Shown in pieces: positions 1 to 54,660 of a stretch of DNA of 54,660 nt (positions are counted from its first letter, which is position 1; each line of letters begins with the position of its first letter). Location: the sequence record DRR378314_544, one strand, 5' to 3'. The translations under genes were made by a program, and so were the position numbers. The notes beneath the pieces were generated by a model. That model was given only the letters and a program-made list of their open reading frames with translations. It did not search any database and was not told the origin of the DNA.

Positions 1-367
1 CATCTCGCCGGAGAACATGCGGCGGAATTCGAGCTTCTCAAGCTCTTTATCGAGACCGGCCAAATCGGCTTCGATCTCCGCAACCGTGCCCTCGTCCTCT
101 TCCTCGTTCGCAATTTCGAGCAGCCCCTCGGCGTCTTCAAGGCCGGAGGTGAGGTTGTCGATGGTGCGGACAATCAATTCAAGATCGGACCGTTCCTTGC
201 CCAGTGCCTGCGCCCGCTCGGGATCTTCCCATACGGAGGGCACTTCCAGCTCACGTTCGACTTCGGTCAGTCTTTCACTACGCTGATCGTAGTCAAAGAT
301 ACCCCCTGAGCGCTTCAGTGCGCTCACGAAGGTCTTTTATCTTCGTAACAATGGGATTAATTTCCAT
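1..367 (-). CDS. prfB: Peptide chain release factor 2, 5' part (runs off the window), programmed +1 frameshift
   Basis: ATG at 367 reads [24 protein letters not shown], then TGA at 295-293. The +1 frame continues [35 protein letters not shown], typical of RF2. Missing from the ORF track because of the frameshift. Confidence 0.97.
292..307 (-). promoter_or_regulatory. prfB +1 ribosomal frameshift cassette (internal SD plus CTT TGA C)
   Basis: Minus strand reads AGGGGG-TAT-CTT-TGA-C, the canonical RF2 autoregulatory signal. Confidence 0.97.
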
Positions 368-497
368 GAAACCCTTACTCGTTCTCGGAAAATGGATACG
401 ATCAAAATCAGACGCGAGATTCTACCGGAAATCTGTTTTTAAATCAGCCGGTGGTAAACGCTACCTCGGTACTCTCGCCCATCTGTTTCCAGTGCAA

Positions 498-604
498 GCA
501 CCAATCGGGCAGCCCCTTCCGGGATACGCTGTAAATACATCCCTGTAAGCTCGACAAAACATCCATGTTTTTAACGATCCCGGAAGGGGCTGCCCGATCG
601 GCGC
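498..604. repeat. Palindromic extragenic element with perfect 22-bp inverted arms and two inner mini-hairpins (REP/MITE-like)
   Basis: ATCGGGCAGCCCCTTCCGGGAT (504-525) is the exact reverse complement of 577-598. The interior has TACA-TCCC-TGTA and AAAACA-TCCA-TGTTTT. Confidence 0.8.
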
Positions 605-668
605 CCAAAGCTGGGAGTTACCGCCAGCAATAGAGGTTGAATTAAGGTGCTATCTCTAGCGTTCGATC

Positions 669-760
669 GGCATGGGGGTGGGTACGCTTTTCTGCCGGGA
701 AAAGGTGTCCGAGCGAAGCGAGTTCTTTTCCCAGAAGAAAAGCGTACCCACCCCTGTGCC
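669..760. repeat. Second long palindromic element: 36-bp imperfect arms with a 20-nt loop
   Basis: 669-704 and 725-760 are complementary at 32 of 36 positions. Loop is GTGTCCGAGCGAAGCGAGTT. Confidence 0.8.
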
Positions 761-787
761 AGACTCCATACTCCCAGACCTCCAGAC

Positions 788-2521
788 TCAGACCAGCGGC
801 TCCAGATAATCCACCAGAAGCTGCAAATTGGTACGCCCACGAAACGTATTCGCATCGGGCTTGTAAACCACACGCGCACCAGTCCTGGTGTAGTCAGGCA
901 CTTCCGGCCCGGTATTGAAGGCAATGCCATCGATAATCGCGCCACCCTCTTCCGGCTGAAGCACCAGCTTCAGATGGTTCTCGCCCACGATGCGCTGACT
1001 GACCACACGGAAGTTGCCGTCGAACAGTGGCTCTGGAAAATGCTGGCCCCAGGGGCCGGCCCGTTTCAGCAGGGTCGCGGTTTCAAGGTGGAGTTCGTCG
1101 GGGCTCAAGGGGCCATCGGTGGTGATGGCGGCTTCCAGGTCCTCGGCACGGAGGGTATCGCGTACCGCCTTGTCGAAGGCATCACTGAACGCATCCAGGT
1201 CGCTGCGGGCCAGGGTCATGCCGGCTGCCATAGCGTGGCCGCCGAATTTCTTCATCATGCCTGGATGGCGGGCGTCGACCACCGCCAGTGCATCACGAAT
1301 ATGCAGGCCAGGAATGGAACGAGCGGAACCCTTGATGTCCTCGCCATTGTCGTCGGGAGCGAAAGCAATCGTCGGGCGGTGGGTCTGTTCGCGTATGCGG
1401 GCCGCCAGTATGCCAATAACACCCTGGTGCCAGTCGGTGTCAAACAGGGCCAGGCCCCAGGGTAAGCCTTCAATATCCAGCGACATGGAGGCCAGAAGGT
1501 CCTGCGCCTGGGTTTTCATGTCTTTTTCGATCGTGCGTCGTTCGCGGTTGAAAGTGTCCAGTTCGCGAGCCAGGCGCTGGGCCTCGTCAGGGCTGTCCGC
1601 CAGCAGGCAGGCAATGCCCACGCTCATATCGTCCAGGCGGCCGGCGGCGTTCAGCCTCGGGCCCACCACGAAACCGAGGTCGGTGGAGCTGATTTCGCTG
1701 TGGTCCCGGCCAGCCACTTCCAGTAACGCCAAGATGCCGGGGCGGGCTTCGCCCTGACGGATTCGACGCAGGCCCTGCTCCACGAAGATACGGTTGTTAT
1801 GGTCCAGTGGAACCACGTCTGCGACGGTTCCGAGCGCCACCAGATCCAGGAGATGACCAAGATTTGGCTGTGGATCGGGTAGCAAACCCTGTTCCCGGAG
1901 GTGCTTACGCAGGGCCGTCAGCACGTAGAACATCACACCCACTCCCGCCGCGTTCTTGCTCAGGAAGGGGCAGCCGGGCTGATTGGGATTCACAATGGCG
2001 TCCGCGTCAGGCAAGGTTTCGCCAGCCAGGTGATGATCGGTCACAACCACCCTGATGCCCAAGTCCCGGGCTGCGCGAACCCCTTCTACAGCAGAAATAC
2101 CGTTATCGACGGTCACCAACAGGTCCGGCAGCGAACCCTCGTCTTGCAGCCGATGGATAATGCCGGGCGTCAAACCATAACCGTCGGAGAACCGGCTGGG
2201 TACCCGAAAGTCGATATCGTTCAGCCCCAGCATCCCCAGGCCCAGCATGGCGACAGCCGTGCTGGTGGCGCCGTCGGCATCGAAGTCCCCCAGTACCAGC
2301 ACCCGCTGCTGGCGGGTAATTGCCTCCGCCAGGAGAGCAACGGCACGGTCGACTCCCCTCAGATCCATGGGGGACGCCAGCTGTTTCAGTGTGTAGCTGA
2401 GTTGGTCATCAGACGTCACGCCACGGGCGGCGTATAGACGGCGAAGCAGTGGGGGCAGGTTCTGGCCCCAGTCCGGAGCGGTCTCCGGACTGGGGCGACG
2501 CAGTATCTTTTTGGGTGTCAT
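788..2521 (-). CDS. recJ: Single-stranded DNA exonuclease RecJ
   Basis: DHH-family motifs GDFDADG, TVDNG, TDHH, GTVAD and DHHA1 motif GGHAMAAG; 577 aa. Confidence 0.97.
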   Translation of the reverse strand: MTPKKILRRPSPETAPDWGQNLPPLLRRLYAARGVTSDDQLSYTLKQLASPMDLRGVDRAVALLAEAITRQQRVLVLGDFDADGATSTAVAMLGLGMLGLNDIDFRVPSRFSDGYGLTPGIIHRLQDEGSLPDLLVTVDNGISAVEGVRAARDLGIRVVVTDHHLAGETLPDADAIVNPNQPGCPFLSKNAAGVGVMFYVLTALRKHLREQGLLPDPQPNLGHLLDLVALGTVADVVPLDHNNRIFVEQGLRRIRQGEARPGILALLEVAGRDHSEISSTDLGFVVGPRLNAAGRLDDMSVGIACLLADSPDEAQRLARELDTFNRERRTIEKDMKTQAQDLLASMSLDIEGLPWGLALFDTDWHQGVIGILAARIREQTHRPTIAFAPDDNGEDIKGSARSIPGLHIRDALAVVDARHPGMMKKFGGHAMAAGMTLARSDLDAFSDAFDKAVRDTLRAEDLEAAITTDGPLSPDELHLETATLLKRAGPWGQHFPEPLFDGNFRVVSQRIVGENHLKLVLQPEEGGAIIDGIAFNTGPEVPDYTRTGARVVYKPDANTFRGRTNLQLLVDYLEPLV

Positions 2522-2526
2522 ACCGC

Positions 2527-3930
2527 TCAGGTATTTTTCCAGTGCTTGGCGATAAAGTCCTGCACGGCGGGCAGGTCATTATCCAGCACGGTGTATTGCT
2601 CTTCCCGCTCGAACAGGTCCGACATGTGCACTGGCAGGGACGGCTCTGCCTTGACACCTGAGCGCAACACGGCATCCGGGAACTTGGCCGGATGCGCGGT
2701 CCCCAGGGTAATCATCGGTACGGCCGGGTCACGACGACAGTTGCGGGCCGCACGCACGCCAATGGCAGTGTGGGGATCGAGCAGGTACTCGTTCTGATCA
2801 AACACGTCACGAATGGTGTCCGTGGTGCCTTGATCGTCCACGGCGTCACTGTCAAACAGTTTGCGGGCGTGCTTCCAGCGGTATTCCTCGATGCTGACAG
2901 GGCCTTTGCTGGCATTCTCCAGCAGATCCTTTACCGCAGCTCCGTCGCGTCCATGCAGATCAAACAACAGGCGTTCGAAATTGCTGGACACCATGATGTC
3001 CATGCTCGGCGACAGGGTATGCTCAAGCTGAAGCTGCTCGTAGCGATTACCGCTCATAAAGCGATGCAGGATATCGTTACGGTTGGTGGCGATCACCAAC
3101 TGGGAGATCGGCAGCCCCATTTTCTTTGCCAGGTAGCCAGCAAAGATGTCGCCAAAGTTGCCCGTGGGCACCGAGAACGCCATGCTGCGATCCGGGCCGC
3201 CGAGCGCCAGGGACGCATGAAAGTAGTAAACAATCTGGGCCATGATGCGGGCCCAGTTAATGGAATTCACCGCCGCAAGCTGTGTTTGACCGCCGAGGAA
3301 CGACTGGTCACCAAAGCTCGCCTTGACCATGCGCTGGCAGTCGTCAAAGTTGCCGCGCACCGCGATGTTGTGGATGTTGTCGCCCTTCACGGTGGTCATC
3401 TGGCGACGCTGCACCTCCGACACCCGCTCATGGGGATGCAGGATGAAGATGTCCACGTGTTCGCACCGGCGGCACCCCTCGATGGCGGCGGAGCCGGTAT
3501 CACCGGACGTAGCCCCCATGATCACCACATGCTGTTTGCGTTTCTCCAGCACATAATCCAACAGGCGCCCCAACAGTTGCAGGGCAAAGTCCTTGAACGC
3601 CAGGGTGGGGCCGCGGAACAGTTCCATGACCCATTCGTTGGTGTCCAATTGAACCAGTGGTGCCACCGCTTTATGGGCAAATACGTCGCCGTAGGTGTCG
3701 TCCAGCATCCTGCGGAAATCCTCCGCCGGAATCGCATCGTCGACAAACGGGTGCATCACCTTGAAGGCGAGCTCGCTGTAGGAAAGCCCTCGCCAGCCAC
3801 GGATTTCCTCCAGGCTGAAATGGGGCAACGATTCCGGGACATACAGGCCACCGTCGGTGGCCAGGCCCGTTAGCAGGACATCCTCAAAGCCCAGGGCGGG
3901 AGCGTCGCCCCGTGTACTGATGTATCTCAC
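2527..3930 (-). CDS. thrC: Threonine synthase
   Basis: MRYISTRG start, GPTLAFKD (PLP lysine), ATSGDTG, VPTGNFG, TAHPAKF. GTG start. Confidence 0.97.
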   Translation of the reverse strand: MRYISTRGDAPALGFEDVLLTGLATDGGLYVPESLPHFSLEEIRGWRGLSYSELAFKVMHPFVDDAIPAEDFRRMLDDTYGDVFAHKAVAPLVQLDTNEWVMELFRGPTLAFKDFALQLLGRLLDYVLEKRKQHVVIMGATSGDTGSAAIEGCRRCEHVDIFILHPHERVSEVQRRQMTTVKGDNIHNIAVRGNFDDCQRMVKASFGDQSFLGGQTQLAAVNSINWARIMAQIVYYFHASLALGGPDRSMAFSVPTGNFGDIFAGYLAKKMGLPISQLVIATNRNDILHRFMSGNRYEQLQLEHTLSPSMDIMVSSNFERLLFDLHGRDGAAVKDLLENASKGPVSIEEYRWKHARKLFDSDAVDDQGTTDTIRDVFDQNEYLLDPHTAIGVRAARNCRRDPAVPMITLGTAHPAKFPDAVLRSGVKAEPSLPVHMSDLFEREEQYTVLDNDLPAVQDFIAKHWKNT

Positions 3931-3942
3931 CTTGCGTTCCTG

Positions 3943-5244
3943 TCAGTTAAAGTTTTCGGCGCGGATACGGACAACTTTTCCGTCGATATCGCTCAGGGCT
4001 TCCAGCTCTTCAATGGCGCGGTTGATCTGTCGCTCCTGAACCGTATGGGTCAGGATGATCACCGGGATGCGGCCATCTTTCAGCTCCGATTCCTTCTGCA
4101 TAATGGACTCGATGTTGATGCCGTGCTCACTGAGGATAGAGGCGACTTTGGCCAGCACGCCAGGGCGGTCCAGAGCCTGTATGCGCAGGTAATAGGCGGA
4201 CTGGACATCCTCCATCGACAGCACTGGCAAGTCTTCCATTGCCGCGGGCTCGAAACCGAGGTAAGGAACCCGCTGGTTGCTCTTGGCGGCCACGGAACGG
4301 GCAGCATCGATGATATCGGCGATGACTGCCGATGCCGTGGCTTCGTCACCGGCGCCCGGGCCGTAATACATGGTCTGGCCAACGGCATCGCCGTCCACCA
4401 GGACTGCGTTCAACACGCCATCAACCTGTGCAATGAGATGGCTACGGGGAACCAGCGTGGGGTGCACCCGCAACTCGATGCCTTCATCACGACGACGTGC
4501 AATCCCCAGGTGCTTGATGCGATAACCCAGAATTTCCGCGTGAGCGATGTCGTAGGGCGTAATGTCGGAAATCCCCTCGGTATAGGCTTTCTCAAACTGC
4601 AGCGGCACGCCAAAGCCTGCCGAGGCAAGGATCGTCAGCTTGTGGGCGGCATCAATGCCTTCCACGTCGAAGGTCGGGTCTGCCTCGGCATACCCCAGGT
4701 CCTGAGCTTCTTTCAGCACTTCTGCGAACTCGCGACCGGCACGCATTTCGGTGAGAATGTAGTTACCGGTTCCGTTGATGATGCCGGCGATCCAGTCGAC
4801 CCGGTTTGCCGCCATGCCTTCGCGAATGGCCTTGATGACGGGAATGCCACCTGCCACACCCGCCTCATAGGAAACGATCACATTCTGTTTGGCCGCCGCT
4901 TCAAAGATTTCATTACCGTGAACCGCGATCAACGCCTTGTTGGCGGTAACCACGTGCTTGCCGTTCCTGATAGCCGCCAGCACCAGTTCCCTTGCGGTCT
5001 CATACCCACCAATCAGTTCCACCACAACATCCACAGACGGGTCGTTCACCACGTCAAAAATGTCGGTACTGAACGGGATATCCCCAAGATCAAACTCGTT
5101 GCGCGGGGTGCGTGTCGCCACCCGGGCAATTCGGAGATTGAAACCTGTCCGGCCCGTGATCAGGCTGGCATTCCGGGTCAGTACGTTGAACGTACCACCA
5201 CCGACTGTTCCCAGTCCGCAGATTCCGACATTGACGTCTTTCAA
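3943..5244 (-). CDS. hom: Homoserine dehydrogenase with C-terminal ACT domain
   Basis: GLGTVG Rossmann motif, VVTANK, NGTGNYIL, GYAEADP, ACT motif DRPGVLA. Lies upstream of thrC. Confidence 0.96.
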   Translation of the reverse strand: MKDVNVGICGLGTVGGGTFNVLTRNASLITGRTGFNLRIARVATRTPRNEFDLGDIPFSTDIFDVVNDPSVDVVVELIGGYETARELVLAAIRNGKHVVTANKALIAVHGNEIFEAAAKQNVIVSYEAGVAGGIPVIKAIREGMAANRVDWIAGIINGTGNYILTEMRAGREFAEVLKEAQDLGYAEADPTFDVEGIDAAHKLTILASAGFGVPLQFEKAYTEGISDITPYDIAHAEILGYRIKHLGIARRRDEGIELRVHPTLVPRSHLIAQVDGVLNAVLVDGDAVGQTMYYGPGAGDEATASAVIADIIDAARSVAAKSNQRVPYLGFEPAAMEDLPVLSMEDVQSAYYLRIQALDRPGVLAKVASILSEHGINIESIMQKESELKDGRIPVIILTHTVQERQINRAIEELEALSDIDGKVVRIRAENFN

Positions 5245-5356
5245 GCTTTCACCTCTGTTCCCGATGGGTTGCTGTGGGGAGCGATAGTATAACGGTTAAC
5301 GGGCGCCCGAATAAGCCCCGCCTGACGAACAGGCAAAGGCGGCAGTCCGTAGCCTA

Positions 5357-6100
5357 TCAGAGCAGACCCAGGCCTTCAGCCAGTTTTTCGGACGGCACGT
5401 AACCACGCACCATATTACCGTCTTCCAGTACAATCGCCGGGGTGCCTGTCACACCAACGCGACTGCCCAGCTCAAACTGTTCTCTGACCGGGTTCTCGCA
5501 GCTCTGGTCATCTACGGGCCGCCCCTGTTTGGCGGCATTCATGGCAGCCTGCTGGTCATCGGAACACCAGACGGAAATGTACTTGCGAAAAGAAGGGGTA
5601 TTGGGACCGGAACGGGGAAAGCCGTAGTAATTGACGGTAATGCCCAGTTCGTTGAGGCGCGGCACCTCGTCGTGCAGCTTGCGACAGTACGGGCAATCGA
5701 TATCGGTAAACACCGCAATGGACGCCTTCTCGGCACCCTTGGCCGGGAAACTGATCAGCCCCTTGTCGCCGAAGTCATCGAGGGTTTGGGCTCGCTGGGA
5801 CGCCCTGCCCTGTTCTGAGATATTGGCAATGCCGCTATCGGTCACCTTTAGCATGTCGCCGGTCAGGAGATACTGACCATCCGCCGTGGTGAAAATGGTG
5901 TCGCCGTTATTACTGTACACCTCGTACAGACCCTCTGCTTCGGATTCACGGACCTCGGAAATTTTCAGCCCCGGAATCGCCGCGGTGAGTTTGTCGGCAA
6001 TGGCGTCCTCAACCTCGCCCGCATAGGCGCCTTGCACACCAAACGCCACAATGGCGAGCATCAGCGGCAGACAGGGTTTGAACAGGTTCTTGATCAGCAT
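5357..6100 (-). CDS. dsbC: Thiol:disulfide isomerase DsbC
   Basis: Signal peptide, FTDIDCPYC active site, GTPA cis-Pro loop, xerD-dsbC synteny. Confidence 0.92.
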   Translation of the reverse strand: MLIKNLFKPCLPLMLAIVAFGVQGAYAGEVEDAIADKLTAAIPGLKISEVRESEAEGLYEVYSNNGDTIFTTADGQYLLTGDMLKVTDSGIANISEQGRASQRAQTLDDFGDKGLISFPAKGAEKASIAVFTDIDCPYCRKLHDEVPRLNELGITVNYYGFPRSGPNTPSFRKYISVWCSDDQQAAMNAAKQGRPVDDQSCENPVREQFELGSRVGVTGTPAIVLEDGNMVRGYVPSEKLAEGLGLL

Positions 6101-6242
6101 ATTGGTTTCCAGTTTCCAGAATCACGAAGTTATGTAGCCATTCAGACGGCGAATTCCGCCGAGTTTATGCGACACCGCTGCCCGCAAAAAGTTCAGTGTA
6201 GCAAGCGGCACCGCCGCCGACTAACCCGTCACATCATCCGCC

Positions 6243-7175
6243 CTAACCCCGTGGGTGATGGGCCTGGTGCAGCGACTGCAAACGCTGACGCGCCACGTGG
6301 GTATAGATCTGGGTTGTTGAAAGATCCGAATGCCCAAGCAGCATCTGGACTACCCGTAAGTCCGCACCGTGATTCAACAGATGAGTCGCAAAGGCATGCC
6401 GAAGCGTATGGGGTGAAAGGTGTTTATGTATTCCGGCCCTGAGGGCGTAGTGCTTGATACGGTACCAGAAGGTCTGCCGAGTCATCGCAACCGGACGATT
6501 GCCGGGAAACAGGGCGTTGCTCGCCCGCCCCTTGAGAAGCTCTCCCCGACCTTCCCTCATGTAACGCACCAGCCAATCAACGGCTTCCTCACCAAGAGGA
6601 ACCAGCCGCTCCTTGTTGCCCTTGCCAACAATTCTGATTACACCCTGGCGCAGGTTGACTTCATCAACGGTCAACGCCACCAGCTCCGAAACCCGCAAAC
6701 CACAACCGTACAGAATCTCCATCATCGCCTTGTCGCGAAGCTCGATCGGCACCTCGGGGTCAGGTTCTATCAACAAATTCTCCACGTCCTCCTCAGAGAG
6801 GGAGTCTGGCAACCGCGGCGGAAGGCGGGGACTGTCTATTCGCAGCGTGGGATCTTCAGCGATCACGCCTTCTCGCAGAAGGTAGCGAAAAAAACGGCGC
6901 AAACCAGAAAGGCGACGGGCAGCTGTGGAGGTCTTGAAGCCATCGGCCAGCCCACGGGATATCCAGGCCAGCAAATCGGTACGACGCACCTCTTTCAGCA
7001 GGGGCCTGCCCGGCTGCTCCTGCAACCAGGCCGCCAACCGCTCGAGGTCACTCCGGTAGGCTTGTCGCGTTTTTTCACCAAGACCATCTTCGAGCCAGAC
7101 GGCATCGGTGAAACGTACGATAATGGCTTCGTCCTGGGGCCGAAGCTCAACTCTGGATTCGGGTTTGCGGGGCAT
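6243..7175 (-). CDS. xerD: Tyrosine recombinase XerD
   Basis: GLRVSEL, GKGNKER, HTLRHAFATH, LLGHSDLSTTQIYTHV. Chromosomal context. Confidence 0.96.
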   Translation of the reverse strand: MPRKPESRVELRPQDEAIIVRFTDAVWLEDGLGEKTRQAYRSDLERLAAWLQEQPGRPLLKEVRRTDLLAWISRGLADGFKTSTAARRLSGLRRFFRYLLREGVIAEDPTLRIDSPRLPPRLPDSLSEEDVENLLIEPDPEVPIELRDKAMMEILYGCGLRVSELVALTVDEVNLRQGVIRIVGKGNKERLVPLGEEAVDWLVRYMREGRGELLKGRASNALFPGNRPVAMTRQTFWYRIKHYALRAGIHKHLSPHTLRHAFATHLLNHGADLRVVQMLLGHSDLSTTQIYTHVARQRLQSLHQAHHPRG

Positions 7176-7226
7176 GACGTCCTACTCGAAACGAAACAGA
7201 CAAGGACAGTTCCAGTAACCGGACAC

Positions 7227-7255
7227 GAAAAAGGCAGCCGAGGGCTGCCTTTTTC
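7227..7255. terminator. Intrinsic terminator after rplS (symmetric, could act in both directions)
   Basis: GAAAAAGGCAGCC-GAG-GGCTGCCTTTTTC, 30 nt downstream of the rplS stop. Confidence 0.85.
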
Positions 7256-7284
7256 TGCGAACTGTAACCAGCAACCCGTGCTGA

Positions 7285-7641
7285 TCAGCCCAACTTTTCC
7301 TTGATACGAGCCGCCTTGCCAGACAGGTCGCGCAGGTAGTACAGCTTAGCCTGGCGAACGTCACCACGACGCTTCACGCTGATGCTGTCGATCAGCTTGG
7401 AGAAGGTCTGGAAGGTACGCTCTACACCAACACCGTAAGAAACTTTCCGCACGGTGAAGGAAGAGTTCATGCCACGGTTGCGCTTGCCAATCACAACGCC
7501 TTCGAACGCCTGCAGACGCTCACGGTTGCCCTCGGTAACGCGAACCTGGATAACCACGGTATCACCCGGCGCAAAGGCAGGGATTTCCTTGGTCATCTGC
7601 TCTGATTCAATCTGACTGATGATGTTGTTCTTGCCGCTCAT
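7285..7641 (-). CDS. rplS: 50S ribosomal protein L19
   Basis: [32 protein letters not shown]. Confidence 0.98.
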
Positions 7642-7667
7642 CGTATGTGCTCCTGATACCCAATCTT

Positions 7668-8426
7668 TTAATGCCCTGATGATTCAGAGGCACCCGGTTC
7701 GTTCAAAATCTCTTCCAGCAGCTCACGCTCTTCGTCCGTAAACACCCGCTTTTCCAGCAGGTCGGGGCGTCGCTCCCGGGTTCGCCTCAACGACTGTTTC
7801 AGCCGCCAACGCCGGATCTGATCATGGTGACCGCCTAACAAAACATCCGGCACAGCCTGACCTTCGTAAACCTCCGGCCGGGTGTAGTGCGGACAATCCA
7901 GCAAATCGTCAGCAAAGGAATCCTGCTCTGCCGACTGCGCATGACCCAGCGCTCCGGGGATGAGGCGTGTAACCGCATCAATGACAGCCATGGCCGCCAA
8001 CTCGCCACCGGAAAGCACGAAATCTCCCAGTGACACCTCCCGATCGACTTCCGCCGATATCAGGCGCTCATCAACACCCTCATACCGCCCTGCGACGAGA
8101 ATCAGATTCTCTTCTGCCGCCAGCGACTCAACCACGCCCTGATTCATCGGCTCCCCCTGGGGAGACAGATAAACCACGCAGGCGCGTCCGGGTGCAGACT
8201 CCCTAGCCGCATGAATGGCATCCCGCAACGGCTGAATTTTCATCAGCATGCCCGGGCCACCACCGTAAGGACGGTCGTCTACCGTGCGATGACGATCATG
8301 GGTGTATTCCCTGGGGTTCCAGGCCGTGAACGTCAACAGACCATCACGAACCGCTCTACCGGTAATCCCGTAATCCGTCACCGCAGCGTACATTTCCGGG
8401 AACAGACTGACTGCGCCAATCCACAC
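7668..8426 (-). CDS. trmD: tRNA (guanine37-N1)-methyltransferase
   Basis: [35 protein letters not shown]. Confidence 0.98.
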
Positions 8427-8429
8427 CCG

Positions 8430-8957
8430 TCAGAACTCCGGATCCCAGTCGGCCACCAAACGCGAACCGGCCAGATCCACACTCCGAATCACTTGGTCCG
8501 GGAGATAAGGAATCAGCCGCTCACGCTGGTCAATGGAAGCGTCGGTTGCCCGCACCACCAGGACGTCGTTGGAGCCTGTTTCTATCAGATGATGCACCTT
8601 ACCCAGGCACTCATCCTCTGTCGTGAAAACGTCGAGTCCTTCCAGTTGGTGCCAGTAATACTCCCCTTCGGGAAGCGCTGGCAATTCCTCGGTAGACACA
8701 ATAACGTCGGCACCGCAGTAACTGCGGGCCACTTCACGATCATCAATACCTTTAAGCCTGACGACGATCCCCTGGCCTTGCCGGCGACCCTCTTCAAGCT
8801 TGGCCGGGATACGCTTGCCGTTGTGGACCAAGGTCCAGTCCCGGTAGTTCAGTATTCCGTCCCTGGGGTCTGTGTAGGAATAGACCTTGAGCCACCCCTT
8901 AACCCCAAACACCGAGGTAATCTGACCAATCACAGTTTCCTGCGAATGTTGAGCCAT
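8430..8957 (-). CDS. rimM: Ribosome maturation factor RimM
   Basis: FGVKGWLKV, EYYWHQLEG, TGSNDVL, C-terminal DWDPEF; position in the operon. Confidence 0.97.
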   Translation of the reverse strand: MAQHSQETVIGQITSVFGVKGWLKVYSYTDPRDGILNYRDWTLVHNGKRIPAKLEEGRRQGQGIVVRLKGIDDREVARSYCGADVIVSTEELPALPEGEYYWHQLEGLDVFTTEDECLGKVHHLIETGSNDVLVVRATDASIDQRERLIPYLPDQVIRSVDLAGSRLVADWDPEF

Positions 8958-8989
8958 ACCCTAACCCCGGTGGTGAAACGTTCTTTCAA

Positions 8990-9235
8990 TTACTCTGCAG
9001 CAGCGCCTTTCAGCAACTGTGCAACGCGCTCGCTGGTCTGGGCGCCTTGACCCAGCCAATGATCGATACGATCACGATCGATACGCAGACGCTCTTCCTG
9101 GCCACGGGCGACCGGGTTGAAGAAACCGACGCGCTCGATGAAACGACCGTCGCGGGATTTGCGGCTGTCTGTCACTGTCAGATGGTAGAACGGGCGCTTC
9201 TTGGAGCCGCCACGAGCCAAACGGATTATTACCAT
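8990..9235 (-). CDS. rpsP: 30S ribosomal protein S16
   Basis: [17 protein letters not shown]...[14 protein letters not shown]. Start moved to ATG 9235; the ORF track start is too far upstream. Confidence 0.97.
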
Positions 9236-9388
9236 TTCGACCAATATCCTGTTCTGTTGTACGAACTTTGTACGATTCACACCCGCCAAGCTTCAGAAAT
9301 CACTGGCTGGCGCGAAGACCCATACTCGAAAGGGGCGCTATTCTATGCTAAATGAACGCCAAAGAAAACAGGGAAAACATCCCGGTTT

Positions 9389-10777
9389 CTACATACGCCC
9401 ACGCGGGGGCATACCACCACCTGCGCCGCCCGGCGGCATCATACCGCCAAGACCGCGCATCATGTTAGCCATTCCGCCCTTCTTGCCGAATTTCTTCATC
9501 ATTTTCTGCATCTGCTTGTGCTGCTTAAGCAGACGATTCACATCCTGGATCTGGGTGCCAGACCCCGTCGCAATGCGGCGTTTGCGGGAGTTGTTGATGA
9601 CATCCGGGTAGCGGCGCTCCTTCGGAGTCATCGAACAGATGATGGCTTCCATCTGCCCCATGGACTTGTCGTTCACCTGCTGCTGGGCCATTTGCGCCAT
9701 CTGGCCCATGCCCGGCAACTTGTCCATCAGACCACCAATACCGCCCATACTTTTCATTTGCTGAAGCTGATCGCGAAAATCTTCGAGGTCAAAACTCTTA
9801 CCTTTCTTTATCTTCTTCGTCAGCTTCTGGGCTTTTTTCTGATCAATCTTGCGCTCGGCTTCCTCTATAAGGGAAAGCACATCCCCCATACCCAGAATCC
9901 GCGACGCCACCCTGTCGGGATGGAAAGGCTCCAAAGCATCGGACTTCTCGCCCACCCCAAGGAACTTGATTGGCTTGCCCGTGATGTGACGCACCGATAA
10001 CGCAGCACCGCCACGGGCGTCGCCATCGGTCTTGGTCAGGACCACGCCCGTCAACGGCAAGGCATCGTTAAAGGCCTTGGCGGTGTTGGCGGCATCCTGG
10101 CCCGTCATCGCATCAACCACAAACAGGGTTTCGACGGGGTTGACCGCTTTGTGCAGGCGACCAATCTCGCCCATCATCTGTTCATCAACGTGCAGACGAC
10201 CGGCCGTATCCAGTATCACCACATCAATATGCTTCTTGCGGGCCGCGTCCATCGCGCCATTGGCAATATCAACCGGATCCTGATCCGCAGAACTGGGGAA
10301 AAACTCCACACCCACTTCCCCGGCCAGCGTCTCCAACTGACGAATCGCCGCAGGACGATAGACGTCGGCACTCACCACCAGAACCGACTTTTTGTGCCGT
10401 TCTTTCAGGAAGCGGGAAAGCTTGGCAACCGTGGTTGTCTTACCGGCGCCCTGCAAACCGGCCATCATGATAACCGCTGGCGGTTGTACCGAGAGATTGA
10501 GGGACTCATTGCCGTCCCCCATCACACGTTCAAGTTCCTGCTGGACAACCTTCACGAATACCTGGCCAGGGCTCAGGCTGCGCTGAACTTCCTGGCCGAT
10601 GGCCCGCTGACGCACACCCTCGATGAACGCCTTGACCACAGGCAGGGCAACGTCCGCCTCCAACAGCGCCATGCGCACTTCACGGAGCGTTTCCTTAATA
10701 TTGTCGTCGGTCAGTCGCGCCTGCCCAGATATCTTGCGCAAACTGCCGGAAAGTCGGTCCTGGAGGTTTTCAAACAT
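9389..10777 (-). CDS. ffh: Signal recognition particle protein Ffh
   Basis: GLQGAGKTT, DTAGR, TKTDGDARGG, Met-rich M domain. Confidence 0.98.
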   Translation of the reverse strand: MFENLQDRLSGSLRKISGQARLTDDNIKETLREVRMALLEADVALPVVKAFIEGVRQRAIGQEVQRSLSPGQVFVKVVQQELERVMGDGNESLNLSVQPPAVIMMAGLQGAGKTTTVAKLSRFLKERHKKSVLVVSADVYRPAAIRQLETLAGEVGVEFFPSSADQDPVDIANGAMDAARKKHIDVVILDTAGRLHVDEQMMGEIGRLHKAVNPVETLFVVDAMTGQDAANTAKAFNDALPLTGVVLTKTDGDARGGAALSVRHITGKPIKFLGVGEKSDALEPFHPDRVASRILGMGDVLSLIEEAERKIDQKKAQKLTKKIKKGKSFDLEDFRDQLQQMKSMGGIGGLMDKLPGMGQMAQMAQQQVNDKSMGQMEAIICSMTPKERRYPDVINNSRKRRIATGSGTQIQDVNRLLKQHKQMQKMMKKFGKKGGMANMMRGLGGMMPPGGAGGGMPPRGRM

Positions 10778-10956
10778 GTTGCTCTTCCGTACCCGGATAA
10801 ATTGGTTGCATGAAACACCGGAACCCGATCAGGCTCCTTGATTCCTGTTGCATAATCGCGACATTATAACCAGACTATCGCCCTGAAACGACCAGCCCGG
10901 TCAAATCGGCGTGGAACCCCGCCGATCTCGTGTCAGAAAGTGGTTAAAAGGACGTC

Positions 10957-11763
10957 ATGGGAACGCTGATCCTCGCGGTCACTTCGTTATTGCTTTACAG
11001 CGTAGGTACCGCCCTGCAGGCTCTCAGCTTCCGGGGACGGGTGCACACCAACATCGCGATCACCACCCTTATCGGCTTGCTGGCCCTGACAGCGCATGGC
11101 CTGCTGATTGCCCAGACGGTCCACCGTGAAGGCGGTTTCGATTTCAGCTTTTTCCAGAGCTCCGTCCTTATTTCGTGGCTGATCGCTTTTCTGCTGCTTG
11201 CACTCAACCTCCGCAAACCGGTACAGAGCCTGTTCCTCGGTGTTTACCCGCTGGCAGCACTGACAATCATCATGAGCCTGATTACCCACTCCCCCTCCCG
11301 ACTTGTGCCGGAAGACAGCTACGGCATGCTTTCCCACATCGCATTGTCGGTGACAGCCTACAGCCTGTTCACGCTGGCTGCCATACAGGCCGTCTTGCTC
11401 TACCTGCAGAACCGGCAACTGAAACAGAACTATAACAGCATCCTGATCCGCAACCTGCCACCGCTTCAAACCATGGAGTCACTGCTTTTCGAACTGGTGT
11501 GGGCGGGCGTGGTGATGCTGATTCTCGCCATTGTGACCGGCGCCCTGTTCATTGACGACCTGTTCGCCCAGGACCTGGCACACAAAACACTGTTCTCTCT
11601 ACTGTCACTGGTTGTGTTCATCGCCCTGTTGATCGGGCGCTACACAAAAGGCTGGCGCGGCATTACCGCCAGCCGCTGGACACTGGCAGGGTGCGCCCTT
11701 TTAATGCTCGCCTTCTACGGAAGCAAGTTCGTGCTGGAACTGGTTTTTCACCGGGGTGGCTGA
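10957..11763 (+). CDS. ypjD: Inner membrane protein, YpjD / cytochrome c assembly (CcsA-like) family
   Basis: About 8 hydrophobic segments, LPPLQTME and HKT motifs, GWRG. Divergent from ffh as in other gammaproteobacteria. Confidence 0.8.
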   Translation: MGTLILAVTSLLLYSVGTALQALSFRGRVHTNIAITTLIGLLALTAHGLLIAQTVHREGGFDFSFFQSSVLISWLIAFLLLALNLRKPVQSLFLGVYPLAALTIIMSLITHSPSRLVPEDSYGMLSHIALSVTAYSLFTLAAIQAVLLYLQNRQLKQNYNSILIRNLPPLQTMESLLFELVWAGVVMLILAIVTGALFIDDLFAQDLAHKTLFSLLSLVVFIALLIGRYTKGWRGITASRWTLAGCALLMLAFYGSKFVLELVFHRGG

Positions 11764-11860
11764 CGCTGCCATGAATCACCCCCGGACAGGCATCAACTTG
11801 ACACCCCGACTTTCAACCGCCTATTTTCCCAACTTGTCGGCAACATAAGGACATTCAGTC

Positions 11861-13138
11861 TTGAACGAGACATCGCTTACCGCGCTGTTTATCATCCTGG
11901 CAGGGCTCATCCTGCTCTCCGCCTTTTTCTCCAGTTCTGAAACCGGGATGATGTCCCTGAACCGGTACCGGCTGAAGCACATGGCCAAAACCGGCCATAA
12001 AGGTGCACGAAGAGCCCAGTCGCTCCTTAATCGCACCGATCAGCTGATCGGTGTTATCCTGATTGGCAACAACTTCGTCAATATCTTTGCCTCGGCCATT
12101 GCCACGGTGATCGCTATCCGTATCTGGGGCGATGCCGGCATTGCCATTGCCACCGTCCTCCTGACCATCGTCATCCTGATCTTTGCGGAAGTCACCCCAA
12201 AGACCCTCGCTGCGCTGTTTCCGGAAAAAATTGCCTTTCCGGCCAGCCACGTGCTTGGGCCGCTACTCAAGATCCTCTATCCGGTCGTTTGGGCAGTCAA
12301 TCTGTTTACAGGCGCCATCCTGAAGATCATTGGTGTGTCCGCCGACGATGCCGCTAATGAACACCTCAGCCGCGAGGAACTGAGAACGCTCGTCAACGAA
12401 GCCGGGGCACTGATCCCTGCCAAGCACAAAGACATGCTGGTCAGCATTCTTGATCTTGAAAAAGTGACCGTGAACGACATTATGGTGCCTCGTAACGAGG
12501 TGGTCGGCATCGACCTGGATGATGACCTCGACACCATCCTGCGCCAACTGCGCAGCAGCCAGCATACGCGCCTCCCGGTCTTCAAGGGCGACATCAACAA
12601 CATCCAGGGCGTATTGCATCTGCGCAACGCCTCAAAACTGCTGCTGCACGATGAGATCAACAAGGCCATGCTGATGCAGCTGTGCCGAGAACCCTATTTC
12701 ATCCCGGAGAGCACACCTCTCAACACCCAACTGATCAACTTTCAGAAGGAAAAACGCCGCTTCGGCATTGTGGTTGACGAGTATGGGGAAGTGCTCGGCC
12801 TCGCGACCCTGGAAGACATCCTTGAGGAAATTGTCGGTGAATTCACGACCGATTACGCCGCCACCAGCCCCGACATCATTCCCCAGGATGATGGCACCTA
12901 TATTATCGACGGCACTTCCGCCGTCAGGACCATCAACAAGACCCTCGGCTGGAAACTGCCCATTGACGGCCCAAAGACACTGAACGGACTGATCACCGAA
13001 ACTCTGGAGAACATTCCCGACACCAACGTATGCCTCAAGGTGGGAGGGCATCGTGTTGAAGTGCTTCAGATCAAGGACAATGTCGTTAAAGCCGCCATCG
13101 TACATCCCAAAAAGCGTAAAAAACGCTCTGCCGGGTAG
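11861..13138 (+). CDS. HlyC/CorC (CNNM-CBS-CorC) family Mg2+/Co2+ transport-associated protein
   Basis: SAFFSSSETG, EVTPKT, CBS pair (IMVPR, VDEYG, TLEDILEEIVG). TTG start. Confidence 0.9.
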   Translation: MNETSLTALFIILAGLILLSAFFSSSETGMMSLNRYRLKHMAKTGHKGARRAQSLLNRTDQLIGVILIGNNFVNIFASAIATVIAIRIWGDAGIAIATVLLTIVILIFAEVTPKTLAALFPEKIAFPASHVLGPLLKILYPVVWAVNLFTGAILKIIGVSADDAANEHLSREELRTLVNEAGALIPAKHKDMLVSILDLEKVTVNDIMVPRNEVVGIDLDDDLDTILRQLRSSQHTRLPVFKGDINNIQGVLHLRNASKLLLHDEINKAMLMQLCREPYFIPESTPLNTQLINFQKEKRRFGIVVDEYGEVLGLATLEDILEEIVGEFTTDYAATSPDIIPQDDGTYIIDGTSAVRTINKTLGWKLPIDGPKTLNGLITETLENIPDTNVCLKVGGHRVEVLQIKDNVVKAAIVHPKKRKKRSAG

Positions 13139-13422
13139 ATCATCCGGTTATAACATCCCGCCATTTAGAAAGATCAAAATTTAATCTTTCTCTTGACCGG
13201 GCAGCCGTTCCCACCAAGACTGGGGTGATGCTCGAGATAATTAATGATCCACCCGAATGAACTCCATCCATTGCACTTCGGGCTGCTCCGGAATTTAAAT
13301 GGGTTTTGTTAGCATTTGGTCATGTTACCGCGTGTTAAAATGCGGTAGATTTAACGTATAACGAAAAAATACAGTTGTAAGCTCGGTCATGTATCCGGTT
13401 GAGGCGTACATAGGAGTCGGCC

Positions 13423-15654
13423 ATGAATAAGCAGTCCGGCATACATTATCTCCGCGAGCACCGGGAGGCTGGGAGTTCAAATCCCGTACCTGCACAGGTG
13501 GTCCGCATCCGTGACACTGTCGTTGCCGGACTGGGAGATTTGTTGCAGGGTGCATTTGATGCAGTTGATGACTCGCTGTTTGAACTGGCAAATAACGCCA
13601 GGAGCAACAACGAGCAGAACCGCTATTTTGAAGCCATGCGCGAAATCCGCATCAAGCGGAAGGGCGTTGAGCGGCATTTTCAGAACGCGGTCGCACAGCT
13701 GTTCGCCGATCCTCCTCAAAGTGGCAGCGTGGCAGCCGACGAGAGCCTAGCCAGCCAGGCCAGCTCCGATGGGCTGTCACTGGTCGGTGATGACGATCTT
13801 GAAGAGCAGGTCGCTCTCAATGCCATGATCACCAAATCCAAGGTGCACTTTCAGGGCCCACTGCTCCAGCTGCAAACCCGCTTCAGCGTGGTCTACCCCG
13901 GAGCCAGTGATGAGGCGCCCGTAAACCCGATGGCGCCAGAACATCTCTGCAGCGCTTTCGTCGAAGCCATACAGGCCCTGGAAATCCAGATTCGTGAGCG
14001 TCTGATCCTGCTCAAGCAGTTTGATCGCTACGTGGTTTCCAATCTGGGCATGTTGCTGGATGAAGCCAACCGGATTCTGATCCAGGCTGGCGTGATTCCG
14101 AATTTCCGTCACCACGGCAAGACTGGCAAACAGCACAGCAAAGCTGCTCCAGGCACGCCTGCCGGCGAAGCAGCCGGGGCAACCGCCGAGCCTGCCGCCC
14201 CAGAAGGTCAGCAAGGGCACCACGAAGGCGCCATGTTTGACCAGATTCGGCAGATGCTGGCTTTACAGCGCGCCAATGCCGGCATTCCTTCACGGGCATC
14301 CGACCCCAATATTCACGTGGTTGGTGGGGCGGAACTGGCGAGCCTGCTCGGCTCACTTCCACAGCACCCTCCCGGTGAGCAGATCAGCGGGAACCTGAGT
14401 GCTGGTGAGCCGGTGATGGTTGACCTGCACCAGGTCGTACAGCAGCTACTCGCGCAGGCCGGAACAACCAGCGATGGCAAGAAGCCGGAACTGGCGGAAA
14501 TGGACGAGGACCTGATCAACCTCGTTTCCATGCTGTTTGAATTCATTCTGGACGACTACAACCTCTCGGCGCCCGTGCAGGTTCTGATCAGCCGACTGCA
14601 GATTCCTATTCTCAAGGTGGTTATTAAGGACAAATCGTTCTTCAGTAAGGCAACCCACCCAGCCCGGCGTCTGCTGAACTCCCTGGCAAGGGCCGGCATC
14701 GGCTGGAGCGAGAGCGACGAAAAAACCCGTGACAAGCTGTACGAACAGATCCACGCCATTGTTGTGCGCATTCTGAACGAATTTGATGGCGACGTAACAC
14801 TGTTTGAAACCCTGGGTGACGAGTTCGAACAATTCCTGGCAAGAGAAAACCGCAAGTCGTCCCTCGTGGAACAACGCACCCGGGAATCTGAACGCGGGCG
14901 CATCAAGTCGCAAAAAGCCCAGGAAACCGTCGACCAGTTACTGCAGAAAAAACTGTCGCGATACAAGCTTCAGGAGCCGGTGCGAAACATCCTGATCAAT
15001 GGCTGGAGCCGGGTCATGTTCCTGGCTTACCTGCGGGACGATGTAGAACACCGCTGGCTGCAGACGGTCCGCGTCGTAGACGACCTGATCTGGTGCTTGC
15101 ACCCTCATCAGGAAGACGAAGAACGCGACCAGTGGGTTCGCGTTGTGCCTGGTCTGCTGAAATCACTCCGCGCCGGGCTCGAGGAGGTTTCCTACAACTC
15201 CTCCAAGCTCGATGAGATGATGGCGGACCTCAAGCACGAATTAACAGAAGCCTTCCGGGCCAACGCCCTGGCGGAAGCCATGGAAGACTCTCCCGAACCC
15301 GAATCCGAGGAAGAGATACCCACGGCCCACCAGACCGCTGTTGAGCGGCAGCAAGAGCTTGAGGACGCCGCCATTGCCGAATACGTGGCACAGATTGACG
15401 CCATTGAAATCGGCAACTGGGTGGAGTTCAACCTGGTTAATGGGGCCAGCTTCCGCTGCAAACTCTCCGCCATCATCGAGGAAGCAGACTGTTTCGTCTT
15501 CGTGAACCGCATGGGGCTTAAGGTCATCGAGAAAACCCGCACCGACCTGGCTCACGAAATGCGTCGCGGAAGACTGACCGTCCTCGAACAGGGCGCACTG
15601 ATTGACCGGGCGCTCGACGCCGTTGTGGGTAGTTTGCGAAGCAAGGCAGGATAG
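13423..15654 (+). CDS. Large conserved hypothetical protein (DUF1631-like)
   Basis: 743-aa helical protein with good RBS (ATAGGAG). Motifs RLQIPILKV, HPARRLLN and C-terminal GNWVEF...CKL...FVNRMG recalled for DUF1631. Confidence 0.7.
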   Translation: MNKQSGIHYLREHREAGSSNPVPAQVVRIRDTVVAGLGDLLQGAFDAVDDSLFELANNARSNNEQNRYFEAMREIRIKRKGVERHFQNAVAQLFADPPQSGSVAADESLASQASSDGLSLVGDDDLEEQVALNAMITKSKVHFQGPLLQLQTRFSVVYPGASDEAPVNPMAPEHLCSAFVEAIQALEIQIRERLILLKQFDRYVVSNLGMLLDEANRILIQAGVIPNFRHHGKTGKQHSKAAPGTPAGEAAGATAEPAAPEGQQGHHEGAMFDQIRQMLALQRANAGIPSRASDPNIHVVGGAELASLLGSLPQHPPGEQISGNLSAGEPVMVDLHQVVQQLLAQAGTTSDGKKPELAEMDEDLINLVSMLFEFILDDYNLSAPVQVLISRLQIPILKVVIKDKSFFSKATHPARRLLNSLARAGIGWSESDEKTRDKLYEQIHAIVVRILNEFDGDVTLFETLGDEFEQFLARENRKSSLVEQRTRESERGRIKSQKAQETVDQLLQKKLSRYKLQEPVRNILINGWSRVMFLAYLRDDVEHRWLQTVRVVDDLIWCLHPHQEDEERDQWVRVVPGLLKSLRAGLEEVSYNSSKLDEMMADLKHELTEAFRANALAEAMEDSPEPESEEEIPTAHQTAVERQQELEDAAIAEYVAQIDAIEIGNWVEFNLVNGASFRCKLSAIIEEADCFVFVNRMGLKVIEKTRTDLAHEMRRGRLTVLEQGALIDRALDAVVGSLRSKAG

Positions 15655-15677
15655 GCACCGGGAGCACCTGAGCAGCA

Positions 15678-16448
15678 ATGCTGGAGTATGGCAGTGTTAC
15701 CGGCCTTCCGGGCAGATACCGGATCACCCTGGCAATATCGGTTGCCCTGCTTCTGCATACCCTGGTGATGGCCACCCTTCCCTTTAGCGTTCCAGACACG
15801 GAACGCCATCGACAGACCGTGCGCGTGGAACTGGTCAGCGCCGGCAGCGTGCCGCTGGCGGAATCCGCCGCCAGCCAGAGAACACCGACTCAGCCGATCG
15901 CCCCTGCCCCATCGCCGATCAGCGACCAGCGAGAGGTGGTTACGACGGAATCGGCGCAAAGCAACGCAAGTCAGGCCCGCGAAAGAGAACCAACACCCGA
16001 TTCGACACCACCAGAAACAGCGGTCGAGGAACACCAGCCCCAGGCAAGGACAACACCCACGCGAAACGCTGTCGCGACGGCTGCAGGCAGCCCGGAGCAG
16101 CCACGGGAGGACGAGCCGGAAGCAATCACACGGATAACCACGTCTCCCAGCAAAACAGACCCCTACACGTCGAACCTGGCCGCCCACATCGCCAAGGAAC
16201 TCGGAAAACGGCCGGTGCGCGACAGCAGCCGGGTTAACGAGCAGGTAAGCAGTCAGGTCGAGCTTCAGTTATTGCCAAACGGTGCGCTCACCGGGGCCAG
16301 GGTTACCAGGTCGACGGGCTTCGGTGACATAGATCGGGCGATTCACCAAGCGGCACTGCTCGCCAGCCCCTATCCAAAACCACCAGAAGAATATTCAGGA
16401 AGGAAGCGATTCCGGGTTGAACTTATTTTCTCCCCGGAACGCCTTTAA
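15678..16448 (+). CDS. TonB/TolA-like energy transducer
   Basis: Single N-terminal TM helix with His (VALLLHTL), Pro/Glu/Thr-rich linker, C-terminal RSTG..DIDRA...ASPYPKPP domain. Confidence 0.7.
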   Translation: MLEYGSVTGLPGRYRITLAISVALLLHTLVMATLPFSVPDTERHRQTVRVELVSAGSVPLAESAASQRTPTQPIAPAPSPISDQREVVTTESAQSNASQAREREPTPDSTPPETAVEEHQPQARTTPTRNAVATAAGSPEQPREDEPEAITRITTSPSKTDPYTSNLAAHIAKELGKRPVRDSSRVNEQVSSQVELQLLPNGALTGARVTRSTGFGDIDRAIHQAALLASPYPKPPEEYSGRKRFRVELIFSPERL

Positions 16449-16459
16449 CTGCGGTTTAC

Positions 16460-16786
16460 TCAGGCTTCTGCCTGTTTCGCGGCGGCCTTGACCTGCTCGG
16501 TCAGTTCACCGCTTTCGGACATCTCCAGGATGATGTCGCAGCCGCCCACCAGCTCACCATTGATATAGAGTTGCGGGTAGGTGGGCCAGCTTGAATAGAC
16601 CTTCAGGCCCTCACGCAGCTCCTGATTATCCAGAATGTTCACGAAAGCGAAGCGCTCGCCACAAGCCATCAGCGCCTGCACGGTCTTAGCCGAGAAACCG
16701 CACTGCGGAGCCTGTGGTGTGCCTTTCATGTAGAGGATAATGGGGTTTTCCTCAAGCTGGCTCTTGATGGTTTCGTTGATGTCCAT
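16460..16786 (-). CDS. grxD: Monothiol glutaredoxin Grx4
   Basis: MKGTP..PQCGFS, WPTYPQLY, GGCDI. Confidence 0.96.
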   Translation of the reverse strand: MDINETIKSQLEENPIILYMKGTPQAPQCGFSAKTVQALMACGERFAFVNILDNQELREGLKVYSSWPTYPQLYINGELVGGCDIILEMSESGELTEQVKAAAKQAEA

Positions 16787-17118
16787 GAACTCTCACCTCT
16801 CATTGGAAACGGGGTCGCCAGGTTGCGACATACCTGGCTCTATTGTACACGCCCCATGCCCCTCACCAAACACCACTTGATGACCCTGAACAACGCACCC
16901 ACGCCCTGGCGTTGTCTTCAGCCCCCTGACGGGCTAGACTTGAGCCCCTGCCTTTCAGGCAATCAGGCAACCTCCGTTTACGTATTTCCCGCCAGCGCGG
17001 CTTTCACCGCACGCTGGCGTATTGCCGTTTCAGGACAATGACCACCGCGGGCCGGTTGTAGTCACGAATAGACCCCGGATTTCAGGGACAGGGTTATCGA
17101 TTAATAAAGGGCCATCCC

Positions 17119-18033
17119 ATGGCAGTAAGACATTTTCTGACACTTAATGACTTAAGCACCGACGAGCTTGAAAACCTGGTCGATCACGGCACCAAACTTC
17201 GCAATGAGTGGCGCCAGGGCGGTGTGCGCGAAACCCTGAAGAATCGTGTCCTGGCAATGATCTTCGAGAAGTCGTCGACCCGCACCCGCGTGTCCTTCGA
17301 GGCGGGCATGACACAACTCGGTGGTGCTGCCCTGTTCCTGTCCCCACGGGATACCCAGCTCGGTCGAGGAGAGCCCATTGAAGACTCCGCCATTGTCATT
17401 TCCAGTATGGTGGATGCCGTTATGATACGGACGTTTTCTCACCATACGGTCGAGTCCTTCGCCGCAGCCTCACGAGTGCCTGTTATCAATGCCCTGACCG
17501 ACGATTTCCACCCCTGCCAACTGCTGGCCGACATGCAGACGTATCGCGAACATCGTGGCAGCATCCGCGGGGGCACCGTCGCCTGGATTGGTGATGGCAA
17601 TAATATGTGCCAATCCTATATTAACGCAGCCACCCAGTTCGGGTTTAACCTGCGGGTTGCCTGCCCCGAAGGGTATGAGCCTGACCGTGAGTTGTTGAAT
17701 GTACACAAAGACAGCGTGTCCGTGGTCCGTGATCCGGCCGATGCCGCAAAGGGCGCCGACCTGTTGGTGACCGATGTCTGGGCCTCCATGGGGCAGGAAG
17801 ACGAACAGAAGGCCCGCCAAAGGGTCTTCCAGGACTATCAGATCAATCCCTCACTAATGAAGGTGGCGGATAAGGATGCGTTGTTCATGCACTGCCTGCC
17901 CGCGCACCGTGGTGAGGAAGTGTCCGCGGACATGATGGACCACCCGCGCTCAGTGGTCTGGGACGAAGCCGAAAACCGCTTGCATGCCCAGAAGGCACTG
18001 CTGGAATTCCTGATTCTCAACCAACTGGACTGA
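17119..18033 (+). CDS. argF: Ornithine carbamoyltransferase
   Basis: SSTRTR, HPCQ, DVWASMG, HCLP, EAENR. Confidence 0.97.
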
Positions 18034-18037
18034 ACGA

Positions 18038-19108
18038 ATGACCGATAGCCTGGTTCAGCCCGCCGACTGGCTGCTGGAAGTCAACAACCTGTCCTGCGGG
18101 TATGGCGATGGCTCGGTGGTGAGGAACGTCAACTTTGCTCTCAGCCACGGCGATATCGGCTGCCTGCTCGGGCCCAGCGGTTGTGGAAAGAGCACCATCC
18201 TCAGGGCATTGGCAGGGTTCCTTCCCATCAATACCGGTGAAATTCGCTTACAGTCCAACTCCATCAGCCTGCCCGGCCGCACGCTGGCCCCTGAAAAGCG
18301 CCGAATCGGCATGGTATTTCAGGACTATGCCCTGTTCCCACACCTGACGATTGCTGAAAACGTCGGCTTTGGCTTGCGCAGAGAGGACCGCGAGGAGAAG
18401 CATCAGAAGGTCGCCGAGTTGCTCAAGGTGGTTCACCTGCAGGACCTTGCCGACAGCTACCCTCATGAACTCTCGGGAGGTCAGCAACAGAGGGTGGCAT
18501 TGGCTCGCGCCCTTGCGCCAGAACCTACACTGATACTGCTGGACGAGCCGTTCTCAAACCTTGACGCAGACCTGCGCCGACGACTCAGCCTGGATGTACG
18601 GGAAATTCTCAAGACGCTCGGCATCAGCGCCATCCTGGTCACCCACGACCAGCAGGAAGCCTTCGCCATGTGCGATCAGGTGGCGGTCCTGAAAGACGGT
18701 GGGATACAGCAATGGGATGTGCCCTACAACCTCTACCATGAGCCGGCTAACCGGTTTGTCGCAGGCTTCGTGGGCCAAGGTGGCTTCATTCCCGGGAAGG
18801 CATTGGGTCCAGACACGATTGAATCCGAGCTGGGGGTTATCCGCGGGAATCGGGCGTACACCTGGCAACCCGGTACACTGGTCGACGTACTGATCCGGCC
18901 GGACGACATCGTTTACGATGCCAGCTCCGACCTGAAGCCAAAGGTGGTGGAAAAGACCTTTGCCGGGACCTCCACGCTTTACCGTTTCCGCTGCTCGGAA
19001 GACACTGAATTCGAAGCCCTTTTTCGCAGCCATCTCGATTTTTATCTGGGCGAATACGTGCCCGTGCGGGTGGAAGCAGATCACCTGATCGCGTTCGAGA
19101 GAACCTGA
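18038..19108 (+). CDS. ABC transporter ATP-binding protein (FbpC/PotA-like with C-terminal regulatory domain)
   Basis: GPSGCGKS, FQDYALFPH, LSGGQQQR, LLDEPFSNLD, THDQ. Confidence 0.9.
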   Translation: MTDSLVQPADWLLEVNNLSCGYGDGSVVRNVNFALSHGDIGCLLGPSGCGKSTILRALAGFLPINTGEIRLQSNSISLPGRTLAPEKRRIGMVFQDYALFPHLTIAENVGFGLRREDREEKHQKVAELLKVVHLQDLADSYPHELSGGQQQRVALARALAPEPTLILLDEPFSNLDADLRRRLSLDVREILKTLGISAILVTHDQQEAFAMCDQVAVLKDGGIQQWDVPYNLYHEPANRFVAGFVGQGGFIPGKALGPDTIESELGVIRGNRAYTWQPGTLVDVLIRPDDIVYDASSDLKPKVVEKTFAGTSTLYRFRCSEDTEFEALFRSHLDFYLGEYVPVRVEADHLIAFERT

Positions 19109-19120
19109 GCAGATCTTGCG

Positions 19121-20602
19121 TCAGTTGTTACAAACCCGCTCCACGGAATCCAGCCAGCCAGCGTATAGGCTTTCCCGCAGTGCCGGCTTCATGGCCGGCT
19201 CAAAACGATGTTCCCGCTCCCAGAGTTGCGCTATGTCTTCCAGACCCTGGTATACACCGGTCTGCAACCCGGCGAGATAGGCCGCCCCGAGTGCAGTCGT
19301 TTCAGTGACTTGCGGGCGATCCACTGGTACGTTGAGGATGTCTGCCAAGAACTGCATTACCCAGTCGTTCACCACCATCCCACCATCGACCCGAAGCGCC
19401 TGCAAGGAAGCACCATCGTTCTGGATGGCGCGGATCAGGTCCTTGGTCTGGTAGCACACAGACTGCAGCCCGGCCGTAACAATCTCGCCGATGCCGGTGT
19501 CCCGGGTAAGGCCCAGGATCGCCCCCCGGGCGTGGGGATCCCAGTGAGGAGCGCCCAAACCGGTAAACGCCGGCACCAGGTACACCGGATTTTCCGCACC
19601 CACCTTCGATGCATAATCCGAGGATTCACTGGCGTGACTTATAAGCTTCAACCCGTCCCTGAGCCATTGCATGGCAGCCCCGGCAACAAAAATGCTGCCT
19701 TCCATGGCATAGCATGGCTTACCGTTCAGTCGATAGGCCATGGTTGTCAGTAACCGGTTTTCGGAGCGCAGGGCCTTCTCGCCGGTATTCAGCATCAGGA
19801 AACAACCAGTGCCGTAGGTGCTCTTCGCCATGCCGGGCTCGAAACAGGCTTGCCCAATCAATGCCGCATGCTGGTCGCCCGCAATCCCGGCCACCTTCAC
19901 CGGGGATCCCAGCCACTGCGCCTCGGTGGTACCAAAATCCGCTGCAGAATCGAGTACCTCAGGCAGCAGGGCCCGGGGAATCCGGAACAGCGCCAACAAC
20001 TCATCGTCCCACTGCTGGTCATGGATATTGAACAGCGCGGTACGGGAGGCGTTGGTGGCATCGGTCCTGTGGGAGCGCCCGCCCGTCAGTTTCCAGAGCA
20101 ACCAGCTGTCAACGGTGCCGAAGGCAAGTTCGCCCGCTTCCGCCCTCTGGCGGGCACCGTCAACATGATCGAGAATCCAGGCAATCTTGGTGGCGGAGAA
20201 ATACGGGTCGATCAACAGGCCGGTACGTTCAACCACCGTGCCTTCATGGCCGTCGGACTTGAGTTTGGTGCAAACAGCGGCCGTGCGCCGATCCTGCCAG
20301 ACAATCGCACGGTGAATGGGCTCTCCGGTTTTCCGGTCCCAGATCACCGTGGTTTCCCGTTGGTTGGTAATTCCGATACCCGCCAGGGTGGAAGCATCCA
20401 GCCCTGACGACTCAAGGACATTCCTGCAGACCGCCAGCGTGCTGTCCCAGATTTCATCGGCCTCATGCTCCACCTGCCCATCTTTCGGGAAGTACTGGTG
20501 AAACTCCTGTTGCGCCGTGGCGATGGCCTGTCCGGAAGCGTTGAAAATGATGGCTCGGGAACTGGTGGTCCCCTGATCGATGGCGAGCAGGTGCTGGGTC
20601 AT
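19121..20602 (-). CDS. glpK: Glycerol kinase
   Basis: [46 protein letters not shown]. Confidence 0.95.
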
Positions 20603-20695
20603 TGCGGGCGTCCTTTCAGATATTTCAGCATCGTTCTTGTTGATGCTGCAATCTTCTCAAAGGATCGGGAAGAACGCTATGGCAAATGCGGGGAT

Positions 20696-20721
20696 AAAAA
20701 AAGGGCCGGAAAACCGGCCCT
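20696..20721 (-). terminator. Intrinsic terminator (minus strand)
   Basis: Minus strand AGGGCCGG-TTTT-CCGGCCC followed by T7. Confidence 0.85.
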
Positions 20722-20827
20722 CAAATGACGAATGAAACAAGGAAAGTTCGTAAGAACTACAACCTCAAAAGTCATCCCTTACACTTGCAGTATCGCCTGG
20801 GATGACCTTTGCTTCAGTTTAGGTTGT
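20696..20827 (-). ncRNA. Candidate small RNA or structured 3' UTR downstream of the sensor kinase
   Basis: About 160 nt without a credible ORF before a strong terminator, a U-rich segment next to it, and an extended stem (GTCATCCC/GGGATGAC, ACAACCT/AGGTTGT). No family recognised. Confidence 0.35.
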
Positions 20828-20880
20828 GTTGCGTGTTTGTTACATCAGGTTAGGGTCCGAGAGGCACGTCACAAAACCAT

Positions 20881-22455
20881 TCAGAGGGTATGCTCCACGG
20901 GCTTCTTGCGAGGCCAGACCAGACTGAACCGGGCCCCGCCCAATTCGTCACTGCGGCTGACAAATGCCTGCCCGCCATGCCAGTAGAGAATCCGCCTGAC
21001 AATAGAGAGGCCAAGACCATAACCGCCCGATGTCCGGGTGCGACTGTCATCAAGGCGAGCGAACGCGGTGAATACCTTTTCCCAATCCTCTTCGGGGATA
21101 CCGGGGCCATCGTCTTCCACATCGATGCGGCAATTGTCCTCATCAAACTGGCAATGAACACGGACACGGCCCGCTGCGTAACGGGTGGCATTCCCCACCA
21201 GGTTCTGGACCGCCCGGTGCAGGTATCGCGGTTCGACATCCGACAACGACCAGCGCTCGGACTCTTCATCAATCTCGGCTTCGATGATGTGTTCCGCACG
21301 AATCATCTGCTGCTCGCTCACCACCTGGCGGACAATGTCACTTACCGAACGTTCCTGCAGCGCAAAAACCGGCCCACCCTGCTCCAGACGCGCATAGGTC
21401 AGGATCTCGTCGATCAGCTCGTCCAATTCCTGAATGTCGCCGTCAATACCATCAAGCTGTTTATGGAGCGCCTCTGGAGAGTTGGCACTCTCGATCATCT
21501 GAACACCAAAGCGAATGCGGGCCACCGGCGTTCTCAGTTCGTGGGAAACCGCGTGGATCATCTCCCGCTGAACCCCCACCAGGCGCTGTATGTGCTCCGC
21601 CATGCTGTTGAAGGCGGCCGCCAGCCTGGACACAAGGCGACTGTCGCCAGCATCCACCCGAGCTCCCATCTCACCCCTGGCAATGCGGATTGCTACCGAT
21701 TCCACGGCCCGGAGGTTGCTGTCCACATCCTTTAACGCCAGATACAGGGCCAATGCCAGCACGCCCCCCGCCACGAAAAGCAACAGCAGGATAACCGGCC
21801 AGGCCCAGGGGCTGAACGGCGCAGGCATTGCCATGTCGACAAGAGTGCCGTCTTCCAGACGGATCAACACTTGGGCGCGCCCCCGCGAGGGATGGTGGTA
21901 CAGCGAAATTCCCCTCTCGGAGACCCGCTCCAGAACCTCGGAGTCCGGAAGCTCTGCCTGATCCCGAACCGGCATCAATTCGACCCCGAGCGTATCGGAC
22001 AACTGCGACATGGCACCTTCCCGCCCGTCCGAGGAAAATTCGTCCAGGTGAAGGCGTGCGATGAGGGCTGTCGCTTCGGCAACGTCGCTGTAGATGTCGC
22101 GGAATCGCAGATCGATGATGCCGCCACTATCGCCTTGCACCATCACCTGCTGACCGATGCTGGTATCCAGAGCCACCACTTGGCCATAGGAAAGGCGCTC
22201 CATGACAACGTCCGTCACCGACAGATTACCGGGAGGTGTCACGCGAAAATCGTAGAATGACTCAAGCCAGGGGTACTGCTGTTGTGGATAGGGGGTCGCG
22301 ACAAGCCAGCGCAACAGCGGCTCTGAAAACCGCTCCTGCCAGAATTGCTCCCTGACGGAATTCACACCCAGGAACAAGGCTGCACAGAACAGGAGGATCA
22401 GAAAGGTCAGGCCAATCAGCCGGGCATAGAGCTTTAGAAAAAACTTGAGGGGCAT
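20881..22455 (-). CDS. HAMP sensor histidine kinase (RstB/BfmS-like)
   Basis: Two TM helices, HAMP, H-box SHELRTP, NLVGNA, DDGPG, GGYGLGL. Start at ATG 22455 or TTG 22476 is uncertain. Confidence 0.9.
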   Translation of the reverse strand: MPLKFFLKLYARLIGLTFLILLFCAALFLGVNSVREQFWQERFSEPLLRWLVATPYPQQQYPWLESFYDFRVTPPGNLSVTDVVMERLSYGQVVALDTSIGQQVMVQGDSGGIIDLRFRDIYSDVAEATALIARLHLDEFSSDGREGAMSQLSDTLGVELMPVRDQAELPDSEVLERVSERGISLYHHPSRGRAQVLIRLEDGTLVDMAMPAPFSPWAWPVILLLLFVAGGVLALALYLALKDVDSNLRAVESVAIRIARGEMGARVDAGDSRLVSRLAAAFNSMAEHIQRLVGVQREMIHAVSHELRTPVARIRFGVQMIESANSPEALHKQLDGIDGDIQELDELIDEILTYARLEQGGPVFALQERSVSDIVRQVVSEQQMIRAEHIIEAEIDEESERWSLSDVEPRYLHRAVQNLVGNATRYAAGRVRVHCQFDEDNCRIDVEDDGPGIPEEDWEKVFTAFARLDDSRTRTSGGYGLGLSIVRRILYWHGGQAFVSRSDELGGARFSLVWPRKKPVEHTL

Positions 22456-22513
22456 TGGGTTAACCCTGGCAATCAACGCCGGCCCTGCCGGGCCAGCGCC
22501 AGAGACTGAACAG

Positions 22514-23251
22514 TCAGGCTTCCTTTACAAAGAGGTAGCCTTTGCTGCGTACGGTTTTAATGCGCCTCGGGTGGATGGGATCGTCGCCAATCTTGGGACG
22601 TATCCTGGAAACCCGGACATCGATCGAACGGTCCTGGCCGTCGTATTCGATGCCTCGCAGGGCGGTAAAGATTTCCTCCCGGCTGAGCACGCGGCCAGCG
22701 TTGCTTGCGAGCAACCAGAGCAGATCGAATTCGGCGCTGGTGAGGTCGATGCTTTCATCGCTCAACCACGCTTCTCGCATGGAGCGATCCACCACCAGGT
22801 TGTTGAACTGCAACCGGACCGGCTCTTCGCCGCTGCCCTCTTCCGCAGCCACCGTGCCATTCTCGGTGACCCGTCGCAGCAGGGCACGAATTCGCGCCAA
22901 CAAAACCCTTGGCTGAACCGGCTTGCCGATGTAATCGTCAGCGCCCATTTCCAGGCCAAGCACCTGGTCCAGGTCGTCCGTGCGGGCGGTAAGCATGATG
23001 ATCGGGCCCGGATAAAAAGGCCGTGCACGCCTGCAGATGGACAGCCCGTCTTCACCGGGCAACATGAGGTCAAGCACGACCAGATCAGGCTGCTCCTTGC
23101 GGATGCGCTCCACTGCCTGGCCACCATGGGTTTCAAGGGTGACGGTCAGACCATTGCTCTCCAGGTATTCCCTGGTCAGCTCCGCCAGCCTCTCATCATC
23201 TTCGACTATAAGAATCCGCCAACTTTCGTTCGTCTGTTCCACGCCATCCAT
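22514..23251 (-). CDS. OmpR-family response regulator (RstA/BfmR-like)
   Basis: VEDD, LDLMLPG, GADDY.KP, winged helix DRSIDVRVSRIR..IKTVRSKGY. Confidence 0.92.
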   Translation of the reverse strand: MDGVEQTNESWRILIVEDDERLAELTREYLESNGLTVTLETHGGQAVERIRKEQPDLVVLDLMLPGEDGLSICRRARPFYPGPIIMLTARTDDLDQVLGLEMGADDYIGKPVQPRVLLARIRALLRRVTENGTVAAEEGSGEEPVRLQFNNLVVDRSMREAWLSDESIDLTSAEFDLLWLLASNAGRVLSREEIFTALRGIEYDGQDRSIDVRVSRIRPKIGDDPIHPRRIKTVRSKGYLFVKEA

Positions 23252-23465
23252 CTCTGATTTTGTTTTTCCGGTTTCTGAAGCTCCCAGCCACGTTCACCCC
23301 ACACGGCCGGAGAAGAGTTGCCTGTCCGAAGATCAGCCACGTAACTGACAATACAGACTACCTCCTGTAACAGCAATTATACATGCTATTCAGAAATATA
23401 CATGGAACCGCCTGTTCGTTACAGCCTGTGACAAACGTCATGTTGCCGCACCAGCGCCCGAAGCG

Positions 23466-23527
23466 CTGTCACGAAGTCGTCATCCCTCGTTCATTCCGAT
23501 GTCACACCGGATTCATAGCCTTGTCGA
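23466..23527 (+). promoter_or_regulatory. Tandem Pho-box array (PhoB half-sites at 11-bp period) upstream of olsB
   Basis: CTGTCAC-gaag-TCGTCAT-ccct-CGTTCAT-tccg-ATGTCAC-accg-GATTCAT-agcc-TTGTCGA, compared with the consensus CTGTCAT-N4 repeat. Confidence 0.75.
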
Positions 23528-23552
23528 AAAGTGGAAACAAAGAGGCATTGCC

Positions 23553-24317
23553 ATGAACGCCCAGAATGCTCGTCTGTCACGCTCGGCCCGAAGACTCAAA
23601 ACCGTCATCACTCAACAGCCGGACCTCGTTGAATCGGCCCAGAGACTGCGTTACCAGGTTTTTTCGGAAGAGTATGGTTCTGACCTTGGCGCAGCCATTC
23701 CCGGTATCGATGCGGACGAATTCGATCAGTTCTGCGACCACCTGATCGTCACCGACGAGAACACAGGAGAACTCGTGGCCACAACGCGGGTACTGCACCA
23801 CAGCCAGGCGATGAAAGCCGGTGGCTTCTATTCCGAAGGTGAGTTCGAGCTCTCATCCCTCTACCAACTCCCCGGCACCGTCGCCGAGCTCGGGAGAACC
23901 TGCGTGCACCCGGATTATCGCAACGGCGCCACCATAAGCCTGTTGTGGGCTTCCGTTGCAGAGTACCTGGTATCACGGAACGTGGATTACCTGATCGGCT
24001 GCGCCAGTATCGGCATGTCGGATGGCGGACTCAAGGCCTGGCGTATAGCACGCTACCTGCAGCGGGAGTTCCTGGCCGGTGAGGAATACCGGGTAACGCC
24101 GTTACGGGCTCTGCCTCACCTGACCCACACGGTCAGCGAAGATCGCCCGGTGGACGTTCCCGCCCTGATCAAGGCCTATATGCGCCTTGGCGCCCGTGTG
24201 TGCGGTGAGCCCTGCTGGGATCCGGAATTCCGCTGCGCGGATCTGCTGGTGGTTCTGGATGTTAATAATCTGGCCAGCCGCTACAGCCGGCACTTCATGC
24301 GCAAGCAGGCTCAGTAA
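23553..24317 (+). CDS. olsB: GNAT N-acyltransferase, ornithine lipid synthesis (OlsB-like)
   Basis: AQRLRYQVF, GIDADEFD..CDHL, ELGRTCVHPDYR, LIKAYMRLGA..CGEP.WDPEF. Start set at ATG 23553 after AGAGG, because the ORF-track ATG lies inside the Pho array. Confidence 0.85.
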   Translation: MNAQNARLSRSARRLKTVITQQPDLVESAQRLRYQVFSEEYGSDLGAAIPGIDADEFDQFCDHLIVTDENTGELVATTRVLHHSQAMKAGGFYSEGEFELSSLYQLPGTVAELGRTCVHPDYRNGATISLLWASVAEYLVSRNVDYLIGCASIGMSDGGLKAWRIARYLQREFLAGEEYRVTPLRALPHLTHTVSEDRPVDVPALIKAYMRLGARVCGEPCWDPEFRCADLLVVLDVNNLASRYSRHFMRKQAQ

Positions 24318-24353
24318 ACAAGCGACACCCACCTGGCACCCAGAGGACTGGCC

Positions 24354-25160
24354 ATGGAACTGATACGCCTGACCACAAGACTGACCCTCTTCGCCGGTTT
24401 TCTGTGCCTGACGGCGACCCTCGCTGGCACACTGCTGCTGGCAGAGGCGCTGCTCCGACGCCGAATCAATCGCGCCCCTTTTGCCCGCCTCTGTTTCAAC
24501 GGCGCCAGCCGCTGCCTGGGCTTCGATATAGCCACCCGGGGCAGTTTCAGCGACCGGCCCGTACTCTTTGTCAGCAATCATATCTCCTGGTCGGACATAC
24601 CCGTGCTCGGCGGACAAATACCCCTGCGCTTCCTGTCAAAGGCGGAAGTGGGCCGCTGGCCGGTGATCGGGTGGCTGGCCACGCAGGCGGGCACACTGTT
24701 TATTCAGCGCGGCAGCGGCATGGCCGGCCAGGCCCGCCACGAAATCGCCAACACCCTGCTAAGCGGACAGTCGGTGCTGGTGTTTCCCGAGGGCACCACC
24801 ACGGCGGGCGTGACGGTACTGCCCTTTCACAGCCGCCTGCTCCACGCCGCCGTGGACGCGGGCGTGGACATACAGCCCCTCAGCATTGGTTACCTGAGGA
24901 ATGGCCACCCGGACCACCTGGCGCCGTTTATTGGCGACGACGAGTTTCAGCATCATATGATTCGCATGCTCCGCCAGCCCGCGGTGGAGGTCGGCGTCAT
25001 CGCCCATCCGGTGGTGACCGTCAGTAGCAACATGGACCTGGCTGAGGTAACGCGGGATCTGCGACAGACGGTACAGGAGGGGTTGCGGCAAATTCAGACG
25101 GGGCGCCTGTCAGCGGAGGCAACAGGCGGGCCGACCGTGGTCGCCGGCCCGAAGATGTAA
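24354..25160 (+). CDS. olsA: Lyso-ornithine lipid O-acyltransferase (PlsC family, OlsA-like)
   Basis: NHISWSD (HX4D) and VFPEGT motifs; directly follows olsB. Confidence 0.82.
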   Translation: MELIRLTTRLTLFAGFLCLTATLAGTLLLAEALLRRRINRAPFARLCFNGASRCLGFDIATRGSFSDRPVLFVSNHISWSDIPVLGGQIPLRFLSKAEVGRWPVIGWLATQAGTLFIQRGSGMAGQARHEIANTLLSGQSVLVFPEGTTTAGVTVLPFHSRLLHAAVDAGVDIQPLSIGYLRNGHPDHLAPFIGDDEFQHHMIRMLRQPAVEVGVIAHPVVTVSSNMDLAEVTRDLRQTVQEGLRQIQTGRLSAEATGGPTVVAGPKM

Positions 25161-25161
25161 T

Positions 25162-25620
25162 TCAGCTCAGCGGATGACCCGCGTTGATTTCCTCTTCCGT
25201 GGCTTCGCGCTTGCCGATAATTTCCAGATCAAAGTACAGGGTAAAGCCTGCCAGCGGGTGATTGGCATCGATCCTCACCAGGTTGCCGTCAATGCTCACC
25301 ACCTGGACCACCTGGGCCGTATCACCGGTATTGGTCTGGAACTTCATCCCCACCTGCAGGTTTTCCACGCCCTCGAACATGGAACGGGGCACTTTGCGGA
25401 TCAGCTCCGGGTTGTGCTCGCCGTAGGCCATGGCCGGCGGAACAGTCACTTCCAGGCAATCGCCCACATTACGGTCTTTCACCGCTTGCTGGATGCCTTC
25501 TATGATTTCCGGGCTGCCCTCCAGAAAGTGCAGCGGCTCACTGCCCTCGGACGTGTCAACCAGCTCGCCGAGCTTGTTCTTGAGGACATAATGGACGGTC
25601 AATACAGCAGGTTTTTGCAT
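25162..25620 (-). CDS. FKBP-type peptidyl-prolyl isomerase, SlyD-like, without His-rich tail
   Basis: DTSEG.EPL, AYGE, IF insert domain, DANHPLAG.TL.F, REAT.EEI. Confidence 0.9.
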   Translation of the reverse strand: MQKPAVLTVHYVLKNKLGELVDTSEGSEPLHFLEGSPEIIEGIQQAVKDRNVGDCLEVTVPPAMAYGEHNPELIRKVPRSMFEGVENLQVGMKFQTNTGDTAQVVQVVSIDGNLVRIDANHPLAGFTLYFDLEIIGKREATEEEINAGHPLS

Positions 25621-27842
25621 CAGGCGTTCGTGTTTCCTGTATTCGGGGGTGTATCAGTCAGATTCAGGCCATGGATAACCAGGCGCCGGTCCAGTCTCGC
25701 CTTTAGTCCCCTGGGCTTATCCAGGCTCATGCGCTCCAGAAACTGCTGGTAGCGATCCTCTTCATCGTTTGCCTTGGCGGCATGCCATAAGGTCGACAGT
25801 TTACCACGTCGGGTAGCCGTTGCGGTCTTCAGGGTTCGCAATGCCTTCCCCAGCCGGAGTTCCTCATCGGTAAAATCACGCCCGAACGGGAATGCAGGAA
25901 ACATCTCCGTGTCACCGACAACCTGCATGGCCTCCTTGATCGCCTCTGGCGTGTTGTTGCACCAATGCTCAGGCAGACGGAACGCAGCATCCACTTTTCC
26001 GGCCTTCTGGGCCTGCTTCAGCAATTCGGGCTGAAAACGTGAGTCAGCGATGCGGATCAGTTGCCGATAAACCTGCTCGTCGGACTGACCACGCAGGTCT
26101 GCAATACCGTACTCGGTGATGACGATGTCACGCAGGTGGCGGGGAATCGTGCAGTGCCCATAGCTGAACACAATATTGGAGAGCGTTTTATCGCCGGACG
26201 TGCGGGTGCTACGCAGGGTCAGGATGGACCGGGCGCCAGGCAGCTCATGGGCCATGGCCACAAAATTGTACTGACCACCAACACCGCTGACCACTCGCCC
26301 GTCTTCCAGCCCGTCCGACACTGCCGCGCCATTAAGGGTGTGCATCATTGCCGAGTTGATGAAACGGCCATGCACCCGTTGCGCAGCTTTCAGACGCTGG
26401 TTCCCAAAGGCGTGATCGTACAGGTGGTTGATATAGTTAACACTGGTCATGCAGATGCGTTGGCGATCCTGCGGTGACAGGTCCCGTAGCCGCTGATAGA
26501 ACGCTTCCGGGCCCACGAAGAAGCCACCATGCACCACGACTCCGCCTGTCAGCTCTTCTCCCAGGGCCAGCGACTCAATCGCCGCCCTCGCCTCATCGCT
26601 GTCCAGATCCGGGTCCAGGGATTGATCGCCGACGCACAAACGCCCGCCCTTGAACTCAACCTCCGCACGCAATATGCCATAGCGGCAGAGCCACTGTACG
26701 TCCCTCGCCCGTAGCGGTGAATCGATCAACTGCTCCCGCCGCAGGACGTCCAGAGTGTCCAGGGACACTCTTTGATGAAGCTCACCCTCGTTGATCAGCG
26801 TTTGCAACCCGGCGTGATCGTAAACTTCACGCTTGAGAACGCCCGCGTCCATCAGATGCATGAAACCATCCACCATCATTTCACTGCAGCCGTAGAGGCC
26901 CTTATCGAAGATGTCAGTGCCACCAAACTCCGAGACAACCGGAAAACGGTCCGCCACCTGCAGGTGATCGAATACGTTCTTCCATTGCCGGTTGTGTCGG
27001 TGCCTCAGGATGGCACTGTGGACCAGTGCCGCGCCCAGCGAACCGATGCCTACCTGCAAGGTCCCTCCGTCGCGGAGCAACGTACTGGCGTAGAATCCGA
27101 TGAGATGATCCTCTGGACTGACCGCCATCTGGGGTGCCGAGAACAGGGGGTAGTCGGAGGCGGCGTGCTCCAGGATGACATCAAACCGGCCTCTCTCGAC
27201 GGCGGCATCATTGCCCAGGAATGGCAGGTGGGTGTTCGTCTCCGCCACCAGCGCCACCGGTGTTCCGGCGTCTTCCCGTGCTCGCAGCAGGGGCAGCAGA
27301 TCCAGGCTCAGATCCGGGTTACAGCTCAGGCTGACGTAACCTTCCTGATCCGGTTCGGTCGCCGGAGCCACCATCTGGCCGACGACATTCACACCCAGCG
27401 CTAGCAGGTCACGGACCGCATGGGTGTAATTGGTGCAGACATAGTTACGTTGCTGGTCCGTATTGTTCAGAAACGAACCGGCTTTGAAGAAGAATTCGGA
27501 CACCCGCACGTTGTCAGGCAACTTGCGACGGATCACGTCCTGCGCATAGGCCAGCTCTGGGATCCGTCCATACAGGCGCTCCACGAACGGGCCCATGAAC
27601 CGCTTTTCAAGCGACGAGCCGCCGCCAGGCGCGGTCAGCGATAGCGCTGTGACAATGTGAAGCTCTATGGAAGGATCGTCCTTGGCTCGCTGGTAGAGCG
27701 CGTTTGCAAAACGGATTGGTTTGCCGAGCCCCAGGGGTAGCCCCAACGTGATGCGTTTGCCCACCCGGCGGATCAGTTCGTCCACACAGGCGTTGCTGTC
27801 CGTTAGCGTTACGGGGTGTTGCTCCTCTACTATCGCGGCCAT
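25620..27842 (-). CDS. Acetyl-CoA hydrolase/transferase-related large protein
   Basis: GLPLGLGKP, LQVGIG, SEM, VSGVGGQYNFV, DIVITEYGIADLRG. Start set to ATG 27842 (RBS AGAGGGAG); 740 aa. Confidence 0.82.
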   Translation of the reverse strand: MAAIVEEQHPVTLTDSNACVDELIRRVGKRITLGLPLGLGKPIRFANALYQRAKDDPSIELHIVTALSLTAPGGGSSLEKRFMGPFVERLYGRIPELAYAQDVIRRKLPDNVRVSEFFFKAGSFLNNTDQQRNYVCTNYTHAVRDLLALGVNVVGQMVAPATEPDQEGYVSLSCNPDLSLDLLPLLRAREDAGTPVALVAETNTHLPFLGNDAAVERGRFDVILEHAASDYPLFSAPQMAVSPEDHLIGFYASTLLRDGGTLQVGIGSLGAALVHSAILRHRHNRQWKNVFDHLQVADRFPVVSEFGGTDIFDKGLYGCSEMMVDGFMHLMDAGVLKREVYDHAGLQTLINEGELHQRVSLDTLDVLRREQLIDSPLRARDVQWLCRYGILRAEVEFKGGRLCVGDQSLDPDLDSDEARAAIESLALGEELTGGVVVHGGFFVGPEAFYQRLRDLSPQDRQRICMTSVNYINHLYDHAFGNQRLKAAQRVHGRFINSAMMHTLNGAAVSDGLEDGRVVSGVGGQYNFVAMAHELPGARSILTLRSTRTSGDKTLSNIVFSYGHCTIPRHLRDIVITEYGIADLRGQSDEQVYRQLIRIADSRFQPELLKQAQKAGKVDAAFRLPEHWCNNTPEAIKEAMQVVGDTEMFPAFPFGRDFTDEELRLGKALRTLKTATATRRGKLSTLWHAAKANDEEDRYQQFLERMSLDKPRGLKARLDRRLVIHGLNLTDTPPNTGNTNA

Positions 27843-27993
27843 AGCAGTACTCCCTCTGTTACCGTCAGAATGCTTCCCGATACGGATAATCACATGTGCC
27901 ATTGTTACAGGCAATGCGCAGGGTTAGATAAACGGCGGAGCGAGGGTGTGACGGGTCGAAAGGATTCGGGAAACCAGAAGGGCTAACGGTGGC

Positions 27994-28308
27994 TCAGAAA
28001 TTCCAACGAAGATTGAGGCAGGCCCCCTCTTCGAGCAATGCGATGCCATGATCCGGCTTGGCAGGGTCCGACGCGTAGGATTTCTTCTCCGAATCCGAAC
28101 CACTGAAGCCGAGACTGAGAAGACGGGTGCCGATGGTGGCGTACATGTCGGATTCTTCACGTTCAAAGTCGCCCGACATCTCTTCCTGGAGCTGATACAC
28201 GTTCTCGGCGGGGACTTCATCCGCAAACACACGCTCACCCGCTTCGGCGCGAACGACGAAGGCGATCATGTTGAGTGCTAGAAGTGCGACGAAGATACGG
28301 ATAATCAT
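27994..28308 (-). CDS. Small exported hypothetical protein
   Basis: 104 aa with signal peptide (MIIRIFVALLALNMIAFVVRA), acidic middle, C-terminal LNLRWNF. Fills the gap between two genes. Confidence 0.6.
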   Translation of the reverse strand: MIIRIFVALLALNMIAFVVRAEAGERVFADEVPAENVYQLQEEMSGDFEREESDMYATIGTRLLSLGFSGSDSEKKSYASDPAKPDHGIALLEEGACLNLRWNF

Positions 28309-28388
28309 GATAGTTCTGGCGACCTGTAATCGAGACGGAATTCTACTGTCGTATAAGGCTTAAGTCTAATGATTAAAGGTCAGAAAGA

Positions 28389-28404
28389 TGTGATTTTGCA
28401 CACA
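28389..28404. promoter_or_regulatory. CRP/Vfr-like site
   Basis: TGTGA-TTTTGC-ACACA, one mismatch to TGTGA-N6-TCACA. Upstream of a minus-strand TAGACT-N17-TAGAAT promoter candidate (28368-28340). Confidence 0.45.
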
Positions 28405-28561
28405 AAAGCGCCGCTTTTTTGTCATCGGATCACCATGTTTTTGTCAAAAAAGCAGCACTTTTTGTTGCACTTTGTAAGCAGCGACCTGCTCTGCCCCCCA
28501 ACGCGAACAGAGCGGTTGTGATATCGGGAGAGGCATTACGATACCGTAACCCTCTCAGGGC

Positions 28562-29599
28562 TTATGGGCAGGGGTAGGTGTACACCTGGTTAAGGTTCTC
28601 GATCGCCTCTAGCACGTCTTCGCTCAGGGAAACGGACGCCGACCCCAGGTTCTCCCGAAGTTGCTCCAGCGTTGTGGCACCGATAATGTTGCTGGTCACG
28701 AAATCGCGGCTGGTGACGTACGCCAGCGCCATCTGCACCGGCGACAGCCCATGGCTGGCCGCCAGATCGACATAGGCACGGGTTGCTTCAGCTCCGCGGC
28801 CACTGGTGTACCGGGTAAACCGCTCAAACAGGGTCATCCTCGCGCCTTCTGGACGCTTGCCATCCAGGTATTTGCCGGACAACATGCCAAACGCCAGCGG
28901 TGAGTACGCCAGCAGACCTACCTGCTCACGACAGGCGATTTCCGCCATCCCCACCTCAAAGGTCCGGTTAAGCAGGTTATAGGGATTCTGCACGCTGACA
29001 ACCCGCGGCCAGTCACGCTCCCGGGCCAGCCGAAGATACTCGCTGGTTCCCCATGGGGTTTCATTGGAGATTCCCACGTGGCGAACTTTGCCTTCCTTGA
29101 CCAGTTCCGCCAGTGTGCCCAGGGTCTCTTCGATAGGGGTAGCTTGCTCGTCCGCCCGGTGTCTGTAACCCAGCTTGCCGAAGAAATTGGCATTCCGGTC
29201 CGGCCAGTGCACCTGGTAGAGGTCGATGTAATCGGTCTTGAGCCGGCGCAGGCTGTCTTCACAGGCCTGACGGATATGGCCTTGGGTCAGTCGCGGGCCA
29301 CCTCTGAGGTAATTCAGCCCATTACCGGGACCCGCCACCTTGGAGGCAATCACCAGGTCGTCGCGCCGGCCCCTCTTCGCCAGCCAATTGCCCAGGTAGC
29401 TTTCAGTGAGCCCCTGAGTTTCCGACCGCGGCGGCACCGGGTACATTTCGGCGGCATCGATGAAGTTGATGCCCGCGGCGGTGGCCATGTCCAATTGCTC
29501 GAACGCCTGCTGCTCTGTGTTCTGCTCCCCCCAGGTCATGGTGCCCAGGCAAATCTCGCTTACATCGATGTCCGTCCTGCCGAGCTTGCGGGTTTTCAT
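28562..29599 (-). CDS. tas: NADP(H)-dependent aldo-keto reductase (Tas-like)
   Basis: LGTMTWGEQ, DAAEMYPVPP, IDLYQVHWPDR, SNETPWG, AYSPL. Start at ATG 29599 with GGAG RBS. Confidence 0.9.
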   Translation of the reverse strand: MKTRKLGRTDIDVSEICLGTMTWGEQNTEQQAFEQLDMATAAGINFIDAAEMYPVPPRSETQGLTESYLGNWLAKRGRRDDLVIASKVAGPGNGLNYLRGGPRLTQGHIRQACEDSLRRLKTDYIDLYQVHWPDRNANFFGKLGYRHRADEQATPIEETLGTLAELVKEGKVRHVGISNETPWGTSEYLRLARERDWPRVVSVQNPYNLLNRTFEVGMAEIACREQVGLLAYSPLAFGMLSGKYLDGKRPEGARMTLFERFTRYTSGRGAEATRAYVDLAASHGLSPVQMALAYVTSRDFVTSNIIGATTLEQLRENLGSASVSLSEDVLEAIENLNQVYTYPCP

Positions 29600-29637
29600 G
29601 CGTACTCCAGATTTGGTTGCTGAAAAAGGTAAAGGGA

Positions 29638-29682
29638 TTGTCACGGGACTGTCCCGGAACTGTCATGCCAGGTTTCCATAGT
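29638..29682 (+). promoter_or_regulatory. Pho-box promoter (three half-sites plus -10)
   Basis: TTGTCAC-ggga-CTGTCCC-ggaa-CTGTCAT, then 10 bp, then CATAGT. This is canonical PhoB promoter geometry. Confidence 0.8.
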
Positions 29683-29715
29683 AGAAGTATGAAAGAGGAA
29701 ACCACAGGAAACACC

Positions 29716-30936
29716 GTGACGAGAACCACCCAGGCTTCAGGGCGCAGGCATCACATTACCATTGTTTCGGAGACCTTTCCTCCGGAAATCAACGGTGTGG
29801 CGAACACCCTGAGGCATTTGTGTCTCGGGTTGATGCAACGCGGCCACAAGGTGACTGTCATCCGCCCACGCCAGCGTCACGAGTCAAAAGGACGGTTCGA
29901 AGGTGCCGGTGAATGCCTGTTCTCCGACGAGCACGTGGTTACCGGCCTCCCGTTACCCGGCTACAGCGACTTGAGATTCGGGGTGGCCCGGCCTGGGTTC
30001 CTGACCTCGCTCTGGAAACGACAACGCCCGGATGCCGTTTACGTGGCCACCCAGGGGCCTCTCGGGGTGGCCGCCGTGGCCGCCGCCAGGCAATCCGGCA
30101 TTCCCGTCAGCTCCGGCTTCCACACCAACTTCCATGCCTACAGCCGCTACTACGGCGCGGGGTTCCTGGAAAAGCTCCTATGCGGCTACGGCCGCTGGTT
30201 CCACAACAGGACCGCCATCACGCTGGTGCCAACCCGTAAGATTGCACAGACCACCCATGATATGGGCATTCATCCCACATCGGTCTGGAGCCGGGGCGTC
30301 GACTGCAACCGGTTTTCGCCGCACAAGCGGGACCTGGCGCTCAGGCACCAATGGGGACTGAACCCCAACGACCGTGCCGTTCTTTATGTTGGTCGCCTGG
30401 CTCCCGAAAAGAACCTCCAGATGGCGGTTTCCTGCTTTGAACGCATCCGCGGGCTGCACCCCTGCGCAAAATTCATACTGGTGGGCGATGGCCCGATGCG
30501 CAAGCGCCTCGCCGAGCGTCATCCGGATTACATTTTTGCCGGCACACGCCGTGGCGAGGATCTGGCCCGACACTATGCGTCTGGTGATATTTTCCTGTTC
30601 CCCAGCAAGACGGACACCTTCGGCAACGTGGTCACCGAAGCCATGGCCAGCGGGCTTGCCGTGGTTGCCTTCGACGATGCCGCCGCCAGCGAGCATGTCC
30701 GTCACGAAGACAATGGCATGAAGGCCCACCTAAGCGATGACGAGGGTTTTGTAGACCATGCCCTCCGTCTGGCTGACCAACCTACGCTCATGAACCGGAT
30801 ACGTGCGCAGGCACGCCTGGATGCCCTGGAACTGAACTGGGCTGTCCAGATTGAGCAGTTCGAGCACCTGATACTGAACCAGCCACAGAGGAACAGCTAC
30901 AATGCCCTCCACAAGCAAGGCATCTCGCTTCTTTAA
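29716..30936 (+). CDS. GT4 glycosyltransferase, Agt/MgtA-like (probable diacylglycerol glycosyltransferase)
   Basis: SETFPPEINGVA, HTNFHAY, RGVD, YVGRLAPEKN, FPSKTDTFGNVVTEAMASG. Start at GTG 29716 (AGGA RBS) or ATG 29689. Confidence 0.85.
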   Translation: MTRTTQASGRRHHITIVSETFPPEINGVANTLRHLCLGLMQRGHKVTVIRPRQRHESKGRFEGAGECLFSDEHVVTGLPLPGYSDLRFGVARPGFLTSLWKRQRPDAVYVATQGPLGVAAVAAARQSGIPVSSGFHTNFHAYSRYYGAGFLEKLLCGYGRWFHNRTAITLVPTRKIAQTTHDMGIHPTSVWSRGVDCNRFSPHKRDLALRHQWGLNPNDRAVLYVGRLAPEKNLQMAVSCFERIRGLHPCAKFILVGDGPMRKRLAERHPDYIFAGTRRGEDLARHYASGDIFLFPSKTDTFGNVVTEAMASGLAVVAFDDAAASEHVRHEDNGMKAHLSDDEGFVDHALRLADQPTLMNRIRAQARLDALELNWAVQIEQFEHLILNQPQRNSYNALHKQGISLL

Positions 30937-31477
30937 TGTGGTGGATCAGAGGGAGTTTGCCCTCTGTCAGTCCATCAACCGGTCCCTGAGGTTTCGTCCC
31001 GTCCAGGGCTATTTCAAGGTTGTCAGCCGACTGGGCGATGGCTGGCTGTGGTACCTGGTCATCCTGTCCCTGCCAGCGATCATGCCCCAGAATGGGCTGG
31101 CCATCGCGCTGCTGATGGTGGCCACGGGGCTGACCTGCACTATTACCTACAAGCTGCTGAAGCGCTGGCTGATCCGCGAGCGGCCCTTCATATCGTTTCC
31201 GTCGATTAACTGCGGCACACCGCCACTGGATCGATACAGTTTTCCTTCCGGTCATACGCTACACGCGGTTTGCTTCAACACTGTACTGGCCATGACGGCA
31301 CCCGAGCTGGCCTGGCTGTTGCTGCCCTTTACCCTGAGCGTTGCCGCCTCACGGGTGGTGCTTGGGCTGCACTATCCCAGCGACGTGGCGGCGGGGGCGT
31401 TGATTGGCGGCTGCCTCGGTCTGGCCTCAGTCAATGGCCTGTTCGACCTGTTTATTCAAATAGCCGCAACTGCGTAA
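30902..31477 (+). CDS. PAP2-family membrane phosphatase
   Basis: Intact C1 [10 protein letters not shown]2 FPSGH and C3 [12 protein letters not shown]. Overlaps the GT4 gene by 35 bp. Confidence 0.9.
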
Positions 31478-32516
31478 CCGGCGACTCGTCGTTGCGGAAG
31501 CGTACCCCTAATCCAAGCAAGCGCACAGGGCGCCCCGTATCGGTAACCAATTCATCCAGCAGTGGCTGGTAATCGTCAAGTTCAGGCTCTCGAACCTGAT
31601 CCCGCACCCGTTCAAGCGTGTGGGTGGAAAAGTCGCTGTAACGAATCTTGATAAACAGCTTGTGGATGGGTTTTCGACCCGCCTTGCGGCTGAGCCTAAG
31701 ATTCAGGTCCGCCACCAGTGAGGCCATCACCGATTCACAGGCGCGCTTGTCCGGCAGGTCCTGGGAAAATGTTCGTTCCACGCTGACGGACTTGGCGATG
31801 CGCGACACCACCACATCGCGGTCGTCCCGGCCGAACGCCATTTCCCTCAACCGATACCCCTGCTTGCCGAATTTCTCCGGCAGGGCTTCGGCGGGTAGCG
31901 CCTGAATATCGCCGCAGGTGGCAACACCCATTGCGTGAAGTTTGCCAGCGGTCACCTGTCCCACCCCGAACAGTTTTTCAACCTTCAGGTCCTGAACAAA
32001 CCCCTCCACATCCTCCGGGCGGATCACAAACAGCCCATCCGGCTTTTTCCAGTCACTGGCAATCTTCGCCAGAAACTTGTTGGGGGCTACGCCGGCGGAA
32101 ATGGTTATCCCCACCTCGTCCTTCACCCGCTTGCGCAGATATTGGGCCATCAGCGTGGCGCTGCCCTTGTGCTCGGTGATCTCGCTGACATCCAGAAACG
32201 CTTCATCCAGTGACAGCGGCTCCACCAGATCGGTCAATTCCCTCAAGATGGTCATCACCTGTTTCGACACCGCCCGGTACCGGGCCATGTCCGGCGGCAC
32301 GGTCACCAGCCCGGGGCACAAGCGACGGGCCTCGCCGCCGGGCATAGCGGAGCGCACGCCAAAGGCTCTCGCTTTATAGTTGCAGGTGGTAACCACCCCA
32401 CGGCCACCTTCGCCACCTACGGCCAGTGGAACCTCCCGTAACGAGGGGTCGTCCCGCATTTCCACGGCGGCGTAGAAGCAATCGCAATCTACATGGATAA
32501 TCTTGCGCTGGGCCAT
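31452..32516 (-). CDS. dinB: DNA polymerase IV
   Basis: [49 protein letters not shown]. Confidence 0.97.
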
Positions 32517-32539
32517 GACTCTTCAATCGGGTAAATTAT

Positions 32540-32555
32540 CTGTACATATGTACAG
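32540..32555. promoter_or_regulatory. LexA (SOS) box
   Basis: Perfect palindrome CTGTACATATGTACAG matching CTGT-N8-ACAG, about 24 bp upstream of dinB. Confidence 0.92.
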
Positions 32556-32640
32556 CCTTGTATCTTACGGTAACATGCCGAGAATGTCAGGAACTCCAAC
32601 GAGCAATTCCTAACGACCATAGAGAGCGGTGCGAACAACC

Positions 32641-32922
32641 ATGACGAACCCTATCCCGGAACAATCACAGACCGAAATCGAAGCCGCCGCGTTTCGAAAG
32701 CTGGTGAACCATCTGCGTGAACACACCGAGGTCCAGAACATCGACCTGATGAACCTGGCCGGGTTCTGTCGCAACTGCCTTTCCAAATGGTATCGCGCCG
32801 AGGCCGCCGAGAGGGGCTTCGAACTGTCTGATCCCGACGCTCGTGAGATCATCTACGGCATGCCTTACGAGCAGTGGAAAGCCCACTATCAACAGGGCCC
32901 GAAACAGGATCACGGTGCATGA
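32641..32922 (+). CDS. DUF1244 family protein
   Basis: EAAAFRKLV.HL, VQNIDLMNLAGFCRNCLSKWY, YGMPY..WK. Confidence 0.85.
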   Translation: MTNPIPEQSQTEIEAAAFRKLVNHLREHTEVQNIDLMNLAGFCRNCLSKWYRAEAAERGFELSDPDAREIIYGMPYEQWKAHYQQGPKQDHGA

Positions 32923-33308
32923 ACGTCAACGACGCGGTTCGCATCCACCTGGCGTCGGTCGAAGCCGGCCACGGCGACTTTGACGACACCCTGGCGCTGA
33001 TCGACCGCTTTTTCGACTACCAGCCCACCGGGTTCCACAACGGCCCGATGTACAACGGTGCCGGCGAAAATGCCGGTTCCTGCCGGGTGTTTTCCCTGGC
33101 CCAGTACTGCAACCTGACCGAAACCGACACCTTGCGTCTGTTTGCCCAGCACTACCGGCAGGTGCTGGATGAGCCGGCGGGCGAGAGCCACGGCAATATC
33201 CGCCAGTTCATGGGCACCGGCTGGTCTGGTATCCGCTTTGACGGCCCGGCGCTTCGCAAGCGCCCGGCTACCACTCAGGACGACACCACGGAAGAGACCC
33301 ATCCATGA
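32919..33308 (+). CDS. HopJ-family small protein
   Basis: FDDTLALID..FDYQPTGF.NG, N.AGENAGSC, FAQHYRQVL, H.NIRQFM..GW.GI.F. ATGA overlap with the upstream stop. Confidence 0.8.
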   Translation: MNVNDAVRIHLASVEAGHGDFDDTLALIDRFFDYQPTGFHNGPMYNGAGENAGSCRVFSLAQYCNLTETDTLRLFAQHYRQVLDEPAGESHGNIRQFMGTGWSGIRFDGPALRKRPATTQDDTTEETHP

Positions 33309-34066
33309 GCGACACCGCCGTATCCGGGGTAAAGCAGTGTTTCCAGCTGAAAAGTGCGAACGTCTCCATGACCGCACTGGAGCTGTACTTTTTTGACAAC
33401 GACGAATTCGAAAGCACGCTCCGGGACAAAATCAGCCAGGCGCCCGGTTTTTTCAAAGACATCCCCCTGATCATCAGTCTGGAACGGTATGAAGGGCTGA
33501 GCAGTGAACTGGATTTTTTCAAGATCATCGGCGCCTGTCGCCGCCACAATATCCATGTCATCGGCGTGCGCGGTGGCAATGATGACCAGCGCCGCCTCGC
33601 CCGTGGTGCGTCGCTGGCGCTGCTTCCCGGTGGCAGCCAGCGCGACCGGGAAATCGATACCGCGCCTGCCACCGAGGCCGTCGCGGCCGAAGCTCCGGTT
33701 GCTCCGAAGGTCGAAAGCCAGGGTGAGCCAGCTCCCGCGAAAATCATTAACCAGCCGGTGCGCTCCGGCCAACAGGTATACGCGCCCGACGGCGATCTGA
33801 TCATCCTTGCGCCGGTTCAGGCCGGTGCCGAAGTGCTGGCGGCCGGCAACGTCCATGTCTATGGGCCATTGCGCGGGCGGGCCCTCGCGGGTATTCACGG
33901 GGCGGAACACGCGCGGGTATTCTGCCAATCCCTTGAAGCAGAGCTTGTGTCCATCGCCGGACACTATAAAATCTCCGAAGATCTTCAGGACAACGGTTGG
34001 AAAACCGCCGTACAGATCCAGCTCAGGGATGACCTGCTGGTGGTAACGCCACTGGAAAAGGCCTGA
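33305..34066 (+). CDS. minC: Septum site-determining protein MinC
   Basis: QAPGFF, PVRSGQQVYA, GAEVLAAGNVHVYG.LRGRALAG, AELVSIAG. Confidence 0.96.
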   Translation: MSDTAVSGVKQCFQLKSANVSMTALELYFFDNDEFESTLRDKISQAPGFFKDIPLIISLERYEGLSSELDFFKIIGACRRHNIHVIGVRGGNDDQRRLARGASLALLPGGSQRDREIDTAPATEAVAAEAPVAPKVESQGEPAPAKIINQPVRSGQQVYAPDGDLIILAPVQAGAEVLAAGNVHVYGPLRGRALAGIHGAEHARVFCQSLEAELVSIAGHYKISEDLQDNGWKTAVQIQLRDDLLVVTPLEKA

Positions 34067-34130
34067 TAGAACGTATTTACCCGTTTAGACGGGAAAGACG
34101 ACAAATCCACCGCAAAACAGGAATGCAACC

Positions 34131-34943
34131 TTGGCTAGAATCATTGTCGTTACCTCAGGAAAAGGTGGCGTAGGTAAAACCACAACCAGCGCCTCTATCA
34201 GCACCGGGCTTGCGAAACGTGGCCACAAAACCGTGGTGATCGATTTCGATGTGGGCCTGCGGAATCTCGACCTCATCATGAACTGCGAACGGCGGGTGGT
34301 GTACGACTTCGTCAACGTGATCCAGGGCGAAGCGACCCTGAACCAGGCCCTGATCCGGGACAAGCGAGTGGATACGCTCTACATCCTGCCGGCCTCCCAG
34401 ACCCGGGAGAAGGAAGCCCTGACCAAGGACGGCGTTGAAAAGGTGATCAACGAGCTGTCCGAGCGGTTTGACTATATTGTCTGTGATTCGCCCGCTGGCA
34501 TTGAGCATGGTGCCCTGATGGCGCTGTACTACGCCGACGAAGCCGTGGTAGTGACCAACCCGGAAGTGTCTTCGGTGCGGGATTCCGACCGTATTCTCGG
34601 CATTCTGCAAAGCAAGTCACGACGCGCCGAGATGGGCCAGGATCCCGTCAAGGAACACTTGCTGCTGTCCCGGTACAATCCGGACAGGGTGGCAAAGGGA
34701 GAAATGCTTTCCGTGGCCGATGTGGAAGAAATTCTCGCCATTCCCCTGCTGGGCGTGATCCCGGAGTCCCAGGTGGTGCTGAATGCCTCCAACCAGGGTG
34801 TTCCTGTCATCCTGGAGGAAGACAGCGACGCCGGGCAGGCCTATGATGATGCAGTTGCCCGTCTGTTGGGTGAGGAGCGCGAGCATCGCTTTATGACGTC
34901 CCAGAAAAAGGGTTTCTTCTCACGGATGTTCAAGGGGGGCTGA
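34131..34943 (+). CDS. minD: Septum site-determining ATPase MinD
   Basis: SGKGGVGKTT, DVGLRNLD, DSPAGIE, C-terminal amphipathic helix KKGFFSRMF. TTG start. Confidence 0.98.
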   Translation: MARIIVVTSGKGGVGKTTTSASISTGLAKRGHKTVVIDFDVGLRNLDLIMNCERRVVYDFVNVIQGEATLNQALIRDKRVDTLYILPASQTREKEALTKDGVEKVINELSERFDYIVCDSPAGIEHGALMALYYADEAVVVTNPEVSSVRDSDRILGILQSKSRRAEMGQDPVKEHLLLSRYNPDRVAKGEMLSVADVEEILAIPLLGVIPESQVVLNASNQGVPVILEEDSDAGQAYDDAVARLLGEEREHRFMTSQKKGFFSRMFKGG

Positions 34944-34946
34944 CGG

Positions 34947-35201
34947 ATGAGTTTCCTCGACTATTTCAAGAGTAAGAAAAACAACCGGTCCGCCAGCGTT
35001 GCCAAGGAACGCCTGCAGATCATTGTTGCCCACGAACGCGGCCAGCGCGATCAACCCGACTATCTGCCACAGCTACAGAAAGAGCTGCTTGAGGTCATCC
35101 GCAAGTACGTTCAGATCAGCGATGACATGGTCCAGGTAGAAGTCGACCGGAACGACAGCTGCTCGGTGCTGGAGCTGAACGTTACCCTACCGGAACACTG
35201 A
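34947..35201 (+). CDS. minE: Cell division topological specificity factor MinE
   Basis: [27 protein letters not shown]. Confidence 0.97.
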
Positions 35202-35209
35202 CACGCCCG

Positions 35210-36223
35210 TTACCAGCGGGCAAAGTGATCCTCCATCAGTCCCCGTAGGCCATCTACGGGGACAGGGTTGCCTGCTTCATCCTGCACCGTGCCGGAAAAA
35301 GTACCAATGTACTGACGGAAATTGGACGCGATCAGCAACGCATTGAGTCGCTCCCGCCGAACCCCCGAAGGCTCAAACCGGAGATCGATTTTTCCGTCGT
35401 CCGTGGTGACCTGCCAGGGCGCGGTTTCATCATAGCGATCGAAGACAAAGCGGGACTGCCCCAGCTTGATACAGCGCCCGTCCAGCCAGAGCGCGTTTTC
35501 CGTCATGCCGGTCTCATTCACACCCGCCGCCAAATTGAGCCCAACGGAACGCCCGTCTGCCAGCACGCCTGACAGGCTCGCCCAGTTCCAGGCGGTCTCG
35601 CGCCTCATGAAGCCACAACTCCAATCGACCGCTGCCCGCGACTGAGGGCCGCACTGTCGGTTCTGCCCCTGCCAGCGGATAGCCCCGGATACCGGCAGGC
35701 CCGCTGACTTGCGGGTAAACACCCACCCGTTGTAACCCGCCCGGCACGCCAGCCGCAGCGGATGTGCGTCTGCTTCCATGTTCAGGTCTATCTGGAGATC
35801 ACCGGGCCCGGAGACGGAAACACCGCGCGTATGGCCGTCCGAGGCAATGCGCACACACGTCTTCCCTTTGCGAAATTCCGTCGTCCCGGCTTCCGGCCGG
35901 GGCTCAATGCGGGTAGCCCGCGCAAACGGCTGTGTCAGCGACTGCTCCAGCATCTGCCCGGTGTCAAAGTCGTAAAGGTAAAAGAACGCCGTACTGACCA
36001 GTTTCAGGTCCACCACCGCCAGCCCGAATACCCACCCTGGCGCCGTCACACTGACAAACTGAAACTGGTTGAAGCGGATTCTGCGAGCCAGGGCCGACCG
36101 GGGCTTATCCATGACCGTACGCAGGTCGAAATCCCGGTAGTTGATGACATCCACGGGTGCATCGAATACGCCGAAAGGAATCTGCCCCCGGTCATCAATC
36201 AGTCGCTTGTTCGTTTTTTTCAT
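35210..36223 (-). CDS. Conserved hypothetical protein (DUF2804-like)
   Basis: About 337 aa, beta-rich, with DWSCGFMRRETAWNW, GLNL..G, ENALW.DG, GLMEDHFARW. Start at 36223 or 36229. Confidence 0.7.
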   Translation of the reverse strand: MKKTNKRLIDDRGQIPFGVFDAPVDVINYRDFDLRTVMDKPRSALARRIRFNQFQFVSVTAPGWVFGLAVVDLKLVSTAFFYLYDFDTGQMLEQSLTQPFARATRIEPRPEAGTTEFRKGKTCVRIASDGHTRGVSVSGPGDLQIDLNMEADAHPLRLACRAGYNGWVFTRKSAGLPVSGAIRWQGQNRQCGPQSRAAVDWSCGFMRRETAWNWASLSGVLADGRSVGLNLAAGVNETGMTENALWLDGRCIKLGQSRFVFDRYDETAPWQVTTDDGKIDLRFEPSGVRRERLNALLIASNFRQYIGTFSGTVQDEAGNPVPVDGLRGLMEDHFARW

Positions 36224-36354
36224 CGTCAATTCGGGCCAAATGTTAACGTCAGGAATTCAGTCAGTTACCCAGTTCACAAACCCCTGATCGTAGCAGGCTG
36301 GCACCAGATCAGTCGTGGTAGACTCGCCCGACCATGTTCAAGGAAGTGTACCTC

Positions 36355-37104
36355 ATGCAAAACCTGAGAGCCCATGGCAACGAATGCCCGGCCAACGGAC
36401 GCGTCAACTGGCTTGCGGCCACCACGGTTTTACTGCTGACCTCAGGTTTGGCCTTCGCCGGGCTGCCGGCCGAGGACTCGGAGAACTGGAGTCTCCGCAA
36501 GGAAACTGATCATATTCGGGTCTATACCACGGACCAACCGGACTCCAGCTTTCAGGCCTTCAAGGCCGTGGCGGTACTCGACGTGCCAATCGAGAACCTG
36601 ATGGCGGTCATGATCAACCCCAAATCCTGCGTTCAGTGGGTTCACAACTGCTCGAAATCCTACGCCTTCGGCTCGGGGGACTTTTATGAGCGCTACGCCT
36701 ACTCGGTGAACGATATGCCCTGGCCCGTCACGGATCGGGACTACGTGCTGCGCATCCGCACCCATGGCCAAAAGGCCGATGGCGAAATCGTGATGGACCT
36801 CAACGCCATTCCCGATCAACGGGACGAGGAAGACGACTACATCCGTGTCGACAAATCCGACACCCTCTACCGCTTTATTCCCGAGGACGACCAGACCCGG
36901 ATGATCTGGGTTCAACACACCGAGCCGAACGGCTCGATACCCGGGTGGCTGGTCAATACCTTGCTTGTGGACATTCCCATCCGCTCCATGGAGCAGTTGG
37001 AAAGGGTCGCCCAATGGGACCGTTACCAGGGTTATGAGCTGGTCTACGATCAACAGGGCCAATTGCAAGATGTAGCTCCGAAATCCCAAACAGGGGATGA
37101 CTAG
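36355..37104 (+). CDS. START/SRPBCC lipid-binding domain protein with signal peptide
   Basis: Hydrophobic stretch ending AFA, W.LRKE...IRVY, MPWPVTDRD, EPNGSIPGWLVN. AAGGA RBS before ATG 36355. Confidence 0.8.
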   Translation: MQNLRAHGNECPANGRVNWLAATTVLLLTSGLAFAGLPAEDSENWSLRKETDHIRVYTTDQPDSSFQAFKAVAVLDVPIENLMAVMINPKSCVQWVHNCSKSYAFGSGDFYERYAYSVNDMPWPVTDRDYVLRIRTHGQKADGEIVMDLNAIPDQRDEEDDYIRVDKSDTLYRFIPEDDQTRMIWVQHTEPNGSIPGWLVNTLLVDIPIRSMEQLERVAQWDRYQGYELVYDQQGQLQDVAPKSQTGDD

Positions 37105-37162
37105 TACATCAGTAACAGCTAAGCTCTTTTTCATAGGACCTGTTAACGGAGCCGATTCGTCA

Positions 37163-37654
37163 ATGACCGTTCTCGCTTACGAGATCATGACCCCGAGCAT
37201 CAAGGCCGTACCCCAATCCTGGACGATGGACCGTCTGGCCAGGTTCCTCACCGACAACGAAATCACCGGCAGCCCGGTCACTGACGAAACGGGCGAGATC
37301 GTCGGCATTGCCACCCTCAAGGACATCACTGAATTTCGCTGGAACGCCAGCCGTTCAGAATCCGATGCCCGTATGACCCCGGAAGAAGAACGGGAAGCCC
37401 GTCGCCTGCGCATGGCCATTTTCGAGGAAATGGGCAAAGTGCCGGTGGAAGTGCGCGACATCATGACCCCCATCGTTTTATCGGTTGACGAGCAAACGCC
37501 GGTGCGCGACATTGCCGATATAATGATGCGTGAACACCTGCACCGGATTTTCATCACCAAGGACGAAAAGATCACCGGTATTGTGACCACGTATGACATG
37601 CTCAAACTGATCTCCGACCAGGAGCTCACCAACCGCTGTGCCGGGAACGGCTGA
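37163..37654 (+). CDS. Stand-alone CBS-pair protein
   Basis: EIMTP...ITGSPV.D..G.IVGI and VRDIMTP...HRIFI....ITGIVT. GGAG RBS before ATG 37163. Confidence 0.85.
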   Translation: MTVLAYEIMTPSIKAVPQSWTMDRLARFLTDNEITGSPVTDETGEIVGIATLKDITEFRWNASRSESDARMTPEEEREARRLRMAIFEEMGKVPVEVRDIMTPIVLSVDEQTPVRDIADIMMREHLHRIFITKDEKITGIVTTYDMLKLISDQELTNRCAGNG

Positions 37655-37674
37655 CCAGAGAGGTATCACACCCT

Positions 37675-39060
37675 ATGCCAAGAGCACCGCAGGCTCGCAG
37701 AAAGATGTATGTCCTCGACACCAACGTCCTCATCCACGACCCGAACGCCCTCCTGAACTTTGAAGAACACGACGTCATCATCCCGATGACGGTCCTCGAA
37801 GAACTCGACAGTCTCAAATCCGGCAAGCAGGCCGTTGCTGCCGATTGCCGACAGGCCATCCGCAACATCGACAAACTGCTGGGTGATGCCAGCCCCGGAG
37901 AGATCGAGAAAGGCGTCCCCATCGTGCGTGGCAAGAAGGCAGAACCTCTTGGCGCGCTATCGATACTGATGAGCACGGATTACCAGGGCAACCATGGCCT
38001 GCCCGAGCACCTTAACGACAACAAGATCATCAATACCCTGGCGGCCCTGCAAACCCGCCACAAGTCGCGGGACATCATCCTTGTCAGCAAGGACATCAAC
38101 ATGCGGCTGAAGGCCCGGGGCTTCGGCGTGGAAGCCCAGGACTACCACAACGACATGCTGCTGGATGACATCGACCTGCTGCCCAAGGGTTACAAAGAGT
38201 TCCCGAACTCTTTCTGGGACACCATTGAAAAAGTGGAGACCATCCAGCGGGAAGGCATTACCGAGCACATCCTGCGCCGGGAAGGCGACCTGGCAAAACT
38301 GACCATCAACGAGTTCGTGATTGATGAACAGGGCTTCGTGGGCAAGGTTTCCGATGTTGGCGACGACAAAATTGTCATCCGCGACCTTCACCAGCACGAC
38401 CTGATGCATGAGGAAGTGTGGGGGCTGGTGCCACGGGACATCTATCAGGCCATTGCCCTGAACCTACTGCTGGATCCGGACATCCACCTGGTGAACCTGA
38501 CCGGTTCCGCCGGCTCCGGCAAGACCATCCTGGCCCTGGCCGCCTGCATTGAGATGACCGTGGCCAGCAAGCTGTACAAACGCATCATTGCTACCCGCAG
38601 CACCCAGGGGCTGGACGAAGACATCGGCTTCCTCCCCGGCACCGAGGCGGAGAAAATGGAGCCCTGGCTGGGCGCCATCGTGGACAACCTGGAAGCCCTC
38701 CACGAAGACGACGAGAACATGACCGCCAGCGTGGACTACATCCTCAGCAAGGTACCGCTGCACTTCAAGTCGATGAACTACATTCGGGGACGCAGCTTCC
38801 AGCACAGCCTGATCATCATTGACGAGTCCCAGAACCTGACACCACACCAGATCAAGACCATCATCACCCGTGCCGGTAACGGTTCCAAGGTGATCTGCCT
38901 GGGCAACCTGGCACAGATCGACACGCCCTACCTGAGCGCCCTGAGCTCGGGCCTGACCTACATGACCGAGCGCTTCAAGAGCTTTCGCCATGGTGGCCAC
39001 ATTCACCTGCAGGGCGTCCCGCGTTCTGTTCTGGCGGAGTACGCGGAAGCGAATCTCTAA
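37675..39060 (+). CDS. PIN-domain PhoH-family ATPase (PhoH2-like)
   Basis: N-terminal PIN (VLDTNVLIHD, EELD, NDNKI, SKDINMR) plus PhoH (GSAGSGKT, GFLPG, IRGRS, DESQN, GNLAQID). Confidence 0.92.
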   Translation: MPRAPQARRKMYVLDTNVLIHDPNALLNFEEHDVIIPMTVLEELDSLKSGKQAVAADCRQAIRNIDKLLGDASPGEIEKGVPIVRGKKAEPLGALSILMSTDYQGNHGLPEHLNDNKIINTLAALQTRHKSRDIILVSKDINMRLKARGFGVEAQDYHNDMLLDDIDLLPKGYKEFPNSFWDTIEKVETIQREGITEHILRREGDLAKLTINEFVIDEQGFVGKVSDVGDDKIVIRDLHQHDLMHEEVWGLVPRDIYQAIALNLLLDPDIHLVNLTGSAGSGKTILALAACIEMTVASKLYKRIIATRSTQGLDEDIGFLPGTEAEKMEPWLGAIVDNLEALHEDDENMTASVDYILSKVPLHFKSMNYIRGRSFQHSLIIIDESQNLTPHQIKTIITRAGNGSKVICLGNLAQIDTPYLSALSSGLTYMTERFKSFRHGGHIHLQGVPRSVLAEYAEANL

Positions 39061-39071
39061 CCAAAGCCCAC

Positions 39072-39101
39072 AAAAAAGCCGCACCGGTCATCCGGTGCGG
39101 C
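39072..39101 (-). terminator. Intrinsic terminator for tctCBA
   Basis: GCCGCACCGG-TCAT-CCGGTGCGGC with an A6 tract on the left (U6 on the minus strand), between convergent genes. Confidence 0.85.
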
Positions 39102-39130
39102 AAAGCGGAGATTAGCAATCGAGAACCGGC

Positions 39131-40657
39131 TCAGTCGCTGGCCGGGCTTTCCTTCATGGCCGCGTTCATGCGGCGGCGCAGCACCGGACCCACCACGTAA
39201 GGCAGAACCAGGCTCAGGGCGGCAACGAGCCAGAAGCACTTCGCCAGGGTGCTGGCCCAAAGAATTCCCCAGTCGCCGTCGGACAACACCAGGGCATGCC
39301 CCAGGTTCTTTTCCATCTCCGGTCCCAGCAACAGCCCGAGAATGATCGGCACTACCGGAATCTCGAGCTTGCGCAGGAAATAGCCCGCCGCACCAAAGGC
39401 CACCATGAAGTACAGGTCGAAAGCGCTGTTGCTGATGGAGTAGATGCCCACGAAGGCGACCATGGTCACAATGGGCAACAGGTACATTGGCGGCACCGAC
39501 AGCAGGCGCACGAAGAACCCGACCAACGGAATGTTGAGCACCAGCAGCAGAACGTTGCCAATCAGCAGGGCGGCAATAACGCCCCAGACGATATCGGCGT
39601 TCTGGGTAAACATCAGCGGGCCCGGCGTGATGTTCAGCGAAATCAGCATCGCCAACAGCACCGCGGTGGTACCACTACCTGGCACGCCCAACGTCAACAT
39701 GGGAACCAGCGCACCTGATGAAGCACCGTTATTGCCCGCTTCCGGCGCCACGACGCCTCGGATATCGCCCTCACCGAACGTGCCCTTTTTGCCGATCACG
39801 CTCTTTTCGAGGGTGTAGCTGATAAAACTGCCCAGGGACGCACCGGCGCCCGGCAACACGCCAGAGATAAACCCGAGCACACCACCCCGCAACTGGGTAG
39901 GAACGGTGGACACCAGTTCCTTGAAGCTGAGCGTCAGCTTGCCCACGTTCATCTTCTTGCGCCCGCCACCCATGCGCGACTCGACAAAGAACAACAACTC
40001 CGAAATCGCGAACAGGCCCACAATGGCAAGGATGAAATCAATCCCCTCATACAGCTCCAACACACCAAAGGTGTAGCGCTGCGTACCGGTGGAGATATCA
40101 ATGCCCACGGTGGAAATCATGATGCCGAGCGTCGCGGCAATAACGGTCTTCATCGGGTTCTTGCCGGTAATACCGCCCAGGGTGGCAAACGCCAGCAGGA
40201 ACAGCGCGAAATACTCCGCTGGGCCAAAACTCAGGGCAAACTTCGCCAACACTGGTGCCAGCATGATCAGACCGATGGTGCCAATAAGCCCGCCCGAGAA
40301 TGACGCAATGGCCGAGATCGCCAGCGCATCTGCAGCCCGCCCCTTCTGGGCCATCGGATAACCGTCCAGGCACGTCATCATCGCCGGTTCGTCACCGGGA
40401 ATATTGAGCAGGATGGAGGAAATACGACCACCATACATCGCGCCCGCGTACACCGCGGTTAGCAGGATCATGGCGGTTTCCGGCGGCAGGCCGAGGGTGA
40501 ACGCCAGTGGGATCAGAATCGCCACACCGTTTGCCGGGCCGAGGCCGGGCAAACAGCCAATCAGGGTGCCAACGAACGCGCCGAAGAGTGCAAACATCAG
40601 GTTGTACGGTGTCAGGGCCACCGCAAAACCATCCATCAGAAAACCGAGCGTTTCCAT
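39131..40657 (-). CDS. tctA: Tripartite tricarboxylate transporter permease TctA
   Basis: G.LPGLG, YGG.ISSILLNIPG, DGYPMAQKG, PEAGNN, PMLTLGVPG. Confidence 0.95.
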   Translation of the reverse strand: METLGFLMDGFAVALTPYNLMFALFGAFVGTLIGCLPGLGPANGVAILIPLAFTLGLPPETAMILLTAVYAGAMYGGRISSILLNIPGDEPAMMTCLDGYPMAQKGRAADALAISAIASFSGGLIGTIGLIMLAPVLAKFALSFGPAEYFALFLLAFATLGGITGKNPMKTVIAATLGIMISTVGIDISTGTQRYTFGVLELYEGIDFILAIVGLFAISELLFFVESRMGGGRKKMNVGKLTLSFKELVSTVPTQLRGGVLGFISGVLPGAGASLGSFISYTLEKSVIGKKGTFGEGDIRGVVAPEAGNNGASSGALVPMLTLGVPGSGTTAVLLAMLISLNITPGPLMFTQNADIVWGVIAALLIGNVLLLVLNIPLVGFFVRLLSVPPMYLLPIVTMVAFVGIYSISNSAFDLYFMVAFGAAGYFLRKLEIPVVPIILGLLLGPEMEKNLGHALVLSDGDWGILWASTLAKCFWLVAALSLVLPYVVGPVLRRRMNAAMKESPASD

Positions 40658-41103
40658 CAGTTCACCTCCAGGATGCCAGCGGGCAGGCTCAGCGCCAGGC
40701 CGTAGTTGAACAGGGCGAACACCACCAACGCACTGATCAGCCCCGTTAAAAAGGCATTCCTGGCGGGGGCGCCCATGCGCCAGCTAAGGGTCCCCACTGC
40801 CAGGGTTGTGGAGATGACAAACCCCAAGGGCTCAAGCAGCATCGCGTAGACCACCAGCACAACCAGCGACACCACGAGCTCCACCGCAGACCGGCCCAGC
40901 GGCCACTGGGCGTCGGGGTCCGGCTTGACCATCAGGTAAATGCTGCCAGCGACCAGAACCACCGCAAGGATGGTCGGGAAGGTTTCCGGCCCCACGGTTT
41001 CCGCGCCGCCGAACGGCTCGGGCCACTGCTGTGCAACCCAGCCATAGGCCACCGCCAGAACCATCAGGCCCAGACCCAGAATTCGATCACCGAGGGCTGT
41101 CAT
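40657..41103 (-). CDS. tctB: Tripartite tricarboxylate transporter small subunit TctB
   Basis: Four TM helices, GP..FP, LGF, LP.G; overlaps both tctC and tctA. Confidence 0.9.
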   Translation of the reverse strand: MTALGDRILGLGLMVLAVAYGWVAQQWPEPFGGAETVGPETFPTILAVVLVAGSIYLMVKPDPDAQWPLGRSAVELVVSLVVLVVYAMLLEPLGFVISTTLAVGTLSWRMGAPARNAFLTGLISALVVFALFNYGLALSLPAGILEVN

Positions 41104-42077
41104 TTCAGCAGTCCTATTTCACGGGACAGGTTCTCGATGTCCTGCACCTGTTGCTCGACAAAGGCGTTGAACTTGCCGGCTGGCGGATGGAATGGAATAA
41201 GGCCATTGGACTTCATCACCTTTTTCCACTCCTCGCTGGCGTACAGGGTATCGACCGTCTCAACCCAAAAAGCCTTGGATTCACTGGACGCGCCCTTGGG
41301 CATGTAGAAACCACGCCAGTTGGGACCAACCGCGTCGACACCCTGCTCTTTTGCGGTCGGGATATCGGAGAACTCACCTGGCAGGCGCTCATCGGCCAGC
41401 ACCGCCAGCACGCGGAGGTCTCCCGATGACAGGAAGCCGGTGACTTCGGAGATATCACCAGTGAAGGCGTCCACCTGGCCACCAACCACCTGGGTCATGG
41501 CCTCACCACCGTTGTTGTAGGAAAGGTAGGGAATGGCAGGCAATTGATCGGCGCCAGCCGCCTTCGCGGTAATCAGAACCTTCAGGTGATCCCAGCCGCC
41601 CCGGGCACTACCACCGGCGAACTTGACGGATTTCGGGTTCTCTTTGATGGCATCGAGCAGTTGATTCAGGTTCTCATACTGCGAGTCCTTGCCCACGGCA
41701 ATAACGCCGTAGTCAGCGCCGAGTGCGCCGACCCAGGTCACCATATCGGCGTCGAGACCGGGAAACTGCTTCTGGGCGAGACGGGTGGTGGTGGCGGTGG
41801 ATGCAGCGACGATCAGTTTGTCATCTTCCGCGCGCTTACTGACGGTGTGGGCGTAGGCAACACCACCACCAGCCCCGGCCATGTTGATCGTCTGCAGGGT
41901 GCCGTCGATCAGGCCAAGGTCCCTCATCACATTGCCGGCACTACGACAGGTGAAATCCCAGCCGCCGCCCGGGTCCGACGGGGCGATGCATTCCACTTTT
42001 CCGGAGGGTTGCCAGGCCATGGCGTTAAGACTAAAGACCGTTGCCGCGATAAACGACAGGCTTCGTTTGAGAGTCAT
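41100..42077 (-). CDS. tctC: Tripartite tricarboxylate transporter binding protein TctC
   Basis: Signal peptide, P..PGGGWD, N..GAGG, IPTAKEQG, NWRG. Start at ATG 42077 after AGAGG. Confidence 0.93.
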   Translation of the reverse strand: MTLKRSLSFIAATVFSLNAMAWQPSGKVECIAPSDPGGGWDFTCRSAGNVMRDLGLIDGTLQTINMAGAGGGVAYAHTVSKRAEDDKLIVAASTATTTRLAQKQFPGLDADMVTWVGALGADYGVIAVGKDSQYENLNQLLDAIKENPKSVKFAGGSARGGWDHLKVLITAKAAGADQLPAIPYLSYNNGGEAMTQVVGGQVDAFTGDISEVTGFLSSGDLRVLAVLADERLPGEFSDIPTAKEQGVDAVGPNWRGFYMPKGASSESKAFWVETVDTLYASEEWKKVMKSNGLIPFHPPAGKFNAFVEQQVQDIENLSREIGLLK

Positions 42078-42312
42078 GATTGTCACCTCTGTCTTGTTTT
42101 TGTGATCGCTTCCGAGGTCAGGCCGGTTTACACGGCCTATGGAAAGCGTTACCGGACAGAGGTTAAAGATTCACCAATGGGGCCAGAAGTTTGTGCGCGT
42201 AATGCCTTTAAAGAAACTAAAGGGCGTTTCGTTCATAAAATTCACGGGCAATCACACAACAGCTGATTTACCCTGATCACACAACGACAACAACCCAATC
42301 ACTGCCAACAAC

Positions 42313-43935
42313 GTGTTCAGAAAGACCAAACTCAAAACCCGGATGATTCTCACGCTCGGTTTCGTCAGCGCCCTGCAGACGATCCTGATTGGCGTATTCG
42401 CCGGCCATTATCTCAGCACGTCCCTGTTTGACGAGATCGGACAGCGTGCGCTGATGGTCTCAAAAACCGTTGCAGCAATGCCCTCGGTCATCGAGGGGGT
42501 GCGTCAGCGAGACACCGATGCGCTGAATATCCTGGCCACCCGTCTTGCCCGCACCAACGAAGCCCTGTTCATCGTGATTGGAGACCAGGACGGGATTCGG
42601 CTCGCGCATCCATCCCCAGAACGACTGGGCCACCCCATGGCCGACGACGACGGCGACAAAGGCTTGCGCGCACTGGTCGATGGCGAGGCTTATATAGCTC
42701 GAGCCAAGGGAAGCCTGGGCGAGTCCATGCGGGGCAAGGCGCCGGTAACCGACCCGGAGAGTGGGGATATTATCGGCATTGTATCGGTGGGCTACGGCGT
42801 GGATCAGGTTGACGCCATCATCGGACGTTACAGCCTTGTGCTTTACAGCGTCGTTGGCCTGACACTGCTGGTCAGCATCGGCATCGCCATGGTGATTGCG
42901 GGTCGCTTCAAGCAAGCCATCTTTGGCCTCGAGCCGGAGGAAATCGCCCGCCTGTTCCAGGAGCGGGACGCCACGTTGCAGTCGGTTCGGGAAGGCATCA
43001 TCGCCATCAACCGTGATGGCGTCATTACGACCTTCAACCGCACCGCGCTGGAAACCCTCGGCATCGATCCCGAAACGCCGCTTTCGGGCCAACCCATCCT
43101 GGATGTTCTACCCGAGAGCGACCTTCTATCCGTGCTGGAATCCGGTACTCCGGACTTCGACAGAGAGGTCTGGCTGCGAAACCGGCAGATGGTCGTCAAC
43201 CGCTTACCCGTGCGCCAGGGTGCTGACATCATTGGTGTTGTGGCCAGTTTCAGGCTGCGGGATGAAGTGGATCAGGTCAGCCGGCAACTCACCCGCATAC
43301 AGCAATACGCCGACACCCTGCGAAGCCAGACCCACGAGTATTCGAACAAGCTGCACACCATTGCCGGGCTCATCCAGATCGAGGCCTATGACGACGCCCT
43401 TAACCTGATTGGCAGCGAAGTCAGTGACCACCAGGCGCTTATCCATTTGCTGCTCGAAGCCGTTCCCGACCCGGTCATTGCCGGATGTATCCTGGGTAAA
43501 TACAACCGTGCCCGGGAGATGGGCCTGGGCCTGCAGATTGATGCCGAAAGCCGCATGGTGGATATACCCGCCGACATGCCGAGAGACCAACTGGTCAGTG
43601 TACTGGGCAACCTCATCGATAATGCCCTCGAGGCCACCCGTCATAAGACGGGCGAAGGAGGACGTGTTCAGCTATCCATGACAGACTTGGGGCATGAGCT
43701 GATTTTTGAAGTGGAAGATCAGGGGCCAGGTATCCCGGAAGACTCGCAGCAGAAGATCTTCGAGAAAGGCGTAACCACCAAGCACGGCACCGAGGAACAC
43801 GGCTATGGTCTGCACCTGGTGCGCCAGTTCCTGAATCGCTGGGGCGGCTCCATCACCGTCGAGAACCTGCCTGGTGTCGGCTCGAGATTCACCCTTTACC
43901 TTCCGAAAACCAGTCGGGGGAGAAACACGCATTGA
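42313..43935 (+). CDS. CitA/DcuS-family sensor kinase
   Basis: Periplasmic sensor (R.AHP, GSLG.S.RGKAP), GLEPEEIA, PAS, LRSQTHEYSNKL, GNLIDNA, GYGL. Confidence 0.92.
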   Translation: MFRKTKLKTRMILTLGFVSALQTILIGVFAGHYLSTSLFDEIGQRALMVSKTVAAMPSVIEGVRQRDTDALNILATRLARTNEALFIVIGDQDGIRLAHPSPERLGHPMADDDGDKGLRALVDGEAYIARAKGSLGESMRGKAPVTDPESGDIIGIVSVGYGVDQVDAIIGRYSLVLYSVVGLTLLVSIGIAMVIAGRFKQAIFGLEPEEIARLFQERDATLQSVREGIIAINRDGVITTFNRTALETLGIDPETPLSGQPILDVLPESDLLSVLESGTPDFDREVWLRNRQMVVNRLPVRQGADIIGVVASFRLRDEVDQVSRQLTRIQQYADTLRSQTHEYSNKLHTIAGLIQIEAYDDALNLIGSEVSDHQALIHLLLEAVPDPVIAGCILGKYNRAREMGLGLQIDAESRMVDIPADMPRDQLVSVLGNLIDNALEATRHKTGEGGRVQLSMTDLGHELIFEVEDQGPGIPEDSQQKIFEKGVTTKHGTEEHGYGLHLVRQFLNRWGGSITVENLPGVGSRFTLYLPKTSRGRNTH

Positions 43936-44612
43936 CCACCATCAAAATCCTGATCGTCGAAGACGACCGGAAAATCGCGGAAATCCAACGGCGATTCGTT
44001 GAACGCCTGCCGGACGTGGAGCTTTGCGGCATTGCCCACAGTCTCGGAGACGCCCGGGACCTCATCGACGTTCTGTCGCCACACCTGATCCTGCTGGACA
44101 TCTACTTTCCCGACGGCAACGGGCTGGACCTGCTTCGCGAACTCCGGGCCAGGGATAGCAGCAGCGATGTGATCCTTATTACCGCCGCCAAGGAAGTGGA
44201 GCCTCTCAGGAGCGCCCTGCGTGGCGGTGTCTTCGACTACATCCTCAAGCCCCTGGTGTTCGAGCGTCTTGAGGAAGCCGTCAACCGCTACCGCGACCAT
44301 CTACGACAGCTGTCTGGGCTCGTTCGGATCGCCCAAAAGGAAGTCGACGCCCTGTTGCCCAGGGGATCCAGCGAGACAAACCAACCCTACCGTGCAGACA
44401 GACTGCCCAAAGGTATCGATAGCATCACGCTGGATAAGATCCGCGAGGTGGTCTCATCCGGCCAGTGGAGCGCAGACGAAGTTGGTCATGCCATGGGGGC
44501 GTCCCGAACCACGGCGCGGCGCTACCTTGAATTTCTAGTTGGCCGCGGGGAGTTAACCGCAGAAGTTACCTATGGCAGCGTCGGCCGCCCGGAACGGCGG
44601 TATCACGCCTGA
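43932..44612 (+). CDS. CitB/DcuR-family response regulator
   Basis: LLDIYFPDGNG, GVFDYILKP, LPKGID..TL, SRTTARRYLE, YG.VGRP. Confidence 0.92.
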   Translation: MTTIKILIVEDDRKIAEIQRRFVERLPDVELCGIAHSLGDARDLIDVLSPHLILLDIYFPDGNGLDLLRELRARDSSSDVILITAAKEVEPLRSALRGGVFDYILKPLVFERLEEAVNRYRDHLRQLSGLVRIAQKEVDALLPRGSSETNQPYRADRLPKGIDSITLDKIREVVSSGQWSADEVGHAMGASRTTARRYLEFLVGRGELTAEVTYGSVGRPERRYHA

Positions 44613-44629
44613 CGCCATGCCCTCAAGGT

Positions 44630-45982
44630 TCAGTCCCGGAACTGCGCCTTGTCCAGCCCGTACTTTTTCATCTTGTCGTACAGCGTCTTGCGGGCGATAC
44701 CAAGCTGCACCATGGTGTCCTTGATACTGCCGTGGCAGGCATTGAGGGCGCTGACCACAGCTGAACGCTCAAAATCGTCCATCATTTCCGACAGGGTCTG
44801 GCGACCGGAGACGTTCCCGGTGACGGAAGAGTCGTTTTCGTCCAGCGCGACCGGTCCCAACAGGACATAGCGTTCCGCCAGGTTGCGGAGCTCACGCACG
44901 TTCCCAGGCCAGCTATGCTGCATCAGGCGCGCAGCCTGACTGGCGTCCAGGGGGATGCTCTCGCGGTCGTAACGGGCGGCGGCAATCAGCACGAAATGGT
45001 GGAAGAGTACCGCAATGTCGTCCTTACGATCACGCAGCGGGGGAATGTCCACTTTCACCACGTTCAACCGATAGTACAGGTCGGCCCTGAACTCGCCCTC
45101 GTCGCTGAGTTGCTTCAGGTCGGCCTTGGTGGCCGCGATGATGCGAACATCCACGTCCTGCACCTGGTTGCTGCCCAGGCGCTCCACACGCTGCTCCTCC
45201 AGAACCCTCAGCAGCTTGACCTGCAGTGCCATGGGCATACTTTCCAATTCATCCAGGAACAGAGTGCCCTTGTGGGCGTATTCGATTTTTCCGATGCGGC
45301 GCTTATCCGCACCGGTAAAGGCGCCGGCTTCGTGGCCGAAAAGCTCGCTCTCAATCAGATTCTCGGGCACCGCGCCACAGTTGATGGCAACAAAGTTGTG
45401 GGTGCTTCGGGGGCTGTTCTCATGAATATAACGAGCCAACGCATCCTTCCCGGAACCGGTCTCACCGTACAACAGAATATTGGCGGAGATATCCAGTACC
45501 GGGTCGATGGTGGCCATCACTTTCTGCATGCCGGCTGAATCCCCCAGAATCCGAGGGCCAGGCCGCGCAAGGTGCTTCAGCTGGGCTTTCAGCCGCCGGT
45601 TTTCCAGTGCCAGGTGACGTTTTTCCAGGGCGTGGCGAAGCAGCTCCAGGAGTTCATCGTGATCAAAGGGCTTTTCGATGAAGTCGTAGGCGCCCTGCTG
45701 CATGGCGGTAACGGCCGTGCTGATGTCACCCTGCCCGGTGAGGATGATCACCGGGATGGCCTCGTCCACGGCGCGTATCCTGCCCAGCATTTCCAGGCCA
45801 TCCATCCCCGGCATGTTGTAGTCGCACAACACCACACCTGCGTATTCCGGCGTGATCTTTTCGAGGCCTGACGAGGCGTCTTCGAAACAGGCGACGGGCA
45901 GCTCTTCCAGCGTCAGGGTCTGCGCAATGGCCTGGCGGATATGCGGGTCGTCGTCTACAAAGATGACCGATGCATCTGTCAC
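44630..45982 (-). CDS. dctD: Sigma54-dependent response regulator, DctD-like
   Basis: Receiver domain, GETGSGKD, ELFGHEAGAFTGA, FRADLYYRL, WPGNVREL, Fis-type HTH. Confidence 0.9.
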   Translation of the reverse strand: MTDASVIFVDDDPHIRQAIAQTLTLEELPVACFEDASSGLEKITPEYAGVVLCDYNMPGMDGLEMLGRIRAVDEAIPVIILTGQGDISTAVTAMQQGAYDFIEKPFDHDELLELLRHALEKRHLALENRRLKAQLKHLARPGPRILGDSAGMQKVMATIDPVLDISANILLYGETGSGKDALARYIHENSPRSTHNFVAINCGAVPENLIESELFGHEAGAFTGADKRRIGKIEYAHKGTLFLDELESMPMALQVKLLRVLEEQRVERLGSNQVQDVDVRIIAATKADLKQLSDEGEFRADLYYRLNVVKVDIPPLRDRKDDIAVLFHHFVLIAAARYDRESIPLDASQAARLMQHSWPGNVRELRNLAERYVLLGPVALDENDSSVTGNVSGRQTLSEMMDDFERSAVVSALNACHGSIKDTMVQLGIARKTLYDKMKKYGLDKAQFRD

Positions 45983-47793
45983 TCGGTGGTCTCCCGCTTT
46001 CTGAGGGTTAATACAAATTCCGCGCCCGGTCCGTCGCTCCGGTTACGCCCCGTCAGGCTCCCACCCAACGCATCCACGATCTGGCGGGATATCGACAGGC
46101 CAAGGCCCAGCCCCTGCTTCACCGATTTGGTGGTGAAAAAAGGCTCGAAGATCCGCTCGGTGCTGCCCGGCAGGCCCGAACCATTATCCCGCACAAGGCA
46201 ATACCAATGCCCGTCATCCTCCTCGACATCAATGGTAATTTCCGGCCGTTCGCTGCCTGCAACCGCCTGAATGGCATTCGCCACCAGATTCACCATCACC
46301 TGTTCGATCCGGATCAGGTCCCCGTGGCACTGCACCGGTTGTTCCGGGCGGTGCCATTGGATGGAGATATCGGATCGGCTTTCCTGGGCCGCCATAATCT
46401 TCAGGGCGCCGTCCACCGATTGCCGTAAGTCAACCAGTGCCGGCGGGCCTTCCGACTTGCGAGCGAACACCTTGAACTGACGGGTAAGCTCGGCCATTTT
46501 GTCACACAAGCTGATGATCTCCGAAAGGTTGGCATCCACCATCTCTGTCGCCCCCTTCTCAAGGAACCGGCGGCTGTTGCGGGCATAAGTCTGAATGGCG
46601 GTCAGCGGCTGGTTGATTTCATGGTTCAGGCCGGCGGACATCTGGCCCAGAACGGCGAGTTTGGCCGCCTGGATCAACTCATGCTGGGTTTCCCGGAGTT
46701 CATCGCGGGTTTTCTCTCGCTCCCGGATCTCATCCAGAAGCTGCTGGTTGGAGCGCTCGAGGTCTGCGGTCCTCCTTGCGACGCTGCGCTCAAGCTGCTC
46801 GCCTCTGAGCGCCAACTCGGCCTCACGGCGGTAGCGCTCCCGTAAGTACAGTGAGGCCAGCAGAGCGACCACGAAGATCGCAATGCCAACCGCCGCAAAT
46901 CCCAGCCGGGTCCAGACAACGGAGCGGGTACTCACCATCACCTGAAGGGTCCAGTCGAGTCTTGGCAGGGGCGTTCTCACCCTCAGGTATTCGCGGCTGT
47001 CTCCATGGCCATGGATACGAACGGTGCTGGCCTGGTCCGAAAGCCCCCAGGGCGTTCCAAGACGGTCAAAATCAATCGGCGTGAGCTCCCGCCCCGGATA
47101 GCGCTGACGCGACGACTCCGTAGGCCGGGCACCCCGGTTACCGGTAAAATCCCGGTATAGCCACTCGGACTTGCTGGACAGGAAACTGATGCCGTTATCG
47201 TCCAGCACCACCATTTCCGAATCCCTCAGCGATGCCGGTCGGCGCCACTGGGATTCCAGTTCATGCACCAGGACCTTCATGGCAATAACTCCCACGATCT
47301 TACCGTCTTCGCCGCGAACCGGGTGGGAAAAGTACAATCCGCGAACATCGGAGGTTGTGCCAAGGGCAAAGTAGATGGCGGAGTCTCCGGTGGCCATGGC
47401 GTTCTGGAAATAGGGCCTGAAATCGAAATTGCGACCCACGAAACTGTCCTTACGCAGGTAATTGTTGGCCGCGATGGTGGTGCCGGACGCATTCATCAAA
47501 TACACATCGGAACTGCCAACGATGGTGGCCATGCGCTGCATCTGGTCATTGGCACGAAGAAGAGTGCCAGGGTCACCCGGTGACGCCAGGGCCTCTGCCA
47601 ACAGCGGGTGTTCCGCCATCAACTCGGGAATGGGCATGTAGCGGTTCAGCTCGTTGGCAACGAGCTGGCGGTAGCGAAAGGACTCCTCCACACTCTCCTG
47701 TTCCACCTGCTGGTACCCATACCAGCCCCCCAGCATCCATGACGAGGCCAGAGTCATCAGAAAGAGAAGAAAGGCAATAATCCGGTAGGACAT
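45979..47793 (-). CDS. dctB: DctB-like dCache sensor kinase
   Basis: SFVGRNFDFRPYF, G.TSDVRGLYF, QAAKLAVLGQMSAG..HEINQPL, FEPFFTTK, GLGLGL. Confidence 0.9.
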   Translation of the reverse strand: MSYRIIAFLLFLMTLASSWMLGGWYGYQQVEQESVEESFRYRQLVANELNRYMPIPELMAEHPLLAEALASPGDPGTLLRANDQMQRMATIVGSSDVYLMNASGTTIAANNYLRKDSFVGRNFDFRPYFQNAMATGDSAIYFALGTTSDVRGLYFSHPVRGEDGKIVGVIAMKVLVHELESQWRRPASLRDSEMVVLDDNGISFLSSKSEWLYRDFTGNRGARPTESSRQRYPGRELTPIDFDRLGTPWGLSDQASTVRIHGHGDSREYLRVRTPLPRLDWTLQVMVSTRSVVWTRLGFAAVGIAIFVVALLASLYLRERYRREAELALRGEQLERSVARRTADLERSNQQLLDEIREREKTRDELRETQHELIQAAKLAVLGQMSAGLNHEINQPLTAIQTYARNSRRFLEKGATEMVDANLSEIISLCDKMAELTRQFKVFARKSEGPPALVDLRQSVDGALKIMAAQESRSDISIQWHRPEQPVQCHGDLIRIEQVMVNLVANAIQAVAGSERPEITIDVEEDDGHWYCLVRDNGSGLPGSTERIFEPFFTTKSVKQGLGLGLSISRQIVDALGGSLTGRNRSDGPGAEFVLTLRKRETTE

Positions 47794-47907
47794 ACACGCC
47801 GGTTCCTGAAAAACCGTTGAAAGCCGCTAGAGTATAGTCCCGCCCGCAGCAGGGCAATCGAGATTCAGCTCGACCACCCTGCCCTTGGGCATGTCAGCAG
47901 CCTGATA

Positions 47908-50088
47908 TCAGGTGCTTGCCGGGCGCAGTTTGTTCTGACGCTGCGCCAGGAATGCAACCACTGCCAGTGCGATACCGGCCAGATCGGTCCACAAACCGCC
48001 TTCGATCATCAGCAGCGCCGCACCGACCAGCAGCAGGCGCGTCACCACGCCCGCCGAGGCTCGGGCAAACCAGCCCATTACCCCACCAGACAGCATGTAC
48101 ACCCCAAAGATCGCGGTCACGAGCGCGCGGGCGATATCAAACCAACCCGCATCCATCAACAGGGCACCATTGTAGAAGAACATGAACGGTACGATGAACG
48201 CGGCAATGCCGATGCGGAAGGACGCCACCGAGGTTTCCATCGCGTTGGCACCGGAGATTCCGGCAGCGGCGTAGGACGCCAGTGCAACCGGGGGCGTAAT
48301 GGCAGAGACCACTGCAAAATAGAATACGAAGAAATGCGCCGTCAGCGGTTCGATACCCAACTGGACCAGCCCCGGAGCAACGACGGATGCCGCAACCGCG
48401 TACGCGGCGGTGGTCGGCATACCCATGCCCAACAGAATGGAGATGAACATGGCGAAGATCAGCGCCAGCAATTGGCTGGCCTCGGCCACGTCCAGCAGCA
48501 ACACAGAGAACCGCGCCCCGACACCGGTCAGGGAAATGACGCCCACAATCACACCGGCCGCGGCACACACCACAATGATCTGGATCGCCATGTAGGACGC
48601 AATTTCCAGCGCTTCGAGAATCTTCCGTATGCCCATCTTGTTGGGCGAGAACCAACTGACGACCGCAGCAGACACGGTTGCAAGCGTACCGGCCCGGATC
48701 ACCGAATAGCCCATGAACAGAGCCACAATCAGAATGATGATGGGTACAAACAGGTAGCACTGCTTCACCATGGTCTTGAGCTTGGGCAGCTCGTCCTCGC
48801 GCATGCCACGCATGCCGGTCTTCGCCGCCTCAAAATCCACCATGAAGTAGACAGAGGCGAAGTACAGGATCGCCGGAATAATCGCCGCAATGGCAATCTC
48901 GGTGTAGGGAATACCGGTAATCTCGGCCATGATGAAAGCGCCGGCCCCCATAATCGGTGGCATGATCTGCCCACCGGTTGAGGCCGCCGCTTCCACAGCA
49001 CCCGCTGACTGCTTGCTGTAACCCACCTTTTTCATCAGCGGAATGGTCAGGGAGCCGGTAGAGACCACATTGCCGGCACTGGTTCCGTTGATCATACCCA
49101 TCAGGCCGGAGGCAAAAATCGACACTTTCGCCGGGCCACCGCGGGTACGACCCGCTGCCGCAAAGGCAAAATTCACGAAATAGTCACCCACCTTCGACGC
49201 CTGCAGGAAGGCGGCAAAGACGATGAACAGAATGATGTAGGTCGACGACACGGCCGTGGTTGGGCCGAGGATACCGGCGTCGGTATACACCTGGCTGAAA
49301 AAGCGCTGAACCGACAGGCCGGGGTACCCCAGGAAGCCAGGTAGATAGGGCCCCAAAAACACATACACCAGAAACACCAGCCCAATAATCACCAGGGACA
49401 GGCCCGCCACCCGGCGGGTCAATTCCATTATCAGGGCCGTACCGGCAATGGCGGCAAATGAAATGCCGATCGGTGCAAACGAGGTGCCCGTGGACATGCG
49501 CATGGAGGTGTTATAAACCACGAGAAAGTAGGCCGCGACGGCCACTGAACACACAATCAACACCAGGTCCGGCACACTGAAGCGGGCACGCCCTCGCTGG
49601 TGAAACCAGCTCATCACGATACCCAGCGCACTGGCGGCCAATAGTGGCCACCCGAAATGCCAGGTTTCAAGGTCAACAGGAATCCTTAGCGTGCCACCCA
49701 GAATCATCTGGTGGAACGAAAATGTCTGGTACAGCGCATACACAGCCGGCACCATCGCCACGGCGCCGATCCAGGTGGTCCAGCGATGGCGTGCGGAGCC
49801 CTCTTCGGCGGAGACAAAACGGGCACCGGCAAACAGAATGAAGCCCAGCACCAGGGCTCCGGCAATGTGAACGATCCGGAAAGACCAGGTTTCCAGCGGC
49901 GCGATGTTAAGGCTGTACAGGTGAAAGGCTGAATAGGCGATCGCCAGCAACGTCACGAACTTCAGCATACCGCCTTCGAACAGGCGGCGGTTGGCCTCGA
50001 CGGGCTCTTCGTCAACATCGTGGGCCAGGATGTGATCCTCGCTGGTGTCGTCCACCGGGCGTTCTTCGGGGTGTTGTTTGTCAGTCAT
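47908..50088 (-). CDS. TRAP transporter fused 4TM/12TM permease (TAXI type)
   Basis: RGGPAK, NVVSTG.LTIPLMK, ASTGGQIMPPIMG, LGMGMPTTAAY, ITPPVALAS. Confidence 0.94.
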   Translation of the reverse strand: MTDKQHPEERPVDDTSEDHILAHDVDEEPVEANRRLFEGGMLKFVTLLAIAYSAFHLYSLNIAPLETWSFRIVHIAGALVLGFILFAGARFVSAEEGSARHRWTTWIGAVAMVPAVYALYQTFSFHQMILGGTLRIPVDLETWHFGWPLLAASALGIVMSWFHQRGRARFSVPDLVLIVCSVAVAAYFLVVYNTSMRMSTGTSFAPIGISFAAIAGTALIMELTRRVAGLSLVIIGLVFLVYVFLGPYLPGFLGYPGLSVQRFFSQVYTDAGILGPTTAVSSTYIILFIVFAAFLQASKVGDYFVNFAFAAAGRTRGGPAKVSIFASGLMGMINGTSAGNVVSTGSLTIPLMKKVGYSKQSAGAVEAAASTGGQIMPPIMGAGAFIMAEITGIPYTEIAIAAIIPAILYFASVYFMVDFEAAKTGMRGMREDELPKLKTMVKQCYLFVPIIILIVALFMGYSVIRAGTLATVSAAVVSWFSPNKMGIRKILEALEIASYMAIQIIVVCAAAGVIVGVISLTGVGARFSVLLLDVAEASQLLALIFAMFISILLGMGMPTTAAYAVAASVVAPGLVQLGIEPLTAHFFVFYFAVVSAITPPVALASYAAAGISGANAMETSVASFRIGIAAFIVPFMFFYNGALLMDAGWFDIARALVTAIFGVYMLSGGVMGWFARASAGVVTRLLLVGAALLMIEGGLWTDLAGIALAVVAFLAQRQNKLRPAST

Positions 50089-50178
50089 GATAGACCCTGC
50101 TCACGGGAAAACGGAGCCGGCGGTCTGCCGGCTTTACTCGGGAGGGCCATCACCGTGGCCCTCCATCACACACGATGA

Positions 50179-51159
50179 TTACTGTTTGATCTTGCTGTCT
50201 TCGATCGTGTAGCCGTTTTCGTTGAACCAACGGGCTGCACCTGGATGCCAGGGCAAGACGTTGTTCTTCGTGTAGTTTTCCGGAACGGAGTTTTTCGCGG
50301 CCTTGTGAATGGAGACCATCTTGTCGTTGTTCTCCATCGTCAGCTTGGTGATTTCGTACACAAAGCTCTCAGGCATGTCGCAGTTGACCATGGCGAAGTT
50401 CCACATGGAGACAACACGGGATGGCTCACTCAGCGACTGGTAGGTGCTGGCCGGAATGATGAATTCAGAGACCGGGAAATTCTCAGTTACCTTCTTGGCT
50501 TCCTCATCGGTCATGCCGATGATGGTCACATCGGTTTGCACCTCCAGTTGGCTAACGGCCGGAATTGGAATACCGGCCGCAAAGGCCACGACATCAATCA
50601 GGCCGTCCTGCAGCTGTCCACCCAGATCAGACCAGCTACCGTTGCGGCGCTCGAAGTTGACGCCCAGGGTTTCCATGATGCGGGGGAAATAGGTATCCGA
50701 TGTGGAGCCCGCGGGCCCGAAACCAATGGTGGCACCGTCCGGAATATCAGAAATAGAGGTGATGCCGGAACTGGACAGCGCGGTGACAGAGAACGGTGTT
50801 TCATACATGGGGAACATCGCGCACACGTTGTCCATCTTCATGCCCGGTGCCAACGGGCTGGAGCCGTCGATGGATTCCTGTGCCGGACCCAAGGTGGTCA
50901 AACCAAGCTTCAGATCGCCCGTATGAACCAGTGCCATGTTCTGCATGGGACCACCGGTAATTTCCGCACCACCGGACACGCCCAGGTTCTCGGCCACAAA
51001 GTTCGCCCATCCGGACCCATACGCGAAATAGGTACCGCCCTGACTCGCCGTACCCACGGTGAAGTTGTCTGGCCAATCGGACCGGTCCTGCGCCATAGCC
51101 GGGCTGGTGAGCGCGAACGTTGAGGCGAATGCCACTGCAAATACGGATTGGTTTTTCAT
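50179..51159 (-). CDS. TAXI-family TRAP solute-binding protein
   Basis: Signal peptide, GTASQGGTYF.YG, GP.GS, LQDG.ID, PWHPGAARWF.E. Confidence 0.92.
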   Translation of the reverse strand: MKNQSVFAVAFASTFALTSPAMAQDRSDWPDNFTVGTASQGGTYFAYGSGWANFVAENLGVSGGAEITGGPMQNMALVHTGDLKLGLTTLGPAQESIDGSSPLAPGMKMDNVCAMFPMYETPFSVTALSSSGITSISDIPDGATIGFGPAGSTSDTYFPRIMETLGVNFERRNGSWSDLGGQLQDGLIDVVAFAAGIPIPAVSQLEVQTDVTIIGMTDEEAKKVTENFPVSEFIIPASTYQSLSEPSRVVSMWNFAMVNCDMPESFVYEITKLTMENNDKMVSIHKAAKNSVPENYTKNNVLPWHPGAARWFNENGYTIEDSKIKQ

Positions 51160-51233
51160 AGAGGATGCTCCCCGTCTCGTTATGTTTGTTGGGTGCTATA
51201 GAGAAACACAACAGGCTTCCCTGGCAAGACGAG

Positions 51234-51250
51234 AGCAAAGAGCAGACCAG
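51234..51250 (-). promoter_or_regulatory. Sigma54 (-24/-12) promoter for the TAXI-TRAP operon
   Basis: Minus strand CTGGTCTGCTCTTTGCT has GG-N10-GC spacing, about 75 bp upstream of the TAXI start. Confidence 0.75.
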
Positions 51251-51310
51251 ATTAAGAAACTCTTTTAAAAACAGCAGCTTTTCGGATTTACAGACGTTTC
51301 AGTGCAACGG

Positions 51311-51363
51311 AAATGGGTGGATTTCCACTCATCAACCTCCGTAAATGGGTGGGGATTGGCCAA
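51311..51363. promoter_or_regulatory. Tandem DctD-type upstream activator sequences
   Basis: Palindrome TGGGTGGATTTCCACTCA (51314-51331) and a degenerate copy at 51346-51363. AAATGGGTGG is repeated 32 bp apart. Confidence 0.65.
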
Positions 51364-51536
51364 GATGGCCACTGACACGACAGATTCGAGAAGACTCAAC
51401 GGAGCAGACTGTCAAATCTTGTCCGAGGTCTTCCATAGGGAGAGTTTACTGTTCAAACTATGAGCAGATCTGTCGCGCCACCCGTACTGAGATTGGCCCA
51501 CGCTCGAACAGCCGCCCTTGACTGAGGCACAATGCA

Positions 51537-52678
51537 ATGTCGATTTCCGCAAAAACCACCGCATTGATTCTGCTGATGGGGGTTTTGCTTTCATTGTGCG
51601 CGTTTTTCATCCAACACAAAGTTATCTACCCCGCGTTTCATGAAATCGAGCTCGACTACGCCAGGAACAACATTGATCGGGTGGTCCGGCGGCTGGACGC
51701 GCAACGGCAAACCATTGATTTCACGGTATATGACTGGTCGGCATGGAACGACACCTATTCGTTCGTACAAACCGGCGATCCGGAATACATCGAGTCCAAT
51801 CTGTATCCGGACACATTCCGGTCCTGTTTGCCATGCGCCCGGTTGTAAAAAGCGACGGTACGGACCTGCACCAGGGTTATGTGGTGTTTGGCCAGTTTCT
51901 TGATGATGAGCTGATCATGAGCCTTAAGGCCGACATCTCAGGCATCTCCAAGGCCATGGACTATTCCCTTCGGGCCAACATCAATAAAAACGATGAAATC
52001 GGTGCCCTGTCCCGGGAGTTCAATGCCATGCTGGGGATGATTGAGTCGAACAATACGGAGCTGTTGCGACTAAATACCGAATTGACATCGAAGCATCAAA
52101 AGGTGCTTGAAATCCAGAACGAGCTTCAGAGCGCCAATGCCGAACTGAAGCGCCTATCCGAGCACGACCCTCTGACCGGTCTTTCAAACCGACTGGCCCT
52201 TGAAAAGAAGCTGGAGCAAGCCTGGGAGATACTGAGCCGAACCGGCGACCCACTCAGTGTCATGCTTGCCGACATTGACCACTTCAAACTCTATAACGAC
52301 CGATATGGACACCAGGCGGGGGACGACGCGTTGAAGAGGGTTGCGAACGCACTGACAGAAGCCGCGCAACGGAAATCAGATATGGCGGCGCGGTACGGCG
52401 GGGAAGAGTTCCTGCTGGTACTCCCAGGCACTGACGCCGATGCCGCCATGGAAATCGCGGCCTCAATACGCAAGCAGATCATTGCGGCCAACATTGAGCA
52501 CGACCGCAATCCTGTTGCGCCTTTTCTGACCATCAGTATCGGAGTTTCAACGGTAATACCCTGCAGCGACCTTACAATGCGGGACCTTATCAATGCAGCC
52601 GACATGGCCCTGTACCAGGTCAAGGAGAAGGGCAGAAACAATTTCGGGCATCAAGTGATTGAAACGTCTGCCGAATAA
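51537..52678 (+). pseudogene. Disrupted CHASE4-HAMP-GGDEF diguanylate cyclase (GGDEF portion intact)
   Basis: 51537-51818 encodes TM1 and the CHASE4 N-terminus (DWSAWNDTYSFV...YIESNL). The frame then changes to the CHASE4 C-terminus (RPVVKSDG...GYVVFGQFLD), which runs straight into HAMP (DEIGALSREFNAM) with no TM2, then DPLTGL...RKSD.AARYGGEEF. Confidence 0.72.
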
Positions 52679-52698
52679 CAGCCTTCGGCATCAGCGCT

Positions 52699-53124
52699 TT
52701 ACCATCGGCCCTGTAACGTCGCTACTAGCTTCCGGCCGCCGGCACGGTCACGGTGCTCGCACAGATAGATGCCTTGCCATGTGCCCAGAGCAAGACGTCC
52801 ATCGTTCACCGGAACAGTCAGTGAAGGCCCTACCAGAATACTTTTGATGTGAGCCGGCATGTCGTCCGGGCCCTCCATGGTGTGCTCGTAGTGGGGTGCG
52901 TTCTCCGGCACCATCACATTGAAATGTCGTTCCAGGTCACCGCGAACGTCCGGGTCGGCATTCTCGTTGATGGCCAGCGAGGCGGAGGTGTGCTGGATGA
53001 AAAGGTGTAGCAGCCCCACCTGGCAGTTCTGCAGTGACGGTGCCTGAGCCAGGACGTCATTGGTGACCAGGTGAAAGCCCCGGGGCAGAGGCGCCAATTC
53101 GATAAAGGTCTGATCCCAGATCAT
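52699..53124 (-). CDS. yjbQ: YjbQ (UPF0047) family protein
   Basis: RGFHLVT, HTSASL.INENADPDVR.D, EGPDDMPAHIK, LGTWQGIYLCEHR. Start at ATG 53124. Confidence 0.92.
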   Translation of the reverse strand: MIWDQTFIELAPLPRGFHLVTNDVLAQAPSLQNCQVGLLHLFIQHTSASLAINENADPDVRGDLERHFNVMVPENAPHYEHTMEGPDDMPAHIKSILVGPSLTVPVNDGRLALGTWQGIYLCEHRDRAGGRKLVATLQGRW

Positions 53125-53138
53125 ATTCAACCTCGTCT

Positions 53139-54206
53139 CTATTTCTGCCGGTCGTCCCAGGGGTGGACAGGAACCACATCGTCCCCCACATCCCCTTCAT
53201 AGCTGCTGCGGAAATAATCCATGGCTTTTTCCGCCTCGCTGAGTTCATCAAACCGGGCAATGTGGTAAATCGCTTCGCCCTCATTCACCAGTGGCAGGTT
53301 GTTCACGCAGATCACAATGCCGGAACAGGGCGACAGCACGGCGGTTTCGGATTCACCGAACGGGTCGGCCACCATCGCCAGTTTCTGGCCCTTGCGTACC
53401 TTCTGGCCAAGGCTGGCCACCGGGCGCATGATCCCGTCCGTGTCCGTTCGCACCCATTGTGAATTGGCGGCGGTTTCCGAGCGTTTTCTGGGGGCCTTGG
53501 GGCCCTTCTTGGCGGGGATCATTTCCAGTTCCCGCATGACGCGAATCACCCCTTTAACACCACTGGAAATCACCACATCGTCAAACCGCAGGGCTTCCCC
53601 GCCCTCAAAGGTCACGACGGGAATGTCCTGGGAGTCGGCGTAGGCGCGGAGGCTGCCTTCCCGCAGGCTGGCGTTGATGATAATAGGCGCACCAAAAGCC
53701 TCGGCCATGCGGATGGTTTCCGGGTTTTTCAGCTCAGCGCGAATCTGCGGCAGATTAAAGCGGTGTATGGCGCCCGTGTGCAAGTCAATAATGTGCGACA
53801 CGTTTTCCATGATCTGCGTGCGCAGCAGATAGGCGATACGGCCACCGAGCGATCCCGTCTCACTGCCCGGAAAACAGCGGTTCAGGTCGCGGCGGTCCGG
53901 CAGGTAGCGGGTGCGCTGGACAAACCCGAAGATATTAACGATGGGCACCGCCACCAGGGTTCCACGCAAATGCCGCAGCGCCGAGTTGGTCAGCACACGG
54001 CGCACGATCTCCACACCATTGATTTCGTCCCCGTGTATGGCGCCACAGACCATCAGAACCGGCCCGCTCCGGCGCCCATGAACCACCTCCACGGGAATGT
54101 GCAGGGGCGTATGGGTGTAGAGCTTGGCAACCGGTATCTCAACCGTCTGTCGAGTGCCGGCCTTGACCTCCTGGCCGGCGATCACGAACGGAGCCCGCGC
54201 AGCCAT
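53139..54206 (-). CDS. Succinylglutamate desuccinylase/aspartoacylase family (M14) metallopeptidase
   Basis: HGDEING, DLNRCFPG, DLHTG, FEGG, C-terminal barrel-sandwich-like domain. Confidence 0.88.
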   Translation of the reverse strand: MAARAPFVIAGQEVKAGTRQTVEIPVAKLYTHTPLHIPVEVVHGRRSGPVLMVCGAIHGDEINGVEIVRRVLTNSALRHLRGTLVAVPIVNIFGFVQRTRYLPDRRDLNRCFPGSETGSLGGRIAYLLRTQIMENVSHIIDLHTGAIHRFNLPQIRAELKNPETIRMAEAFGAPIIINASLREGSLRAYADSQDIPVVTFEGGEALRFDDVVISSGVKGVIRVMRELEMIPAKKGPKAPRKRSETAANSQWVRTDTDGIMRPVASLGQKVRKGQKLAMVADPFGESETAVLSPCSGIVICVNNLPLVNEGEAIYHIARFDELSEAEKAMDYFRSSYEGDVGDDVVPVHPWDDRQK

Positions 54207-54207
54207 G

Positions 54208-54660
54208 TCAGCCCCTCCCCTTCGTTCGGGTTTTCCAGGGCTTCTGGTTTTTCTCGGTCCAGTTCATGATCATGCCAGCAACGTTCTTTCCGGTGGCGTT
54301 CTCGATGCCTTCGAGGCCTGGCGAAGAGTTCACTTCCATCACCAGAGGGCCGCGGCTGGAGCGAAGCAGATCCACGCCGGCCACGTTCAGCCCCATGGAC
54401 TTCGCCGCCGTGATCGCCGTCTTTCGCTCTTCGGGAGTTATCCTCACCAGCGAGGCGGTACCTCCCCGATGCAGATTGGAACGGAATTCGCCTTCGCCAC
54501 CCTGGCGTTTCATCGCCGCGATCACCTTGTCACCGATCACGAAGCAGCGAATGTCAGCACCGCCGGCTTCCTTGATGAATTCCTGTACCAGAATGTCCGC
54601 TTTCAGGCCCATGAAAGCTTCGATCACGCTTTCCGCCGCCTTGCGGGTTTCCGCCAGCAC
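54208..54660 (-). CDS. rimK: RimK alpha-L-glutamate ligase, 3' part (start lies outside the window)
   Basis: [42 protein letters not shown]. Confidence 0.95.

Follow-up and report, generated by a model that had tools for sequence, protein, structure and literature searches.

Exchange of membrane phospholipids for glycolipids is a major means of saving phosphorus in marine and soil bacteria, and in pathogens this swap affects antibiotic tolerance. To our knowledge, diacylglycerol has a single origin in the published models, namely the phospholipase PlcP. Phosphatidate phosphatases of the PAP2/LPP family, from plant plastids and cyanobacteria, were reportedly described by Nakamura et al. in 2007 (cited in PMC4796936).

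The PlcP–Agt pathway is documented in Sinorhizobium, Phaeobacter MED193, SAR11 HTCC7211, P. aeruginosa (PA3219/PA3218/PA0842) and B. cenocepacia (PMC4796936, PMC8528852 and PMC13691135, in their accessible parts). In P. aeruginosa, PA0842 (Agt2) is preceded by a Pho box and yields glucuronosyl-diacylglycerol on expression in E. coli (accessible part of PMC8528852), and B. cenocepacia has a plcP-agt-dagK operon (accessible part of PMC13691135). Diacylglycerol can arise by dephosphorylation of phosphatidate or by removal of a head group, and a PAP2-type route has been suggested for cyanobacteria, which largely lack PlcP (both in the accessible part of PMC4796936). P. aeruginosa also has GpgS, a GlcNAc-phosphatidylglycerol synthase encoded in the gpgSDF operon (PMC12713373). 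Our literature search found no paper on a bacterial Pho-regulated PAP2–Agt pair: the word PAP2 is absent from the accessible main text of PMC8528852 and occurs nowhere in the accessible parts of PMC13691135, PMC9239053 and PMC4796936.

We analysed a 54,660-nucleotide stretch of DNA (54.7 kb; hereafter the window) that carries a GT4 glycosyltransferase gene followed by a PAP2 phosphatase gene. Like the PlcP–Agt pathway, as far as the accessible parts of the papers go, this locus has a Pho-box promoter and a GT4 lipid glycosyltransferase with relatives adjoining plcP and dgkA. The expected product would also be the same, with glucosyl- or glucuronosyl-diacylglycerol taking the place of phospholipids when phosphate is low. 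Close Marinobacter relatives also carry a PlcP-like gene elsewhere in the genome, in M. salarius behind a Pho box of its own. By contrast, the operon partner of GT4 is PAP2 here, and PlcP or DagK in the described systems. The proposed logic of the locus, a PAP2-type phosphatidate phosphatase feeding glycolipid synthesis, would be shared with the plant and cyanobacterial PAP2/LPP enzymes, which we liken to it by description; unlike in those groups, the gene here is joined to a glycosyltransferase in a putatively Pho-regulated operon of heterotrophic bacteria. The features of the locus are as follows:

29638..29666, + strand: Pho box of three direct half-sites with 11-bp spacing (sequence reading, consensus scan and conservation in Marinobacter)
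29677..29682, + strand: -10 hexamer CATAGT, exactly 10 bp 3' of the last half-site, with no -35 hexamer noted
29689..30936, + strand: GT4 (GT-B) glycosyltransferase, 415 aa (Pfam and neighbourhoods of relatives)
30902..31477, + strand: small membrane PAP2 lipid-phosphate phosphatase, 191 aa (PF01569, catalytic motifs and predicted fold)

The three half-sites of the Pho box are TTGTCAC (29638-29644), CTGTCCC (29649-29655) and CTGTCAT (29660-29666). The best match to the consensus CTGTCATNNNNCTGTCAT in the whole window lies within them (29649-29666), with two mismatches over the 14 specified consensus positions. When up to three mismatches are allowed, the window contains nine matches against a shuffle mean of 4.1, a count of nine being reached in 4 of 100 shuffles. 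Three half-sites in this arrangement are seen once, where 0.03 would be expected, a number biased by the pattern having been composed after the site was seen. Conservation lends independent support: across 21 Marinobacter upstream regions, half-site 3 (CTGTCA) and CATAGT are invariant in all 21, half-sites 1 and 2 show at least 90% conservation and the flanks are divergent, the half-sites and the -10 box being the best-conserved portion of the region. A Pho-box-like site (at least 11 of the 14 consensus positions) also lies 5' of 7 of 16 non-Marinobacter GT4–PAP2 pairs, some of which are close kin, compared to 38 of 3000 (1.3%) background windows drawn from the same loci. On the operon strand, no -35/-10 promoter came out of a generic sigma-70 scan, which is expected for a PhoB-dependent promoter without a -35 box. 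The 10-bp spacing between Pho box and -10 is the same as in E. coli phoA. Taken by its sequence, this looks like a conserved PhoB-type promoter, and we infer that the operon depends on PhoB.

The GT4 open frame (29617-30936) likely starts at the ATG at 29689 (415 aa) or at the GTG at 29716 (406 aa); 406 aa is the commonest length among the listed GT4 relatives. PF13439, PF13692 and PF00534 all score over their cut-offs, giving a two-domain GT-B architecture. No NCBIfam equivalog cut-off is reached; the two top models are both glycerolipid glycosyltransferases (i.e. GpgS, 132 bits with a cut-off of 480, and alpha-MGlcDAG synthase, 90 bits with a cut-off of 400), and weaker ones include cell-envelope glycan enzymes. 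GpgS, the best-scoring NCBIfam model, is likewise a GT4 enzyme, with a membrane glycerolipid as its substrate. However, we rejected this identity, given the score relative to the cut-off of NF053787 and the neighbours of the window gene (i.e. PAP2, an aldo-keto reductase and DinB), which include no adjoining deacetylase or flippase gene (gpgD, gpgF).

GT4 relatives with 46-52% identity adjoin PlcP-like, DgkA and OlsB genes. Among 80 genome loci of GT4 relatives, 28 include a PlcP-like gene, in many cases together with dgkA and olsB. Most PlcP-bearing loci are from Rhodocyclales, with the order olsB - second GT4 - dgkA - GT4 - plcP, which matches the B. cenocepacia plcP-agt-dagK operon (accessible part of PMC13691135). 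At greater distance, a GT4 immediately 3' of plcP is ∼32% identical to that of the window (L104). That members of this GT4 group sit in lipid-remodelling clusters is therefore supported. A GT4 from the Pseudomonas fluorescens group is 51% identical to the window GT4 and has genes for glutathione peroxidase, an OYE-type oxidoreductase, CysZ and thioredoxin reductase around it. We take these flanks to be the PA0838-PA0849 neighbourhood, i.e. the site of PA0842 (Agt2). In the accessible part of PMC5150637, PA0842-PA0847 form one mapped region with plcR, plcH and cerN. Pseudomonas names among the matches listed in a protein search with GT4 (best 120) are those of the fluorescens group and similar only. 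P. aeruginosa Agt2 is likewise a GT4 enzyme with an upstream Pho box (accessible part of PMC8528852); the Pseudomonas loci (L090 and L091) are unlike the window in having no PAP2 beside GT4. Based on the 51% identity and the gene order, the window GT4 is probably an Agt2-like (PA0842) enzyme that makes glycolipids from diacylglycerol, its sugar and its acceptor being inferred.

The PAP2 frame overlaps the GT4 frame by 35 bp (30902-30936), and a GAGGA ribosome-binding site lies 8 nt 5' of its ATG. Its PF01569 score is 76.9 bits against a cut-off of 27.2, and the catalytic motifs KX6RP, PSGH and SRX5HX3D are intact (K87-x6-R94-P95, P115-S-G-H118 and S150-R-x5-H157-x3-D161). In 25 PAP2 relatives, K87, R94, P95, S116, G117, H118, R151, H157 and D161 are invariant, and the motif residues overall are invariant or nearly so. 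The AlphaFold2 model (pLDDT 96) has a membrane helical-bundle fold, and the nearest folds are Aquifex LpxE (6ebu; TM-score 0.81, rmsd 2.6 Å) and B. subtilis PgpB (5jki); LpxE is also the best PDB sequence match (E 4e-9). The protein falls below all NCBIfam equivalog cut-offs: the top model is undecaprenyl-diphosphatase SepP, far under its cut-off (55.7 of 250 bits), followed by PgpB (35 of 261), undecaprenyl-diphosphate phosphatase (25.4 of 229) and PhoC (25.2 of 430). PAP2 enzymes are promiscuous, and the LpxE and PgpB matches are titled or named lipid A enzyme, phosphatidylglycerophosphate phosphatase and C55-PP phosphatase. The original prediction had described a canonical Pho promoter (three half-sites, 10 bp and a -10) and a GT4 gene overlapping an intact PAP2 gene by 35 bp; both descriptions hold, the promoter elements being all present and conserved across the 21 Marinobacter sequences, and the two frames (29617-30936 and 30902-31477) and the catalytic motifs being complete.

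The window PAP2 shares its fold, its three catalytic motifs and a length of ∼180-200 aa with Aquifex LpxE (6ebu), B. subtilis PgpB/YodM (5jki) and E. coli PgpB/YbjG/LpxT. Its charge bias, by contrast, is the reverse of that in E. coli YbjG, PgpB and LpxT and in the part of LpxE that was aligned. In 25 members of the window-type PAP2 family, lysine plus arginine averages 13.8 on the N-terminal, active-site side and 0.3 on the opposite side, whereas in the three E. coli enzymes these residues lie on the side opposite the active site (e.g. in YbjG the first 20 residues contain none and the C-terminal tail contains six). The aligned part of Aquifex LpxE has four and two such residues in two loops where the window PAP2 has none. 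PgpB and YbjG act in the periplasmic space (accessible part of PMC12401180). The positive-inside rule thus predicts that the active site of the window PAP2 faces the cytoplasm, unlike in the E. coli PAP2 enzymes, which, if true, would be unusual among bacterial PAP2 members. In this inverted model, the C-terminus and the loops at residues 62-65 and 133-135 would be periplasmic and the catalytic loops cytoplasmic. Genomic partners differ as well: those of window-type PAP2s are glycolipid and aminolipid genes, and not peptidoglycan or lipid A genes.

Apparent GT4–PAP2 fusions (P0246, P0247, P0252, P0253 and P0256) were set aside as proof of coupling and topology, and P0253 and P0256 look wrong-frame or merged. 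We inspected 80 metagenome loci, 13 of them partial and 67 with both domains. Two of these 67 have one open frame (L117, the contig of P0246, and L147), which may be due to assembly indels, and the other 65 have separate genes, mostly frame-shifted and overlapping.

Co-occurrence of GT4 and PAP2 across taxa, which the original prediction had proposed as a check, is evident at several distances. All 19 Marinobacter loci have PAP2 directly 3' of GT4, as do 10 of 61 distant, non-Marinobacter loci; PAP2 also follows GT4 in 8 of 12 further genomes from the same order, and in the order sample the pair is present in 12 of the 22 genomes that have a GT4 match. The pair recurs across phyla, usually overlapping or closely spaced, and the frequent overlap suggests coupled translation. 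On the GT4 tree, the PAP2 label requires at least four changes on well-supported branches, which indicates that the pairing recurs in separate clades. Furthermore, PAP2 relatives pair with an unrelated glycosyltransferase family (MJ1255/VC2487, TIGR00661) adjoining plcP and olsF (L110 and L112), and another glycosyltransferase–PAP2 pair adjoins an OlsB-like gene (L113); useful literature on the function of VC2487/MJ1255-family glycosyltransferases was not found. At one locus (L020), dgkA lies just 5' of GT4–PAP2 on the same strand. Joint production of DgkA and a phosphatidate phosphatase would set up a futile cycle, unless the two are kept apart or serve as a push-pull control, which counts against the reading of PAP2 as a phosphatidate phosphatase.

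PAP2 relatives also lie next to plcP itself, either immediately after it with no glycosyltransferase nearby (L108 and L109) or between GT4 and plcP (L046). These arrangements make PAP2 look like a companion of PlcP and not simply a substitute. The first of them fits phospholipid breakdown no less than diacylglycerol supply. In the window, the pair is flanked by an aldo-keto reductase and DNA polymerase IV (DinB), olsB and olsA lie 4.5 kb upstream, and a Pfam scan of the larger open frames finds no match to Metallophos, no plcP being seen. A two-component pair at 20881-23251, considered as a PhoBR adjoining olsBA, was rejected as PhoB/PhoR because its top-scoring models, at values under the cut-off, are RstA/RstB-like.

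The check for plcP that had also been proposed was made in related genomes, with a divided result. A PlcP-like gene (E ∼1e-70) is present elsewhere in five of the eight Marinobacter genomes searched, including M. salarius (G001), M. algicola (G002) and a third genome (G003), which are the window's nearest neighbours by GT4 tree distance (tblastn identity of GT4, 92.8-93.6%) and in which the match reaches E ∼1e-73. In M. salarius, the only genome whose plcP promoter was read, a separate Pho box with three half-sites stands before this gene. The other three of the eight (G004, G028 and G128) have no PlcP-like match. The claim of a PlcP-independent, self-contained module is not supported for this lineage. 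Elsewhere in the order, 8 of the 12 order-sample genomes carrying the pair have no PlcP match; the pair evidently does not require PlcP, as would be expected if these genomes had their own supply of diacylglycerol. PlcP is present in 4 of the 12 pair genomes and in 7 of the 10 GT4-only genomes; we discarded an anti-correlation of PlcP and PAP2 because this difference is not significant (one-sided hypergeometric p ∼0.10, calculated by hand on genomes that are not phylogenetically independent).

Our leading reading, on which our confidence is evenly balanced, is that the two genes form a PhoB-regulon operon of a Marinobacter in which PAP2 turns phosphatidate into diacylglycerol for GT4, complementing PlcP. 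At low phosphate, PhoB would bind the three half-sites and transcription would be driven from the CATAGT -10 box, with a predicted start at the ATG at 29689 or beside it and hence a leaderless mRNA. GT4, as a cytoplasmic, membrane-associated enzyme of the Agt2 type, would use a UDP-sugar to glycosylate diacylglycerol, probably with glucuronate or glucose, giving phosphorus-free glycolipids. Translation of PAP2 would be coupled to that of GT4 via the 35-bp overlap, and the five-helix membrane protein most likely dephosphorylates phosphatidate, releasing Pi and diacylglycerol for GT4. Its predicted cytoplasmic active site would be on the side where phosphatidate is made and GT4 works. Glycolipid would then be made de novo from phosphatidate in few steps, beside PlcP, which recycles existing phospholipids, with no replacement of PlcP in this lineage. 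A role in converting phosphatidate to diacylglycerol is the most economical reading of PAP2, drawn from its gene neighbourhood.

Alternatively, PAP2 could be a general lipid-phosphate phosphatase, induced by phosphate starvation, that frees Pi without feeding GT4, the adjacency reflecting shared regulation only; we regard this as rather unlikely. Candidate substrates would be lysophosphatidate, diacylglycerol pyrophosphate, undecaprenyl diphosphate, lipid A 1-phosphate and phosphatidylglycerophosphate, the last of which a C-type phospholipase such as PlcP would, by chemical reasoning, leave from cardiolipin. Such breadth agrees with the broad-range enzymes that are closest in fold and sequence (i.e. 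LpxE and PgpB), with the PAP2 genes placed after plcP or between GT4 and plcP, and with a total of just two PAP2 genes per Marinobacter genome. However, the partner of PAP2 is far more often a glycosyltransferase than plcP, the pairing recurs with two unrelated glycosyltransferase families, and the genes usually overlap. A role downstream of PlcP cannot hold in the eight pair genomes without a PlcP match, and a cytoplasmic active site, if real, would be out of reach of lipid A on the periplasmic face or of recycled undecaprenyl diphosphate. We think it very improbable that the pair makes no membrane glycolipid and that GT4 instead builds a glycan on polyprenyl-phosphate or modifies LPS or lipid A, with PAP2 recycling undecaprenyl diphosphate or removing the lipid A 1-phosphate. 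The GT4 family is very large and contains many cell-envelope glycan enzymes, some of them among the weaker NCBIfam matches here, and the best NCBIfam and PDB matches of PAP2 (SepP and LpxE, respectively) would suit such a role. By contrast, the genes on either side of the pair are not ones for polysaccharide, LPS or lipid A, and the GT4 relatives are embedded among PlcP-like, DgkA and OlsB/OlsF genes and not among glycan export genes. The two best GT4 models being glycerolipid glycosyltransferases, and the Pho boxes, which fit lipid renovation, point the same way.

A stricter form of the diacylglycerol-supply reading, that of the original prediction, has GT4–PAP2 replacing PlcP, so that glycolipids here would draw their diacylglycerol from phosphatidate only; this seems improbable to us. 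The window without a Metallophos match, the three Marinobacter genomes without a PlcP-like gene and the majority of the order-sample pair genomes speak for it; the PlcP-like genes in all three genomes nearest the window, with one of them behind its own Pho box in M. salarius, speak against it. We return to PAP2 as a putative supplier of diacylglycerol that would act beside PlcP: the Marinobacter operon probably makes phosphorus-free membrane lipids alongside, and not instead of, the phospholipase route.

More broadly, and more tentatively, the PAP2s linked to Agt-type and MJ1255-type glycosyltransferases and to PlcP may form a distinct subfamily with inverted topology and a cytoplasmic active site. 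These would be dedicated phosphatidate phosphatases, induced by phosphate starvation, that open a direct route from phosphatidate to glycolipid in heterotrophic bacteria; we hold this to be possible, if doubtful. If it is true, a Pho-regulated phosphatase coupled to a glycolipid synthase would supply the missing direct step from phosphatidate, and lipid renovation would bypass finished phospholipids and could run without PlcP in genomes lacking plcP. This would explain lipid remodelling in such genomes, and it would alter the use of plcP as a marker gene of phosphorus stress in ocean metagenomes.

The window is assigned to Marinobacter, and its GT4 protein is 92–94% identical to those of M. 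salarius R9SW1, M. algicola DG893, M. iranensis and a Marinobacter MAG. The Pho promoter, the GT4 glycosyltransferase gene and the overlapping PAP2 (lipid-phosphate phosphatase) gene of the original prediction are all present in the sequence.

Features of the GT4–PAP2 locus and of the nearby ornithine-lipid genes
23499–24317, + strand: olsB (below the NCBIfam cut-off)
24354–25160, + strand: olsA (below the NCBIfam cut-off)
Upstream of GT4 and divergent, − strand: aldo-keto reductase gene (Pfam/NCBIfam search)
29638–29666, + strand: direct half-sites TTGTCAC, CTGTCCC and CTGTCAT, 11-bp spacing (sequence read)
29677–29682, + strand: −10 hexamer CATAGT, exactly 10 bp past the third half-site
29689 (ATG) or 29716 (GTG) to 30936, + strand: GT4 (frame read)
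30902–31477, + strand: PAP2, overlapping the GT4 frame by 35 bp and preceded by GAGGA
31452–32516, downstream and convergent: DNA polymerase IV gene (dinB), its 3' end overlapping that of PAP2 by 26 nt (31452–31477)

The proximal half-site pair is the window's best match to CTGTCATNNNNCTGTCAT (2 mismatches). When up to 3 are allowed, this consensus has 9 matches in the window against 4.1 expected, a count reached in 4 of 100 shuffles, while the triple half-site pattern, composed after the site was seen, occurs once against 0.03 expected. Independent support for the promoter is provided by its conservation across Marinobacter: all 21 upstream regions in the alignment have an identical third half-site and CATAGT, half-sites 1 and 2 are at least 90% conserved, and the sequences diverge farther upstream, beyond the Pho box. 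Outside Marinobacter, an upstream site with at least 11 of 14 consensus positions accompanies 7 of 16 GT4–PAP2 pairs (1.3% of background) and one with at least 10 of 14 accompanies 14 of 16 (6.5% of background), the background being 3000 windows out of the same loci and several of the 16 loci being closely related to each other. A putative Pho promoter in front of GT4 is thus well supported, PhoB dependence of the operon is predicted, and we hold Pho regulation with high confidence as part of our best explanation.

The GT4 start can be read in two ways. The ATG at 29689 begins only 6 nt past the −10 hexamer (29677–29691), so an mRNA translated from it may be leaderless; most of the 21 Marinobacter sequences in the alignment keep this distance. 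The GTG at 29716 is preceded by AGGA and yields 406 aa, the commonest length among the relatives listed, and its position reads GCG in M. algicola, M. salarius and one further locus (L003) of the alignment. The GT4 of the complete M. salarius R9SW1 genome (L009, CP007152.1, ∼6001–7244) has a single-frame match that ends at residue 347, the locus being 1 nt short relative to other strains, which reads as a frameshift or a sequencing error.

A Pho-box-like site, CTGTCACGAAGTCGTCAT, lies at 23466–23483 (3 mismatches), 15 nt upstream of the ATG listed for the OlsB/OlsA ornithine-lipid pair. This leaves no space for a −10 box and leader with the listed start, so either the true start would be downstream or the site would not be a promoter element. 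Divergent from olsB, on the − strand (20881–23251), are genes for an OmpR-type response regulator and a histidine kinase; we rejected PhoB/PhoR as their identity, since RstA/RstB-like models score best, although below cut-off. Downstream of the operon, with minC and minD between them, are genes for HopJ-like (32874–33308), DUF2804 (35210–36229) and PIN-PhoH fusion (37675–39060) proteins; no tie between these genes of the window and GT4–PAP2 was seen.

The glycosyltransferase is assigned to GT4 by Pfam and passes no NCBIfam equivalog cut-off. Its best two NCBIfam models, GpgS (132 bits, cut-off 480) and alpha-monoglucosyl-diacylglycerol synthase (90 bits, cut-off 400), are both glycerolipid glycosyltransferases. 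GpgS is the GlcNAc-phosphatidylglycerol synthase of the gpgSDF operon (PMC12713373, in part), but its partner genes are absent beside the window GT4. Of the 80 genome loci that the GT4 protein retrieved, 28 contain a PlcP-like metallophosphoesterase gene (∼280 aa). Most of these are from Rhodocyclales, with the order olsB, second GT4, dgkA, GT4, plcP, which mirrors the plcP–agt–dagK operon of Burkholderia cenocepacia, whose DagK has been proposed to recycle surplus diacylglycerol (PMC13691135, in part).

A GT4 match at E ≤1e-40 is present in 22 of 151 genomes sampled from the window's order. Two loci, L090 and L091, encode GT4s with 50–51% identity to that of the window and no adjacent PAP2, flanked by genes for glutathione peroxidase, an OYE-type oxidoreductase, CysZ, thioredoxin reductase or a CHASE4-GGDEF protein; for L090, the nearest named proteins among the matches listed are from fluorescens-group and related Pseudomonas. 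We take this gene order to be that of the P. aeruginosa PA0838–PA0849 region, home of PA0842 (Agt2). GT4s directly after plcP, the Agt1 arrangement (e.g. L104), are only ∼32% identical to the window GT4. Because of the L090/L091 match and this gene order, we infer orthology and read the window GT4 as a probable Agt2-type lipid glycosyltransferase. PA0842–PA0847 has been mapped as a single region containing plcR, plcH and cerN (PMC5150637), and Agt2, whose gene has a Pho box, yields glucuronosyl-diacylglycerol when expressed in E. coli (PMC8528852, in part). That the window GT4 is a diacylglycerol glycolipid synthase is a part of our explanation in which confidence is fairly high.

Since the PlcP–Agt(–DagK) pathway and Agt1/Agt2 are already published, the window GT4 and its Pho box are expected members of a known system, and the candidate new element is the PAP2 partner. 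The term 'PAP2' does not occur in the main text of PMC8528852 or, by text search, in PMC13691135, PMC9239053 and PMC4796936. No description of a bacterial Pho-regulated PAP2–glycosyltransferase pair was found in the literature searched; subscription journals or supplements might contain one.

In all 19 Marinobacter-type loci PAP2 lies directly 3' of GT4. Of the 61 remaining loci fetched, 10 share this order, among them those of Competibacter, a Burkholderiales MAG, Sulfurimicrobium, Sulfuritalea, a Phycisphaerales MAG and the acidobacterium Sulfidibacter; the genes overlap or abut in most paired loci. In the order sample the pair occurs in 12 of 22 GT4-bearing genomes, four with Marinobacter-level GT4 identity (73–93%) and eight others. 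On a maximum-likelihood GT4 tree (102 rows; quick method, midpoint root, several long branches flagged), PAP2 adjacency requires 10 parsimony changes, at least 4 of them on well-supported branches, and is interleaved with PlcP-adjacent clades and clades having neither partner. Other arrangements are PAP2 between GT4 and plcP (L046) and three from a search for PAP2 relatives. Among these three are plcP followed directly by PAP2 without a nearby glycosyltransferase (L108 and L109) and GT4–PAP2 divergent from an OlsB-like gene (L113). In the third, seen in L110 (5631–7247) and L112 (7241–8793), a PAP2 relative accompanies an MJ1255/VC2487-family glycosyltransferase (TIGR00661, above cut-off), a family with no function assigned in the literature found, beside plcP and olsF, which encodes an ornithine-lipid synthase. 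These arrangements indicate that the PAP2 subfamily recurs regularly in gene islands for phosphorus-free lipids, paired with two unrelated lipid-type glycosyltransferases.

The original prediction proposed the operon as a PlcP-independent, self-contained route to phosphorus-free glycolipids. Its interpretation is supported in part; judged from the genomes searched, independence from PlcP is not borne out in this lineage, in which five of eight Marinobacter genomes have a PlcP-like gene. These are M. salarius, M. algicola, a third close Marinobacter and M. denitrificans (44–45% identity to the Sulfuritalea PlcP-like protein, E ∼1e-68 to 1e-73) and G081 of the order sample; the gene was not found in strain QJJ-212, nor in G028 and G128 of the order sample. 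In M. salarius it is solitary, flanked by two methyltransferase genes, and preceded by half-sites TTGTCGT, CTGTCAT and TCGTCAT at 11-bp spacing (L082:1405–1445), a second candidate Pho promoter for Marinobacter lipid renovation. A PlcP match is missing from six of the eight non-Marinobacter order-sample genomes with the pair, which can evidently stand without PlcP. Four of the 12 pair-bearing genomes have PlcP, versus 7 of 10 with GT4 alone, a difference not significant by hand calculation among genomes that are not independent. The pair also coexists with PlcP, even within one operon, and PAP2 is better called a complement than a replacement.

The PAP2 protein passes PF01569, and its three catalytic motifs are whole and conserved in 25 relatives; it passes no named NCBIfam equivalog (SepP 55.7 bits, cut-off 250; PgpB 35, cut-off 261). 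The AlphaFold2 model (25-sequence alignment; pLDDT 96.1, pTM 0.90) is nearest among solved folds to Aquifex LpxE (TM 0.81 on target, rmsd 2.6 Å, 26% identity) and B. subtilis PgpB. Because both are broad lipid-phosphate phosphatases, the fold points to no particular substrate. Two amphipathic helices in the model's N-terminal region (residues 6–44) are, by connectivity, on the same membrane side as the catalytic loops. Across 25 family members this side has on average 13.8 Lys + Arg (7.4 in the N-terminal region alone), and the two short opposite loops and C-terminus together 0.3; under the positive-inside rule, this composition alone predicts that the N-terminus and active site should face the cytoplasm, where phosphatidate arises and GT4 works. 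E. coli PAP2 enzymes have the reverse pattern: in YbjG the first 20 residues are free of K/R whereas the C-terminal tail carries six, in PgpB an RRR loop connects the helix after the second catalytic motif to the helix before the third, and LpxT has opposite loops and a tail rich in K/R. PgpB and YbjG are described as acting in the periplasmic space (PMC12401180, in part). The aligned part of Aquifex LpxE has four and two K/R in two loops where the window PAP2 has none. GT4–PAP2 fusion proteins exist in the protein collection, but we discounted them as evidence for topology: in metagenome DNA only 2 of 67 loci having both domains form a single open frame, and the main fusion's close relatives are separate, overlapping genes. 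In M. salarius (G001:C1:1756279–1756611) and equivalent places in M. algicola and the third close Marinobacter, the sole further PAP2 domain lies inside an open frame of 500–570 aa, which may encode a fusion protein.

Phosphatidate has no head group and hence should not be usable by PlcP. Were PlcP the only route, glycolipid newly made in low-phosphate growth would need to be routed via finished phospholipids; a Pho-induced phosphatidate phosphatase, translation-coupled to the glycolipid synthase, would skip that detour and release Pi. Diacylglycerol has to arise either by phosphatidate dephosphorylation or by head-group removal, and phosphatidate phosphatases have been proposed for cyanobacteria, which largely lack PlcP (PMC4796936, in part). 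A phosphatidate phosphatase would account for the pairing with two glycosyltransferase families, for genomes with the pair and without PlcP, and for coexistence with PlcP. However, PAP2 enzymes are known to be promiscuous, and one locus (L020) combines dgkA with GT4–PAP2, where kinase and phosphatase would be opposed unless they exert push–pull control of the diacylglycerol pool. The chances that phosphatidate is the PAP2 substrate are about even, and we judge the explanation as a whole to be evenly balanced between right and wrong. The finding would gain interest if both the inverted PAP2 topology and the phosphatidate specificity are true.
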